NCBI GenBank assembly: GCA_022605425.2
Contig: CM061251.1
Coordinates: 434,001-498,000 of the forward strand
Length of the DNA: 64,000 nucleotides
Direction: 5' to 3'
Origin: Hamiltosporidium tvaerminnensis FI-OER-3-3
Lineage: Eukaryota > Fungi > Microsporidia
The notes under the pieces are model-generated. The model had not been told where the DNA came from, made no database searches, and worked only from the letters and a program-made list of their open reading frames with translations. Below are positions 1 through 64,000 of this stretch, piece after piece. Position 1 is the first letter of the stretch; each line of letters opens with the position of its first letter. The translations under genes and the position numbers were made by a program.

Positions 1-1095
1 ATGTGACTTTCTCGAGTACATTTCGGCAAGTAGTTTAATCATACAGGAGACTTGTTCAAACTGTATTCAGACAAAGCAAACAATTGGTTAAATTTTTTTT
101 TAAAAAATAAGCTGGCTTTTTTAGGCCCAATTTTTTTAAAGAATTTAACTACAGAAGTGGTTAAGAAAGATTTTCATATTTGTTTAAAACTCATATAAAT
201 GATAATTGAAACTGAGTATGAGAGTGACTAAATGACTATAGTAAGGGAATCTGCTCTAACGAACAAAAATACTGTGGAATGTCACTAGCCGCCGTAAAAA
301 ATTATGTATACACGTGGTAATTGTAGAAATTTGGCTCTCAAAAGAATTGAAAGCACCAATCCCCTTCATATGTATCTTGCTTATAATATTAAACATAGCT
401 ATTTAAGTTTCTAACTACAATCATACAACGCTACGGAATTTCTTCGACTCATTTTCTGAAGATTAAACATATATTTAAATTGATTTATTAGATGACCATA
501 GTATGTTAATAGTCAAAAACATGCGAAAAAATGAAAAAGCAAAACATATATAAAGAAAGAATTTAAAAGAAAAAGATAATGAATTTTAGTTTAAAATTAT
601 TTTTGCTACAAATACATTTTTCCAGATTTTTTTATATTTTCTTATTTTTTTTAGGTTGAATTCTAATCTCTATATATTAATTTAATTATTTAAGATCTTA
701 GTTCCATAATTTTTTCATTTTTTTTGTTTTTTTTCATATATTATTTATATATGTTGCTAAGCAATCACCCGCCAAATTTCCTAAAATAGTCTTTCCGGGC
801 AAAAAACGCATAAATACATTTATTTTTCAAATTATCCTCATCATAATTAGCTCAGAAAATTTCTACGTTGAATTACCATTGGTTTATTGTAAACAGCAAT
901 AAAGGAGATGGAAGGAGGGAATGAAATTTGAAATATGACAATATTTAACCTTTTTTAGCAGTAATTTTTCTTGATTTGATTTTTCTGATTTTTTTTGAAT
1001 CATTTTTTTAATATGTGTGCAACCCTTTCAGATTGGACTTTAGATAAAGTCCGGAAGAAAAAAAAGTTTTTAAGTTTATTTTTACTCTTATTTAA

Positions 1096-2885
1096 TGTCA
1101 CGGACCAATAAACCCTCTCCCATATCCAATAAAACCCCGTTATTTCATATAACCTTTTATAGTTGATAACACACCTTATTTTTGTATAGCTCTTTTATTC
1201 CCATACTCTATTGTCCTATTCTTCTCCGGTTATTTCTATATACATCTGATTTCAAATTCCTTGGTATTATTTTTTATCCATCCTTTCTTAATATTTTTTT
1301 GCATAAAATGTTAGGATGTGTTAATTATGAATATAATTTCAAATTAAACTTACTTCTTCTTTTCACTTCCCTTTTTGCTTTTTTGTTTCAATTAATGTTT
1401 GTAAACAAAAAATTTATTTAAAACTTATAGGCACAGGTACTTAACAACATAACACAATATACAAATTTATTTGAAGTTTGTTTTTTATTTTTCTTTTCTT
1501 TTATGTTTTCATTATATCTATAAACAAGTGTTGGTGTATATTAACTAATTTGCCAAAATTGTAAGTTGTAGAAACAAAAGAAATGAATGTTCAACAGGCT
1601 ACTTTAAAACCGGATGTATACAGGATTGTGTAGATCATGGAGATAACCAGTTCAACGGTTATTATTTCTGTATTAATATAACTAACACATACACCGAAAC
1701 TTTTAATTTAATAAGATATCTAATAAGACTTTACAATTTGTAAAAGATTCATTGAACTTTAGTTTTAAAATTTATTGTTAAGTTGTTACAAAATATGACA
1801 AGTCGATATAATAAGAATTTACTTCTTGAAATGCTATTGAATTGTCTAGGTATTGAAGTTATACATAGAACACATCGATTTACAAAGTCTAAAGTCAAAG
1901 AAAACGTACCAATCAGACCATAATAGGATGGCTAATAATGAATTTACACCAAATAGATTGAAGAAGATCGATCAGGCATTCTAAACATGCTATTTATTCA
2001 GCTAACGAGACAATACATAGTGCATAAAACACTTCTTATATTTATGTTTTCTTCAGGAAACCAGGTATTAATAATCCATTTGCTGAAGCATATTATTGAA
2101 CCCTAAACTGATAATATATTTTTCATAATTTAGGCAATTTAGTACAGAAATACTTGATGAAAAAGCAAGAAAAGACAGTGGAACCTAGAGATTGCCTCGG
2201 AGTGCATGAATAATTGAATAAACAGGTAAACACTATAATATCATACAAACTGATAATTTCAAAAACAATCGTAAATTTTCAGCGGATGTTGCTAATTTTA
2301 AAAATTATAGAGGAAAAATGTTAGGGAGAAGTAATGCAATTTGCCAGACGAAAGATATTTTTAATGGAGATAAAGTCTTAAAAAAATATTAAGACATGTA
2401 TACAAAAAATAAAATAGTGCATTTGACTCTTTTTAGAATAATTTGGTTTTTAAAGTTACAGCTACTTTGATGAACAGCATCATTGAAGTTAAAAACAATG
2501 ATGGTGGCACAATAATAGTTTATAGGGGTTTAATAAAACGTATTCAATATAATTTGTCTTTTCTGTAATTATAATAGTACATTTTGTATTAGTACAAAGT
2601 TAACCTAATTTTTTTTTATTTTTATTCCGTCAAAATTTTAAAAATTTTAGCTTAAAAAGTATATAAGCACCTTTTTAAATCAACACAAATTAAGTTTAGA
2701 AATAAAATCATTTCCGTTTTTCGAAAATATCGGCTTTAGGTGTAATATATAGAAAATAACGGGGGCTCTATAAATTATATACAATAAAGGGAGTTTTATA
2801 AATCATTAGAAAATAACCAGAAAGGGTTACAGACATAATAGGGGCTCCATTAGACATGAGGGAGGAGGGATTTATTGACCTGCCA
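1096..2885 (+). mobile_element. Decayed Ginger2/TDD-like DDE-integrase DNA transposon, family A, copy 1
   Basis: Imperfect ~50-bp terminal inverted repeats: TGTCACGGACCAATAAACCCTCTCCCATATCCAATAAAACCCCGTTATTTC at 1096, and on the reverse strand from 2885 TGGCAGGTCAATAAATCCCTCC...CATGTCTAATGGAGCCCCTATTAT. The broken + frame reads IQDCVDHGDNQFNGYYFCINITNTYT (~1618-1695; integrase first-Asp region), IHRTHR (~1861) and QWNLEIASECMNN (~2176). Homologous along its length to 47467-49496 in the opposite orientation. Confidence 0.75.
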
Positions 2886-3726
2886 ATTCCATAAAATTCC
2901 GAGTTACAACTTTTTTTATTTTCATATATTTTCTTCTACCTTCTTTAACACAACCGGTTCTTCTTTAAAATCCGACTCTTCACTTATATTTATCGTTGGT
3001 ACCTCAAACGTGGCTTCTCCCTCTGAAATAAAGGGAGTGATATTGTTGGATGTCAACTGTAAAACACTATCTTTTTTATTATTCGCTTCTTTTAAAGTGA
3101 AATGTTGGCTCCTCCGGCATCTAGCCTGTCTCAAAGACACCCATTGGCGCACTTTCACAGCCCTCTTGGCATTAGGTTCCAACTCAAGTCCTCTCCTTCG
3201 GTCAAAAGAAATTATTTCGACTGTCTTCTTGTGTACTATCGACTGAATGTATGTCTCTACATTATGGAGTGTTTGGTGTCTTTTTAGGTGTGACTTATGA
3301 TATTTTGTCATAATACCATTCCGGGTCATTACATAAGAAATTATCTTAACACTACACCTATAAAAAGACCCAACTCATTGACCAGCAGGTCATACTTCCT
3401 AAGTTTTTCAGTTTCTGGTATTTGAAATGAATCTTTTAAAGAAATTCCTACTTCAAAGGTGTTATATTATTCTTCTTCTACCAAGAATAAATATGTCGGG
3501 TCAATTACTCCGGATCTTGACCTCGGTTTTTATCCTGGAATCCACTCTTATCTCAAATGCTTGTTTTCTAGAATTTCTTGAACTGAGTGGCTTCGAATTC
3601 GTTTTGAAGACTTGAACTTATATCTATTTAAGATATGTAAGTGTAGGCCTCATATCACTTCATTATGCCATCTAGTTTAGTCAAGACCGAGCATTTTCCC
3701 ACACCGAGTTGCTAGATGATCTACAT
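2886..3726 (-). mobile_element. 3' fragment of an RLE-type non-LTR retrotransposon (CCHC knuckle remnant, PD-(D/E)xK endonuclease, acidic tail); frameshifted
   Basis: The minus strand translates with frameshifts to VDHLATRCGKMLGLD*TRWHNEV, RIRSHSVQEILEN, KTEVKIRSN*PDIFIL, EVGI...ETEKLRKYDLLVNELG, and then ORF 2922..3329. Homologous to 49500-50345. Confidence 0.85.
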
Positions 3727-3944
3727 TTTTACCCCTCAGAAACTATAAAATTCAATTATATTAAAGTCTTAATGATGAAAGAAAGGAAAAAAGATACGTG
3801 GAATAATTAAATATACAAACCTTTTCCTTTAAAAAAAAATTCATTGGTTACAAAGGTTAAAAACCACATCAATTAAAGGATAGAGCCCGTCTCTATCAAA
3901 GATACCTTCTATATGGGTGCCTCGATAGAGGTTAAGACATTTCT

Positions 3945-4613
3945 ACATAATATTCTGTCTTAATTATATCTTTAATTGGCACATTTTAAAATTCCAAAAC
4001 AACTTTCGGTATATGTGGCGCATTTTTGAAGCAAAGATCATCTCCAAGCATTATAACCTGGTTAGACTTTCTTCTCAAAAGTCTTTTATCTTGTGTAGTA
4101 TAGTTAGCTAGTTACTGTTCGGTCTTCAAAAAAGTCACTTAATTATCTTTTTCTTTCTCGTTTTCGAAAATTACAATCCTTAAAATTTGACCTATATTTT
4201 TTTGCTTTAGTAAAATAAAAATTTAAAAAAAAATAAGAAACAAAGAACTACATTATTTTTAGGAATTTATTGATTATTAAGAGGCTTTTGCTTTGAAATA
4301 TATTTCCTTATAACATGTTATTGCACTTTAAAATATTTATGCAATCTATACTTCAAACAATAAGAAGCGTAAAAATTTACATTGAGATTATTTTATACCT
4401 ATTGCCTGTTAATCGTTTAGAGCAAAGGCTTTAAATTGACCGTAAAAATAGAGGAAATAGCATGGGAGAAATAGATGGTGGAGTAGTTCGAAACATCCCG
4501 GAAATTATAAGGTAGAAAATATAATACAAATAAAATATATCTATTATAAATGAAGAAGGTATAAATATATAAAAGTTTATTAGAAATAACGGGCGGCACT
4601 ATGAACCATGACA
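3945..4613 (-). mobile_element. Ginger-like family B, truncated copy (one terminus and the 5' region)
   Basis: Collinear with ~45830-47313 apart from the insertion there. Ends in ...ATGAACCATGACA (minus strand TGTCATGGTTCAT), matching ...ATGAACCGTGACA at 47313. Confidence 0.8.
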
Positions 4614-7600
4614 ATAAACACGTAAATTATATATTTTTTTGGACACGAAGTAACATCAAAGATCCGAAACAAAATCTAGAATTGTCACCTTTAATCCTAA
4701 AAAGGCTTAAATGGAAAATTATGTGAATCAGACTTAACTTACCAAACAATATTTAACCTGGCATTTCAAACAAGTATTATACCTAGGTGTAGAAATCAAA
4801 AATTATATCTATTCATGAATAGCAATTGTTTAGTTTCTTGGATATCGCTTTTGAGGAATTTTGTAAGCAGATAGAGAATAAACATTATCGCAATTTAAAT
4901 TTTAATTAAGTATTGTTTTTTTAAATGAAACTATTTCGTGATGAACAATACAATTCAATTTTATACTGACAACATTATAAATGAAATAAAAACAAAAAAA
5001 TAATTTATGCAAGCAAAGTATCAATTTCTTCTAGAGAGAATCCCCACCACATATTTGAAATCATATGAAGAATATCAAAAAATGCCTAAAAAATTTTGTA
5101 TTTTATATTTATTTGTTTATTATTACTGTATCGGGAATAAAACTTCGGAATTTCAAGATACTGAAGCCAAATATGAGAATACGAAATGTTGCATCTTATA
5201 TTATTAATATACATATTTAACTTATGTTTGGTGATTCTAAAGCCTTTCGAATCAGATGTTGTAGAAACCAAAAGGCTAGATTGACACAATTGATTCTTTG
5301 GATTTGTTTAAATTGTAGAGATTAAAATATTGAGTAGAATAACTTATGATTGCAACAAAAATACTGTAAGGTTCACTATTTTTTATATAAATTTAAAGAA
5401 GAATGAGAATTAAGGAACATAATACCCTAAATTATTTATACATCTTGACTAAAAAATGTAACCTTCATAAATGGAATTTAAAACCGAAACCTTAATCTAG
5501 AATATATTCATTTCATTCATATTATTGATATTTTATCAAAAAAATTTATCCAAGATGAATGCTTTCCTATAACAAACCAAACAAAAATGCCAAACCAATT
5601 TACTTTAAGAAAATATACAACCGCTTTCTTAATAAATTTATAAGTAACATTGTATATACAAAACTGTAAAATAAATTCACATTTAGAATAGTAATCAAAT
5701 AATATGCAATCCGTAGTAACGAATAAGGCAAATATATAATGTAATTTCTTGCAATAAATTTCTAACCAAATTAACTTTATCATAATTAACTATTCATTAT
5801 AGCAAAACTTTGAAATTTGAATTTCGTAATATAACAGTTTTCTTTAGCTAAAATTATAGCTGCATGTATCCGAGACCATAAAGCTGATTAAAAATATATT
5901 ATTTGTAAATGACTGTTGGTCGTTTGTATCTACTATTGCAAAACTTCAGACATAAGCAATTCTTTTCGCAAAAAAAACCATTTCATTCGACGGATATGTT
6001 TGAAGTGTTATTTTTCACAGTTTTAAATCACTCTCTTTATAGTTTAGACGTTTGTATATATGTATAATTTGATTTATTATTTCTCTCAAATTTTGTAATA
6101 AGCTGTAATATGTATTAGGCTCAAAGTTTGTATTGATTTATGATTCTAGTATGATTAAATTTTGTATGTTTGCTATCACACAGTATCTTAGATAAGTAAA
6201 TAAAACAACGAGTATATTATAAGTTTATATCGAAATAAAAATTAAATATCAAATATAAGAATGAAAATTAGAATTTATAAGAATAAATTATATTGATTAA
6301 TTTATTAGACTCATTAAATCTTTTTGCTAAAGTTTTTATGAGATGAAACATCATCGACATTTTTTAAATTTCTAAATGAATAATATAGATATAATACGAG
6401 AAAAAACTATAGATATATCAATTTTAATATTGATATTTAATCTTGCTACAGTTTAAAATCATATGGATTCATTTTCGAATAATCACGAAACTCAGAAATG
6501 CATTCTAAGCATTCAAATTACATCTGCAAAAATTTATCATGTTTAGTAAATTATAAAACACTTTTTTATTGACTCCTAACACTCGATGTGAATAAGAACT
6601 GAAAAATAGCTTCAATATGCGACTAAATCTCCGAAAGACATAAATAATTTCACAGTATAAATATATTTTTAAAAGTAATTATTTTTTTGTATTTTTTTGA
6701 ATATATAAAAGCTAAACAACAAAACGTTCAAATTATTTATCCAAACTTAAAAATTCAAATTTGATAATATAAAAATAAATAAACCATAAATTGATGCATA
6801 GTCAAAATTGTCAAGTTTGAGAGTTTAAACCGTTATTATTACACTTCCTTTGTATTATTAATAAGAAAACCCAGTAAACTCTAGAAATGAATCATAGATC
6901 TAATAATTTTTCTTTGTATATCGGCAGTATAAAATAAAAATATTTTAATATATCAAAATATATTTTACTAAAATCCAATTATGCTAAAAAAACGAAGAAA
7001 ACCTGGATTTTATAATAAACATATTTTTAATTTTAGTATCTGATAAGGAAAGTATTATATGTGAAAATGTTAAATTAATTTCGTTCTAAACAAATTTTGT
7101 AAAATATACATTTTTAGCAAAATAGTAACCAGTAAAGAACTAATAAAAAAATATATCTATAATGGGTAGTTCAAAAGACAAGATTTTGCAAAATATGAAA
7201 ATGAATTATGTTAATGAAGAGTATAATTTGATATATATGATACATATGTTGTTAAATACTATATTTATTTGCATTTTAAACATTTAAAACAGTTTTTAAA
7301 TTGCAAGTTAATATAACTTCATTTAGAACTCAAAGATTATAATATGTATTTTCTTTAAGAAAATGATTATGAAAATCTATCCAAAACACAAGCAAAATCT
7401 ATTAGATAATATTCAAAATCATAAAAGTATATTATTTCGATCAATGAACAATATATATCGAAAGAAACTATGTCGTTTGAGAAAATTATTATAAGGCGTC
7501 TAAATTGTTATAAAAACAATGATTCAAACTTGAAGTATAAGGAAAATTGCATGCAAAATAATTCAATAGATCAAAAGATTTGAGTAGAAAGTAACACTAT

Positions 7601-10600
7601 GTAAATAAAGGCAAAATAAATAACATCAATAAAGAATCCAAACATCATAGTCTTAACCTTACTAACGTCACAAAACCAAAATATATCATTACGTTGATCT
7701 ATTAGCCTCCCTGCATTTATTTTCGCTACACGTTTGGTTCTTTTTAAACCAAATATTATAAAAGTTAAAAACTTAGAGCAAACAAAAATGCAATACCGAA
7801 CAATATAGAAGAAGTTTAGTTAACATCTCAATGATATATACGAAACCTCAACAAGAAGTGTATAGTAGGCTTGAGACGGAACTTAGCATACAAAAAAAAA
7901 TATTTTCTAAAAAATTTGTTTAAAACGAAATGATTCAAACCATCCACAATATAAGTTATTATGTATATACAAAAGATATTCTAAAAATTGAGTTACAATA
8001 AGACAGAAAAGGAAACAAGGCAGAAATAATAGTGCTATTTTCTTGACATATCCTTAACAGATTCTTATCTCGTTTGTACAATTATCTTTGACAAAGTTTA
8101 TTGGAAAACATATTAGGCAGGAGAAAAGAAATATTTAAGAAAAGACCCAAAGATGGTTATGTGAAGGCGAAATATTTTTGTAAACTTTTCAACAAAGTTT
8201 TATAATCCTAATTATAAAATGCTTAAAAAACATATGTAAGATTTTTAATAACAACAACCCCTTATATAAATCTTGTGGATATCCTACGTATATCATATAG
8301 GGAAAACGTAAGAAAATGCTTCTAACTAAGGTGAAACATCAGCAGTGACTTTATTATTTATTTCGCTTCAACGATCTCAACGGTAACTAGCAATGAAAGA
8401 TAAACTTATTTATGATTTATATCTGAATAAAACCGATTTGAAGTTTACATAATTGTATGAAAAATAACATAGAACCTTTTGTTATACAGAAATTGCTGCT
8501 CAAGTTGCATGGCAAGATTTAAATGCAAAAAAGTAAGAAAACTTAGCAGAAAAATGCAGTTATGTCTGAGTTATAGCTAAATACAACAGTAAATTGTAGT
8601 CACATTCTTAATTTATGCATAAGACTAATTGTGAGAAAACTGTTAATTATACGTTTTGCGTGTAGATCAAACAATATACCAATCATGAATATATTTCGCT
8701 TAGTTTCCGACAGCAACATTCATATGCCATATTTTCTACATTAATAGGAATTTAAAATTCATTGTCATGCTTTCGAAAGTAATCTATCATAAATTGATAA
8801 TATTAACAGTTTTTTTATTATAATACCCATGATTATTACTAAATATTTTTATGTTATCTTGAGGCTTATGAATTTAGAATACTATTCTAATATAGAATCT
8901 GTTCATGTAAATTAATTTTTGATAGGAAAGGTTCTCATTAAAAAGGTTCGATTACAGATTTTCTGCATAATCCGAATGGTGATTTGTTAACATGAATTAC
9001 TTGACACAGGTTGTCAAATCTCAGGAGAAAAAACAGAGCCTTGTCGCAAATATCTACGAGCTCTAAAATGTCACAAGGCGTTCGATTTTGTTGTTTGTTA
9101 CTCCTAACTCAATATTAAAATAACAACTGGCTTATGAATTAACCAAAACCATATAATTCTTTATTTATCAGATCCATGCATTGCTTTCCGAAGCGTTTAG
9201 AAGCAATGCGATACAATTAAAATTCATATACACATATACATACGGTATGAAAAAAGTAAAGTACAAGAATGTTAAAATCTAAAATATATTGAGATATAGT
9301 TTGTAACTTCTCATATATGGGTATCGAACGACCAGATAGGCACTTGCTCAATAAGCTTGTAGAAAGCAGCCATATGACCAAAAAATCTTTATAAAACAAA
9401 GTACCTCTAGCTTAAATAATCTTAGCTAGCTTGGAACAATAAATAGATTTAAGCTTAAACAAGAGGTAAAACTAGAAAAAGTTTCAAATGAGATTTGTAC
9501 GGATACAAATAGAAGGAACCTAGTTCACACTTTCCTGGTTATACAGTGATTTTTGTAGTATTAAAGCTTTATTAATGCTTTGTTCAAAAAGTAGAAGCGA
9601 GCTATGGAAGTTCTTCGTTTTTATATGTTGAAAGTTACACGACACTAAAAATATGATTTGAAAAGTCACGCGTTACTAGAATAAATGCAAAAAACGAGAG
9701 TTTGATATTAGACAACATTTGATATCGCACATGAATGGTTTGCAATAGTATTTTTTCTAAACCGAAGATTTTGGTTTATAAATGTTTAACGTAGTTCCTG
9801 TCGATATAACCAAGAACTTTCTTTCGAGTTGCAAATAGCTTGATGGCTACTTTCAATCCAGGTTTTAAAAAATAAATCATAGTACAAAGCTAGCAAGAAT
9901 ATTATGATTTTAGATTGGAGATATTTCTAAAAGGAGGCTTTTTTACCAGATATTTGCTATACCTAAGAAGAAAATATCCCACCAAAGCCACTGGAAACTT
10001 ATCCAACGAAAAAAAGATAAACCTTTTAAGCACAGCATTAAAGAAGTATAACTTTCGATTGAACATTCATATACAAAAAAAGTTAACAGAAAATTGCATT
10101 TAAAATTTAATAACGAAATACTTCCAGAAAAACAATTTGTATTTCCGATAATGCGACAAAATACAATATCAAACCATATGATGGAGCGGGCTTTCTGTTA
10201 CAGTGGGCATATATATTTTCTAGCATTAAGAAAATTCAACATCTTTGATATCAAGAACGCCCGTTAAAACTTCTGCACACGCAACAAATAATGCTTGCAT
10301 ATGAATACCCAGCGCAATGTTGTATTGATTAATTTACTACATTAATTCGATACATATACATAACTTAAGGTATTATGGGAAAATGCAGATCATTAGGCTC
10401 ATACAATTTAAGATATTATGTATACAAACCGATAAGAATAAAAACATATGAAATTGATAGATAATAGACCGGAAATTCTTATCTGAGTTAAAAGCAAAAG
10501 ATGACTATTTATCTTCAAATCATAATTGAATCAAACAATATTCTTTGAATTGTTCCAACGAAAAAAGTGAATTTGTATAAATTTGTAAACTTTGAATTAA

Positions 10601-13589
10601 ATCGTAAATATAAGCTTGAATTTGGAATAAGTTTCTGAGATAGTCTGAAATGCATGTTACTAGAGCGATGATATACCACAAAAGGCTTGGGATACAAGTA
10701 ACAGAGGCATATTCACATATAGAATATTTTTTACAAAAAATAAAATATTATCAGTTTCTAGAAAAATGTGATTGATATTAAGAAAAAATACCAATGAAGC
10801 TCTAAAATGGTAACCAAGATATAGATTAAGCAAAAATCCTATACAATAAAAACAAATATATGACATGTATATCGACGATAGGAAGTAAAGCAAATTTACG
10901 ATAAAATGAAGTTATTGCTTCTAGTAAAACAACTGTCGACAAAAAATCGAACTAAAAAATATATGTAGAAAGATAGTAGAATACTAAAAAAGCGATAACA
11001 GTAAAAATTTCAAAACTCAGAAATATATTGTAATACATTATTTTAAAATAATTATGTTTATCTCAAGAAAAAAAGATTCGGTATGCAAGTTCTATATAGT
11101 TTAAAAAGATTCATACAAAGTGAAGAAATTTCATGCCAAAAGAGAACACAAATTAAGTTTTGAATTTTAACAAATTAAAAAACATTTAAAATATAATAGA
11201 AGTAAATTTAAGTTATGTGCTTTGATATAGCAAAAACTCGCAGTATTTACAGTTACAAGAATAGTGAAAATCGAATCATAAAAACAACAGTATATATTTA
11301 AAGGAAGTCATTCTCTACTCTAAATGTTAGACACATTTCGTAAATATATAGCCAATTTTTGAAATGTTTTTCATAAGTTTGTTAGAAATCATTTTATTAA
11401 ATTCAACCCTGATAAAAAAAACTATATTAATTTTTATAGTAAAATTTTATACTGATTATTTGTGGTAAAAGAATTTTGCGGGTAAAAGTCTATAATATAG
11501 GATATGGAGAAAAAATAATGAATTCTCTGATATACTTTATCGAATTCTATTGTTTCTATGAATGAAATATTATTCCAATAAAAATATTGTAAATGTTAAT
11601 AGAATTTTGTTTTATTTATGATTTATATATTTAGATTTCGTATTTCGACTGGCTTTAATGACGAAATCTCTAAGTCTTTCAAAAATAGAGTAAAATCCAG
11701 AAATTTTGCTTATTTATGATAAAATATGTAAAAATTAATTTAATCTATTTAAATACATGAAATATGATTGTATGTAAAATAACTTAATTTACATGGCGTA
11801 TATTACACCCATGAAAACCAAATTAAAAGATATAAAAAGCGCAATGCTAAATTTATGCGGTTTGGTCTATGTTTTTTAGCCATATTATGTTCATAAATTA
11901 TCAATATATTTTGCCATAAATGTTTTATGAGAAAATGTATAAATCTATTTTTGTATAGAAATTTTTGTATTAACGAATACTACTAAGCCTTCAAACCATT
12001 AACAAAATATCTCAATACTTATGTATTAGGTTACATTTAATTTTTTATCTCATATAGATTTCTTTTTCTAAATAGGACATAAGTTTAGGCTACTATTTAG
12101 CGCGCTTTTAAACTAGGTAAAAAATAAATCGTAGTCTTAATCCTAATGTCTATAATCGAAAATTAAACATTTTAAAATTCTTATGAGCATAAAAATCGAA
12201 TTATAATAACAATATTGATAGGCTATAACTTTTCCAAACATGCCACCAAAATATAATTAATATACATAGATAGTAAGAATTTGTATACATTTCTTTTTAG
12301 TAAATATGAAAATTAAAAATTTTGAGTTGGTTATCTTTTATAGACTATATTTTATTAATGATACATATTTTTTTTTAAAAAAAACGAAAATTCCGATAAT
12401 AAAACAAAAGTTGAGTTTACATTTTTAACAAAAAATAATTCAACTTCTCAAAAAATTTTTATAAAAGCATGTATATCTCTATAATAAACTTACAGCAAAA
12501 ATGCCATCCAAATAAAATACTTCCGGAATATAAGTTTAAAGACAAAGAATGCTATCTAAAAACGAAAGCACAAATCTTGCTGTAAAGTTTTTTTTAAGTA
12601 ATAACATGAATAAGTCTTTTGATTTATTATATAATCGTATTTAATATAGACAAATTCAATAACTTTGTAAAATTTTTATACTAAAATACAAATTTTGAAT
12701 CTAACCAATACATGGCAGGACAACAGACAATATAGCGTTTAAAAGAAACTTTTCCATATTTACTTCTATAAATGGCTCATGTCTATCTATAAAGCGAAAC
12801 GTAATTTTAAAATATATTCTGCAACAAAGAAAAATTTAAATACATGAGGTATGTTTTCAAACCTTTTGATTCATACTAGACTAATCATACAGTTCCATCT
12901 AAAAAGTTTAAAAGTAAAGACCCAAATTACAAACAAATATGAAGTTTCCTAATAAAGCACAAAATATTTAAATCTTGTCATTTCCTTCAAAATACATTCC
13001 ACAATTGCGCAGCTTAAAAAGTTACATATTTTATCAATCAACATTCAAGAACTTGTAATTCATTACAAATACTGCTAAATTTCATTTTGGAATGAAAATT
13101 AAATTGTAAAACATGATATTGAGTTATTATGTGCGAACAAACATTGCAAAGTATTGTAAAATAATTCAATGAAAATGAAAAACGTAAACTAGTATTTAAT
13201 TTACCTGTTACAAATCTTAAATAATTATGTCAATACATAGTCAATTTAATTAATTTATGTTAAGGCTAATATTCAAATTCCATATAAAAACACTATTCTT
13301 TGACAACATACTATTGTGGCTTAGAATTACAAATAAAATATCCATTCGTAATGAAAATTTATAAGGTTTCAGCGTATACCCTTTAGCAAGATACACGGAG
13401 TTACTTGATTTTTATTACAATTTTTTAGGAAACTGCTATATCATAGTCAGAAAATTTCAATTGCTACTACATTAAAAAAGGAATAAATTTGTTCCTAAAT
13501 TCTTTCTCATGAATTAGTATTCTACAATTTATCCACAATAATTACAAAACTTCTGAATTTTTTAGATTATAATATATACACACGTATCA

Positions 13590-14490
13590 ATTATATAATT
13601 CCCTAATGTCGAGACGACCGCTCACTTCGAAATGTTTAAGTAATTAAAACACTACAAGAAGTTAATAAGAGAGCTCCGATTTTGATATGACTCTTTGTTT
13701 TTTTCAAAAATCTTACATAGCCAATAATGATGAGTAGAACTTAACATAAACAATTAAAGATATAGTATTGGGCTAAAAAAATAGTTGAAATAAAATTCGT
13801 AAACTTTCTTCTAATTAAATTATTCACCAAGAATTCATAATATATTTGTTTTTTTATATTTTGCAACGTTTTTACTTCAAAAGCCTTTAAATCACATTGC
13901 TAAGATTTCTTTCCTAAGAATTTGCAGTTGCATAAAAAATTGTAAGATAAGATCGAGGGTTTCATATCATTCTTCTGTGAAATATATATATTCTCAATTA
14001 TAATTGCCCAAGACAATTTTTCTTAATTAGCTTCTTGGAACTTTATACTTGATTAAATTGTGTGATTTATAATAAAAATAACATAGAATTTATACAATAA
14101 ATATAAACAAATAAGGAGATCATTAAAAAACACGGTCTTTAAAGACAAATATAACACATCACAAATAAACTTTTTCCAAGAACGATAGAATCTATAAAAA
14201 TGGTGGAAATTGAACGAATTACACATTAATCCGAGGTGAAAGTTCTAAAATCATAAGTAAAATATCATAAAAATAAAATATACAATTTTTAAAGCCCAGC
14301 TTTTTATTCAAACTACTCAGAAGCAGGCAATAATTTAAAAGAAACACTTAAAAATATACAAAAAACAGACCAGGTTAGAATAAAAAATTCATATTGAAAA
14401 AGTTAGGAATCTTTAACCTATATAATGAAGCTTAAGATTATTTTTGGCTTTTTTTCATATGAATTTAATAGAAAGTTCGTTTCTACGAGC
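13590..14490. repeat. Dispersed ~0.9-kb repeat, copy a (partner at 35380-36302, same orientation)
   Basis: Shared blocks in the same order: CTCAC(T/C)TCGAAATGTTT, TGAGTAGAA, CAAGAATTCATAATATATTTGTT, TGGAACTTTA, AAGCAGGCAATAATTT, GAAAGTT(C/T)GTTTCTACGA. Confidence 0.8.
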
Positions 14491-14649
14491 CTATTCAATA
14501 GTCTTACAAAAATATAATAATAAAAATATTGAGAGGCAAAATACTGATAAATTATTCTTAATGACACGAAAAAAATTTGAAAAGAGGAAAAGTAAACAAA
14601 AAACTAGCTTCTTGGCTTCATATAGGATTAATTGATATTCTAAATGCCT

Positions 14650-15290
14650 TTTCAAATTTTCGTTAGAAATAGAAAATCAGTACATCTTTAATGTATCAAT
14701 TGGAGTATTACAAGAAGGAGAAAGTTTACCAAAAAACAAAACTTTTCTATAAATTTATAATGGTAATTTTTGTATAACTTGATTTCGGACCGCGGCTGAA
14801 CTTGTAAGTAATTCGGATTTAAAAAAAAAACCTAACCATGCTCACACAGATTAGGAGAATATGTGTCTAGGATTTATACAAATCAAACTTTCAAAAAAAC
14901 AAAAAACTGGTAGAAGGTTTTAACTGTTGGTATGACTGTGCCCTGTATAGTGAATCTCATATAAGTTGCCGAGGTATATACAACTTAATGCAAATTTGGT
15001 TTGAGATGTCGAGCAAAAGAGATTTTGCATAGAAGAGGGAAGCCCAGTGGGTTTCGACCATCGATGACATTCTATGCAACGGAAAAAACAAACACCAGCC
15101 TACCGCTTCACCCATCAATTAAGTTTTTTACACTTTTTGAAGGATAAGCTTGAGAATGTAGGTGTCATAGAGGTACCGATTATGGGCAAGGTGCTGTTAT
15201 TTATGTTATGCACATAATCGCACGTATGCGCTCGAAAAAAGTCACAATTTTTCGGTTTTATAAATGATGTGTATCTTCGAATAAGGATTT
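14650..15290 (+). mobile_element. Diverged copy 3 of the ~740-bp non-coding element
   Basis: Collinear blocks with 30767-31505: TACATCTT, AAAACTTTT, GCTGAA, AACCTAACC(A/T)TGCTCAC, CTGTT(G/A)GTATGAC, TTATTTATGTTA; CATTCTATGCAACGGA is shared with copy 2. Ends are approximate and no TSD is seen. Confidence 0.75.
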
Positions 15291-18200
15291 TTGCGAAATA
15301 ATTATTTCGTTAATTTAAAAAGTTTGCCAAAAATATATAGCAAAATGCGATATATTTGCATTGTATGTTTCAAAAAAGATAAATTTATTATCATTGTGCT
15401 CATAGATTGATTTCCATAATCACAGCTTAGATGTTGATTCCTTTATTTTTTATAATGCTTTTATTTTTTTTGCACTACCTTAATAATAAAGAAGACTATA
15501 TCTTAAGCGATAATATAGAAATATTATTCCGCGTTATTTTTCTATATATTCCGCATAAATCAAGAAAATCCATAATACAACTTATAAAACCTATATTTCT
15601 ATTGATGATAGATAAAACGCCGACAGTTTTCAATATTTTAGAGCCTTTTAGACCTTTTAGTCGACATTATTTTTTATATTTATAATCTACACACCATGCC
15701 ATATGTATTCAAGTGGTATTATAAAACATAAAACATTCAAAAATTTTACTATAAAATCAAAACAAAAATATTTGTTAATTTAATTTATTGATTGTATAAA
15801 TCAAAATTTAAAAATATCATATTTTACACATGTTAATATTTAAATAACATAATATCCTTTATTCGCAAAATTATGGTAAGATATACATCAAAAACACAAA
15901 TTCTGACTGAATAACAATGTAATATTGTAATAAACAAATATTTTTTATTTACTTGATTTTTAAATCTTACTGGTTTAAGTTTGTTTTTCAGATTTTTATG
16001 ACAATGAGAATGCCAACATAGATAAAATAGCGTTTGAAAAGACATAATGTAATTTTTCAATTTAACAGAATAAAAACTAAAATAGACCCTGTAGATATTA
16101 GCTATGTTAAAGCAAAAAACCTAGTTAAGTTCACCCAGGTTTAATGAATTAAATCTTGAAAATTACCAAACAGAGTACCCTTTGCCTCCTAAAAGAAAAG
16201 GCTGGAAAGAATAAAATATTTCTTTGTATGACATTTATGAGTCAAATTTAAAACATTTATCTCATAGAGTCGTAATTCTGTTACAATTTATTTTGGTACA
16301 AAGATTGACGAACAAGCAAAGAGGCAGTTGATCCTAAGCATGGCAAACATTACTTTCGACCTCCTATAATACCTTTGTCAACAATCTCGCACATTCGGTC
16401 GAATTTGCACAGTCTTTTATTAAATCTTGGGATATAAGCTTGGTAAAAGATACTGACAGAATGACGGAAGAAGAGGGCAAGTAAATACCTCCACTCTAAA
16501 ATCGAGTATGTAATAACAAAATTATATACACCGGGTTATGGTCAAATGTGATATTCATTGAATAAAAAAATTATTAAAAATTCTTTGAAAATTTATTTTG
16601 TAATTCTTTAGGTATAGATTTACTAAATATTTTTTGAAAACTAAATTAGACGTATTCGAATCAATCATGCCTTGATAATAATTATTTGCTGCAAATCTGT
16701 GAGGTTTCATACTTATAAATACTCTTACAAAATAGAGAATACGGAAATAATATTTCTTTATTAAATTTTTTCGATAAAGTATAATGTAATATATCTCGAA
16801 GTTATAGTCATAAAAATCCAAACAATCATTGATTTAAAATTTATGAACAATATACCACATTAAAACCTATATGTTAAAAAAAATAAGACACACAAAAGTT
16901 TTTATATTTTACGCATCTATAAAAAAAATTAAAATTTAAAGTTTATAGTGTCAAGCAATTTTATGTATATTTTTGAATTTTTGTATTTTTTTGGTAAATA
17001 GAATTCCTTTTAGAGCTTTAAACAGCTCTTATAAAATATTTAAACAAATTTTTAAATATATGTTTTAAAAATAAAAACGTGCCGATTTCTAGTGTTATCT
17101 AGAAGAAATTTTTCATAGTCTGAAGCAAATTTCATAAACTGTTGCTAAAATTAAAATATATATGATGTAATAAAAAAAACCTTTTATTGAGTAGATTCAA
17201 ATATGTACAAAAGCTTTTATAATAGTCTTTTAATTTCCATATAATCTATCTATTTGAAGTATTACTTCTGGGATTACTGAATATTTTATTACATTTGCAG
17301 ATTTTATAATAACGGGTAAATATTTCAGCGAAAAAACCATAAATTTAAATAATATACGTTAAATAAAAGCTTTGTTTCTAATTTAAAAAAATTTTTTCCT
17401 GAGAATTTTGTACATTAAATATTAAAAAATATTATTTAAAATTCATATTTTTGCTAAAGGTTCTTTTAGTCATAAAATAAGTTACAACTGGAAAAAATCA
17501 TATCAACAAGTAGGCTAAATAATTGCATACAAACAGTTTTAGATCATTTTTCACGCTGAAAAGAAGGTATAGTTTTTTTATTCCCAGATATCTAAAGTTT
17601 ATTTGAGTAAGGTTTACTAAAAGCTAGGTTCATTTTTTATCATAGAATTTCATTTTATTTTAATTATAATTTAAAGTATAGCTTAAATATACATAAGCTG
17701 AAGAACAGAAAGGGTTTATGGTTTTTAGAAGCGTTCTCTTTTTGTGTATCTTTTTTGTTCAAACAGCATATGAATTTTTACTATATAATAATAAATTGCC
17801 TTGTAATCCGCTATAGTTCAGAGATACAAAAAAACTTAGTTTAGTATTTCAAGGAGCTAATCGTGTGTGGTTGTAATAACTTTGGGGTCGAAATTCGAAA
17901 GAGAATCAGAACAGTAAATTGCACCTAGATGACTTGTAGCATGAGGTGGGCTTTATTCTGAACCACAAGTAAAAAAACACTTGCTGCAGTCATTATTATA
18001 TTTGATTTTAATCATTGGCTAGTTTTATGCACTTCCGAAAACCATGATTCTTAGTTGTAATAAAAAAAAAAGAAGTAGAATATTGTATTAATATAAAATT
18101 TTAGATATAAAATTTTTTGTAAGCCAAAAAAAACAGTTAATAAAGTACTCGTGTCAGAAATCGTATGCTTAAACAATCTAATTTCGTATAGCCCTTACAA

Positions 18201-21200
18201 TATTATTTAGTTTTATAAATTTACATCGCATGTGAGAATATATTTCTAAAATATAGGTTTACATAGAAAAAATATATAGTATAAGCACGCTGCAAGAACC
18301 ATAGAAATATTTTTATTGATATCTTATATAAGAATTTCAACATTTCATCATTTTTTAGAAGAAAATCCAATAAAGGTTTGCAGCTTTGGCTATCGTATTT
18401 AAATTAAGAATGTGACTTCGCCACTTCTCTCGTTCCTATATGGAATAGAATCAAAAAACAAATTTTCCTGTTAAAAAATATAAAACATAGTATATTTTAC
18501 CATTGGAATTATGATTTTCTGTTAAATATCCATCATTCTAATGCCGAAGCACTTTTGAGATTGCTAAAATATAAATATTTTGGTAAATTTCAGTGTTCTA
18601 AATATTTCTTTTCAATGCTATACAATTTTTTTTCTATGAAAATATATTTTATATTTGTAATTTCGAAATAATTTTAAGATAATTAAAGGAAATTTGCTTA
18701 GCATTTACAAGATAGACCTAAAAACAAAAGGTTATGAAAGAATAAAATATTTTGTTAAATAGACCAAGATTTTGTAATTAAAAATAATCATAACGAATGC
18801 ACCTAAAAAATTATAAAAAAAGTAATATATACCTAAAGAATAATTATTTTATTTGCAATATGCTTACAAAAAAACTCTTTTTCCATGTATTCTGTATTAA
18901 TACGACAAACGAGCTTCGCCATCTACTCAGGTGTTGATAAGCAAGAAATTTTAAAACATAAACAATTTACAAAATATATTTTCGCGATTACAGTCTTTGA
19001 AAGCTTAATGAACCTTAACGAACATATGCCATTTTTTTGTCGTTTAAAAAAGTCTAAACCTTTGCTAAATTTTGAAATGCAGTTAAAGTATAGCATAGTT
19101 GTGCTTTGTAATATAAAGGTAGCCATATGCCAGGTACTTCTTTTCGGTACGGGTTTTAGAAGTGAAATTATAAAAGCTACAAGCTCTTGATGAGAAATTA
19201 TAAACGTTTGCTATATTACTCTGTATAATATTGCATCAATATTATATGTAATGTGTCTATTTATATATTTATTCGTCTTGAAGATGCCGTGCCTTCAAAT
19301 AAATATATATCATACCAATGGTACATTTTAAATAGATTTTTCAATCAAAGATATACTAGAAATTAATATGAAGCAAAAAGAACTATTATCCTAGGATTAT
19401 ATATTAGATATTTCATTCATGAATATTTGTACCTAGAAAAAATAATAAAATCTGTTTTTCATTAAAAATGTACCGATGAAATATATAGTTTAGAAATAAA
19501 GATTCGGTTTTAAATTTAAGAGTTTATTTTAAAAAGGACTTGCGTTATTATTATGATATGATTGCGTCTAGAAAAACAATTTTTCTGCTTTAATGTATAG
19601 TTACTAAAGATTCTCATAGAAATAAGTGCAATGGTTTTGCTAACATATATTTCGAAAAATTTCATTTATATTTGTTAGATAAAACATTGCCTTGCTTAGA
19701 AATTACAATCAAAAACAGAATATTTGATAGATACTGTATCTAGTTTTATACTTCACTATTACCACATAATTTACAAAAACCTTAATTCGAAGAATAAATA
19801 TATGCATTGTTAAAAAAAATAAATATTATACATATTCAGACTATATTTTTTAAAGTGTTTGTATTAAAAATCTAAATTGTTCTCTAAAATAGAAATTTAA
19901 GATATGAATTAAAATATAGATTTGACTAAAGAATATATTATAATCATAAACAATGACACTTATAATTAAAAATTGCCGAAAACACAGAGAAAACAGCATT
20001 AAATTCTTGTAATCTAAAGATACAAAAATCCTGAATAAAGAAAAATAAACCATTACCGAATAAATCGAGTTTAGCTAAAAACTTTTTATATATCTCATAT
20101 TTAGAATAATAAGATTCAATATAAGTTTCCTAGTATAGAAGATTTTATAACAGAAGAATTAATTTCTCTCCTTGTAAATATATAATAGAATATTTTCTTA
20201 AATATGAAGATTTCTGCATACCTGATATTTTTAGAGCATTTTAATTCATACAATAGAAATAACATAGATAAAAAATAAAAAAAATATTACAAAAGAAATA
20301 TCTGAAAAAATCAACATCATATTTTTTAGTGTATTTTCATAGAAAAATGAATTTTTTGTGTTGTTAGCGATTAGATATAAATTTATTAAAGTTTTATTAA
20401 GCTTAAAGTATATAACAATGAATCTATCGTTGTACGGTGGAATGCAATTTGGTATGAAAATAAATTTCTTTAATTCGTATATAAAAATATCATGAAAGAT
20501 TCCGAAATGCCTCATTAAAAAAAAACGTTCAATTTGGCTAGGTTTTTATATAAATCAGCATTTTTTTACAGGAATATTATGTCATTTGGCGCAATAAAAA
20601 CTGCTTAAGAAAATATTTATAACTAAAAACATGTGTATTGTTACTGTCGATAAAATTCGTAAAAAATACTTTTATTTGCTATCATTCTTTACTACAATAG
20701 TTTAAACGGTTTCAAACAAAAGTTTCAAGTATTTACGAACATAATTCTATAAAAAAGCGTTCAAACAAAAAAATGTTTCTTCTCATCCAATGTATTCCGA
20801 TCAATTTTCATCGGTATTGATCGGTATAATAACTATGACTTTGTTTGTTTTTTAAATATAAACAACCGGAAATGTCTTATTTTAATAATTTTTGGAGTTT
20901 TGGGCTTTAAGAATAATTTTATTAGGTTAACTTTTAAAATCTCAAGAATAAATAGTTTAAAAAAACTATGACACTAGTAAAATTTTGACAAATAATCTTG
21001 AGTGTTTTATGTATATTCAGTTAAAGCATATGATATACTATTCAGATGTATTTAAAAAAAATGCTAGATGTTTAAATAGTTGTTCTGTTTTGGAAGAACT
21101 ATTTAAACTACTTTTTTTTATTTTGAGTATAAAATAATGTTTCAAGTATAAGAAATCGAATGGTGTTTAGGATTTTAACACACGAACAGAAGCATACTTT

Positions 21201-24200
21201 CCATAAAAATTTAAAAAAGCAACTCAGAATAGACCTTATAACATTTCGTTTTTTAGTAAGATTTAGCATTAAGTTGTGACGAATAAATATCATATTGTTC
21301 AAGGAGCCTAAAGGCTTAGCAATATCTTTTTCCAATAATCTTAATTTTACGAAAATGTTGTGTAAAGAACATCAGAATACTATAATAGAACGTATGTAAT
21401 TTAAATAAATAAATCGTTCAAGCTTTTGGCATCGCAGGGTTGCCTAGATCAATTATTCTAGCATCTTAGTTATCCAATGAATCAAGAAATTAGAAACAAG
21501 CTCTAAAAATATCTCATATTGTATCATATGCTATTGATTATATATTTAAGGTGATAAATTGTTTTCGGGTATAATATAATTTAAATTTTTCTCTGCACTC
21601 GAATTTAAAACTTTAATCAAACTTTGCATACTATGTATCTTGACTTATATAACCAAAAATATGAATGATACATAGATAGATTACGAAATTTATGCTTTTT
21701 TATTTTCCATTGTAAAATCTACCTATTTTAGAAATCTCAGATGAACTACAGGCAAAACTTACAAATTCCGAATTTCAAGTTCAATTTTTCTAAAATTTTT
21801 AGTTTATATTTGATATATTTTAAAAGTAAGAAATAAAGTTTCATTAAATTATCGAAATTCTGATTACATAAAGCGACAGAAGGCTTGGTAATCGTAAGAT
21901 TTGCTTCAATAATAATACTTTATGAATATCTATCGGATTGCTTGAAAACATGTATCTTATCATATCTTATTTCGAATTTGAGTATTCAAAAAATAAAAAC
22001 CGAGATAACTGTAATATTTCTTAGTTTGTATGTAAGTAAATAATTAAAATTTCTGTACTTGATATTCTACATAGGTATTGTGGAAAAGATTCCTACATAA
22101 AAATAAATCGTGTATTTACAAAAATCGCTAATCTATGAAAAATCTCGAAAGAAACTTTTAATTTTTTAACTAGAATCGGTTTTACAGCAATGAAATTCAG
22201 TATTTCATTTAGTATGCGATTTTTAAACATTTGATTTTACCTTAAAAGATGACATTTCGAAATCTATATCCAAAAAAAACTAGCTCCTTATGATAATTTC
22301 ACTCTAAATGCATTGAAAAGGAATGAAATTATATTTTAAAATCCAAACTTTCCAATTATTGGTAATTTTTAAATGAGCTATTCAAATGAAATACGTAAAA
22401 GTCGCAATTTAAATATTTTTAATGTGCTTTAATTATAATAATACTAAATATAAATATTCATATATATATATATACTTACTTGTTCTTTCCTATTTTATCT
22501 CTTGGTGTTGAAAATATACAAAGAAGTTTTTTTATTTGTTTTTTAAAATCGTTATGACTCATAATTTTGGGAATCGGCTTATAGAATCACTTGATTTATG
22601 CCGCTAAAATTTCAAACAATGAATTTAAAATTTATACAATTATTGTCAAGCAGAATGTTTTTAATGTGATTATCCATTCCAAACCCACATCTATATATAT
22701 ACAAACAAATAATTTTTAGAAGCGCTATAAATATATAAGAAAATTTAGTAATCCGTTGAATATATAACAAAGAATTTTATTTCTATGCTATATACACAGT
22801 AAAAGTATAAATTATGAGTTATTAGAAGACTTGAACCTTTTAAAAAGGTGTATAGCAAAAATAAGATTTCCAAAAAAAGAAATATAGATTATGATATACA
22901 AGCCTAAAATTTTTAAAAAGATTGTTTATCTACAAAATTTAACATATTTTCTGATTGTATACAAATGAAGCTTATTCTTGTGCCAACATAAGCAATAATA
23001 AATTAAATTCAATCTAACAGATATTTTTGGATTTTATATAACGTCCTTTAAAAAATTATACGAAAAATTTAGATGAAAATATAGCCAGTTTCGAGGATTT
23101 AACAATCTGTAATTTGTAAATTTTTTATATTTCTATATGCTAATATACATAACGATTTCAACTAAGAGAAAGATAAATCGAAGGCAATATTATATAGATA
23201 TTTAATATATCCCTTAGAAAGATTTCATATGGTATACCTTTTTGACCAAAATTATTTATTTGAATGATAAATGTCTAAAAAAAACTTATTATGACCTAGT
23301 GCAGTCTAAAATTATTTTTACGCATCTAAAAATTCGATTTATATATTTAAAGTAAAATTTGATCTATTAAGAAATGCATAAATACAAAATCAGAGCCTTT
23401 ATTAACGCTTTCAACATACCTTTTGCCTTTTTAAAATTTCCTTATCTATTCTTAGATCGCTCTTAAATAAATTGCAAATTTTATATGAAGATAGAAACAA
23501 GATTTTGTATCTTAAAGTATAGTAAAATGATTGATTGATATTTGATTAAAAAACTTTACGTATGAACTGTTCTAAGATTTAATATCGATCATATAACGTA
23601 GCTGGCCTAATTGGAAGCCAAGTATACATTTTTTACGATAAGATTCTACAAATAAATAGTTTTAAAACGAGAACCGGCATTTAATATATAACGCTTTAAT
23701 TTTATTTTACTTTCTTGGATTTACTTAAAATTCTCGAAGCGTGTTTAAAGTATATAAGATGCAACGCAAAAAACAAATATTTTTATAAAGTGCTGATTCT
23801 AAGTTATAGAATTCTTTTTTTTTTCAAGATTGAAACTTATATAAGTGGCATTAATTTCCATTCGGTTTTACAAAAAGAAGCTAACTTCAGAATCTATAGA
23901 ATTGTGGCTTGATTCTATAATACCCAATATACTGTAATATTGTTAAATAGCCAAGCTTTTATTAATTTTTTCATATTAGGATTAGGCTTTGAAAATATAT
24001 ACTTAGAAAAATAAAAGCTGTCCTATAAAGTCTTATAATTGAAAAATTCGACTTCGATATTAACAAATGAAATATTTCTTATAAAACAGTTGAATTAAAA
24101 TATATTTTCGAACTCGAAAAACTGCTAATATTTTTCTCATATACTATATTTTTTTTAAGATTTATACATTTGAAACACTTTATAAAAATGTTTTATCGAG

Positions 24201-27200
24201 TAATTTGTATTTGTTTAAGTCGCATTTATATTATTGTTTACCTTTATAAAAAGAATTGATTACGCAATCCAAACATCTAAAAGCATATCTAATGACGAGA
24301 TGTTTAAAAATAATCTTTTCTACATTAACTCAGCAAATTATGATCTTGACATAAATAAAAAGAAAAACCTAAGACGTTACAGATATAGTTCTCTAGGGCA
24401 CAAAAATATTGAGATAATCTTAATGAAAACGAAAATTGAACATCTCAACAAGTCTAATATTTTGTAGCATTAGAATAGCTTTCTTGCAATTATAATCTTT
24501 TTTAAAAGTTTTTGAAACCCTTAAAAACATTTTGTAGCAAAATACAAAGTTTATTTTGACATTCATGTTTTTTTGTTAACGAAACTCTCCAAGCATTGAT
24601 ATCAAGATTTATGTAATATAGAATTAAAGGCTATACTCGCAAAAAGTATTTTTTTTAGTATAAACATTCATATGTTGCTGCCGCTTGGTACGAATTAACT
24701 GCCTTATTCTATTAAATGCACAATGCTCTGGCCAATCATTAACAAAGAAGACACGCTTATGTGATACTATTTGCACCGGCAAATTAGTTTAATGCTTCAT
24801 TGATTTGATTTTAACATTTTAAACAATCCAATATAAAGAATATTGGAGTGTGCTATTATAATATAGCAAACGTTGTGTAATTATTCCAAAGATTAAGTTA
24901 TTTTCATTGGACGTATATGATAAATAGCAGTTATACATGGAATATAATTTGAAAAACATTCATGTGCGTAAACGAGAAAAATATTCCAAAAGAAATATTT
25001 TATTTAAAAAAATATGAGCGCTATACACTGAATAGACAAAAATATATTTTTTTCGTGTATAAATTTCTATAGCAAATTTATATGTGTTAGCAATAATTTA
25101 TTTTATTCTATTAGTACCTATATATCAATTTTATATGTAAAAGTGTAACTATACAACGAATTTATAATGATTTTTTGCTTTCAGAATAAGGTTAGATCTT
25201 AAAAATGTGTTATGGATAAAATCCTCAAGAAAAAAATTTTGTAGTATTATCGAACAAAACTTTTCATAATACAATTTATAAAGATATATTAGTATACATT
25301 TGGTCAATAACAATATGCCGCAAAGTAGATATAGGGAATTATGTTCAATTTCTCAACTGCATTTCATAAAAATTTTATAGAATACTTTATTTTTTATAAC
25401 TTTATATTTTATTTGTTTATATTGCTTGCGTCTTATTTTAAAGCAAATGAACTTCTACTTTTAGCTATACCTTTGTTAAAGAAAGTTTTAAATAACGTTC
25501 AAGTATAATATTTTATAACAAGTTATATATTTTTATATGTCTTTGTGTGTTTAAATAAAACAATATGTAAATGTTAGAAAATTTGAATATTCGGGCATCA
25601 AGTCGTTAGAAATTTCATTATAATAACATTTTAATTCTTCAAAAACTTTATAAGAATTGGACTAAACTTTTTTTTTGTAATCTAAAACTACATTCCATAT
25701 AATATTTAATTCTCTTCTTATTTTAATATCAAAATCGTGTATATTCAGATGCTGTATATAAGGAATTTCATCCGAATGAACTATTATTTTTGTTAGTAAA
25801 AACACGTTTCCTATTTATTTACCATTTTTTTACATATTTCTTTATTAACAATATCAAAATTATCATAAGGGATCAGTTTGTTTCATAAACAAAAACATTT
25901 AATGTATATCTTGTAGATACCGGTCTTGAAATCGAATTATCATGTTAACAAGCAGATGTAAAGGTTTTCGTTAGTTTTTAAAGCCAAGACAAAAAAAATT
26001 AAAAACAGATATGCAGAGCAATTTCTATGTCTTTAATTTTAAGAAGTTCTTCGAAGCGTTCAACGTGTAAATAATCCCAAAACCTTAAGTTTATTAAATA
26101 TTACATCACGTATATAATTGCGCAGAAAATTGCAAAAACTTATATCTTTGAAGATATAAAAAAATTATTTATTTCTATAAATCATTAAAATATAATAAAT
26201 TTGTTGTAAATTATTTTTTTTAAGAAATTCATTCCTAAAAATGGTGTTTTGTGTATAATTATTATCTTTTTTTTTCGTTTGTTCGGTTTTCTAAGGATGA
26301 AACAAGATCTAAAGGTAAATTAATGCCTTATATAATTTATGCATTTTATAGAAATTTTTCTTTTGCTGAGTTGAATTTTCAGTCCTCCTGCCTTCTAAAT
26401 TCGAAATCTAAAATGTACACAAATCAATGATCTTACTTATACCCAGAGAATGGATTTTTATATTTCTATAATTTATTACTCTACGCAAGACTAAGTCGAG
26501 CCCTAGATATCCGTGACTTATAAAGAAGTCCATGCCGCTTTGTGATATTATTTAGAACATGTTCAAAGAGCACACCAAAGAATTTAAAGCCATAACTCGA
26601 TTATGTGATGCACGTACTAAAATCCGTAAACTCGAAATATTTTTTTCATTCTAAATATCAATTCCTTGAAACCTTTCTGTTTGTTCTGTATAAAAATTAA
26701 AACCATGGTATTCAAAAACAGTTGAAAATGCGTTTAAAATAAAAAAAATACAAAATGCTTAGTCACAGATAAAATTCTGATATTGAAATAAGGGTTCTAA
26801 TTGATTACTATATGTAGCTAAAACTTACATAAATCCCAATTTTTTATATAAAATGATTGATTAAGTTTGCGTCTGTTCCAATATCTTTTTTTAATATTTA
26901 GCTGACGTTTAGATAAACGAAATACAAAACGAGTCCAAAATTTTGTGTTAAATTTTTAGCACCCGTGTATTTTTGACCTATTATAATGTCGGCTTAAAGC
27001 AAACCCAATTTCGGGAGATGAAGAGATAATTATATAGAAAGATTTAGTTTTTCGAATGATTTCATAACTGAACAAGTGCCATTTATCAGTGATCTTACGT
27101 TTATGAAATATATGGATAGTTAAATATAGAAGTTTCATTATATGAGAAACAGACTAGTCAATTATTTATTTTATTAAGAAGCCGTAATATAAATAAAGTA

Positions 27201-27399
27201 TTAAACTAGTGTTTTTCAAGAAAGAACTATTTTGAGAGACAAAAATAGTGAAATTCTAGTAACATATACATAGGCTTAAATCTTAATAAAAAAATAACCT
27301 TATAAAAAATCATTTGCATGGCATGAAATACTAAAATAGACCTATAGATTTTTGTAAAGATTGGAATTCGCGCTAAAACTACCTTTTATTTTCGACAGT

Positions 27400-27900
27400 C
27401 GCAAGGGTTTCGATGAGGAAGATGAGAATTTCTACAAAATTGCATAATTTTACTTAATTTAATTTGTGAGATTTTATGTTAAATTGTTTATCGAAATGAA
27501 ATAAATTAATTTTACGGTTAAACCACAAAGATCTAGACTCGTTGGCTGGATTATCAGTTCTGAGCTTTTTAAATACAAAAATAAACCTCTTTATAGCAAT
27601 AATGCTAACTAGAAAGTTTTAACCGTAAGCACAACACCCCACATTGTAGATGAACCTTATTAAACACGCCAAGATATATTTTGGCAGTTATTTAGTAGAA
27701 TCTGAGTCGAGAGTAATTGGGAATGCTGCATCGTCTTGGGTTGGCTCGAGATGAGTTTCGAAATACAACCACACCATTACAACGAGAATTAAGATCATTT
27801 AAGTACTCGCGTCGCCTTTTAATTCGGTGCTTTATATGTTCCTAGGGTAAATGTCCTGGTATTTAGGTATAGTAGCAGGACCCAATAGCGTGCTGAAGGT
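27400..27900 (+). mobile_element. Highly diverged copy 4 of the ~740-bp non-coding element
   Basis: GGGAATGCTGCATCGTCTTGGG (27719-27740) matches GGGAATGCTGCATAGTCTTGGG of copy 2. Also TTTCTACAAA, ATACAAAAATAAA and a hairpin at the same position. Ends are approximate. Confidence 0.6.
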
Positions 27901-30766
27901 AAAATTATAAATGCAAAGTTTCGAACTTCGTTAATGTCGTGCTAGCGATTATAACGGAAACTTTTATAAGAATGTTCAATGTTTTCATAATAAAGTATTA
28001 GATTCAGCACAAAAAAACCCTGATAATTTTATTCACATTTTAAAGAAGCCAAGAAGAATCATAAAGTTCTGACTCGGATCCTACAAATTCACATTAGAAC
28101 ATAATATACAGATAATTTAAATATAATTATATGAAATTTTTCTAAGGCTAATAACGAGTTTCCATATTTAAAATGTATCACCGCTTTATACTGATAAATT
28201 AAAACTCTAATTTGTAACAAAACATTTATATTTGTCATATTCAGAGCTTTCGTTTGAAAAGCAAGTGTATTTAGAAAAAACTTGGCGTAAAAATTATAAT
28301 CTTTCTAAAAATACATAAAAAGATTTTAACACATTTTCTGATAGTATGAAATAATATTGGAAGCAAATATATACAAAAAATTAAAGAAATTTATTCGTTC
28401 TACTCAGAATTATGTAAAATATTAGTAGGAAAACATCTATAGTTCTATATGTTAAAAAAACTTGATATTATATTCGACGAGCTTCTATAGCAAAAGAATA
28501 TTTAGTCTACGAAGGTTTGCGAACATTACGGGCGCAATCTATGTACAGGCAAATAACAAATCGACTATAAATTTTAAATTTAAGCGAAATTTGATCATCT
28601 TGTATATTTTTTCTGAAATTTAATATTTTTGAATTAATACTTGTATCTTATTAAACCACTTTTTTAGACTTTCTGCATATTCATTGTAATAGAAATTTAT
28701 TTTGTAATAATGATATGAAATATAGTAAATTGAGATTTCCTACATCTATTTTCTAGGTTTTCGCATTTTTTGGCACAGTGACAATTATAATTTCAGTTCT
28801 ACGCACTGCGGGTATTAGAATTATCTTAGACCGGTAATTGGTCACATTAGAATGTAGAAGTTCTAATACTTTGAAATGTTTCGGACATAATAAAAATACC
28901 ATTTGTACTAATAATTGTATTATTTTAGCTCTTATCTTTGTTGTCAGAATTACTTGGTTGAAACGCAAGGTTTACAAGTTTTGAATTTAATAATAATAAA
29001 TTCTAATATACAACATTCGTTGATATATAGAAAGGCTATTTTAAATCTGATATAATGCTCCTTCAATCTTTAAATCGAGACTTATGGCGAGACTAGTGAC
29101 TTTTTAATTACAATTTGTTACAAAAGGAGAGCTTCTGTCACATTTATTCCCTAAAATATTTTTCTAAAGTATATGCTATATCTCTTCATAGATTTTAATA
29201 ATAAAGCTTGTCATTGTACATATATACGTAAGATTTACAAATAAAATTCATTTTCTTATAAATATAAAACGAATTGTTTACTTAATATAAGCTAAAATCT
29301 AATATAGACTTTAAAAAGATTTAGTATTATACAAAAAACTCGAGAGAGCAAGATAAAAGCTAGAAAAAGAAGATTCCAAAGGGAAAGTATTTCTTCAAGT
29401 GAATTTGTCTTGGGTTCGTTTAACTCGGGTCTTTTTGTCTCATTTCTTCGATTTGTAAAGTTAGGATAAAGAAAGTCTTATATAAATATTTAAACAGAAG
29501 GTTAAATTCATAATAATCATTTTCAAACAAAATTAACAAATTTGAATTTAAATTTATATTTTTTATTTTGCATTCGACCGATGAGAATAGCTATGATGGT
29601 AAAGGATCTGAGATAAGAAAAATTATAGAATATATAAATTAATAGGAAAATATTTACTAGCAGTTATGGTTTTTGCATATAAATTTGCTATTATTTATCT
29701 TGATAGAACTGTTGTTAGGTGTGAAAATTTTCATCCAAAGATTGAAAAGACATTCTAGTACGTGTAAACGTGTGGCAAAACTAACCAATACACCCATAAC
29801 ATAGTTTCTACTTAGAAAAACACGTAAACGTATATCATAATAACAAAAATATCACATATAGAAAGAATGTTATCAAGAATAAGTTCTCATTACCAACAAA
29901 ATGTCTCGAATAGAATCGATTATAAACTCGAATAACATTTTAATTAGAATTTAATAGTCATGAATTCAATATAAGAGATTAAACCTGCTTTTTTTCCAGT
30001 TGACATAAGAAGTTTCCTAGTATTTTTCTTACAAATCTATTTATTTAAGGTACCTAAGACTTCGCAAAAAATTCGAAGCAAAATATTTTATATCATAAAC
30101 CCGTAGACAAAACCCAAGAATGGTAATATACTGAACACTGAAATGATATTAAACCGTATGATTTGCTTGTATAGTTTTGTAATACAATGTAACAATGCTT
30201 TTGTTTGTTTCTCTTGGCAAATAAAAAGGAATGGAAATCCTTTTTTATACCCTTTACTCACCAGCTACGAACTTATAAATACGATAATGCGCATTCCTGC
30301 AACATCAATGGGCAAAAACATTTAATATCAGGTAGGCAAGTAACATATAATATACCTCATATAGGAAAATTACATTACACGAAAAACAAATCACATTCGT
30401 TGCATATATTAAGAGAATACTAAAAAAATGCAAATTGGCTATTTTATATCTTTAATGACGTAAAATGTTTGTTTGGCAAAATTCTGAGTACAGACAGAAG
30501 TGGGATATTCGGAATTTGCGCTCTAAAAACACATGTTTTTTATGTTGCCTAGTATTTTTCAAATATCTCTATCCACGATTAAATTATTTTTATTCGATAT
30601 TATCGATTGTATAAATCGCAATCGAAAAAATATGGAAAAGGTTTACCCTATTACAATCTTAAACGCAAACATCAATGGAATATACACTTCTTTTGTTACA
30701 TATTTATACTCATATTTCCCAATTATGTAGATTTAATATTTATCTTTCATATATATTATCTATTAC

Positions 30767-31505
30767 CAGTGGAGGAAAAATAACTACATAAAAATCTTTC
30801 TGCTTGGCAATGAGTGTGTGAAAGTAGTGTGAGGATCATTGTTTGGATTTTCTGTGGAAATACAACCACACTACATCTTCGGTTGTTCCATGGGAGTTGT
30901 TATGAGGAGGAGGGGTCTAAGAAATGACGAAACTTTTTCTACAAATTTATTTGTAGTTTTTTATGTAACTAGATTGGAGACTGCAGCTGAATTCGTAAGT
31001 ATTATCATATAAAAGCATAGAAACCTAACCTTGCTCACCCGGGTTTGAAGACTTTGCGCCTGGGAGATACAAAACTAAAAACCATTAGAAGCCAAGAAAG
31101 CTAAGTAGCAGGTTATATCTGTTAGTATGACATTGCACTGTCTAGGTAGACCCCATGTAAATCTCTGAAATATATCTTAGCTAAAAGTTGTTGGGTTCAG
31201 AAAGTGTAGAGTAGGTGGAAATGCTGCAAAGTCTTGAGGAGCTCAGGGTGGGCTTCGGCCTTTTATCACACTCAATGCAACTAACATTAACGAACTCCGG
31301 GCAACTGCCTTACCTATTAATTAGGCTCTATATACCTGATAGATGAAAGGCTTTGGAACGTAGGTATCGCAGGGGGTATGATGGTGTATTGGGGGAGCAG
31401 TTATTTATGTTAAACCTAGACATGCGTTAATGTAATGAAAACAAATATAACACTTGTCACTATTATAAAAAGATGTTATACCTATAAATAAAGTTTTATT
31501 TTGTC
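30767..31505 (+). mobile_element. ~740-bp non-coding element, full-length copy 1 (739 bp), flanked by 11-bp direct repeat TTATCTATTAC
   Basis: TTATCTATTAC at 30756-30766 and 31506-31516. Aligns end to end with 46342-47079. More GC-rich than its flanks, with no ORF >=60 aa and no terminal inverted repeats. Confidence 0.9.
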
Positions 31506-34500
31506 TTATCTATTACAATTTCTAAATGAAATATTTAACTATCATTTCACAGCAATATAGATATATCGCTACTTACATTTAATGTTTAGGCCAACCCCCT
31601 GGATATCAATTCTATTGTTTTTTAGCCATGTTGTACAAGAAAACAGATCGGTAGGCTCGGAATATATATTTGCAATATATACAAGGTAACTTTTGGCTAT
31701 TACCAATAACATCCTTTGACGGATTTAAAATGGGTTTTGAAATCATAGAATATTTATTTGCAGAGTAAATAATTTTTTTATGGTTTTATACTACTTGCTT
31801 AAGAATATGATATCATCTGTGGAAGATTTGAGTAAAAAATTGCTTTTATATTGCAGGTTGTTTTGAAACATTATGATTTGTCAAAGTTTATATCGTACAG
31901 TGAAAATCTTGAATTATTTATTTTTCTTATTGTGATTTTTTGTTATAAATTATAATTTAATTTATATCAAAATTAAAGAATTAAATTTGCATTCCAGAAT
32001 TATTATGATTTTTAATCGTAAAGTAATGGATAAATTTTTACCAATATGTAATATAATTTAGTGCTTTGCTTATCTATTGTGCTATAGATTTTTAGAAATG
32101 TAATTCTATGACATACAAAAGCCTACCAGTATTTTTCAATTTGTTATTTTGATCAAGAACCTCAAGATATTTCTTGTAATTTAATCACACATCAAATTTT
32201 CAAATGATGAGTTGAAATTTTTTTGAGCATCATATCAAGTTTATATTGCTATGAAATAACATATAAAGTCACGCTAGTAAATTTTTGAACTAAGGCGTAG
32301 CAAAAAACGAATATTTTTTCATATGATATATTTAATAAAATTAGATTTAAGTTTATACAATTTGAAAATGATTTTTTTACACTTCGAAGAGCTATTTTAA
32401 AATTTTCTATGCTATAAATTAATAAATGCCACTTTTTGTGTTAAAAAACGATGTAGATCTAAATACATTGAATAATAGTGTTTTAAATATGAAGTAAGTA
32501 ATTACTACTTTTCAGTTAGTTGAAACATGTTGAGCAATAATGTATAGGTCGCGATTGAGAGATTTTGGCTTTTAACTTTTTATAAATCATCTAATATGAC
32601 GAAGTTCTTAAAATATATATTTGTAAAATGTTTTGAGTACGAAAATTTCACTAGTGTCAAATTAAAAACTCAATGTCACACTAATCAAATTTTATGAAAA
32701 GAAGTCAAATAGGTATATGTTCTTTACCATCTTACGTAAAACATGAGTTTATAATTTTTTAACAAAAGTTAATATTTTAAGATGATTTGTATTATACATT
32801 TAGACATCGTAACAAATATATCATTTTATATATAACAATTTTGCAATTAACAATTGAAACTTTTAAATTGACTTTTTGACTTTTAAATTTATAATATATA
32901 GAACTTAAATTTAAGATGCATTTGAACAATCTTTTAATAAAATTTTACATTATGTATTTGATTTTTATAGTATATTTTATATTTTTTTTTAAAAATATGT
33001 ACAAAACCTTTTTTTCATTAGAGTGTTTATTTGTCCTACAGATTGAACACAATCTACTCTGAATTAGAGCTTTACCAATATATAGGCGTCAGAGTAAGAT
33101 TTTTCTTATAATTAGCTAACTTGTCGGTCCAACGCAAATTTTATTGTACGAAAGATCAATTGAACACCAGACAGAGACTGGAAACCAGTGTTTCGGAATT
33201 GAATTTCGATTTCCGGATTAGACTTCGGGTATATTCAACTTTATTAACACAAACTATGATCCTTTTTATTATTATTATTTTATAGATCTATTTACCAAGT
33301 AAATGTTTTAAGCAACGTCGTATTGAAAAAATATAACGTTCCTTTGTATCAGTTTTAGTTAATTTGAGAATTTTTTTGATTTAAATTAAAGTTTATTTAA
33401 ATGATAGTTTTTTGTGGCAATCAAAATGTAAAAGTCTTTTTAAAATTATTAACTGTAGGTATTCTTTGTATTTTTCGTATTTATTATCCTCACGAGTATT
33501 TTACTGAGAAATATGATTATTTTGAAAACTTTTATAGTCCATTAAAATTATTTTCTTTTTAAAAATTATTATTAGGGTTTTAACGCAAATCCTGTAGTTG
33601 ATAATTTAAGCACTCCGATTTATATTAGCCACTATATATTACTTCTGAATATTTTTCTGTTATTTCAATTTTCTGATTATTATTAGGGGAAAATATCATC
33701 TAGAAAGTTTAGTGGAAACATGCATATATTTTTTAGAATATTCTAAACAATTTAAAAATTTGTACTGTTTGTTGTTCGAAATAAGCCTAATTTCATTGAA
33801 TGGGCTTTTTCAAGCAAAAATGCTTCTGATATAGTTTTTTTTTTTAAACACTTGCTTATTCATATACCAAGTTGTTGATAATATATTGAGATTATGGGCC
33901 GCAAAATATAGAGTAAGAGAAGAGTATCTAAAGTAAATATTATATACTGATAAATTGCCGAAATAGTGATTATTTAAGCTCTGTATATAAAATATTGAAT
34001 AAAATAAATATCAAACAATTTAAAAGAAATTACAGTCCGATAACAAATATTATGTAGAAGAAAAATATTAAGATATATAGTAGCGAACGTTAGTTAGAAT
34101 AAATTTGATAGGCAGTAGCTGATAACATACGAAAATTTAGAGAAATTTTTAAGACTTAATTTATAATAGAAAATCATTTTGGAAGAATATAAGACGATAT
34201 GGAATTACTGAAATATAAATTAAACACGTAACCTTTATTTAGAAGTGTTTCTTCAAACAACTCTTAATACTATATAATCGAGTGTTTTCTATTATTTACT
34301 GATACTCCTACTAATATTTTTTAAAAATTATTTTAACTGATTTTTCTAAATTGTTATACCAATGACATGATTTATTATATCATAAGTTCTTTTGTAAAAC
34401 CTTATTATAATATTAATTTATATGTGTGTTATTTGTCGAATTCCAATCTGGAATTTTATGTATTATAGCTAGGATTAAATGCTTAATCAATTTTATATTT

Positions 34501-35379
34501 ATTTAATAAATGACACCATAAAACAAATGAAATCCTTACTATTTATATTTTATCTATATTTTGAACTGCTTTATTATGAATTGGATCAATAGGTCCCTAA
34601 AATGTTCTCAGATAATAATATCTGTAGAAACAGAACAGCTAAATACTAATTTTATATATAAATTACATATTGAATCTAGATTTGTGAATAAAAAATTTGC
34701 TAAAAAATTACAAACGTATATTAGTATCATCTTGACTCTTATATCTTATGATTCGACACTGGAATACGATTGAAATAAAATTACTTAAGTATTCTTTAAA
34801 ACCTCTGTTTAGTTCAGAAATTTCTTTCGTGTTTATTAAAAGATGATCAGGCACTAGAACGAAATGGATTTCATTTATGGATAAAATATATTGTTAAATT
34901 TTATTTTTTATTTGAGTGTAGGAAATTTAAATTATAAATATAAACGCAAGTTTTTTAGAAGTATAGGGATTCAAACGTTCCACTATTAGATTTTAAAACA
35001 AATAAAAGCTTTCCATATAAACAGAGTTTCTTATCTTATAGCTATGTCTAAAAGAAACCTTTTTATACGGATATATTTGCCTCGATTTATGTATTTAACA
35101 GGATCAAGAATTATTTATATTGAACTGAAAAACTCATCAATCGGATTAAATAGTAGAAAACTTTTACAGTAAATATAAACACAAAATGCTTATTAAAAAA
35201 GCAAAAAAATAAATTTTTAAAGTTTAATTACAATAAGCTGCCATTAGTTGGGCGCATACTAATCATACACATCATTTAGTCTCAAAGATCCAGGTAGAAA
35301 AAAAATTTGAATATATATTTTTCTATTTTTGGTAGAGACACTTTTGTGCATCTTTTGATATATCAACTTAAATATTATT

Positions 35380-36302
35380 TATATAATTCAGTAATATACC
35401 AACGACGAAGACTCACCTCGAAATGTTTTATTGTTAAAGGAATATAAGACACCAATAATAGTTATTCAATTCGGATATGTTGCTTTCTATTTGTTCATAA
35501 AACTTGCGAAACTGATTATAGTGAGTAGAAGTGAACATAAAACAAATAAAAAGATTCTATTGGTTAAAAAAAATTTAAAATAAAAATTGTAAATTTTCTT
35601 CTAAATTATATTATTTATCAAGAATTCATAATATATTTGTTAGTTTAATTTTCTAACGTTTGCATTTTATAAAAAAAAAGTTTAAATGAATTCGTTAAGA
35701 TTTCTTTTCTTAAATTTTAAGTTACATAAAATATTTTATGATGAAATAAATGCTTTTTTGCTTTTATTTTTTTTAATATATTTATATTCTCAATAAATAT
35801 TGCAAAAAAAAAAATTTGCTCGAATAGTTTCGTGGAACTTTAGACTTTATAAAACCAAAGGAATTTTAATTAAAGGGAATATAAAGTTATACAATACAAT
35901 AAATTAACAAATAGCATATAGTTTAAAAAACGGTTTTTTTAGACAAATAAAAGACTTCACAAGAATACATTTCTTTGAGATAAGATACACAATTGAATAA
36001 AAATAGGCGAAAAGTGAAACGAACAAACATAAAATGCCGAGCTGAAGTTTTGAAAAATTGAAAGTAAATATAAAAGAAGAAGAGAAATAGGCAGTTAAAA
36101 AAAATATAGTTTATTGGGTAACTTACTCAAAGCAGGCAATAATTTGCAAATAAAAGACTAAAAAAATTTTACGAGAAGCAGACTAGGTGAGAATTGAAAT
36201 TTTTATTGAGATTATTAGACATTTATTACTAAAATAGTTAACTCCAAGATTGTTTTCTGCTTTTTTTTCTTATGAATGTGAAAGAAAGTTTGTTTCTACG
36301 AC
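35380..36302. repeat. Dispersed ~0.9-kb repeat, copy b (partner at 13590-14490)
   Basis: Same collinear blocks as copy a. The minus strand has hydrophobic, stop-interrupted stretches such as LQLGILCLFVSLFAYFLFNC. Confidence 0.8.
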
Positions 36303-39300
36303 TTAACGTCTAGTTTAATTTTATTATACAGATTAATAGTTATAAACCTTTTTTTCTATAAGGAAATAATTTAAATATCTACATTTCATTCGTTTTGGCC
36401 TATTTTTATACTCTTTTTGCATATTGGTAATTAAAATCGAATTATTTGAACAATTCGTATCGCAATAAATACAATAAAAGTATATTTCTACTTTTTTTTA
36501 ATACTACATTTAGAAAGATAATGTAATTTTTCTACTTATTGATATATCTCAAAAAGCCTGAAATTCTTACATAAAGTTAGGTATTACCTAAGCCATTTTA
36601 CATACTTACATATTTATATGTATGTTTATGTTAATGTTTCTAAATGACTTAATCTTTTTTCATAGGTATTTTTGAATATCATACTGGAAAAAAATTAAAT
36701 CTTATGTACACTAAGAGAAGCTTTCTATTTATAAATAAAGCGAGAAATTTAGATACTATATACATTTTTTTCTATTATTATTTTCTTTTAAAGATTATTA
36801 ACTGCATAATTGGATGAGTTGTGAGTTAGCAAATAAAAATAAATTTTGAAATGTGAAAACGTATACCATAGAATATATTATGCTAATATTTTTTTCTTCA
36901 AAGAATTGTTTTAAACATAAAATTCCTGTAAAATCGAAAAAAAGAGGGTGTCTTTGTTTGTAAAATAATGTACTTCTATATGCGCAACTCAAGAAGTACC
37001 TGCTATTCTAAATTAATTGAAGCAATGACCAGAGTATAACTAAAAATATTTCCTAGCATATAAATCTTCTGCTATAACACAAGTAAACTTGAAATATTGC
37101 CAAAAAAAATAGATTACTTTGATGTTTTATATATTGAGAAAATTTTGCCTCTTTTAGAAATATTGATCGTTTTTTTGTCATACTGTTCGGCAGAGGTTAA
37201 ATTCAAATATAAGTCTAACAGATAAATCTTTTGCATTTAGTTAACACAAATTTTGTGCCAATGACAGTTGTTTCGATAGCTTTCTAATACTATATCATAC
37301 AAATGTATGAAATCTCTTTTTAAATAGATCTAATTTTTTATTTTTTCCAAACATTTTTGCAATGGCCAAAATATATTTAGTATCCGATTCTAACTCTTAT
37401 GGTCTCGTATAATACATCATTGTTTCGTCCTTCTAAGATCATAATTTTGTGTCATTAAATCTGAATTTATCTAGCTTAAATGATTTTCAGAATAAAAGTC
37501 GATGTCGATATAATTGATTTTATATGCCTTCCTATTCAATAAAAGAAATAAAATTTTTTTAAGGTCATAAATTAAAAAAATTGCTGGTTATTACGTAGTT
37601 TTCATGTACCAAAATCTAAACAGAATTCAATGAAATTGTGTTTTCCGTTGTTTTTCTGTTAAAGAAGTGTTTAATAAAGAATGAAAGATATGGAAATTCA
37701 ATTTAAGCAAATCTGAAATTTCAAAATATAATTTCCTAAGAGCATGTGGATAGAAATGAGTAGCTATACCTTATGGTAGAACTCTAGTTAGCTAGATAGC
37801 TGTAATTTTTAATTAACATGTACAAAAATACTAAAACTATCGATTTTTTTAACTTTTGCAATTCGAACGTATGGAAAAATATAAAAACTTTAATAGTTTG
37901 TTTATCTGATATAAACAGGTTAATAATACGAATCTATTAGTGGTTAACCTTGTTTGAATTGTTTTTGCACTTTTTAAAAAAAGCCTCAGGTATACATAAT
38001 TTCAACTAAAATATCACTAAATAGTTTTAAAATCAAATATTTATGATTTAGTCTGCTTTTAAATTATTATAATTAGGAAACGGCGTAACTTGCCAAACAA
38101 AGATTTTAATAATGAAATAATAATTATATTACTGAATGGTTCTGTATTATATTCGCTTTATTTGCAATCATAAAGATATGATAGGAGAAAAAAGTTTATT
38201 AAAATTTCTTCATATAGTGCTAAAAATAGTCTCTTGCTATTTCAAAATCTTTTTAAATTAAAATCTTTTAAATGAATAAGTAATCTACATATTTATATTT
38301 TTTTGATTGGAATTATGCTAAAAGATTAAACCTTACTTTAAAGACTGTTTCGTTGTCTAGAATAAGAAAAAATAATTCATCAAATATTATTTTGGACTAA
38401 AAGCAAAATATTGTCAAAGTTATTTTCCGTAATTTATTAAAATATAATTCTGCCATCAAAAATTTAAATCTATATTTTGATTTTCTATTGAAAACATAAG
38501 TGCTTTTATATACTTTAGTAATTTTGAGTTATGTAAAATATTATATAATGAGACCGTTGATACAAAACCATACTAAAATACTATATATTTAGACTCTAAT
38601 TTTCTCTGGAAACCTAAAATACAAATTTAGCTAATATCTTTTACTAGTAAATCAAAGCTTTGAATTTAAAAGGTTTTATCTTGACTTTTGATTCCTTAAG
38701 TCTATTTCCTCTGACTACTGTCTTCGGATTTGTTAATCAATTTTTTCAATCTCAGCAATGAAAAGGGCAAACAATAATATAAATAATTCTGTTTTTTGGG
38801 GGAGGGCAGTTTATATAAATTCTGTGATTTTGTGATTTTTTTATATACAGTTAATGTTCTGTCAGAAGTTTTAAATTCGAATACATTCTTGACAAGTCTT
38901 AGTTTAAAATCCAATATTGATTTGCTTTTTAACTTTTCAAAAAAATTATATTTGAAATGAACAAACCCAACTCTATATCTTTTTTAGATGCAATCTAAAA
39001 TAAGCGTTCATATATATCTTAATGTAAAACTCGTAGTTTTTGGGGGACTTTAATGCTACTAAATTCTTTTGACGGTATTGATTTTTTATTAATATGTATT
39101 AAGTAATTAATTTTGGTTTAATTTTATTTTTTTGATTGGTTTGAATAAATGGTTCAAAACCATATCTATTTTTTGTAAAATGAGTTCGTATAACTAGATC
39201 CTTTTTAGTGTAGAATGTATACTAGAAAAATATTTAAAGAAAGATAAATGTTTTTTTCATTTTTTAAATCCAAAATAAAATTTAAATCATTAGAATGTAT

Positions 39301-42300
39301 ATTTATTTATAAGTGCGATGTTGTTTGTTATAAAACCTTTTCGCAAACCAGATGTTGGTATGAAGTTCAAATTTTAGGATAGAGCTGATAGTTTCAGTTG
39401 GCGTAAAGCAATTTATTTTGTTTATTTTTATTGTTATTCGCAAAGATAAAATCGATATTAAAAAGAAATTTTCATGATTGTTGATTCAATCTAGCAATTT
39501 AAAATTGAAAAATGGTTTCATAAATTTATTCTGTATGTGCTAGAACTAGAGAGTTCAAATTTACGTAAGGTTTTATATTCCTAATATATTTAACTTTTGT
39601 TACAGCTAATAGTAATACTACGATACTTTCTTAAGCAAGAAGTTTTGACCGTGTTTATATATAAAAATTAACAAAGATATAATGATTGTATAAAATTTTT
39701 ACTTTTATTTTTTATTTTCATAATACATATTTATAAATGTATTGTTTTTGGGCTGAAAGCTTCGAAAATTACTAAAGCTTCATTTTGTAATGATTATTAA
39801 AAAATATGCCATTTATGTAACATTGCAAGTTTGGACAAAAAATGCTGAAAAAGGGAAGAATCGATTAAAATTAGTACTTAAAATTTTTTAAAAATGTACT
39901 GGTAGACTATTAATTATGTAATATCTTCTCTGTCGTTTTAGTATTTAATGTTTCTATTTATATTTGTTTGCATTAGATAGCAAGGACGTATAGGTTTTTT
40001 ACTAAAAAAAATAATTGAAAATAATTACTTCTTCATATTATGGGATTTTTTATTAAAAAAATCTTATGCTATCAGTGCTAAGGAAAATATATTTTTTGGA
40101 AGAGGTATCTGCAAAAAAATTGTATTTTTTATATCAAAAAAAAATCGAAATGGCAAACATAGACAAAAAAATCGGAATATTTTACTGAGTATATTACTAA
40201 TTTATAATAGGCATTATAAAAATATGATCTGAGATTGTATTAGCAAATCACAGAAAAACATATTATATAGTGTCGTGTATTACCTGTGTTAAAAATCTTT
40301 ACAATATATTATTTAAAACGAGAGAACTACATACGGGCATTCTAGTTGCAAATGTATATACTAATACAGATGAACTTTAAAATATTATCTTACTGATGTA
40401 AGCTTGTCCTTGATAATAAAATCGTTACACCTTGTTAGCAGTTTAATAAAAAGATAATAGGTACATAATCTTTTTCTAAGGGTTTATACGCTGTTACTGG
40501 CTTATTTTTTTTACGGTTAGAGCTGGCTGTTTATATTCGAGTTTTGGTTTTTTTGCAAAATATTGACATTCATTTCTGGCATAGAATATTTTTTAGACTA
40601 AAATATGTAAAATTTAATTTCAAAGATTTATTAAATCTTACTTTGAGCTTTTCATTTTTATTTTTTATGGCCAAAGTAAATTTTTCTAAGCAGAATCAAA
40701 TTTTTTTTATATATTAATTATGATTCTAAAATCATTGATACAACAATAGTATATTGAGAAGACTTGTGTAAGTAAATATTGTATTTTAGATTATTTGTGT
40801 GTAAAATAAGATTTTCATTTGTATTTTATTTGAAATGTGGTTTAAAAGCGCAATTTTTTGGCTGATAATAAACATTTATATTTTTTCTTTTACCTTTATA
40901 AAAACTATATTGTAGAAATTTATGTATTTCGAATCAAAAATTTTACTGCATTTTTAGCCTTTTTAATTTCAGAAATGAATATATCGTTGATTATTAATGT
41001 GCTTAAAAATGTTATTTATTTAAAGTAAAAAAATCGTAACATTATTATAATTTTATAACTTGTGATCTTTTGTTGTCAATCATAAAATTAAAAAGCGTTC
41101 TTAATATCATAATGATGGCTTACTGTTAGCAAAGCGAAATCTTTTTAATCCAATAGAAATAATTTAGAGGTAAGAATTTTTTTCAGACTGTTACTCTTTC
41201 AAATTGTTTATCGATTACAAATGGTGCTATTAAGTCCATATCGAAAAATATATTTTAGTTAATCATCATGCCTATTATAGTATAGTAAATTACATACATA
41301 TCTTGTTATGGCAGAAAATGTATTGTATAAGTCGAAGCTTATTTTGAAATTCTAATGGTCAATTTAAAAAAATCGATCTATTTTTAATGTTATAGAGTTC
41401 ATACCATTGAATACAAGTTTTTAATTAAACTTCTAAAAATTAATTCTTCAGCATAATTTTACAAAAAAATTCAAGGTCGATCAATGTTGTATAAAAATGA
41501 TTTTTTTTTAAATCGTAAACTATTTCTTAAAATTATATCATAGACAGAAATTTTTAAAAATGTTTATTGCATTAATTTGAAAAGGAAATACAGATTGTAG
41601 GAATTTGGATAGATGAAAAATTAACTGTAAAAATAAAATTTTAAATATTTCGATTGAATAGTCAAATAATATCTCCGTCCGAATGACCCAGAATCATATA
41701 ATATAAGTAGGATTTTGGAGATTAATTAAAAAAATACATTGATTTTAGCATCATTTGAGCTTATACAGTCACATCAATAATCAAGACTCTATATATTATC
41801 TTACATTCATTTGAGCATTAGAATTTATTTTGAATTTCATATTAAAAATCTTAACGATTCTTATTTAGATTGATTGTTTTGGTTTTATATCATCCAAAAA
41901 TGCACATGATGTTGAAAATTGTAATGAGAATCAATGGAATCTGATCTTTAACCCAAACGTGCGCGAAAACTATATAAATAATGAGCTGATTCTATGTGAA
42001 AATTATAGGTTTAAGAGTTTAATCGCTGGTAAGTTTTTTTAATTCATAATAATGAAATTCTTGTTGCATTCAAATTTTCTGCAGATGAAAAACCTAATTC
42101 TAAATACACGATATACCCCAGTAGGTAAGTTAATTCCAGTTTATGAGATGGTAGAAAATATTGATCATTTAAGCAGAATTATTTTTTTTATAGAAGGATA
42201 ACACGAAAAGGGAGAAAAATTTATGAAACAGAATTAGCACTAATATAACTCCGACTCGTTTTTGGATTTCAGGACGTAAAATATTAAGACCTTCTCACTA

Positions 42301-45300
42301 TTTGATGGGAACAGAAAAATGCGGCTTGAGTTTTTTCGCTTCTGTGTATTGTCGTTTTTATACAAATAACCTTAGTATAGCAAACAAGGCATTTAAAAGT
42401 AAAAATATAATGTCTAATATTTTTATGGCCGCTTAAGTCATAAGGATAGCAATGTTTGCCGAATTTAGAAAATAGGTGTTTTTGTGGAGAAAAACTTACA
42501 AAAGCCTGAATCTTAATTTTTTTGACAGATAAATCCGAGTCTGCCTGTAATGTTGTTGTAAAATATTCGAATGCTCTCGGTTTGATCTAATGATAGATCT
42601 AACACAAGAAATAGCTTAAAATCCTAGGATTAAAAGGAAGGGATCTAGTTTAACAAATTGTAAAATAAAACTTTTAGCGTTCGCCCTTGTTTTTAGTTCA
42701 TTATACAAGGCTTATAATTGGCTAGATGCTTATTAAAGGCATGTTTTACACTAAATCTAGCATGTTTGTTTGGCACGGAAAACTGATTCGGCCTTAGATA
42801 CTTGAAAGATATGAATTTTTTAAATCAGAAACATTTTTATCGGTATTTAAATAGAATTCAGACAAAAAATATGTGTATTTTTATATAAAAAACTAAAATA
42901 CATTTCTTGTCTATCCGAAAATTGGCTATGGAATTCTCATTAATAAATATCTTTCTTTCTATTGCAATAAGAAATTATTTAATGTTTACATTTCAAGGTA
43001 TCTGGCTTGAGCCTGTTAAACCAATAATTATTCGAATATTTTGAAAATCAGATTCAGATTAGTATTATTCGGTTTAAATAGAATGTTTTGGATTGTTTTG
43101 CTCTTAGCACATTACGAATAGTAACAGAAATATTTTAATCAAATATTTTCATGTTCTCAAACTTTATTATAATGTGACTCGTTTTTACCTATCAATTTCA
43201 TATTTCAGTAACTTGATTTTTCATCTCTCGAACAATTGACTAATATACTTGTGTAAATATATTTTTATTGAATATATTGTTAAATTTGATCGTTTTTATA
43301 GCCTTAATACTTTTTTATAGCTTATACTATCTGTTATTAGAAAAATATTCTTAAGACTGTAATTTATTATTTCCTGGTTATAGTCTTATCTTACAAATAA
43401 ATTATGTAGCGTGTATCATATTATTTTATATTTTGACAATGAATTGTATAAAACAGGCTATAATTTAATAAGAATTCTTCATAGGAAATTAGAAATTTAT
43501 ATATATAATCAGATGGAATCACATAATTACGACAATAATATTCCTTGCTTTTTTTGTAAAAACTATTAGCTTGTTTATTTTATCCTTGGTTATATTTTCA
43601 ATTTAACCATAATCTATAAATCATTCATCTTAAAAACTTATTTTAGTAGAAAAGTTTATTTTTAAATTACTCATTAAATTTTAAGTTAGAATAATCTTGC
43701 CAAGTTATTCTTCTTTTTTGATATAATTTATTATATGAATACAATGAACAACTTTTTTTGAGAATTCTATCTTTGTATCAAGATCTTTGTGTGGCAACGA
43801 ATAATGTAATATTATTTCCAAAAAAAGGTCATAATAGTAGAATTTCGCTTCATAAGAGCAACCATAGTGATTTGATTTCAAGTCTTTAATCGTATGAAAG
43901 TAATCTTTAATTAAATGAATCATACAGAATTATACACATGACAAATTCGTTATTCCATTTTTATAAATTTCTATCTTTTATATAAATTAAAAGCCATTAA
44001 CTATAGAACCTTCAAGGTTTCTCATATTTTATTCACGTCCAGCAAAAACAAAATTTAACCTATAACTGATTCTATATTTTCTTTATCTTAGTTTTTTTTG
44101 GGTACAGCCAATCTATCATTTCAGATTTAATAGTTTACGAGAATTATAATTGGTATAATACATAACTCTATTTGAAATTCACTTTTATGTTGTGAAAAAT
44201 ATAAATTTAAAAACAGACCCAATTCACTTAGATTATGTTTGTATTATACTCAAAGACAGTGAATTAAATAATATTCTAAAAATATAATATTTTGAATTGA
44301 CTTCCTTCTCTAGATCTAAAAAAAGCTGACTATTAATTCTATAAATTAAGGAGCTAAGTCAAAATTTTGATTAAGTATTTCTTTTGTATGAAGATAAATT
44401 TTTCGAATTAATCTTGTAATTCTCTGTGGATTTATTTGAGTATTAGTATTATATAATCTGAAAAGGAATCTTTACATTTGTAAATTTTTGATTAATTTTC
44501 GCGGTTTAAAATTGCCCCATCTCTATTACCCCTTTGTATTTTCAATGTATTTATACCTCGGTTATTTTCTATTTATTCATCTTTAAAGCTCAGATTAAAA
44601 TAGAACTATTTTTTAAATATTAGAGGTCAAGCGAAAAAAAATGCTTGTATACTTTTAATTTTCCATCCAAAAATATTTATCTTTATAATATATAAATAAA
44701 ACCATTTCCTCCTATGTTAGCATTTCTTATTAAGAAAATAATACTAATTAAAAAATAAAGTAAAATTAAACGCGCTTTATTACACTTTTCTAGACAGTTT
44801 TTTTTGACAATTATTGTTTTCTGATTCTACCATATTATTAATAGAAATATTGTTACTCTATAGACAATATCATTATTAAAATCAATTAAACGGTGCGAGT
44901 TTAGTCAACGGATTTTCTTCGAAACCATTTTTTTATAAACCAAAATAACATTAAGGAATTTCGGTGTAGCTATTTTGAATCTTTACTTTCTATGATTCTT
45001 TTTTTTTTGTATTTCTCAAAATTTTTAATTATTCATGCAGCTGTTTCCAGATTCTTATCAATGACAGAAGAAGTAGTTTTTGATATTCAAGCAAGATATC
45101 GAAGCTCATTTACTTCTGTATACATTTCAGACGAAATCTATATATTCCACTGTGTATATCCTGAATCATGGTAATTTTGATGTTAATACCTCGGAACTAA
45201 TTTCGTCGAGTAATACTAAATCATAACTTATTTCCTTGGTACTATACCATCAGAACGAGGATTATTTAATTCAGGTTGATCGAAAAAAAGTGCAATAGTA

Positions 45301-45359
45301 ATTTATTTGTGTCAATATTTATTGTCTTATTATATGCCATATAACATCATTATGAAAAC

Positions 45360-46015
45360 CAATCCACGTTTTTATACCAGAAACATATATTTTTTTGGAA
45401 CTCATTTTAATTGTTTGATTTGCCCGTTCAACCTACCCTGAACTTTTGGATTGCGTGGTCTTCAATGTATAAGTTGCATGTTAAGAGCCGTTAAGTGTGT
45501 TTCCATCAATTCATTTTTAAATTCTTTACCATTATCAGACTAAATCGCTATTGGAATGCCGAAATTATCGAATAGAAATTTGAACGGACTGTGAAGTTTT
45601 GTTTTATAGCTTAAAATTCCGGAGATGGTTTGTATAAGATCCGATTACGTTTAAAATTAAATATTTTACATCATTTTGATGCGTATCTTCTAGGATTTAC
45701 ACAATCAATCATATATATAATATTTTTCTGTAAAATTCTTAATATTTATTTGCTGAATTTCCTTCAAAAAATGATATCTAACACTTGACCATGATTTTGC
45801 CTATTCGCTTATGCATGCGTGGGAATTTCATAATATTTTTGTCTAATTAATGTAATCATTCTATTAATTCCACTATGTGCCGCAATAAGTTCTATCTCAA
45901 TTATATGTTTAATTAGCACATTTTGAAATCCAAAAACAACTTTCAGCATATCTGGCGCATGTTTGAAGCAAAGATCATCTCCAAGTATTATAACCTGGTT
46001 ATACTTTCTTCTCAA
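45360..46015 (-). pseudogene. Integrase pseudogene (HHCC zinc-binding region and DDE core) of family B
   Basis: AAHSGINRMITLIRQKYYEIP (ORF 45809..46015) followed by LFDNFGIPIAI*SDNGKEFKNELMETHLTALNMQLIH*RPRNPKVQG...ERANQTIK. This matches the QSDNGxEF and HGRPRxPQxQGxVERxNQT motifs of Ginger2/KRBA2/SCAND3-type integrases. Confidence 0.9.
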
Positions 46016-46341
46016 AAGTCTTTTGTTTGTTTAGTGTATTTAGGTAGTTACTGTTCGGGCTTCAAAAAAACACTAAAATATCATTTTCTTCCTTTTTTTC
46101 GCAAATTGCGATCCTTAGCATTTAACCTACATTATTTTTTGCTATTAGTAAGATAAAATTTAAAAAAAATAAGAAATGAGGAACTACGTTATTTTTAGAG
46201 CTTTATTCATTGTTAAGGGTCTTTTGCTTGGAAATCTATTTCCTATAACATGTTATTGCACTTTAAATATTTATTCAATCTATAATATCAAACAATAAAA
46301 AGTCGTAAAAATTATATTGAGATTATTTTATATCTGTTGCC

Positions 46342-47079
46342 AAGCGGAGGGAGGATAACCACATAAAAAACTTTCTGCTTGGCAATGAGTGTGTGAAACT
46401 GATGTGAGGTCATTGTTTGGATTTTTAGTTGGAATAAAACCACACTACATCTTCGGTTGTTTTATGGGAGGTTGTATGAGCAATAGAGGTCTACGAAATA
46501 GCGAAACTTTTTCTAAAAATTTATTTGTAGTTTTTTATGTAACCAGATTACAGACCGCAGCTGAACATGTAGGTAATTGCCATGTAAAAGCATGGAAACT
46601 TAGCCTTGCTTACTCGGGTTAGAAGACTTAGCGCCTGGGAGATATAAAAATAAAACCCATTAAAAGCCGGGAGAGCTAATTAGCAGGTTATACCTGTTGG
46701 TATGACATTGCACTGTCTAGGTGAACCCCATGTTAGTCTCTGAAATATATCTTAGCTAGAAGTTTATTGGGTTCAGAAAGTGTAGAATAAGTGGGAATGC
46801 TGCATAGTCTTGGGGGGAGCCCATAGGGGCTTCGATCACATTCTATGCAACGGACATTAACGAACTCCGGGCAACTGCCTCGCCTAGTAATTAGGTTCTA
46901 CACTCCTGGTAGATGAAAGTTTTAGGGATAAAGGTATCCCAGGGGTTACCGATGGAGTTTTGGTGGAGCAGTTATTTATGTTAAACCTAGAACTGCGTTA
47001 ATATCATGAAAACAAATATAACACTTGCCACTGTTTTAAAAAAGATGTGATACTTTTAAATAAAGTCTACCAGGGGATT
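46342..47079 (+). mobile_element. ~740-bp non-coding element, full-length copy 2 (738 bp), inserted into Ginger family B
   Basis: Flanked by TATCTGTTGCC (46331-46341) and TATCTATTGCC (47080-47090). The family-B copy at 4396-4406 shows the empty site with a single TACCTATTGCC. Confidence 0.9.
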
Positions 47080-47466
47080 TATCTATTGCCTGTTAATCCT
47101 CTGGATTAAAATACTTTAATCCGAACTTGAAAATATAGGAAATAGCATGGTAGCAATAGATGGTAGGGTAAATACGAAATATCAGGGAAATTACTGGATG
47201 TGAAATATATTACAAATAACATATATCTTTAAAAAAAGGGTGATATTAATATAAAAGGTGTATTAGAAATAACGGGGCACTAAGGACATGCGGGTTCACA
47301 ATGAACCGTGACATATAATGCAAGAAAAAATAAGCTTATAACTGTTAGCGACGACTCAAAATGGCCACAGAAAGAAAATATTTTGCTATGTGAAGAACTA
47401 TATTTTGCTATATCCAGAATAGAAATGTATTCTAGGTGCAGAAGGTATGTAACAACACTGTAATAG

Positions 47467-49496
47467 TGTCACAAACCAATAAACCCCTCCATGCCCAATA
47501 GAACCCCAGTTATTTCCTTTAAGCTCCCTCTCGTTATTTCAATGATTTTATATTCATTGCTCCTCTGAACTACAGCCCTGCATAAACCTTAATCTCCCTC
47601 TGTAATGCCGTCTACTGGCCTCTTTTCAGTCGGTTTGATTACTTTTCTGGGTTTCGTAACAAGGCGTTTAAAAGGGTAGGTTGTCAGCTTCACCTCCAAC
47701 TTGGAGACTATTCCCTTTAGTCACCTCTTACGAAAACCAAGGAATATAACAAGCTTATTCATCCCGCAGCATGGTGGGAAAATGATTTTATATACCTCCG
47801 CATAATTCTATTAATTTTATAAATCTTGGTTATTTCCTAATAATTTATAGAACCTCCCTATTTTGTATATATTACACCTAAAGCCTATATATTCCAAAAA
47901 AGGAAGTGATTAAATTTCTATACTTAATAGGGGTCAATTTAAAAAGGTGCTTGTATGGTTTTTTAGTTAAAATTCCTGCCAAAAAAATTCTTTTAAATTT
48001 TGACAGGATAAAAATAAAAAATGCATTTAATTGCAAACTAGAAAGATTGATAAAATGAAATACATTTTATTGTGCAACTAAAACTTTTGGTGTGTCACCA
48101 TCCTTTTTTTTAATTCAATCATGTTGTTGGTTAAAGTAACTTTAACTTTAAAAAGTAAATTATGGTAAATGGAAGTAAAAGGTGCTATTTTCTTCTTTTT
48201 CTTTATATTGGAATCTTTTTTTCGTTAAGAATGTACCTCTAACAAACAAATCTCTCGAGATGCTTTTTGATTTTTTTCTCTCTACAATTCTTCCCCTTAA
48301 ATTTTAAAAAATTAGCAAAATCGGAAAATTTACGATCGTTTTCGAAATTATTGGTTATTATGGTATTGTGGCGTTTACCAGTTCATTAAATTATTTATGC
48401 ACATTCGAGGCAATCTCTAGGTTCAACCGTTTTAATTTGCTTTTCCAAAAGTGGGACTATACCGAAATCTACCTGAATTGAAAAACAATTCTATCAGTTT
48501 CGGTTTCAAAAATTATGCTTCCAGCAATCTAATTATAAAAGACTTGGAGGATGAAGAAATGCATAAATCGAAGATTTGTTTAGTGCACTCTTTATTGTTT
48601 TGTTAAATACACAAACAAGATGTTTGAATGCTCAATCAACTTTCTTCGAGCGGTTTCATGCAATTCTATTACTAGCTATCTTTTCATGGCGGGTTTGTGT
48701 GTTTAATTTGACTTTGGATTTTGGATTGCGGTGTGTTCTATGTATAACTTTGATACTTAGAAGAGTCATTAGAATTTTAAAAAGTAAATTCTTAAAATAT
48801 ACCCTGATCTATATTTTATAACAACGGAATAATAAAGTGGAAAAACGAGAATTCAATGAATCTTCTGCTAATTGTGAAGTCTTATTAGATATCTTATTAC
48901 CTTGAATGGTTCAGTAATGTGTTGATTATATTAACCCTGCAAAATTAACCATTTTGACTGGTTATCTCAAAGATCTAGACTATCCTGTATACTATTTTTT
49001 TTAAAATATCTGTTAAATTTCCTTTTCTTTTTTTCCGCAAAATAACAATTAAGGCAGATTAGTTTCATGCACCTGCACTTGGTGATACATAAAATGAAAA
49101 CATAGGAGAAAAAAAAAGAAAAAATATAATTGAAACTTCATTGAAATTATTGTACTGTGTTATGTTATTTAGTACAAGTGTCTATAAGTTTTAAATACGT
49201 TTATCGTTTTCAAACATTAATTGAAACAAAAAGGCAAAATTATAAGCCAAAAGAAGCATCTAATTTTTATTCATAATTAACCATCCTAAACTTTTTTATG
49301 CAAAAAAATTTTAAGAAAGCATGCATAAAAAATAATGGGAAGGGATGTGAAATCAGAAGATGCATAGGAATAAATGTGTATAAGAGTTTAAAATAAAAGA
49401 ACTATATAAAAAATAAAGTGTGTTTTCTACTATAAAAAGTATGTAGAAAATAACGGGAGTTCTCTTGGACATGGGGGGGTTTATTTAGCCGACACA
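47467..49496 (-). mobile_element. Ginger2/TDD-like family A, copy 2, with 4-bp TSD ATAG/ATAA
   Basis: TIRs TGTCACAAACCAATAAACCCCTCCATGCCCAATAGAACCCCAGTTATTTC and (reverse) TGTGTCGGCTAAATAAACCCC...CATGTCCAAGAGAACTCCCGTTATTTTC. Flanks are ATAG (47463-66) and ATAA (49497-500). Decayed VIHRTHRNPKS integrase motif on the minus strand near 48710-48750. Confidence 0.85.
47554..47780 (-). mobile_element. RTE-derived SINE-like element (227 bp), copy 1, inside Ginger A copy 2
   Basis: Perfect 13-bp TSD AATGATTTTATAT (47541-47553 and 47781-47793). Homologous end to end with 54768-55000. Confidence 0.9.
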
Positions 49497-51200
49497 ATAA
49501 ATCTTGTAAAACAATAGACCATTTAGCGACTCAATGTGAGAAAAGGCTAGGTCGTGACTACACCAGACGGCATAATCTAATGGTAAGATGCCCGCACCTT
49601 CTTCTCCTAAATAGATTAAGTCTATGTTTTCAAAACGAATTAAGAGTCAGTCGGTTCAAAAGGTTCTGTAAAACGAGCATGCGGAGACACCAGAATAGAA
49701 ACCGATGTCAAAATTTGGAATAATAGACCCGATATATTTATTTTACATAAGAGTAACAAAAAGATTACACTCATTGAAATAAGAATTATTTCCAAGATTT
49801 TACTTCAAATGGTGTAACCGAAAAATCTTATAGAGTTTGATCTGTTAGACAATGAGTTAGATTTTGTTTCTAAATGTATTTAAGATAATCTCCTATGTGA
49901 GGACCTGGGCAGGTATTGCGATAAGACTACCTTAATTCATGGCATAAAAGACTGCAAATACTGATGAATATTGAGACATATATTCAGTCGATTGTATTTA
50001 AGAAGACCCTCGGAACACAGCCCTTTAATAGGTGAAAAGAACTTGAGTCGGGACTAAATGTCGAAGAGTGCTATGAGAGTGTGTCGATAGTGTTATCGAG
50101 CGAGCCAAAAGTCAAGAGGAACCAACACTTTCGTTAAAAAATGCGAGTAACAAGGAAGATGGTGTCAAACATTTTAAAATAAAGAACAATACACCCCTGA
50201 ATTTCAGATGGAAGAACCACATTAGTGGAACCGATGATAAACATAAAGAGGAATTGGATTATAAGACTAAAAATATTGAGGTTAAAGAGGTATAATGAAA
50301 TATATAAAGTGTGACAAAAGTATTCTTATCCAGAAATTTATTGAATAATATCATTTCGGTAAGAATATTAGGCATTATTTTGTTGTTTTTTTGAAAATTT
50401 CAAGCAAAAGAATCAGAACCTTAATAAGAATAAAAATTAGTATAATTTGATCCTCAAGGTAGATTTCTAATCAATAAATTTCCCCATAAAAAATAATAAA
50501 TATAAATTTGTACATTTAAAGATATTTTTTCATTCTTTTTATTCAAGTTATAACACTTCTTACTAAAAATAATGTTATATATAAGCATCCTAATTGATTT
50601 ATTATAAATAGTGACATCAATATAGTATACTTTAACCATCTAGGTATGTCTAGAATCGAGGGGAAACCATACAATGCGACTACTAATTCTATTAATGGAT
50701 TCGCTTGGTATATTTTTAAAGAAAAGCGTTTTAAAAATTGGTTTCACTTTTTGGTGATTACCCATAAAATAATTACATCAAACTTGAGTGATACGTTTAC
50801 ACCTAAATATATTTGCATGGTTTTTCATGATATAAACGTATATTCTTCATTTGGAAAGCTTTTTTTTTTCAAAAAATATTCGAGAACAAATAGGAAAATT
50901 AATTAATCAAAGTTTTAAACAAATGAGATATGTGTAATTTCTTACTTAAATATTTTTTTATAAATTATATTTACATCATTTTATAAGAACTAATGGTTTA
51001 TCAAATAGTAAATTAACAAATATGTAGTTTATTTTGTTTTATCTGTTAAATTTTATTCTGACCAATCCTATTTCAAGATTTCCGGATTTGTTATAAAATA
51101 CTCCTTTAGGTATAATAGGGGTAATCCTTTTTTTTATCTTGAAAGGTATTGGTAGATTTTTGGAAAAGTAAAATTTAAATAGTTAGAAAATGCCGTGTAT

Positions 51201-51644
51201 ATGAATGGGGAAAAGGATAATCCGGAAACCAAACAAGATAACAAATCCGTAGAAGCAGAGAAGCAGGGTAGTGATGTTGCGTCTTCTTCTTCAGCATCAA
51301 AAATGAGTGATTCTAAAAATAAAGAATTTCCTAAAGTAGAAAATGTAGAAATTAAAACAGCCCAGGTTGAAAAGGAGAGAGTTGAAAAAAAACCTACGAT
51401 TGTGACTTTAGAAGAAGTGAATTACTATAATGAAAATATTAATGATTTGAAGCCAAAAGCTGGAGAAAAAACTTCACCTTTTGTTATATTTTTAAATTCA
51501 AAATTCAAAGAAATTGTGGCTAAAAATAGAAGAATCCGAAGTGCAAAAATCGGTTTAGCCATTGTAAGTATATTTGTATTAGGAGCAATCGGACTTGTTG
51601 GTGGATACTTTTTATTTAAGTTTTTACAAAATTCTTATGGGTAA
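51201..51644 (+). CDS. Small hypothetical protein with a single C-terminal transmembrane helix (tail-anchored-like)
   Basis: Open frame with elevated GC. First ATG is at 51201 (the ORF track starts at GTG 51195). Charged, Ser-rich N-terminus, basic NRRIRSAK, then IGLAIVSIFVLGAIGLVGGYFLF and a short tail. AATAAA overlaps the stop. Confidence 0.8.
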   Translation: MNGEKDNPETKQDNKSVEAEKQGSDVASSSSASKMSDSKNKEFPKVENVEIKTAQVEKERVEKKPTIVTLEEVNYYNENINDLKPKAGEKTSPFVIFLNSKFKEIVAKNRRIRSAKIGLAIVSIFVLGAIGLVGGYFLFKFLQNSYG

Positions 51645-51648
51645 TAAA
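51643..51648 (+). terminator. AATAAA polyadenylation signal overlapping the stop codon
   Basis: ...GGG TAA TAAA. A poly(A) signal at or next to the stop codon is typical of microsporidian genes. Confidence 0.55.
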
Positions 51649-53358
51649 TCCTTTGCTTTCTTAATTTTCATTTTAAAATAGTTTTCTTATCATCAATCGA
51701 TTAAATCATATATTAAGATCCTTATATAATTATTTCAAAATTGCAAGTAATATATAAAATAAAATATTTATTTGTTTTATGGCATTATTTAAAAAATGAA
51801 AGAATGACAACAAATGTATTTAGTAGTAAAAAAATTCTATTTAAGTAAATATCAATGAACATAAAATTTTTTTAAAATCTAATAATATTAAGTTGTTTAC
51901 AATTAAGTTAGTAAAAATTTTGAACTTAATGCTTATAAATAGGAAATATAAATACGGGCTTAAGTTCTTTATATGTTAAGAACTTATTTAAAAATATTCT
52001 ATTTGTACTTTTGTTTGCCTATCAGAATTTACAAATAAGAATATTTCTGGGCAATAAATTCTTGAAGGTGAATGTATGAAATATATAGGCTAGAAACCTA
52101 ATTAAAACCGATCTAAAACAATAATCAATTTTCTGTTATGTTTATTCTAAATATGGGTTCTGATCGATAATATATTCGGAGTTCAGAACTTGGCATACAC
52201 GGTTTTCTGCCAATCTTTGACCCAAAAAACCTTTAGTGAAACTTATTGTTGCGGCAATGGTCTAGGGGATAGTATATTGGAATTTACTTGTGACAGTTCA
52301 GTTTCTATCTCGGGTTTGTGCACTCTTTATTTTTCGTCAAAGAAGATTTGCGTTGGGCTGAAAATCTAACCAATCAAAATAAAATGTCTATGAAATGCTT
52401 ATAACTTGACGAAGCTCTAATTTGTTTGTGTGTTTCCTTCTATCTGTAGGGAAAGAACAAGAAAAAAAACTGTTTTTCCCCTGAGTCGGGTCTTATTTAT
52501 AAGTGTAATGCGAAAATAATTCCATTTAGGATTACTTGAAATTAATTGCAACAAAGTACAATAAGACATTTATTTATAAGCACAAATATCAGTTATAAAG
52601 GTGGCATACAGCTACTCATGGAGTCAAAAAGACAAATATAGTTCTTTGGTAGTGAAAGAATTGCTTCCTAATTAATTACATATTTGCTTTGCAATAGATC
52701 ATATGAGAATTGGGAATAAATTATAAACTCAAAATAACCACTTATCTATTACATAAACAGAAATTTTGGATATAAAGAGTAAACAATCAAAACAAGATTA
52801 TTGAACCTAAAACACGGATACAATGACAACCCCAAGGTAACGAATCAAATCATATGAAAGAATCAAATGTAATCAAAGTGCTATATATTTCGAGGAAAGT
52901 GTAATAAATCAACACATACAAGATAACAAGAACACTCTATTACATTTTATTTATTTACGTATTTTTGAAATCAAATTTAAAATCCTTGATTTTATGACTT
53001 TAATTTTGATTAGAAAAAATTACTCATTTAAAAATTGAAAAAAAATATCTTTTTAATTTGATAAATTAAAAATTTATACCTATAAAACACTGGGTTTATA
53101 CTTTTAATCTGTATATAATGTACTTTTATTAAAATTTCAAACATATTTTTAATTTCAAATTTGTATAAAATTTTTTAAAGGTAAAGTATTTACCTTTGTT
53201 CTAAGAAATCTCTCTATATCTGAATATTTTTTTGCTAAGAGCGTTTTGAATTATTAATTTAATAGGAATTGGTACTATTACTGTATTTATTTTAGAAAAT
53301 TGATAATTAAGTGGCAATACCTAAATAATAATTGGTTTATTTTTAAAATCTAATTTTT

Positions 53359-54429
53359 TTATAAAATAATTTTATTTTCAAATTTGTATTTCAAACAGAT
53401 AAGAAAAACATGAAAAACTGTAAACTCTGGCCAAAAAACCTTACAAAAGAAAATATTTGCCCCTTTGGCACAGTCTTCTAATCTGAAATCACTTAATCTT
53501 AATTCACCACTTGTTCTTACAATTATGTCTGTACTCCTATCATCATTAAACCTTAAACACGTATAAATATCCTCTGGGTTATCTCCGTTTCCTCCTTTGT
53601 TACTCTTTTCAATATTCTTGACTGTGTCCTTGCTAATTTTTCTTTTTTGTTGATAAATATTCTTACAATATACTTCGATATTTTTATTTTTCGATTCCTT
53701 GATTTTGTTCTTCATATTCTCCTTTTTTGAATCATCAAAGGATTTTTCTTTGAAAAATTTGGTTTGGGAATTATTTTTTCTTTGTTTTAGTCCTTCTTCA
53801 ACAATATTTATACTTTGGAAATCACTTCCTCTTTTAACATTTTTTTTTACTTCGAGAATATCATCGTTAAAAATATTATTTCTTGTTGCTTCATAGTTCC
53901 TTTTAATCACATCTGTAGATGAATAAGCAAAAAAAATATTTACAATACATTTTTTATTATCCTTAGTCATTACCATTACCTCTTTAAAGACATTATATAC
54001 TTCAATAGGAACAAGATCAAATCTACCATGAAACACAACCCTAACTTCATATTTCTTATCCATAAGTTTATTCTTATTTTCAATGATTAATTTATAAATT
54101 CCCTCTAATTCGTTTTTATCTCTTTGTAAATTTGATAGACTCAAAGCAAAAAAAGATATTTCTTTAAATCCTACTTCACTACAATACCTCATAAGACATA
54201 ACATATTTTTAAATCCATTTTGTTTTGCCCAAATATCGTTTTGATTACTTTTTTTCGCATATCTTCTATTTCCATCCATTATAAAAGATATACTTAGGTT
54301 TTTACCAATTTTTATTTTTCTTAAAATAAAATTTTTGGAAAATAAATGAAATAAATAAGCGATTAATCTACTGTTTAATAGGTATTCTAGTAATGCTACT
54401 GTTATTTTTCTTATTACCTCCAGTAACAT
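53359..54429 (-). CDS. RER2: cis-prenyltransferase / dehydrodolichyl diphosphate synthase catalytic subunit (UPP synthase family)
   Basis: Family motifs FIMDGNRRYAK, FALSLSNLQR..E, NIFFAYSS, DIIVRTSGELRLSDF and FWPEF. Intact 356-aa ORF. Confidence 0.93.
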   Translation of the reverse strand: MLLEVIRKITVALLEYLLNSRLIAYLFHLFSKNFILRKIKIGKNLSISFIMDGNRRYAKKSNQNDIWAKQNGFKNMLCLMRYCSEVGFKEISFFALSLSNLQRDKNELEGIYKLIIENKNKLMDKKYEVRVVFHGRFDLVPIEVYNVFKEVMVMTKDNKKCIVNIFFAYSSTDVIKRNYEATRNNIFNDDILEVKKNVKRGSDFQSINIVEEGLKQRKNNSQTKFFKEKSFDDSKKENMKNKIKESKNKNIEVYCKNIYQQKRKISKDTVKNIEKSNKGGNGDNPEDIYTCLRFNDDRSTDIIVRTSGELRLSDFRLEDCAKGANIFFCKVFWPEFTVFHVFLICLKYKFENKIIL

Positions 54430-54432
54430 TAA

Positions 54433-54435
54433 GGG
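54433..54435 (-). promoter_or_regulatory. CCC-like motif just upstream of the ATG
   Basis: Minus strand reads AAAGACCCTTAATG. A CCC-like motif near the start codon is a known microsporidian gene signal and supports the 54429 start. Confidence 0.55.
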
Positions 54436-54767
54436 TCTTTAAACTTTGAATTTTAAAATAGGAATTATTGAAGAAGCATACGAACTTAAAGGAAATTAGA
54501 GAGCTTAGAAAAAAATATTTAAAACGCTGGCTAAGAAATATTACTATTTTTATGGTTAAAAGGATCTGGGGAAAAATAAAATGATACTCTGAATGCAATA
54601 TTGATTATTTTCAGGCAGAATAGGTAAGTTTTTCTTACATTTATATTATCTACAAAATCACAGCCGGGATTTTAGAAATACAAGAAAAAATCCAAAATTA
54701 TGATCATTCAGTAAGAATAAGAATTATAAGCGGTGATTTTGATATTCAAATGCTATTCTGTATAAAA

Positions 54768-55000
54768 TTCCTTACCATGCCGGAAGCAGAATTGGCTTAG
54801 AGTATTCACTGCTTGTCGTAAGAGACTACTAAAAGGGACCAATTTCCATGTTGGGGTTGGGCATAGGGCTAACAACCCACGTTTTAAAACTAGCTTGTTA
54901 CAAAACCCGATAAGTAAATAAACCCACTGGAAAAGACCGGTGGGCGGTATTACTAAGAGAGACCAAGACTCGCACAGAGCTGTAGTTCTAAGGATGAATG
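54768..55000 (+). mobile_element. RTE-derived SINE-like element (233 bp), copy 2
   Basis: 10-bp TSD CTGTATAAAA (54758-54767 and 55001-55010). The middle GGTTGGGCATAGGGCTAACAACCC...TTGTTACAAAACC resembles an RTE 5' UTR, and the end CCAAGACTCGCACAGAGCTGTAG...GATGAATG resembles an RTE 3' terminus. Confidence 0.88.
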
Positions 55001-56837
55001 CTGTATAAAAATATTTTTTTTTGAATATAATTTATAACAATAACAAAAAACCTAAATTTTAATTGTTGAAAGGAATTAATTTCTATTAAGACGACGAAAT
55101 ATTTTGAAGAATAATCTAAGTTTATGTGCTTCAAATATTAATAAACTCGATCTGTTGACTTGAAACAAATTGTTTGGCTTCTAATTGATCTTTTACTATA
55201 TTTGGATTTGAAGTATTCTTATAAAGTTAAAGCAATGTACAAAATATTGTATGTCTAGGTATTAAAATCTTTTCATATAATTACATGACTGATAAATTCG
55301 AAGTAACTAGGTTAGGATGGTATATAAGGTGTGACTAATGAGAAATTTAAAGGTTTTTATTGGCTTGATGAGGTTTAGCATAATTTACAGGGGAACCATA
55401 TTAACTAAAATTTTTAAAAATATCATGCAATAGAAGGTTATTTGAATTTTATTTTTTAGGATTTATTGCAAGCAGTTTCTTTTTTTAAAATTAATAGAAA
55501 TTTCAACTGATATTTCTTTGCTTTATAAAGTATATCCTTTATGTTTGCTAATCAGTCGGTCTCTGTTATACCAGATATCCTTTGGTATCGATGCTTTTAA
55601 CACATTAAAAAAATGTGACACATGCAACTATACACTTTGTGTTTCCATCAAACCGCAAATGAGCCTGACTATGTTTGACTTTGTTGTTTCTTTTGGGCAA
55701 CTCTTGGAAAATACATCAAATATAGATTGAAATTAAAGAATTTAAATGATTTAAAATGTTATATTGGTTTCTTTAGAGATCTTCTGATGATAAACAATGT
55801 TTATTTGTTTCTTTTTAAAACTATCAAAAAATCTAGCATCATGTATTAGAAAAAAACGGCAAGGTTGGTCTTAAAAACAAAAATTCGGTTGAATACTTGT
55901 ATTGAGCAGATTGCATAAATTATTATATCGAAACATGGTTTTCCTGCTTCTGTCGCTACTAAAAAATTGAAGTTGGGACAATTCCGCCTTCTTTTTGTGA
56001 GCGTTTCTTGATATAAGTTACAATGTTGGTTTATATTTCTAGAAGAATCCAAACCTCAGCTTTTCATGACAAAGGTCCTTAGCAGAAAACAGAAAATTGG
56101 GTGTCGCCGTGATTTTTTAAGTATCATAAATTTTCAGTTTAGATTTTATAAAAGGCATTAAAAAGCTTACTCCCTGGATTTTGTTTGGATTTTAAACTAC
56201 AATACATATTAGATATAATTAGTATCACTATGTCTTCTTTTTTTTAGAATCTCTGGTTCTTTAAAACAATAATGTTTTTACTTTTTTACTTATTCCCTTC
56301 CTCTTATATCTCCTAGTGTTGAGGATGAACAGATGAAAATTCTCGTTTGGTTCTTCAATCTGTTCTAACTAGGTATTATAGGAAATTATTTTATAGATCT
56401 AAGGTTGTTTATATCCCACCACAATTCAGCAATGATTTCCCTACGAACAACACACTCATGCCAAACAGATAGTTTTTAATTTGAGCTATTTCTTCCACTT
56501 AATTAATTCTTTTATGGATTAAAAATCTAGATCGAATAATTTTAGTCTCTATAAGCATTATTGATATGTGTTTAAATCCATCCATCCAATGAATTATTTT
56601 GGTCCCAAAAAGTACTGATTTGGGCTTGAATAAAAACAAAACACATGTTTGAACAATCTTTATACATAAAAAGCAACTCTTTGTTGTTATTTTCAAAATA
56701 TATATAATTTGGGAAAGAATTATCTTTCCGGAGAAGTTTTATAAATTTATAATTTAATTAACTGATAAAAAAAAGTTATCATTTTTAATTAATTAATTTA
56801 ATATAAAAATATTCAAGAAATTTATTTCTTTAACTCC

Positions 56838-59156
56838 ATGGATAAAATTTTTAGAACGATGTTTTCAAATAAGAATATTTGTGATCAAAAGATTGTGCGT
56901 TTCTTCATTTGGATCTTTTTAATTGTCGATCTAAAAGTAGACAATCGATTCGTTATACATTTTTATGATGAAATGAATAACGGGGAAACGGACGTATACA
57001 GCATGAACAAAAATAGTATTTGCTTTTCTAGGTTTGTCAAAAAGAAGTACGTTTGTTACGTACATAATGAATGTATTAAATGCTCACAATTCTTAATTGA
57101 AAATGAAAACGATTTTCCATTAAATTTCAAAAATAAAGATGAAGGTGAATCGGACCATTGCATTTTTTTGAATACAAAAGTATTAAAATTCAATGACTTT
57201 TTGTATTTTTTTAAAATAATAAAAGAAATATCTGAATTAAAAGAAAATTTTAAGATCTGTGATTTCCTACTGATTTTACGTATACTTGAAGCTTTCAAAT
57301 TTAAGGTAGATAAAAATTTCAATCTAATTGTTCGAAATCTGTTACTTTCCATTGTTTTCAATAGTAAATATATCTACGCAAACAATAATTTAAAAGGTAA
57401 AACAATTGTATCAACATCGATGCTAAAGCTTCTTTTTAAAGAATTTGGTAGAATATATTTTCTAGATGCAAGTTTATTTTTTGAAAATGCATCTGGAATC
57501 AAAATTAAAGAAATTTTAAACGAAAATTTTGATATAAATTTTATATTTGATCCAAAATTTGTTTGTATAAATTCCACTTTTATTACTGTAATAAACGAAC
57601 TCTTTGAATCCAATTTAGAATTTTTAATTTCTTTTAGAATTATTTTTGCAAATATTCGAAATACTCGTGCCATTTTATACGGAAATAGAAGTTCAATTCG
57701 AAATATTTCATCCCGCATATGTTATATATTATTTTCAAATATCGAGAAGTTTTGTTTTTATTCTTGGGAAGATATGAATTTCTTTAATTCAATGTGTGAT
57801 AAATTGATATATAAAAAAGTAACAATTCTGATTTTTTTTCGTTGCCGTTTTTCAGTGTTTTCTGAAAGCCCCTTTAATGCTTTTAAATCTCTGACTCGCA
57901 TTTATTTTATCAATTCCTATATAACAAATCCTATATCACTTGGTAAACTTTACACGTATTTAGAATTGATTTTTTCCTTTTATAATGAAATAACAAACGA
58001 AACGAATGCTGCGAAAATTTTGAAACTAGCGACTGATATACAACCTCAGTTTGATAATATCGATGCGGTTCGTTTTTTTGATTTTAATAAATCATTAATG
58101 ATATCCCAAGAATTTAAAAGCTCTGAATATCTCGTTTGTCTAGTTGATGAGATATATTATGTAGGATCATATTTCGGAATATATATGAGTGTTTCTACTT
58201 TTCCACAAAATGTTAAAAGCATTTCTGTTATATTTAAAGAAGTTTCTCTAAGGGGATTTCAATTACAAAATCCTTCAATATTTAACACTACTAGAGAATT
58301 ATCTATCTTGGATTCTGAATTTTCTAACGAATTTTTATTGGATATTTTATTGTTACCGCATTTAGAGGAATTTGTCATATGCAATTGTAAAGCTTTATTT
58401 GAGAAAAAGCTTACGTATGAAAAACGATCATCTATAAATAATTTTTCTATATCTGGAAGTACCTTCACAAATTCCGAGGAAATGATTAATTTTGTGAATT
58501 GCATGCCAAATTTAAAAAGCTTAACGCTTCGTAACAATAAAAACCTATATATGTTTCAAAGTATATCTACAAACAATATGATTTGGTCAAGTTCTCTAGA
58601 AATTTTGATGCTGTTAGACGAGAGAAAATTTCAAGGCGTTTTACCAAACCTTTCTTGCCTTAAAATTATTAAAAATTTTAAATTTGATTATGGATTATAC
58701 GATGAAGGTTCGTTATTACAATTAATGGGTAACCAAGGTTTGATAAATGTTTGCAATCTGTCGGTATATAATTTCAAAATAGGTTCACGTGATAAAGATG
58801 CGATAAAAAATATTTCAGAAATAAAAAATCTATCGTTCTTTAATTGTACATTTATAAATATCACATTTTCGCAGCTATTCGATCCCACAAAAAAATATAC
58901 AATTGAAAAGTTAATTTTAGAAAGAATTCTACTCACGGTTGTGGACATTCTATTTCTATCGAATCTTGCTTGTTTAAAATATTTAGAAATTGAAACCAGT
59001 GGTTTTTTGTTTCAAAGTAAAGATTTCTCTAAGGTTGTTCTTTTAAACTTATCACAACTTCGTATAAGACTTAAAGTTCCGATGCAGTTTTTGCGTGAAA
59101 TAAATTATTTCAAAGAGGTTATGCAATCTAGTAACCTAGAAATCTATGAATTCTAA
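56838..59156 (+). CDS. 772-aa degenerate leucine-rich-repeat-like protein (lineage-expanded family type)
   Basis: Long intact ORF. The C-terminal half has LxxLxLxxC/N-like units (LPHLEEFVICNC, MPNLKSLTLRNN, IKNLSFFNCTF, LACLKYLEI). Hydrophobic segment FFIWIFLIV near the N-terminus. AATAAA lies ~45 nt after the stop. Confidence 0.85.
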   Translation: MDKIFRTMFSNKNICDQKIVRFFIWIFLIVDLKVDNRFVIHFYDEMNNGETDVYSMNKNSICFSRFVKKKYVCYVHNECIKCSQFLIENENDFPLNFKNKDEGESDHCIFLNTKVLKFNDFLYFFKIIKEISELKENFKICDFLLILRILEAFKFKVDKNFNLIVRNLLLSIVFNSKYIYANNNLKGKTIVSTSMLKLLFKEFGRIYFLDASLFFENASGIKIKEILNENFDINFIFDPKFVCINSTFITVINELFESNLEFLISFRIIFANIRNTRAILYGNRSSIRNISSRICYILFSNIEKFCFYSWEDMNFFNSMCDKLIYKKVTILIFFRCRFSVFSESPFNAFKSLTRIYFINSYITNPISLGKLYTYLELIFSFYNEITNETNAAKILKLATDIQPQFDNIDAVRFFDFNKSLMISQEFKSSEYLVCLVDEIYYVGSYFGIYMSVSTFPQNVKSISVIFKEVSLRGFQLQNPSIFNTTRELSILDSEFSNEFLLDILLLPHLEEFVICNCKALFEKKLTYEKRSSINNFSISGSTFTNSEEMINFVNCMPNLKSLTLRNNKNLYMFQSISTNNMIWSSSLEILMLLDERKFQGVLPNLSCLKIIKNFKFDYGLYDEGSLLQLMGNQGLINVCNLSVYNFKIGSRDKDAIKNISEIKNLSFFNCTFINITFSQLFDPTKKYTIEKLILERILLTVVDILFLSNLACLKYLEIETSGFLFQSKDFSKVVLLNLSQLRIRLKVPMQFLREINYFKEVMQSSNLEIYEF

Positions 59157-59538
59157 AATTTCAGGATATCTTTCTATTTTTAATTTGCTTGAAAGTCTCA
59201 TCGAAGCTTTTGCTAAGTTCAATACCTCGTGCTTTTGAAGAATTATTTTTATAGTAAAAAAATAAATTCTTACAAGACTTGGTGACTATTTCTTCACTAA
59301 ATCTCTATGTGATTCAAAATTTATCAATGGATTTTAAAGTTAGCACATACTATAATTGATAAATAATTTTGATTAGAGGACTTTTTTAGTCTAACTGCTG
59401 ATCTTTTTATAATACAAAACTACAGATTATGTGATTCTTTTATTTTACTGATACGAAGCTTTCTTGTTTCTTGTATTATTTTTTCAATTCATCTCACGTT
59501 TGCAAATGTATATTCATTTATGTAAAAATGAATGTATG

Positions 59539-60255
59539 TCTATATCCTTGTGAATATTAAAGACATGAAATAAAGGGTGTTATTATTTATATAAAGGGGT
59601 ATTGATTTCATTAAAACGGTAGATTAAATAAAGGGGTTATCTAGGATTTTTATTAAAAGGTGTTAATACGAATGGATAAATTTAAATAGTCTTAATATAA
59701 AGCGTAGTATGTCAAAGGGTGTCACTGTAAAATGGTGGTTTAAAGGAGGTTAGTAAATTTATATTAGATTAACGGGTTGTTAACATATATAATTCCGTAT
59801 TAAAGGGTTTTGGTGATTAAGGAAAATCGGGAGAGTGTTATTTGAATGTGTAATTCTGTAAAGAGCGCTAATAATATGCATGCATTATTAATTGGGAATT
59901 TACTGTTCCCACTCATTTTAATGGTTCTAACGGATAAGCCATTTAAGTGTTTGAGTTTCTTTACGACTCACCTTTTTAAAGACAATAATTCGCACACGAG
60001 TAAACGCTGCAGTATGCAGAATATAATTTGGTTAAAACGTGCTTTTCACATAACGACTCTATGTAGCCACTTATTTCATATAAATTTCATTAAATGTTAT
60101 CGTATAGAAACGAAAACAAAGAATATTACATCTCAAATGCTCAAGTAAAAATAAATAAATACTATTCAAAGTAATAAACGAATGTAATTTTTGTTTTTGT
60201 TATACTTGAATTTATGTTCTTTCATTATGGCAGCAACGCGCGGCGGGTAAGCTAG
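59539..60255 (+). mobile_element. Probable non-autonomous Helitron-like element
   Basis: 5' TCTATATC... and a GC-rich 3' end GGCAGCAACGCGCGGCGGGTAAGCTAG (CTAG at 60252-60255). Single copy only, and the flanks (G...G) are not the canonical A/T. Confidence 0.45.
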
Positions 60256-61495
60256 GTATACAATATTAATTTTCTCTTAATTAAAAAAATAGTCAGTAAG
60301 ACAATGTTTTTGTGTATGATTTCCAAAAATATTTAGTACTTTAGATATCGCATTAGCAAGTTTTAAGTTTGAACGAAATATTATTTGTGATTAGACCGCT
60401 GCTTTAAATTTTATTTTGGTCGATGAATAAATATATATTTCTGTGTTTTCAATTAGGAAAATTGTGGAAACAAACAAATGGAATTAATTTAACTTAAATT
60501 AGCAATAATTTTAAATAATTGTAACATATTGTTTTTAATTTAAATTTAAAATCTGTATCTATAGGCGAATTCCCTATGATTCCGAATTACAGCAGATTAA
60601 AAAAATCAAATGGAAAACTTTCATGGGTGTATCCTCGACATTGTAAGATAAAAGAGCAATATAGTGGGTAAATAAGTAAATATAACATCTAATTCTCAAT
60701 CGATTGAAAATCTATTTATACTGCCGAAAGTATTGTTTAGTAATATATAAACCTATTATATATCAGATATGTTCTTTCGTATTAATTCTTGCTATATTCT
60801 ACTTCCTTTACGCTTTTTTTGATTGGTCTATTTTATTAGCTCTTTATGATGCTTTATCCAATGTTTTTTTCTAGTCAATATATCTAAAGTTTGAGTTTAA
60901 ATGGTTATCGGACTCTTTGTGTATGATTTGGTTCTCATAATCCCGTTAATCAAGTATATTAATGCCTGATTGTCACGTTGGCTTTCTATGGAATATCTAA
61001 TAATACATTTACTAGGTCTTTTTGTCATTACGTCTTAATCTGTACCTTTCTCTTTCTCAAGCTAAAACGGCTCAACCTGTTTTTTGAATATGATTGACTA
61101 AAGTTACCTCTAGTCTTAGTGATATTTAATAGGGTACGGTTTGCAGCATATGTTTACATTGCTATCTAAATTCCAAGTTATTCTATAAAAGATTATATGG
61201 GCTCTGAATCTAGCCATAAGATTCAATTCATTGATTAATAATTTGAGCCTATCGTCTTCATCTGTTTTAACAATTTGAAGCAAATCTTTTGAAATAATAT
61301 CAACCTAAATAATAATCATCAAATTACATTTTTTTACAGCGAAAAAAATCCAGTGAAATAGTCTGCTTTTGGGCATCTAAATTTTTAATGATTTTTAAAC
61401 TTATTTCCGCACATTGTTTTTGGATTTCTTGAATTGATCTTTTTTTTTGTTTTAAAAAATTGAATGCGTATTCATTCTTAAAAAGTAGTTATAAA

Positions 61496-61545
61496 CAACT
61501 CCCCCATATCTGGTATAGAGCTCAAATGAGAAAGGGGGAGAATTG
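61496..61545 (+). ncRNA. Degenerate twister-ribozyme-like remnant in the RTE 5' UTR (probably inactive)
   Basis: CAACTCCCCCATATCTGGTATAGAGCTCAAATGAGAAAGGGGGAGAATTG follows the layout UAAC-UCC-GC-[P3]-GGU..AAGCCC-[P3']-GGAG-GAGGG but with several core substitutions. It lies ~140 nt upstream of the RTE ORF. Confidence 0.35.
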
Positions 61546-64000
61546 AACCGCGGGGAAAAAACCTTACCTTAAAAACCACCTATATCTTATGAAATATTTA
61601 CAAAATTTTATGCTATCAAAACTAATGAGAATAATAGATTTAAGAAATTACAAAAAAAGAAGGTAAATTTTTTAAAATGAACTAAAAATGGCGACAAAGG
61701 ATATGCGAATACTTCATAAGCCGGAAGTTTTAAAAACTGTGGCAATTGAACTTAAGAGATATAAAATAAATATTTCAGCGTTGCAAGAGATTCGTTGGAA
61801 GGAAACTCACATGTTTAAAAGCGAAGACCACATAATCTTTTATAGTGAAACGTGATCTTTCATACTCTAATTACAGCCTTTATTATAAATAACAATTTGG
61901 TGTATACAGTAAAAGATATAAATGAACATTATGTCGAATTCGGTATGCAACAAAATTCGTCAGCTTAACAATATTAGACTCATCTTTCCATTGAAGAAGC
62001 AAATAACATGAAGAAATATAGCTGTTACGACTTCCTGGAAAAATCATAAGATATTTTTCCAAGAAGCATAGTGATATTACTCGGTGAAATAAATCTAATA
62101 GTGGGTAAAGAAAGAGCTTATATGCTCAAATCGGAAAATAAATCTTGTATAAGACGCAGAGAAAATCTATTTCGATTAATGAACTTCTCAAGTAGCAAGA
62201 ATATGATTTTCGTCTATAATGTTTTCCACATAAAGACATACAGGTAACGTGTAAGTCACCAGATAATCATACTAGTACATAACAAAATCATGCAATTATG
62301 GAGGCAAGGTCCGCATCGGTGTACAGAATGTAAAAACATATAAAGAAGGAGACATTAACACCCATCACTACCTTGTAATCATTACATTTTGCCAAAGAAC
62401 ATCATTATTTGCATGGTTGAAAAATCTCTAAGCCGGAAATTTTATCTTCCAAAAACTAAGAGATCTTGGTTTAAGAGCATAATTTAGTGAAATTATCCAA
62501 AATAGTATAAATTATTTTGAAGACACGGGTAGAAGTGGTGAAAATAAAGCGATCGAAGGAACATAGGAAATACTAAAGAATAAAATTCTAAACCAAGCGG
62601 AGGAAATAAATGGATTTAAAGGACACAAATGCATACAAAGCGGTCTTATGAAGAAGGCAAATAGCAATTTACATAAGAAAGCAGGCAGAATTAACCTCTT
62701 GCAAGAACAACGCACCGATACGGATTTACTTTTATTAGTGCGAGGAACGAAAGCATCACATGTATGCAGGAAAAAAAAAGTGATTACAGGATGAAAGTAT
62801 ACGCCTATGGAAACAGAATCTTTAAATAAACAAACAAGATAAATGCAGGAACAGAATAAAAATTAAGAAAAAAACTTTTGGTCCAGGAACTTTAACCTGC
62901 AAGCAATAAATAAAAAGTTATGTTACGGATCTAGAAGAACTCTTGGATCTATAGGCGAAATATTTTGGAACTTTTTAATTAAGACGATGCAAAATGAGGA
63001 AAAGAAACATTTTGTTTCGAGATTTCAGGTCCAACCTACATAAAATATGAACATATAGGCCTCAAATCGTGAAAATCGAGGACGCTATTATTTCCTAAAA
63101 AACAAATAAGTAGCCAGTGAGTACCGGCGCATTTATGTGGGAATATTGAAGTATGGAGTAAATGCGCTTCTAAAGAATTTTTTTCTGAGCGTAAAAGTTT
63201 CGAAATTACAAATAAATCCCAAAAGATTGGAATAATGCCCTTATTGTTCCAATTCACAATAAAGGCGTTAACCGATTTAGCTCGAAGTCATTCCTTCATT
63301 AATACTCGAAACTATAGCTGTGCACGAGCCTTGACCTCTCTAAGTAATACTGTTAAAGGTATTGTGTAATAAGTATGTCTAGTTTTTCGGGTTCAAAAGA
63401 AAAGTGGTTTTAACAGGTAGACTGTTAACCATACGCTTAACCCCAACCTCGAGATTGGTTCCTTTTTGTCGCGCTTTACAAAAAGCAAAGAATACCCCAA
63501 ATTTATTCTGCTCTCAGCATGTTGGGGAATTTCGGCATGAATTAGTCAGAAAAATTTATAGTGATATATCCCAGACAATTGTTAACATGTCTAATTTTAG
63601 CTCTTATGTCTGTTTTCGAAGATACATTATATCCAGTTGCGACATCTAAAATATTTATTTTAATCTTCGTCTGGTAAATATATTAGAAAAAATACTATTC
63701 TGGTTTATCGATAAAAAACCTGTACTCTTGCAGATTTTCTAAGGAATTGTTTCGGGATTTGGAATGCCTAAAGAAATCCTAAAATCATCTTTATTCCTAT
63801 AGCGCTATATAGCTCATATAGAATTTATGTTAAGAATTTTATCTTTTATTCTGCGTTTAAGATAGTTGCGAATTCCGAATATGAATTCGGGAACAAGTTT
63901 TTCAGTAAAATAATTAAAAAAATATAGGTTGTTTGTGTTTGAAAGTTTCTGTACTAATAATTTTGTCCCATTGAAGAATTGATGCTTTGTAAGAAGTAAT
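61496..64000 (+). mobile_element. Decayed RTE-clade LINE (APE endonuclease and reverse transcriptase pseudogene)
   Basis: From 61688: MATKDMRILHK...ELKRYKINISALQEIRW...IFYSE, LLGEINLIVGKE, FPHKDI..VTCKSPD, GDINTHHYLV (APE motifs), then PKDWNNALIVPIHNKG (~63219). Weaker RT traces follow (FGFKRK...LLTIR, FNLRL). Many stops and frameshifts; evidence past 63270 is weaker. Confidence 0.85.

Follow-up and report, generated by a model that had tools for sequence, protein, structure and literature searches.

Two copies of a non-coding element, 727–729 bp in length, lie within a 64,000 nt window of the Hamiltosporidium tvaerminnensis genome (the window being the whole stretch of DNA that was analysed), and the 11 bp direct repeats on either side of one copy closely resemble those on either side of the other. 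This raises the question of whether the element inserts at a specific sequence, as the initial annotation proposed for the target TATCTRTTRC, or is a mobile element of another kind. Both copies are on the + strand, at 30769–31493 (copy A) and 46344–47065 (copy B), and are 88 % identical to one another. As had been described, neither has terminal inverted repeats, a poly(A) tail or, according to ARAGORN, a tRNA head. The longest sense ORF of the element is 77 aa with a GTG start, in agreement with its being non-coding, and with no long ORF the element is non-autonomous.

Copy A runs from a head, GTGGAGGAAAAATAAC, to a tail, ...ATAAATAAAG, and aligns to positions 1–732 of a young copy. The target-site duplication TTATCTATTAC is located at 30756–30766 and again at 31506–31516. 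The 2 nt between the left duplication and the head (CA, 30767–30768) may be untemplated or may belong to a 13 bp duplication with one mismatch. The tail is followed by the variable bases TTTTATTTTGTC at 31494–31505, where other copies differ. Copy B is arranged likewise on the + strand, with the left duplication TATCTGTTGCC at 46331–46341, 2 extra bases (AA, 46342–46343), a body from GCGGAGGGAGGATAAC to ...CTTTTAAATAAAG, the post-tail variable bases TCTACCAGGGGATT at 47066–47079 and the right duplication TATCTATTGCC at 47080–47090. The window also contains a paralogous repeat that lacks the insertion. To the left of copy B, 45890–46341 aligns with 3953–4406 at 85.6 % identity, and to the right, 47080–47282 aligns with 4396–4601 at 76.4 %. 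Exactly 11 bp are common to both alignments, namely the single + strand occurrence of TACCTATTGCC (4396–4406), which is therefore a true empty site, as first reported.

The H. tvaerminnensis assembly (21.64 Mb, 17 contigs) was searched with representative natural copies as queries throughout, both for the element and for the LINE considered below. For the element there were 1283 first-look matches, and 40 of the 40 copies scored were full length. Approximately 412 intact heads and 475 intact tails are present (25-mers with no more than one mismatch), both strands are evenly represented, and 5′-truncated copies retain the tail. Young copies are 97–98 % alike, with some pairs reaching 99.9 %. 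Copies A and B, with ~89 % and ~92 % identity to the young subfamily, respectively, are old members of this family of several hundred non-coding retroposons. A degraded old fragment of the family is also found in the window at 14739–15180 (+ strand; 68 % identity to positions 161–617). A further search of the genome for divergent subfamilies yielded the same element family only, and no published description of the element was found.

Flanking sequence was taken from 34 copies, the majority of them young and among the best-scoring. Duplications of 10–20 bp (median 13) were evident in 28 of the 33 copies examined; the sequences of all 28 are different and AT-rich, and the sole trend that they share is a T-rich bias at the start of the duplication. 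The duplications of the older copies sampled are likewise unrelated in sequence. The motif TATCTRTTR adjoins 1 of the 334 exact heads genome-wide, that of copy B, and again only in copy B does it follow the tail, among several hundred well-preserved tails (~475 when counted by means of a similar pattern). The initial annotation had itself named arbitrary duplications across the genome as the observation that would speak against sequence-specific insertion, and these are what the sampled copies display. Integration at TATCTRTTRC, whether by a site-specific RLE LINE or through a DNA circle recombining across an 11 bp core, is thus extremely improbable, even though the two window duplications agree at 8–9 of 10 positions and two further copies (L003 and L016b) carry TATCTATT near one junction, in differing registers. 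Among 406 duplication pairs from other copies, agreement at 8 of 10 positions is reached by 7.6 % and agreement at 9 of 10 by 0.25 %. Given that the insertion sites are arbitrary and AT-rich, the motif shared by copies A and B is a coincidence, the likeness having arisen by chance with the help of the AT-rich target composition. A recombination core is expected to vary neither in sequence nor in length; the circle model is therefore contradicted by duplications that vary in both, and extra bases at both junctions also count against it. A preference for insertion 30–38 nt upstream of start codons was rejected as well, since L010 alone of the 34 copies fits it, lying 37 nt ahead of a sense ORF of 270 aa.

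Both termini of the element are precise. The 5′ end is sharp (GTGGAGGGAGGATAAC) and usually has 1–3 extra bases ahead of it, mostly G. Such bases are present in 22 of 28 copies, and 13 of these 22 have a G directly before the head (P=7×10−7 in comparison with 13.5 % G in the window). The 3′ end, ...TTTTAAATAAAG, is followed by 0–15 variable bases, and what comes after AAATAAAG is unrelated between copies. In one copy, 11 bases follow the tail and are succeeded by A15. A DNA-level repeat, i.e. a solo LTR or a MITE, Helitron or Crypton derivative, could account for the tandem or adjacent copies that are occasionally seen. However, variable bases at both junctions, duplications of no fixed length and the lack of terminal inverted repeats make such an origin very unlikely. 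Solo LTRs have TG...CA termini, a fixed 4–6 bp duplication and counterparts with which they flank a coding interior. The element has the termini GTGG...AAAG and duplications of varying length, no copy pairs around an internal region, and no LTR features were found in it. A MITE or other DNA transposon was rejected on the grounds that the termini are not complementary and, again, that the duplication length is not fixed.

The candidate partner of the element is a LINE of 3.8 kb with hundreds of near-identical copies in the genome. First-look searches returned 1132 matches for its 3′ end and 359 for its 5′ end, many of them 100 % identical, and 466 RT candidates were recovered genome-wide, dozens with an intact ORF of ~1255 aa. 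Judging from these intact ORFs and from 3′ ends that are 100 % identical, the LINE appears to have been active recently. The RT domain occupies residues 504–743, and RVT_1 is the only Pfam match; PF03372 matches are located in other elements, and the LINE has no APE domain. The CCHC, PD, D, E and K columns of its C terminus are invariant or nearly so. A PDB sequence search with the C terminus gave no R2 match and a fold search was needed, in which the top seven PDB matches to the predicted model (pLDDT 78.8) are R2 proteins, with E values of 2×10−7 to 6×10−6. The domain content, the conserved columns and the fold matches place the LINE among the non-LTR retrotransposons of the R2 superfamily (RLE), with the RT in the centre, a CCHC motif and PD-(D/E)XK endonuclease at the C terminus, and no APE. 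The same layout is seen in R2/R4/Dong-type LINEs. Those are site-specific, whereas neither the partner LINE nor the element is: four full LINE copies that were measured are flanked by 12–15 bp duplications of arbitrary AT-rich sequence.

The duplications of element and LINE fall into a common size class (10–20 bp, median 13, n=28, and 12–15 bp, n=4, respectively), and the two end in the same nine bases, TTAAATAAA, for which the chance is ~2.5×10−4 per random genomic position. The likeness of the tails is confined to these 9 nt, and the AAUAAA in both could merely be a polyadenylation signal. Because no internal sequence is common to the two, derivation of the element from the LINE by internal deletion was rejected. 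It is also conceivable, if improbable, that the retroposon is mobilized by other machinery, namely an APE-type LINE of low copy number on contig 1 or the reverse transcriptase of an LTR element. An element with APE and RT is indeed present at C1:588–623 kb, and the element lacks the TTAACCCAGAA box that is conserved in all subfamilies of the RLE LINE here and also in a relative, 59 % identical, from a different sample. However, only ~3 copies of the APE-type LINE were found, its 3′ region is GC-rich, unlike the element tail, and a BLAST comparison of the element with full-length loci of every reverse-transcriptase family sampled revealed no similarity, while the RLE LINE does match the element in duplication length and terminal bases. 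Of the earlier suggestion that a SINE-type RNA copy is moved by a site-specific RLE LINE, the SINE-like character stands and an RLE LINE is the most plausible driver; the site-specificity does not stand for either partner.

Several features bear on the RNA from which the copies derive. No tRNA genes were found by ARAGORN in the window and three loci, and a search of Rfam with copy A and one young copy gave no credible match even at E values up to 10 (best E>1). The 5′ hairpin of the element resembles the bacterial DUF805 motif by chance (Rfam E 6.5). Runs of T5/T6 occur inside the element at positions 79, 165 and 188, and RNA polymerase III is expected to terminate at internal T5–T6 runs. From these runs and from the lack of tRNA and Rfam matches, transcription by Pol III is unlikely. 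The terminal AAUAAA and the A15-tailed copy point instead to Pol II.

With a GC content of 42 %, in comparison with 26 % for the window, the copies could be viewed as processed pseudogenes derived from a host gene for a functional, structured non-coding RNA and not as a dedicated parasite of a LINE. UUCG-type hairpins are present in the element, and one of them stays paired in three old copies through C:G to U:A changes; some local hairpins may be genuine. A global fold, however, is unsupported: the minimum free energy does not improve on that of shuffled sequence (z=−0.63), and the RNAalifold consensus of 12 copies spanning 67–99 % identity is weak (−37.7 kcal/mol; covariation term, +1.05). 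Old copies show a flat conservation profile from end to end, the tail not being clearly constrained, and the absence of Rfam matches likewise argues against a host RNA. Hundreds of near-identical copies are better fitted by a self-propagating family, and a pseudogene origin is accordingly regarded as unlikely.

The element is most probably a SINE-like, LINE-dependent retroposon that inserts at arbitrary AT-rich targets and is copied by the candidate R2-type LINE. Source copies would be transcribed, probably by RNA polymerase II, with the RNA end falling a few bases past its AAUAAA. The R2-superfamily LINE protein, through its RT and C-terminal restriction-like endonuclease, would nick T-rich DNA, and target-primed reverse transcription of the element RNA would start at its UUAAAUAAA 3′ end. 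A second-strand cut ~13 bp away would then give rise to the target duplication, and the extra 5′ bases may stem from the joining of cDNA to upstream DNA. The balance leans slightly towards a broader claim, that the element represents the first SINE-like family to be described in Microsporidia: a recently active 727 nt non-coding retroposon with a polyadenylation signal, probably transcribed by Pol II, that is a parasite of an R2-superfamily LINE essentially without a 5′ UTR and makes up at least 1.5 % (possibly ~4 %) of the genome.

A canonical SINE has a 5′ head that originates from tRNA, 7SL, 5S or snRNA and contains an internal Pol III promoter, and its tail is LINE-derived. The element resembles canonical Pol III SINEs in being non-autonomous, in its high copy number and variable duplications, and in a 3′ terminus like that of a resident LINE. 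It differs from them in lacking a Pol III head, none having been found with ARAGORN or Rfam, in its internal T5–T6 runs and in the terminal AAUAAA and A15-tailed copy, which shift it towards Pol II. At 727 bp it is also at or beyond their usual size.

The closest analogue of the element and its LINE is the EhSINE1/EhLINE1 pair of Entamoeba histolytica. EhSINE1 and the element are both non-coding, non-autonomous sequences of several hundred base pairs, present in hundreds of copies in the small AT-rich genome of a parasite; both are flanked by duplications, of which the empty site holds a single copy. EhLINE1 and the LINE described here both have a restriction-enzyme-like endonuclease, and neither pair is strictly site-specific. 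One of the papers cited in PMC3118788 describes the SINE DNA, in its title, as an abundant polyadenylated transcript. In Entamoeba, mobilization of the SINE by the LINE and the nicking preference have been demonstrated experimentally (PMC3118788, citing Mandal 2004 and Willhoeft 2002), whereas for the pair in H. tvaerminnensis both are inferred. EhSINE1 and the element have no sequence relationship, and the element is longer and has a microsporidian host. Unlike EhSINE1 with EhLINE1, it shares only the 9 nt tail with its LINE. After Entamoeba, this would be a second independent case of a headless, non-autonomous element apparently supported by an RLE-type LINE.

A site-specific non-coding element of a new kind is not upheld by these results, and the remaining findings will chiefly be useful to specialists. 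H. tvaerminnensis serves as a model in the question of why certain microsporidia have large genomes. Interspersed repeats make up 39.6 % of its assembly, and those classed as ‘other’ make up 25.45 % of the genome (PMC10542269). The term SINE is unused in the literature checked on Hamiltosporidium genomes and microsporidian transposable elements. The LINE and its SINE-like partner, with their hundreds of near-identical copies, provide a named component of the unclassified repeat fraction, and if the present interpretation is correct the SINE-like family accounts for part of that ~25 %. Insertions of the element and the LINE could additionally serve as a marker set for population studies of the parasite.

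The RLE LINE is itself represented in the window by old fragments. A 5′-truncated fragment on the − strand (2891–3733) comprises the last ~860 nt, with 78 % nucleotide identity and tblastn matches to the C-terminal domain. A second 3′ fragment is located on the + strand at 49499–50348, with a further piece at 47313–47460.

The window holds two full, non-coding copies of the ~0.73-kb SINE-like element, copy A (30769-31493, + strand) and copy B (46344-47065, + strand), at 88 % identity to each other. Copy A carries TTATCTATTAC on both sides (30756-30766 and 31506-31516); copy B is flanked by TATCTGTTGCC on the left (46331-46341) and TATCTATTGCC on the right (47080-47090). The left flank of copy B (45890-46341) aligns with a paralogous repeat at 3953-4406 of the window and the right flank (47080-47282) with 4396-4601. 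The two alignments overlap by exactly the 11 bases of 4396-4406, a clean filled-versus-empty comparison. Alignment thus bears out the initial annotation, which had described two full copies, bracketing 11-bp direct repeats and a paralogous empty site with a single motif. Its description of an element without a long ORF, TIR or tRNA head also holds: the longest ORF is 77 aa, no tRNA was found in the element and the termini are not inverted. Old, 5′-truncated fragments of a resident 3.8-kb R2-type LINE (the RLE LINE) lie at 2891-3733 (-), 47313-47460 (+) and 49499-50348 (+), within the paralogous blocks 1090-4601 and 45890-50308 previously called Ginger-B; at least part of these blocks is LINE debris.

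From the two copies, site-specific insertion at TATCTRTTRC had been proposed, with the proviso that arbitrary duplications genome-wide would speak against it. The 21.64-Mb assembly (17 contigs), in which the window is C6:434001-498000, yielded 1283 first-look candidates for the element, and all 40 scored matches were full length. Exact 16-mers of the head number 334; 25-mers with at most one mismatch give 412 heads and 475 tails, evenly divided between the strands. Flanks were taken from 34 copies, a modest sample skewed to young copies, and 33 had a recognisable tail. Of these 33, 28 lie between clear direct repeats 10-20 bp long (median 13). No two of the 28 duplications have the same sequence, their sole bias being T-richness around the duplication start. 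Genome-wide patterns for TATCTRTTR joined to the head, and for the tail joined to the motif within 18 bases, each recovered only copy B. Of 406 duplication pairs compared in any register, 7.6 % agreed at no fewer than 8 of 10 positions and 0.25 % at no fewer than 9; for the window pair the figure is 8-9. The likeness of the two window duplications thus lies in the upper tail of what chance gives in AT-rich targets and does not reflect a rule of insertion. The observation was real and its site-specific interpretation wrong, because duplications across the genome are arbitrary.

Young copies are 727-729 bp long with mutual identities of 97-98 % (99.9 % in some pairs). Copies A and B, at ~89 and ~92 % identity to these, are both older members. 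GC content is 42 % in a young copy versus 26 % in the window. The 5′ end is sharp (GTGGAGGGAGGATAACCAC). In 22 of 28 copies the head is preceded by 1-3 bases that are not in the empty site, and in 13 of these 22 a G adjoins the head (P = 7e-7), a pattern compatible either with a G from the cap or with bases added without a template when the cDNA is joined. At the 5′ junction of the L004 copy (G000:C7:805183-805917) part of its own head is duplicated, with ATGTGGAGGGAGGATAACCACAT present twice, as would result if the reverse transcriptase jumped template on completing its copy. The 3′ end reads ...GATAYTTTTAAATAAAG, then 0-15 bases that differ from copy to copy, as would follow from RNA termination or polyadenylation a short way downstream of an AAUAAA signal. 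In one copy (L018:1501-2238; G000:C17:439867-440604) 11 bases followed by A15 separate AAATAAAG from the duplication, the only poly(A)-like tail among copies with extracted flanks. A few copies are 5′-truncated with the tail kept, and tails are slightly more numerous than heads. Internal T5 and T6 runs (positions 79, 165 and 188) speak against the element being transcribed in full by Pol III. An Rfam search of the element returned nothing credible, its global fold was not more stable than shuffles (z = -0.63), and the consensus fold of 12 aligned copies (67-99 % identity) was weak and showed no net covariation; the label ‘structured RNA’ is thus without support globally.

The genome contains at least 466 reverse-transcriptase candidates, the dominant family having intact ORFs of ~1255 aa. 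In a representative 3.81-kb copy (L043:3556-7364; G000:C12 ~291055-294863) the ORF starts at the first base of the LINE (ATGGGTAGAAAG) and stops 46 nt short of the terminus ...TTAACCCAGAATTTTATTAAATAAA(AAT), leaving a 46-nt 3′ UTR. There is essentially no 5′ UTR, and the duplications of four copies abut ATGGGTAGAAAG or ATGATGGG. RVT_1 occupies residues 504-743, and no APE domain was detected in the L043 ORF. In the C-terminal region, C-x2-C...H...C, PD, D, E and K columns are invariant or nearly so across 17 relatives. Compared with PDB folds, the AlphaFold model of this region (mean pLDDT 78.8) matched R2 retrotransposon proteins in the first seven places (E 2e-7 to 6e-6) and PD-(D/E)XK nucleases after them; the predicted fold thus places this LINE in the R2 superfamily (RLE). 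First-look matches number 1132 for the 3′ end versus 359 for the 5′ end and many copies are 100 % identical, which indicates a recently active, often 5′-truncated LINE. About half of the scored 5′ ends reach 40-100 nt further upstream, with 88-95 % identity to the L043 upstream flank (L043:3454-3555; matches such as G000:C6:205044-205502). Such extensions could reflect a LINE variant of greater length, recurrent insertion into a single repeat family or segmental duplication.

At four full LINE copies the ATG directly adjoins duplications of 12-15 bp, AT-rich and unrelated in sequence, which is the same target-site signature as that of the element. The LINE and the element also share the terminus TTAAATAAA, a suffix that a random genomic position would match with a chance of ~2.5e-4. 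Tail identity is limited to 9 nt. The TTAACCCAGAA box is absent from the element, yet conserved in every LINE subfamily here and in a relative of 59 % protein identity found in a different sample (L063:3600-3650; Logan contig SRR21069178_77862), in which it is followed by AATAAATAAAA and the ORF starts with ATGGGTAAAAAGAAA. Since so distant a relative keeps the box, the LINE tail looks like a conserved cis element. The element and the LINE have no internal sequence in common, and an internally deleted LINE is rejected for this reason. The termini and duplications likewise exclude a solo LTR, a MITE and the DNA circle recombining at a shared 11-bp core that the initial annotation had entertained.

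Several hundred dispersed copies with precise ends, variable duplications and an exact empty site thus coexist with an abundant, intact RLE LINE of the same duplication size and terminus. Movement of the element by target-primed reverse transcription is very probable, and we are reasonably confident of a LINE-dependent retroposon as the overall explanation. The RLE LINE is its likely driver; for the APE-type LINE only ~3 copies were found, on contig 1, and its 3′ region is unlike the element's tail. Pol II-type transcription would end after AAUAAA, and the LINE protein would recognise, in trans, the 3′ end of the element RNA. Target-primed reverse transcription of that RNA would then start from a nick in T-rich DNA, and the second strand would be cut ~13 bp away.

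Without a Pol III head, the element differs from a canonical SINE. The closest analogue of the pair is EhSINE/EhLINE of Entamoeba, in which non-coding elements several hundred bp long, likewise without a head, depend for their mobility on a LINE that has a restriction-enzyme-like endonuclease, and a single copy of the duplication marks the empty site (PMC3118788). The word SINE is absent from the literature examined on Hamiltosporidium genomes and microsporidian transposable elements. One paper lists 12 non-LTR families for H. tvaerminnensis, and 25.45 % of the assembly was left as ‘other’ repeats (PMC10542269). The family is undescribed but conceptually ordinary as a LINE-dependent retroposon.

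The APE-type LINE copies form a small cluster at G000:C1:588462-623657 (L032, L033, L048) and have Exo_endo_phos and RVT_1 domains. Their ORFs measure 855-1195 aa, with one of 457 aa upstream, and the flanking DNA is GC-rich, unlike the remainder of the genome. A separate reverse-transcriptase family (L031, L034-L040, L046) has an ORF of ~915-940 aa preceded by one of 329 aa; by sequence, it comes closest in the PDB to the reverse transcriptases of group II introns and retrons. Its loci (G000:C4:7827; C9:2559 and 6055; C13:50903 and 59462; C14:50722; C7:16249) lie for the most part no more than 60 kb from the start of a contig, and it may be a subtelomeric element. Compared with L010:1-3732, a locus carrying the 0.73-kb element, sequencing runs X2, X17 and X18, from samples labelled as three organisms (A, C and D), gave contigs with the element that also carry the L010 flanks at ~97-99 % identity. 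An X18 contig continues from the L010 flank for 28 nt into the element, so the L010 insertion is shared.
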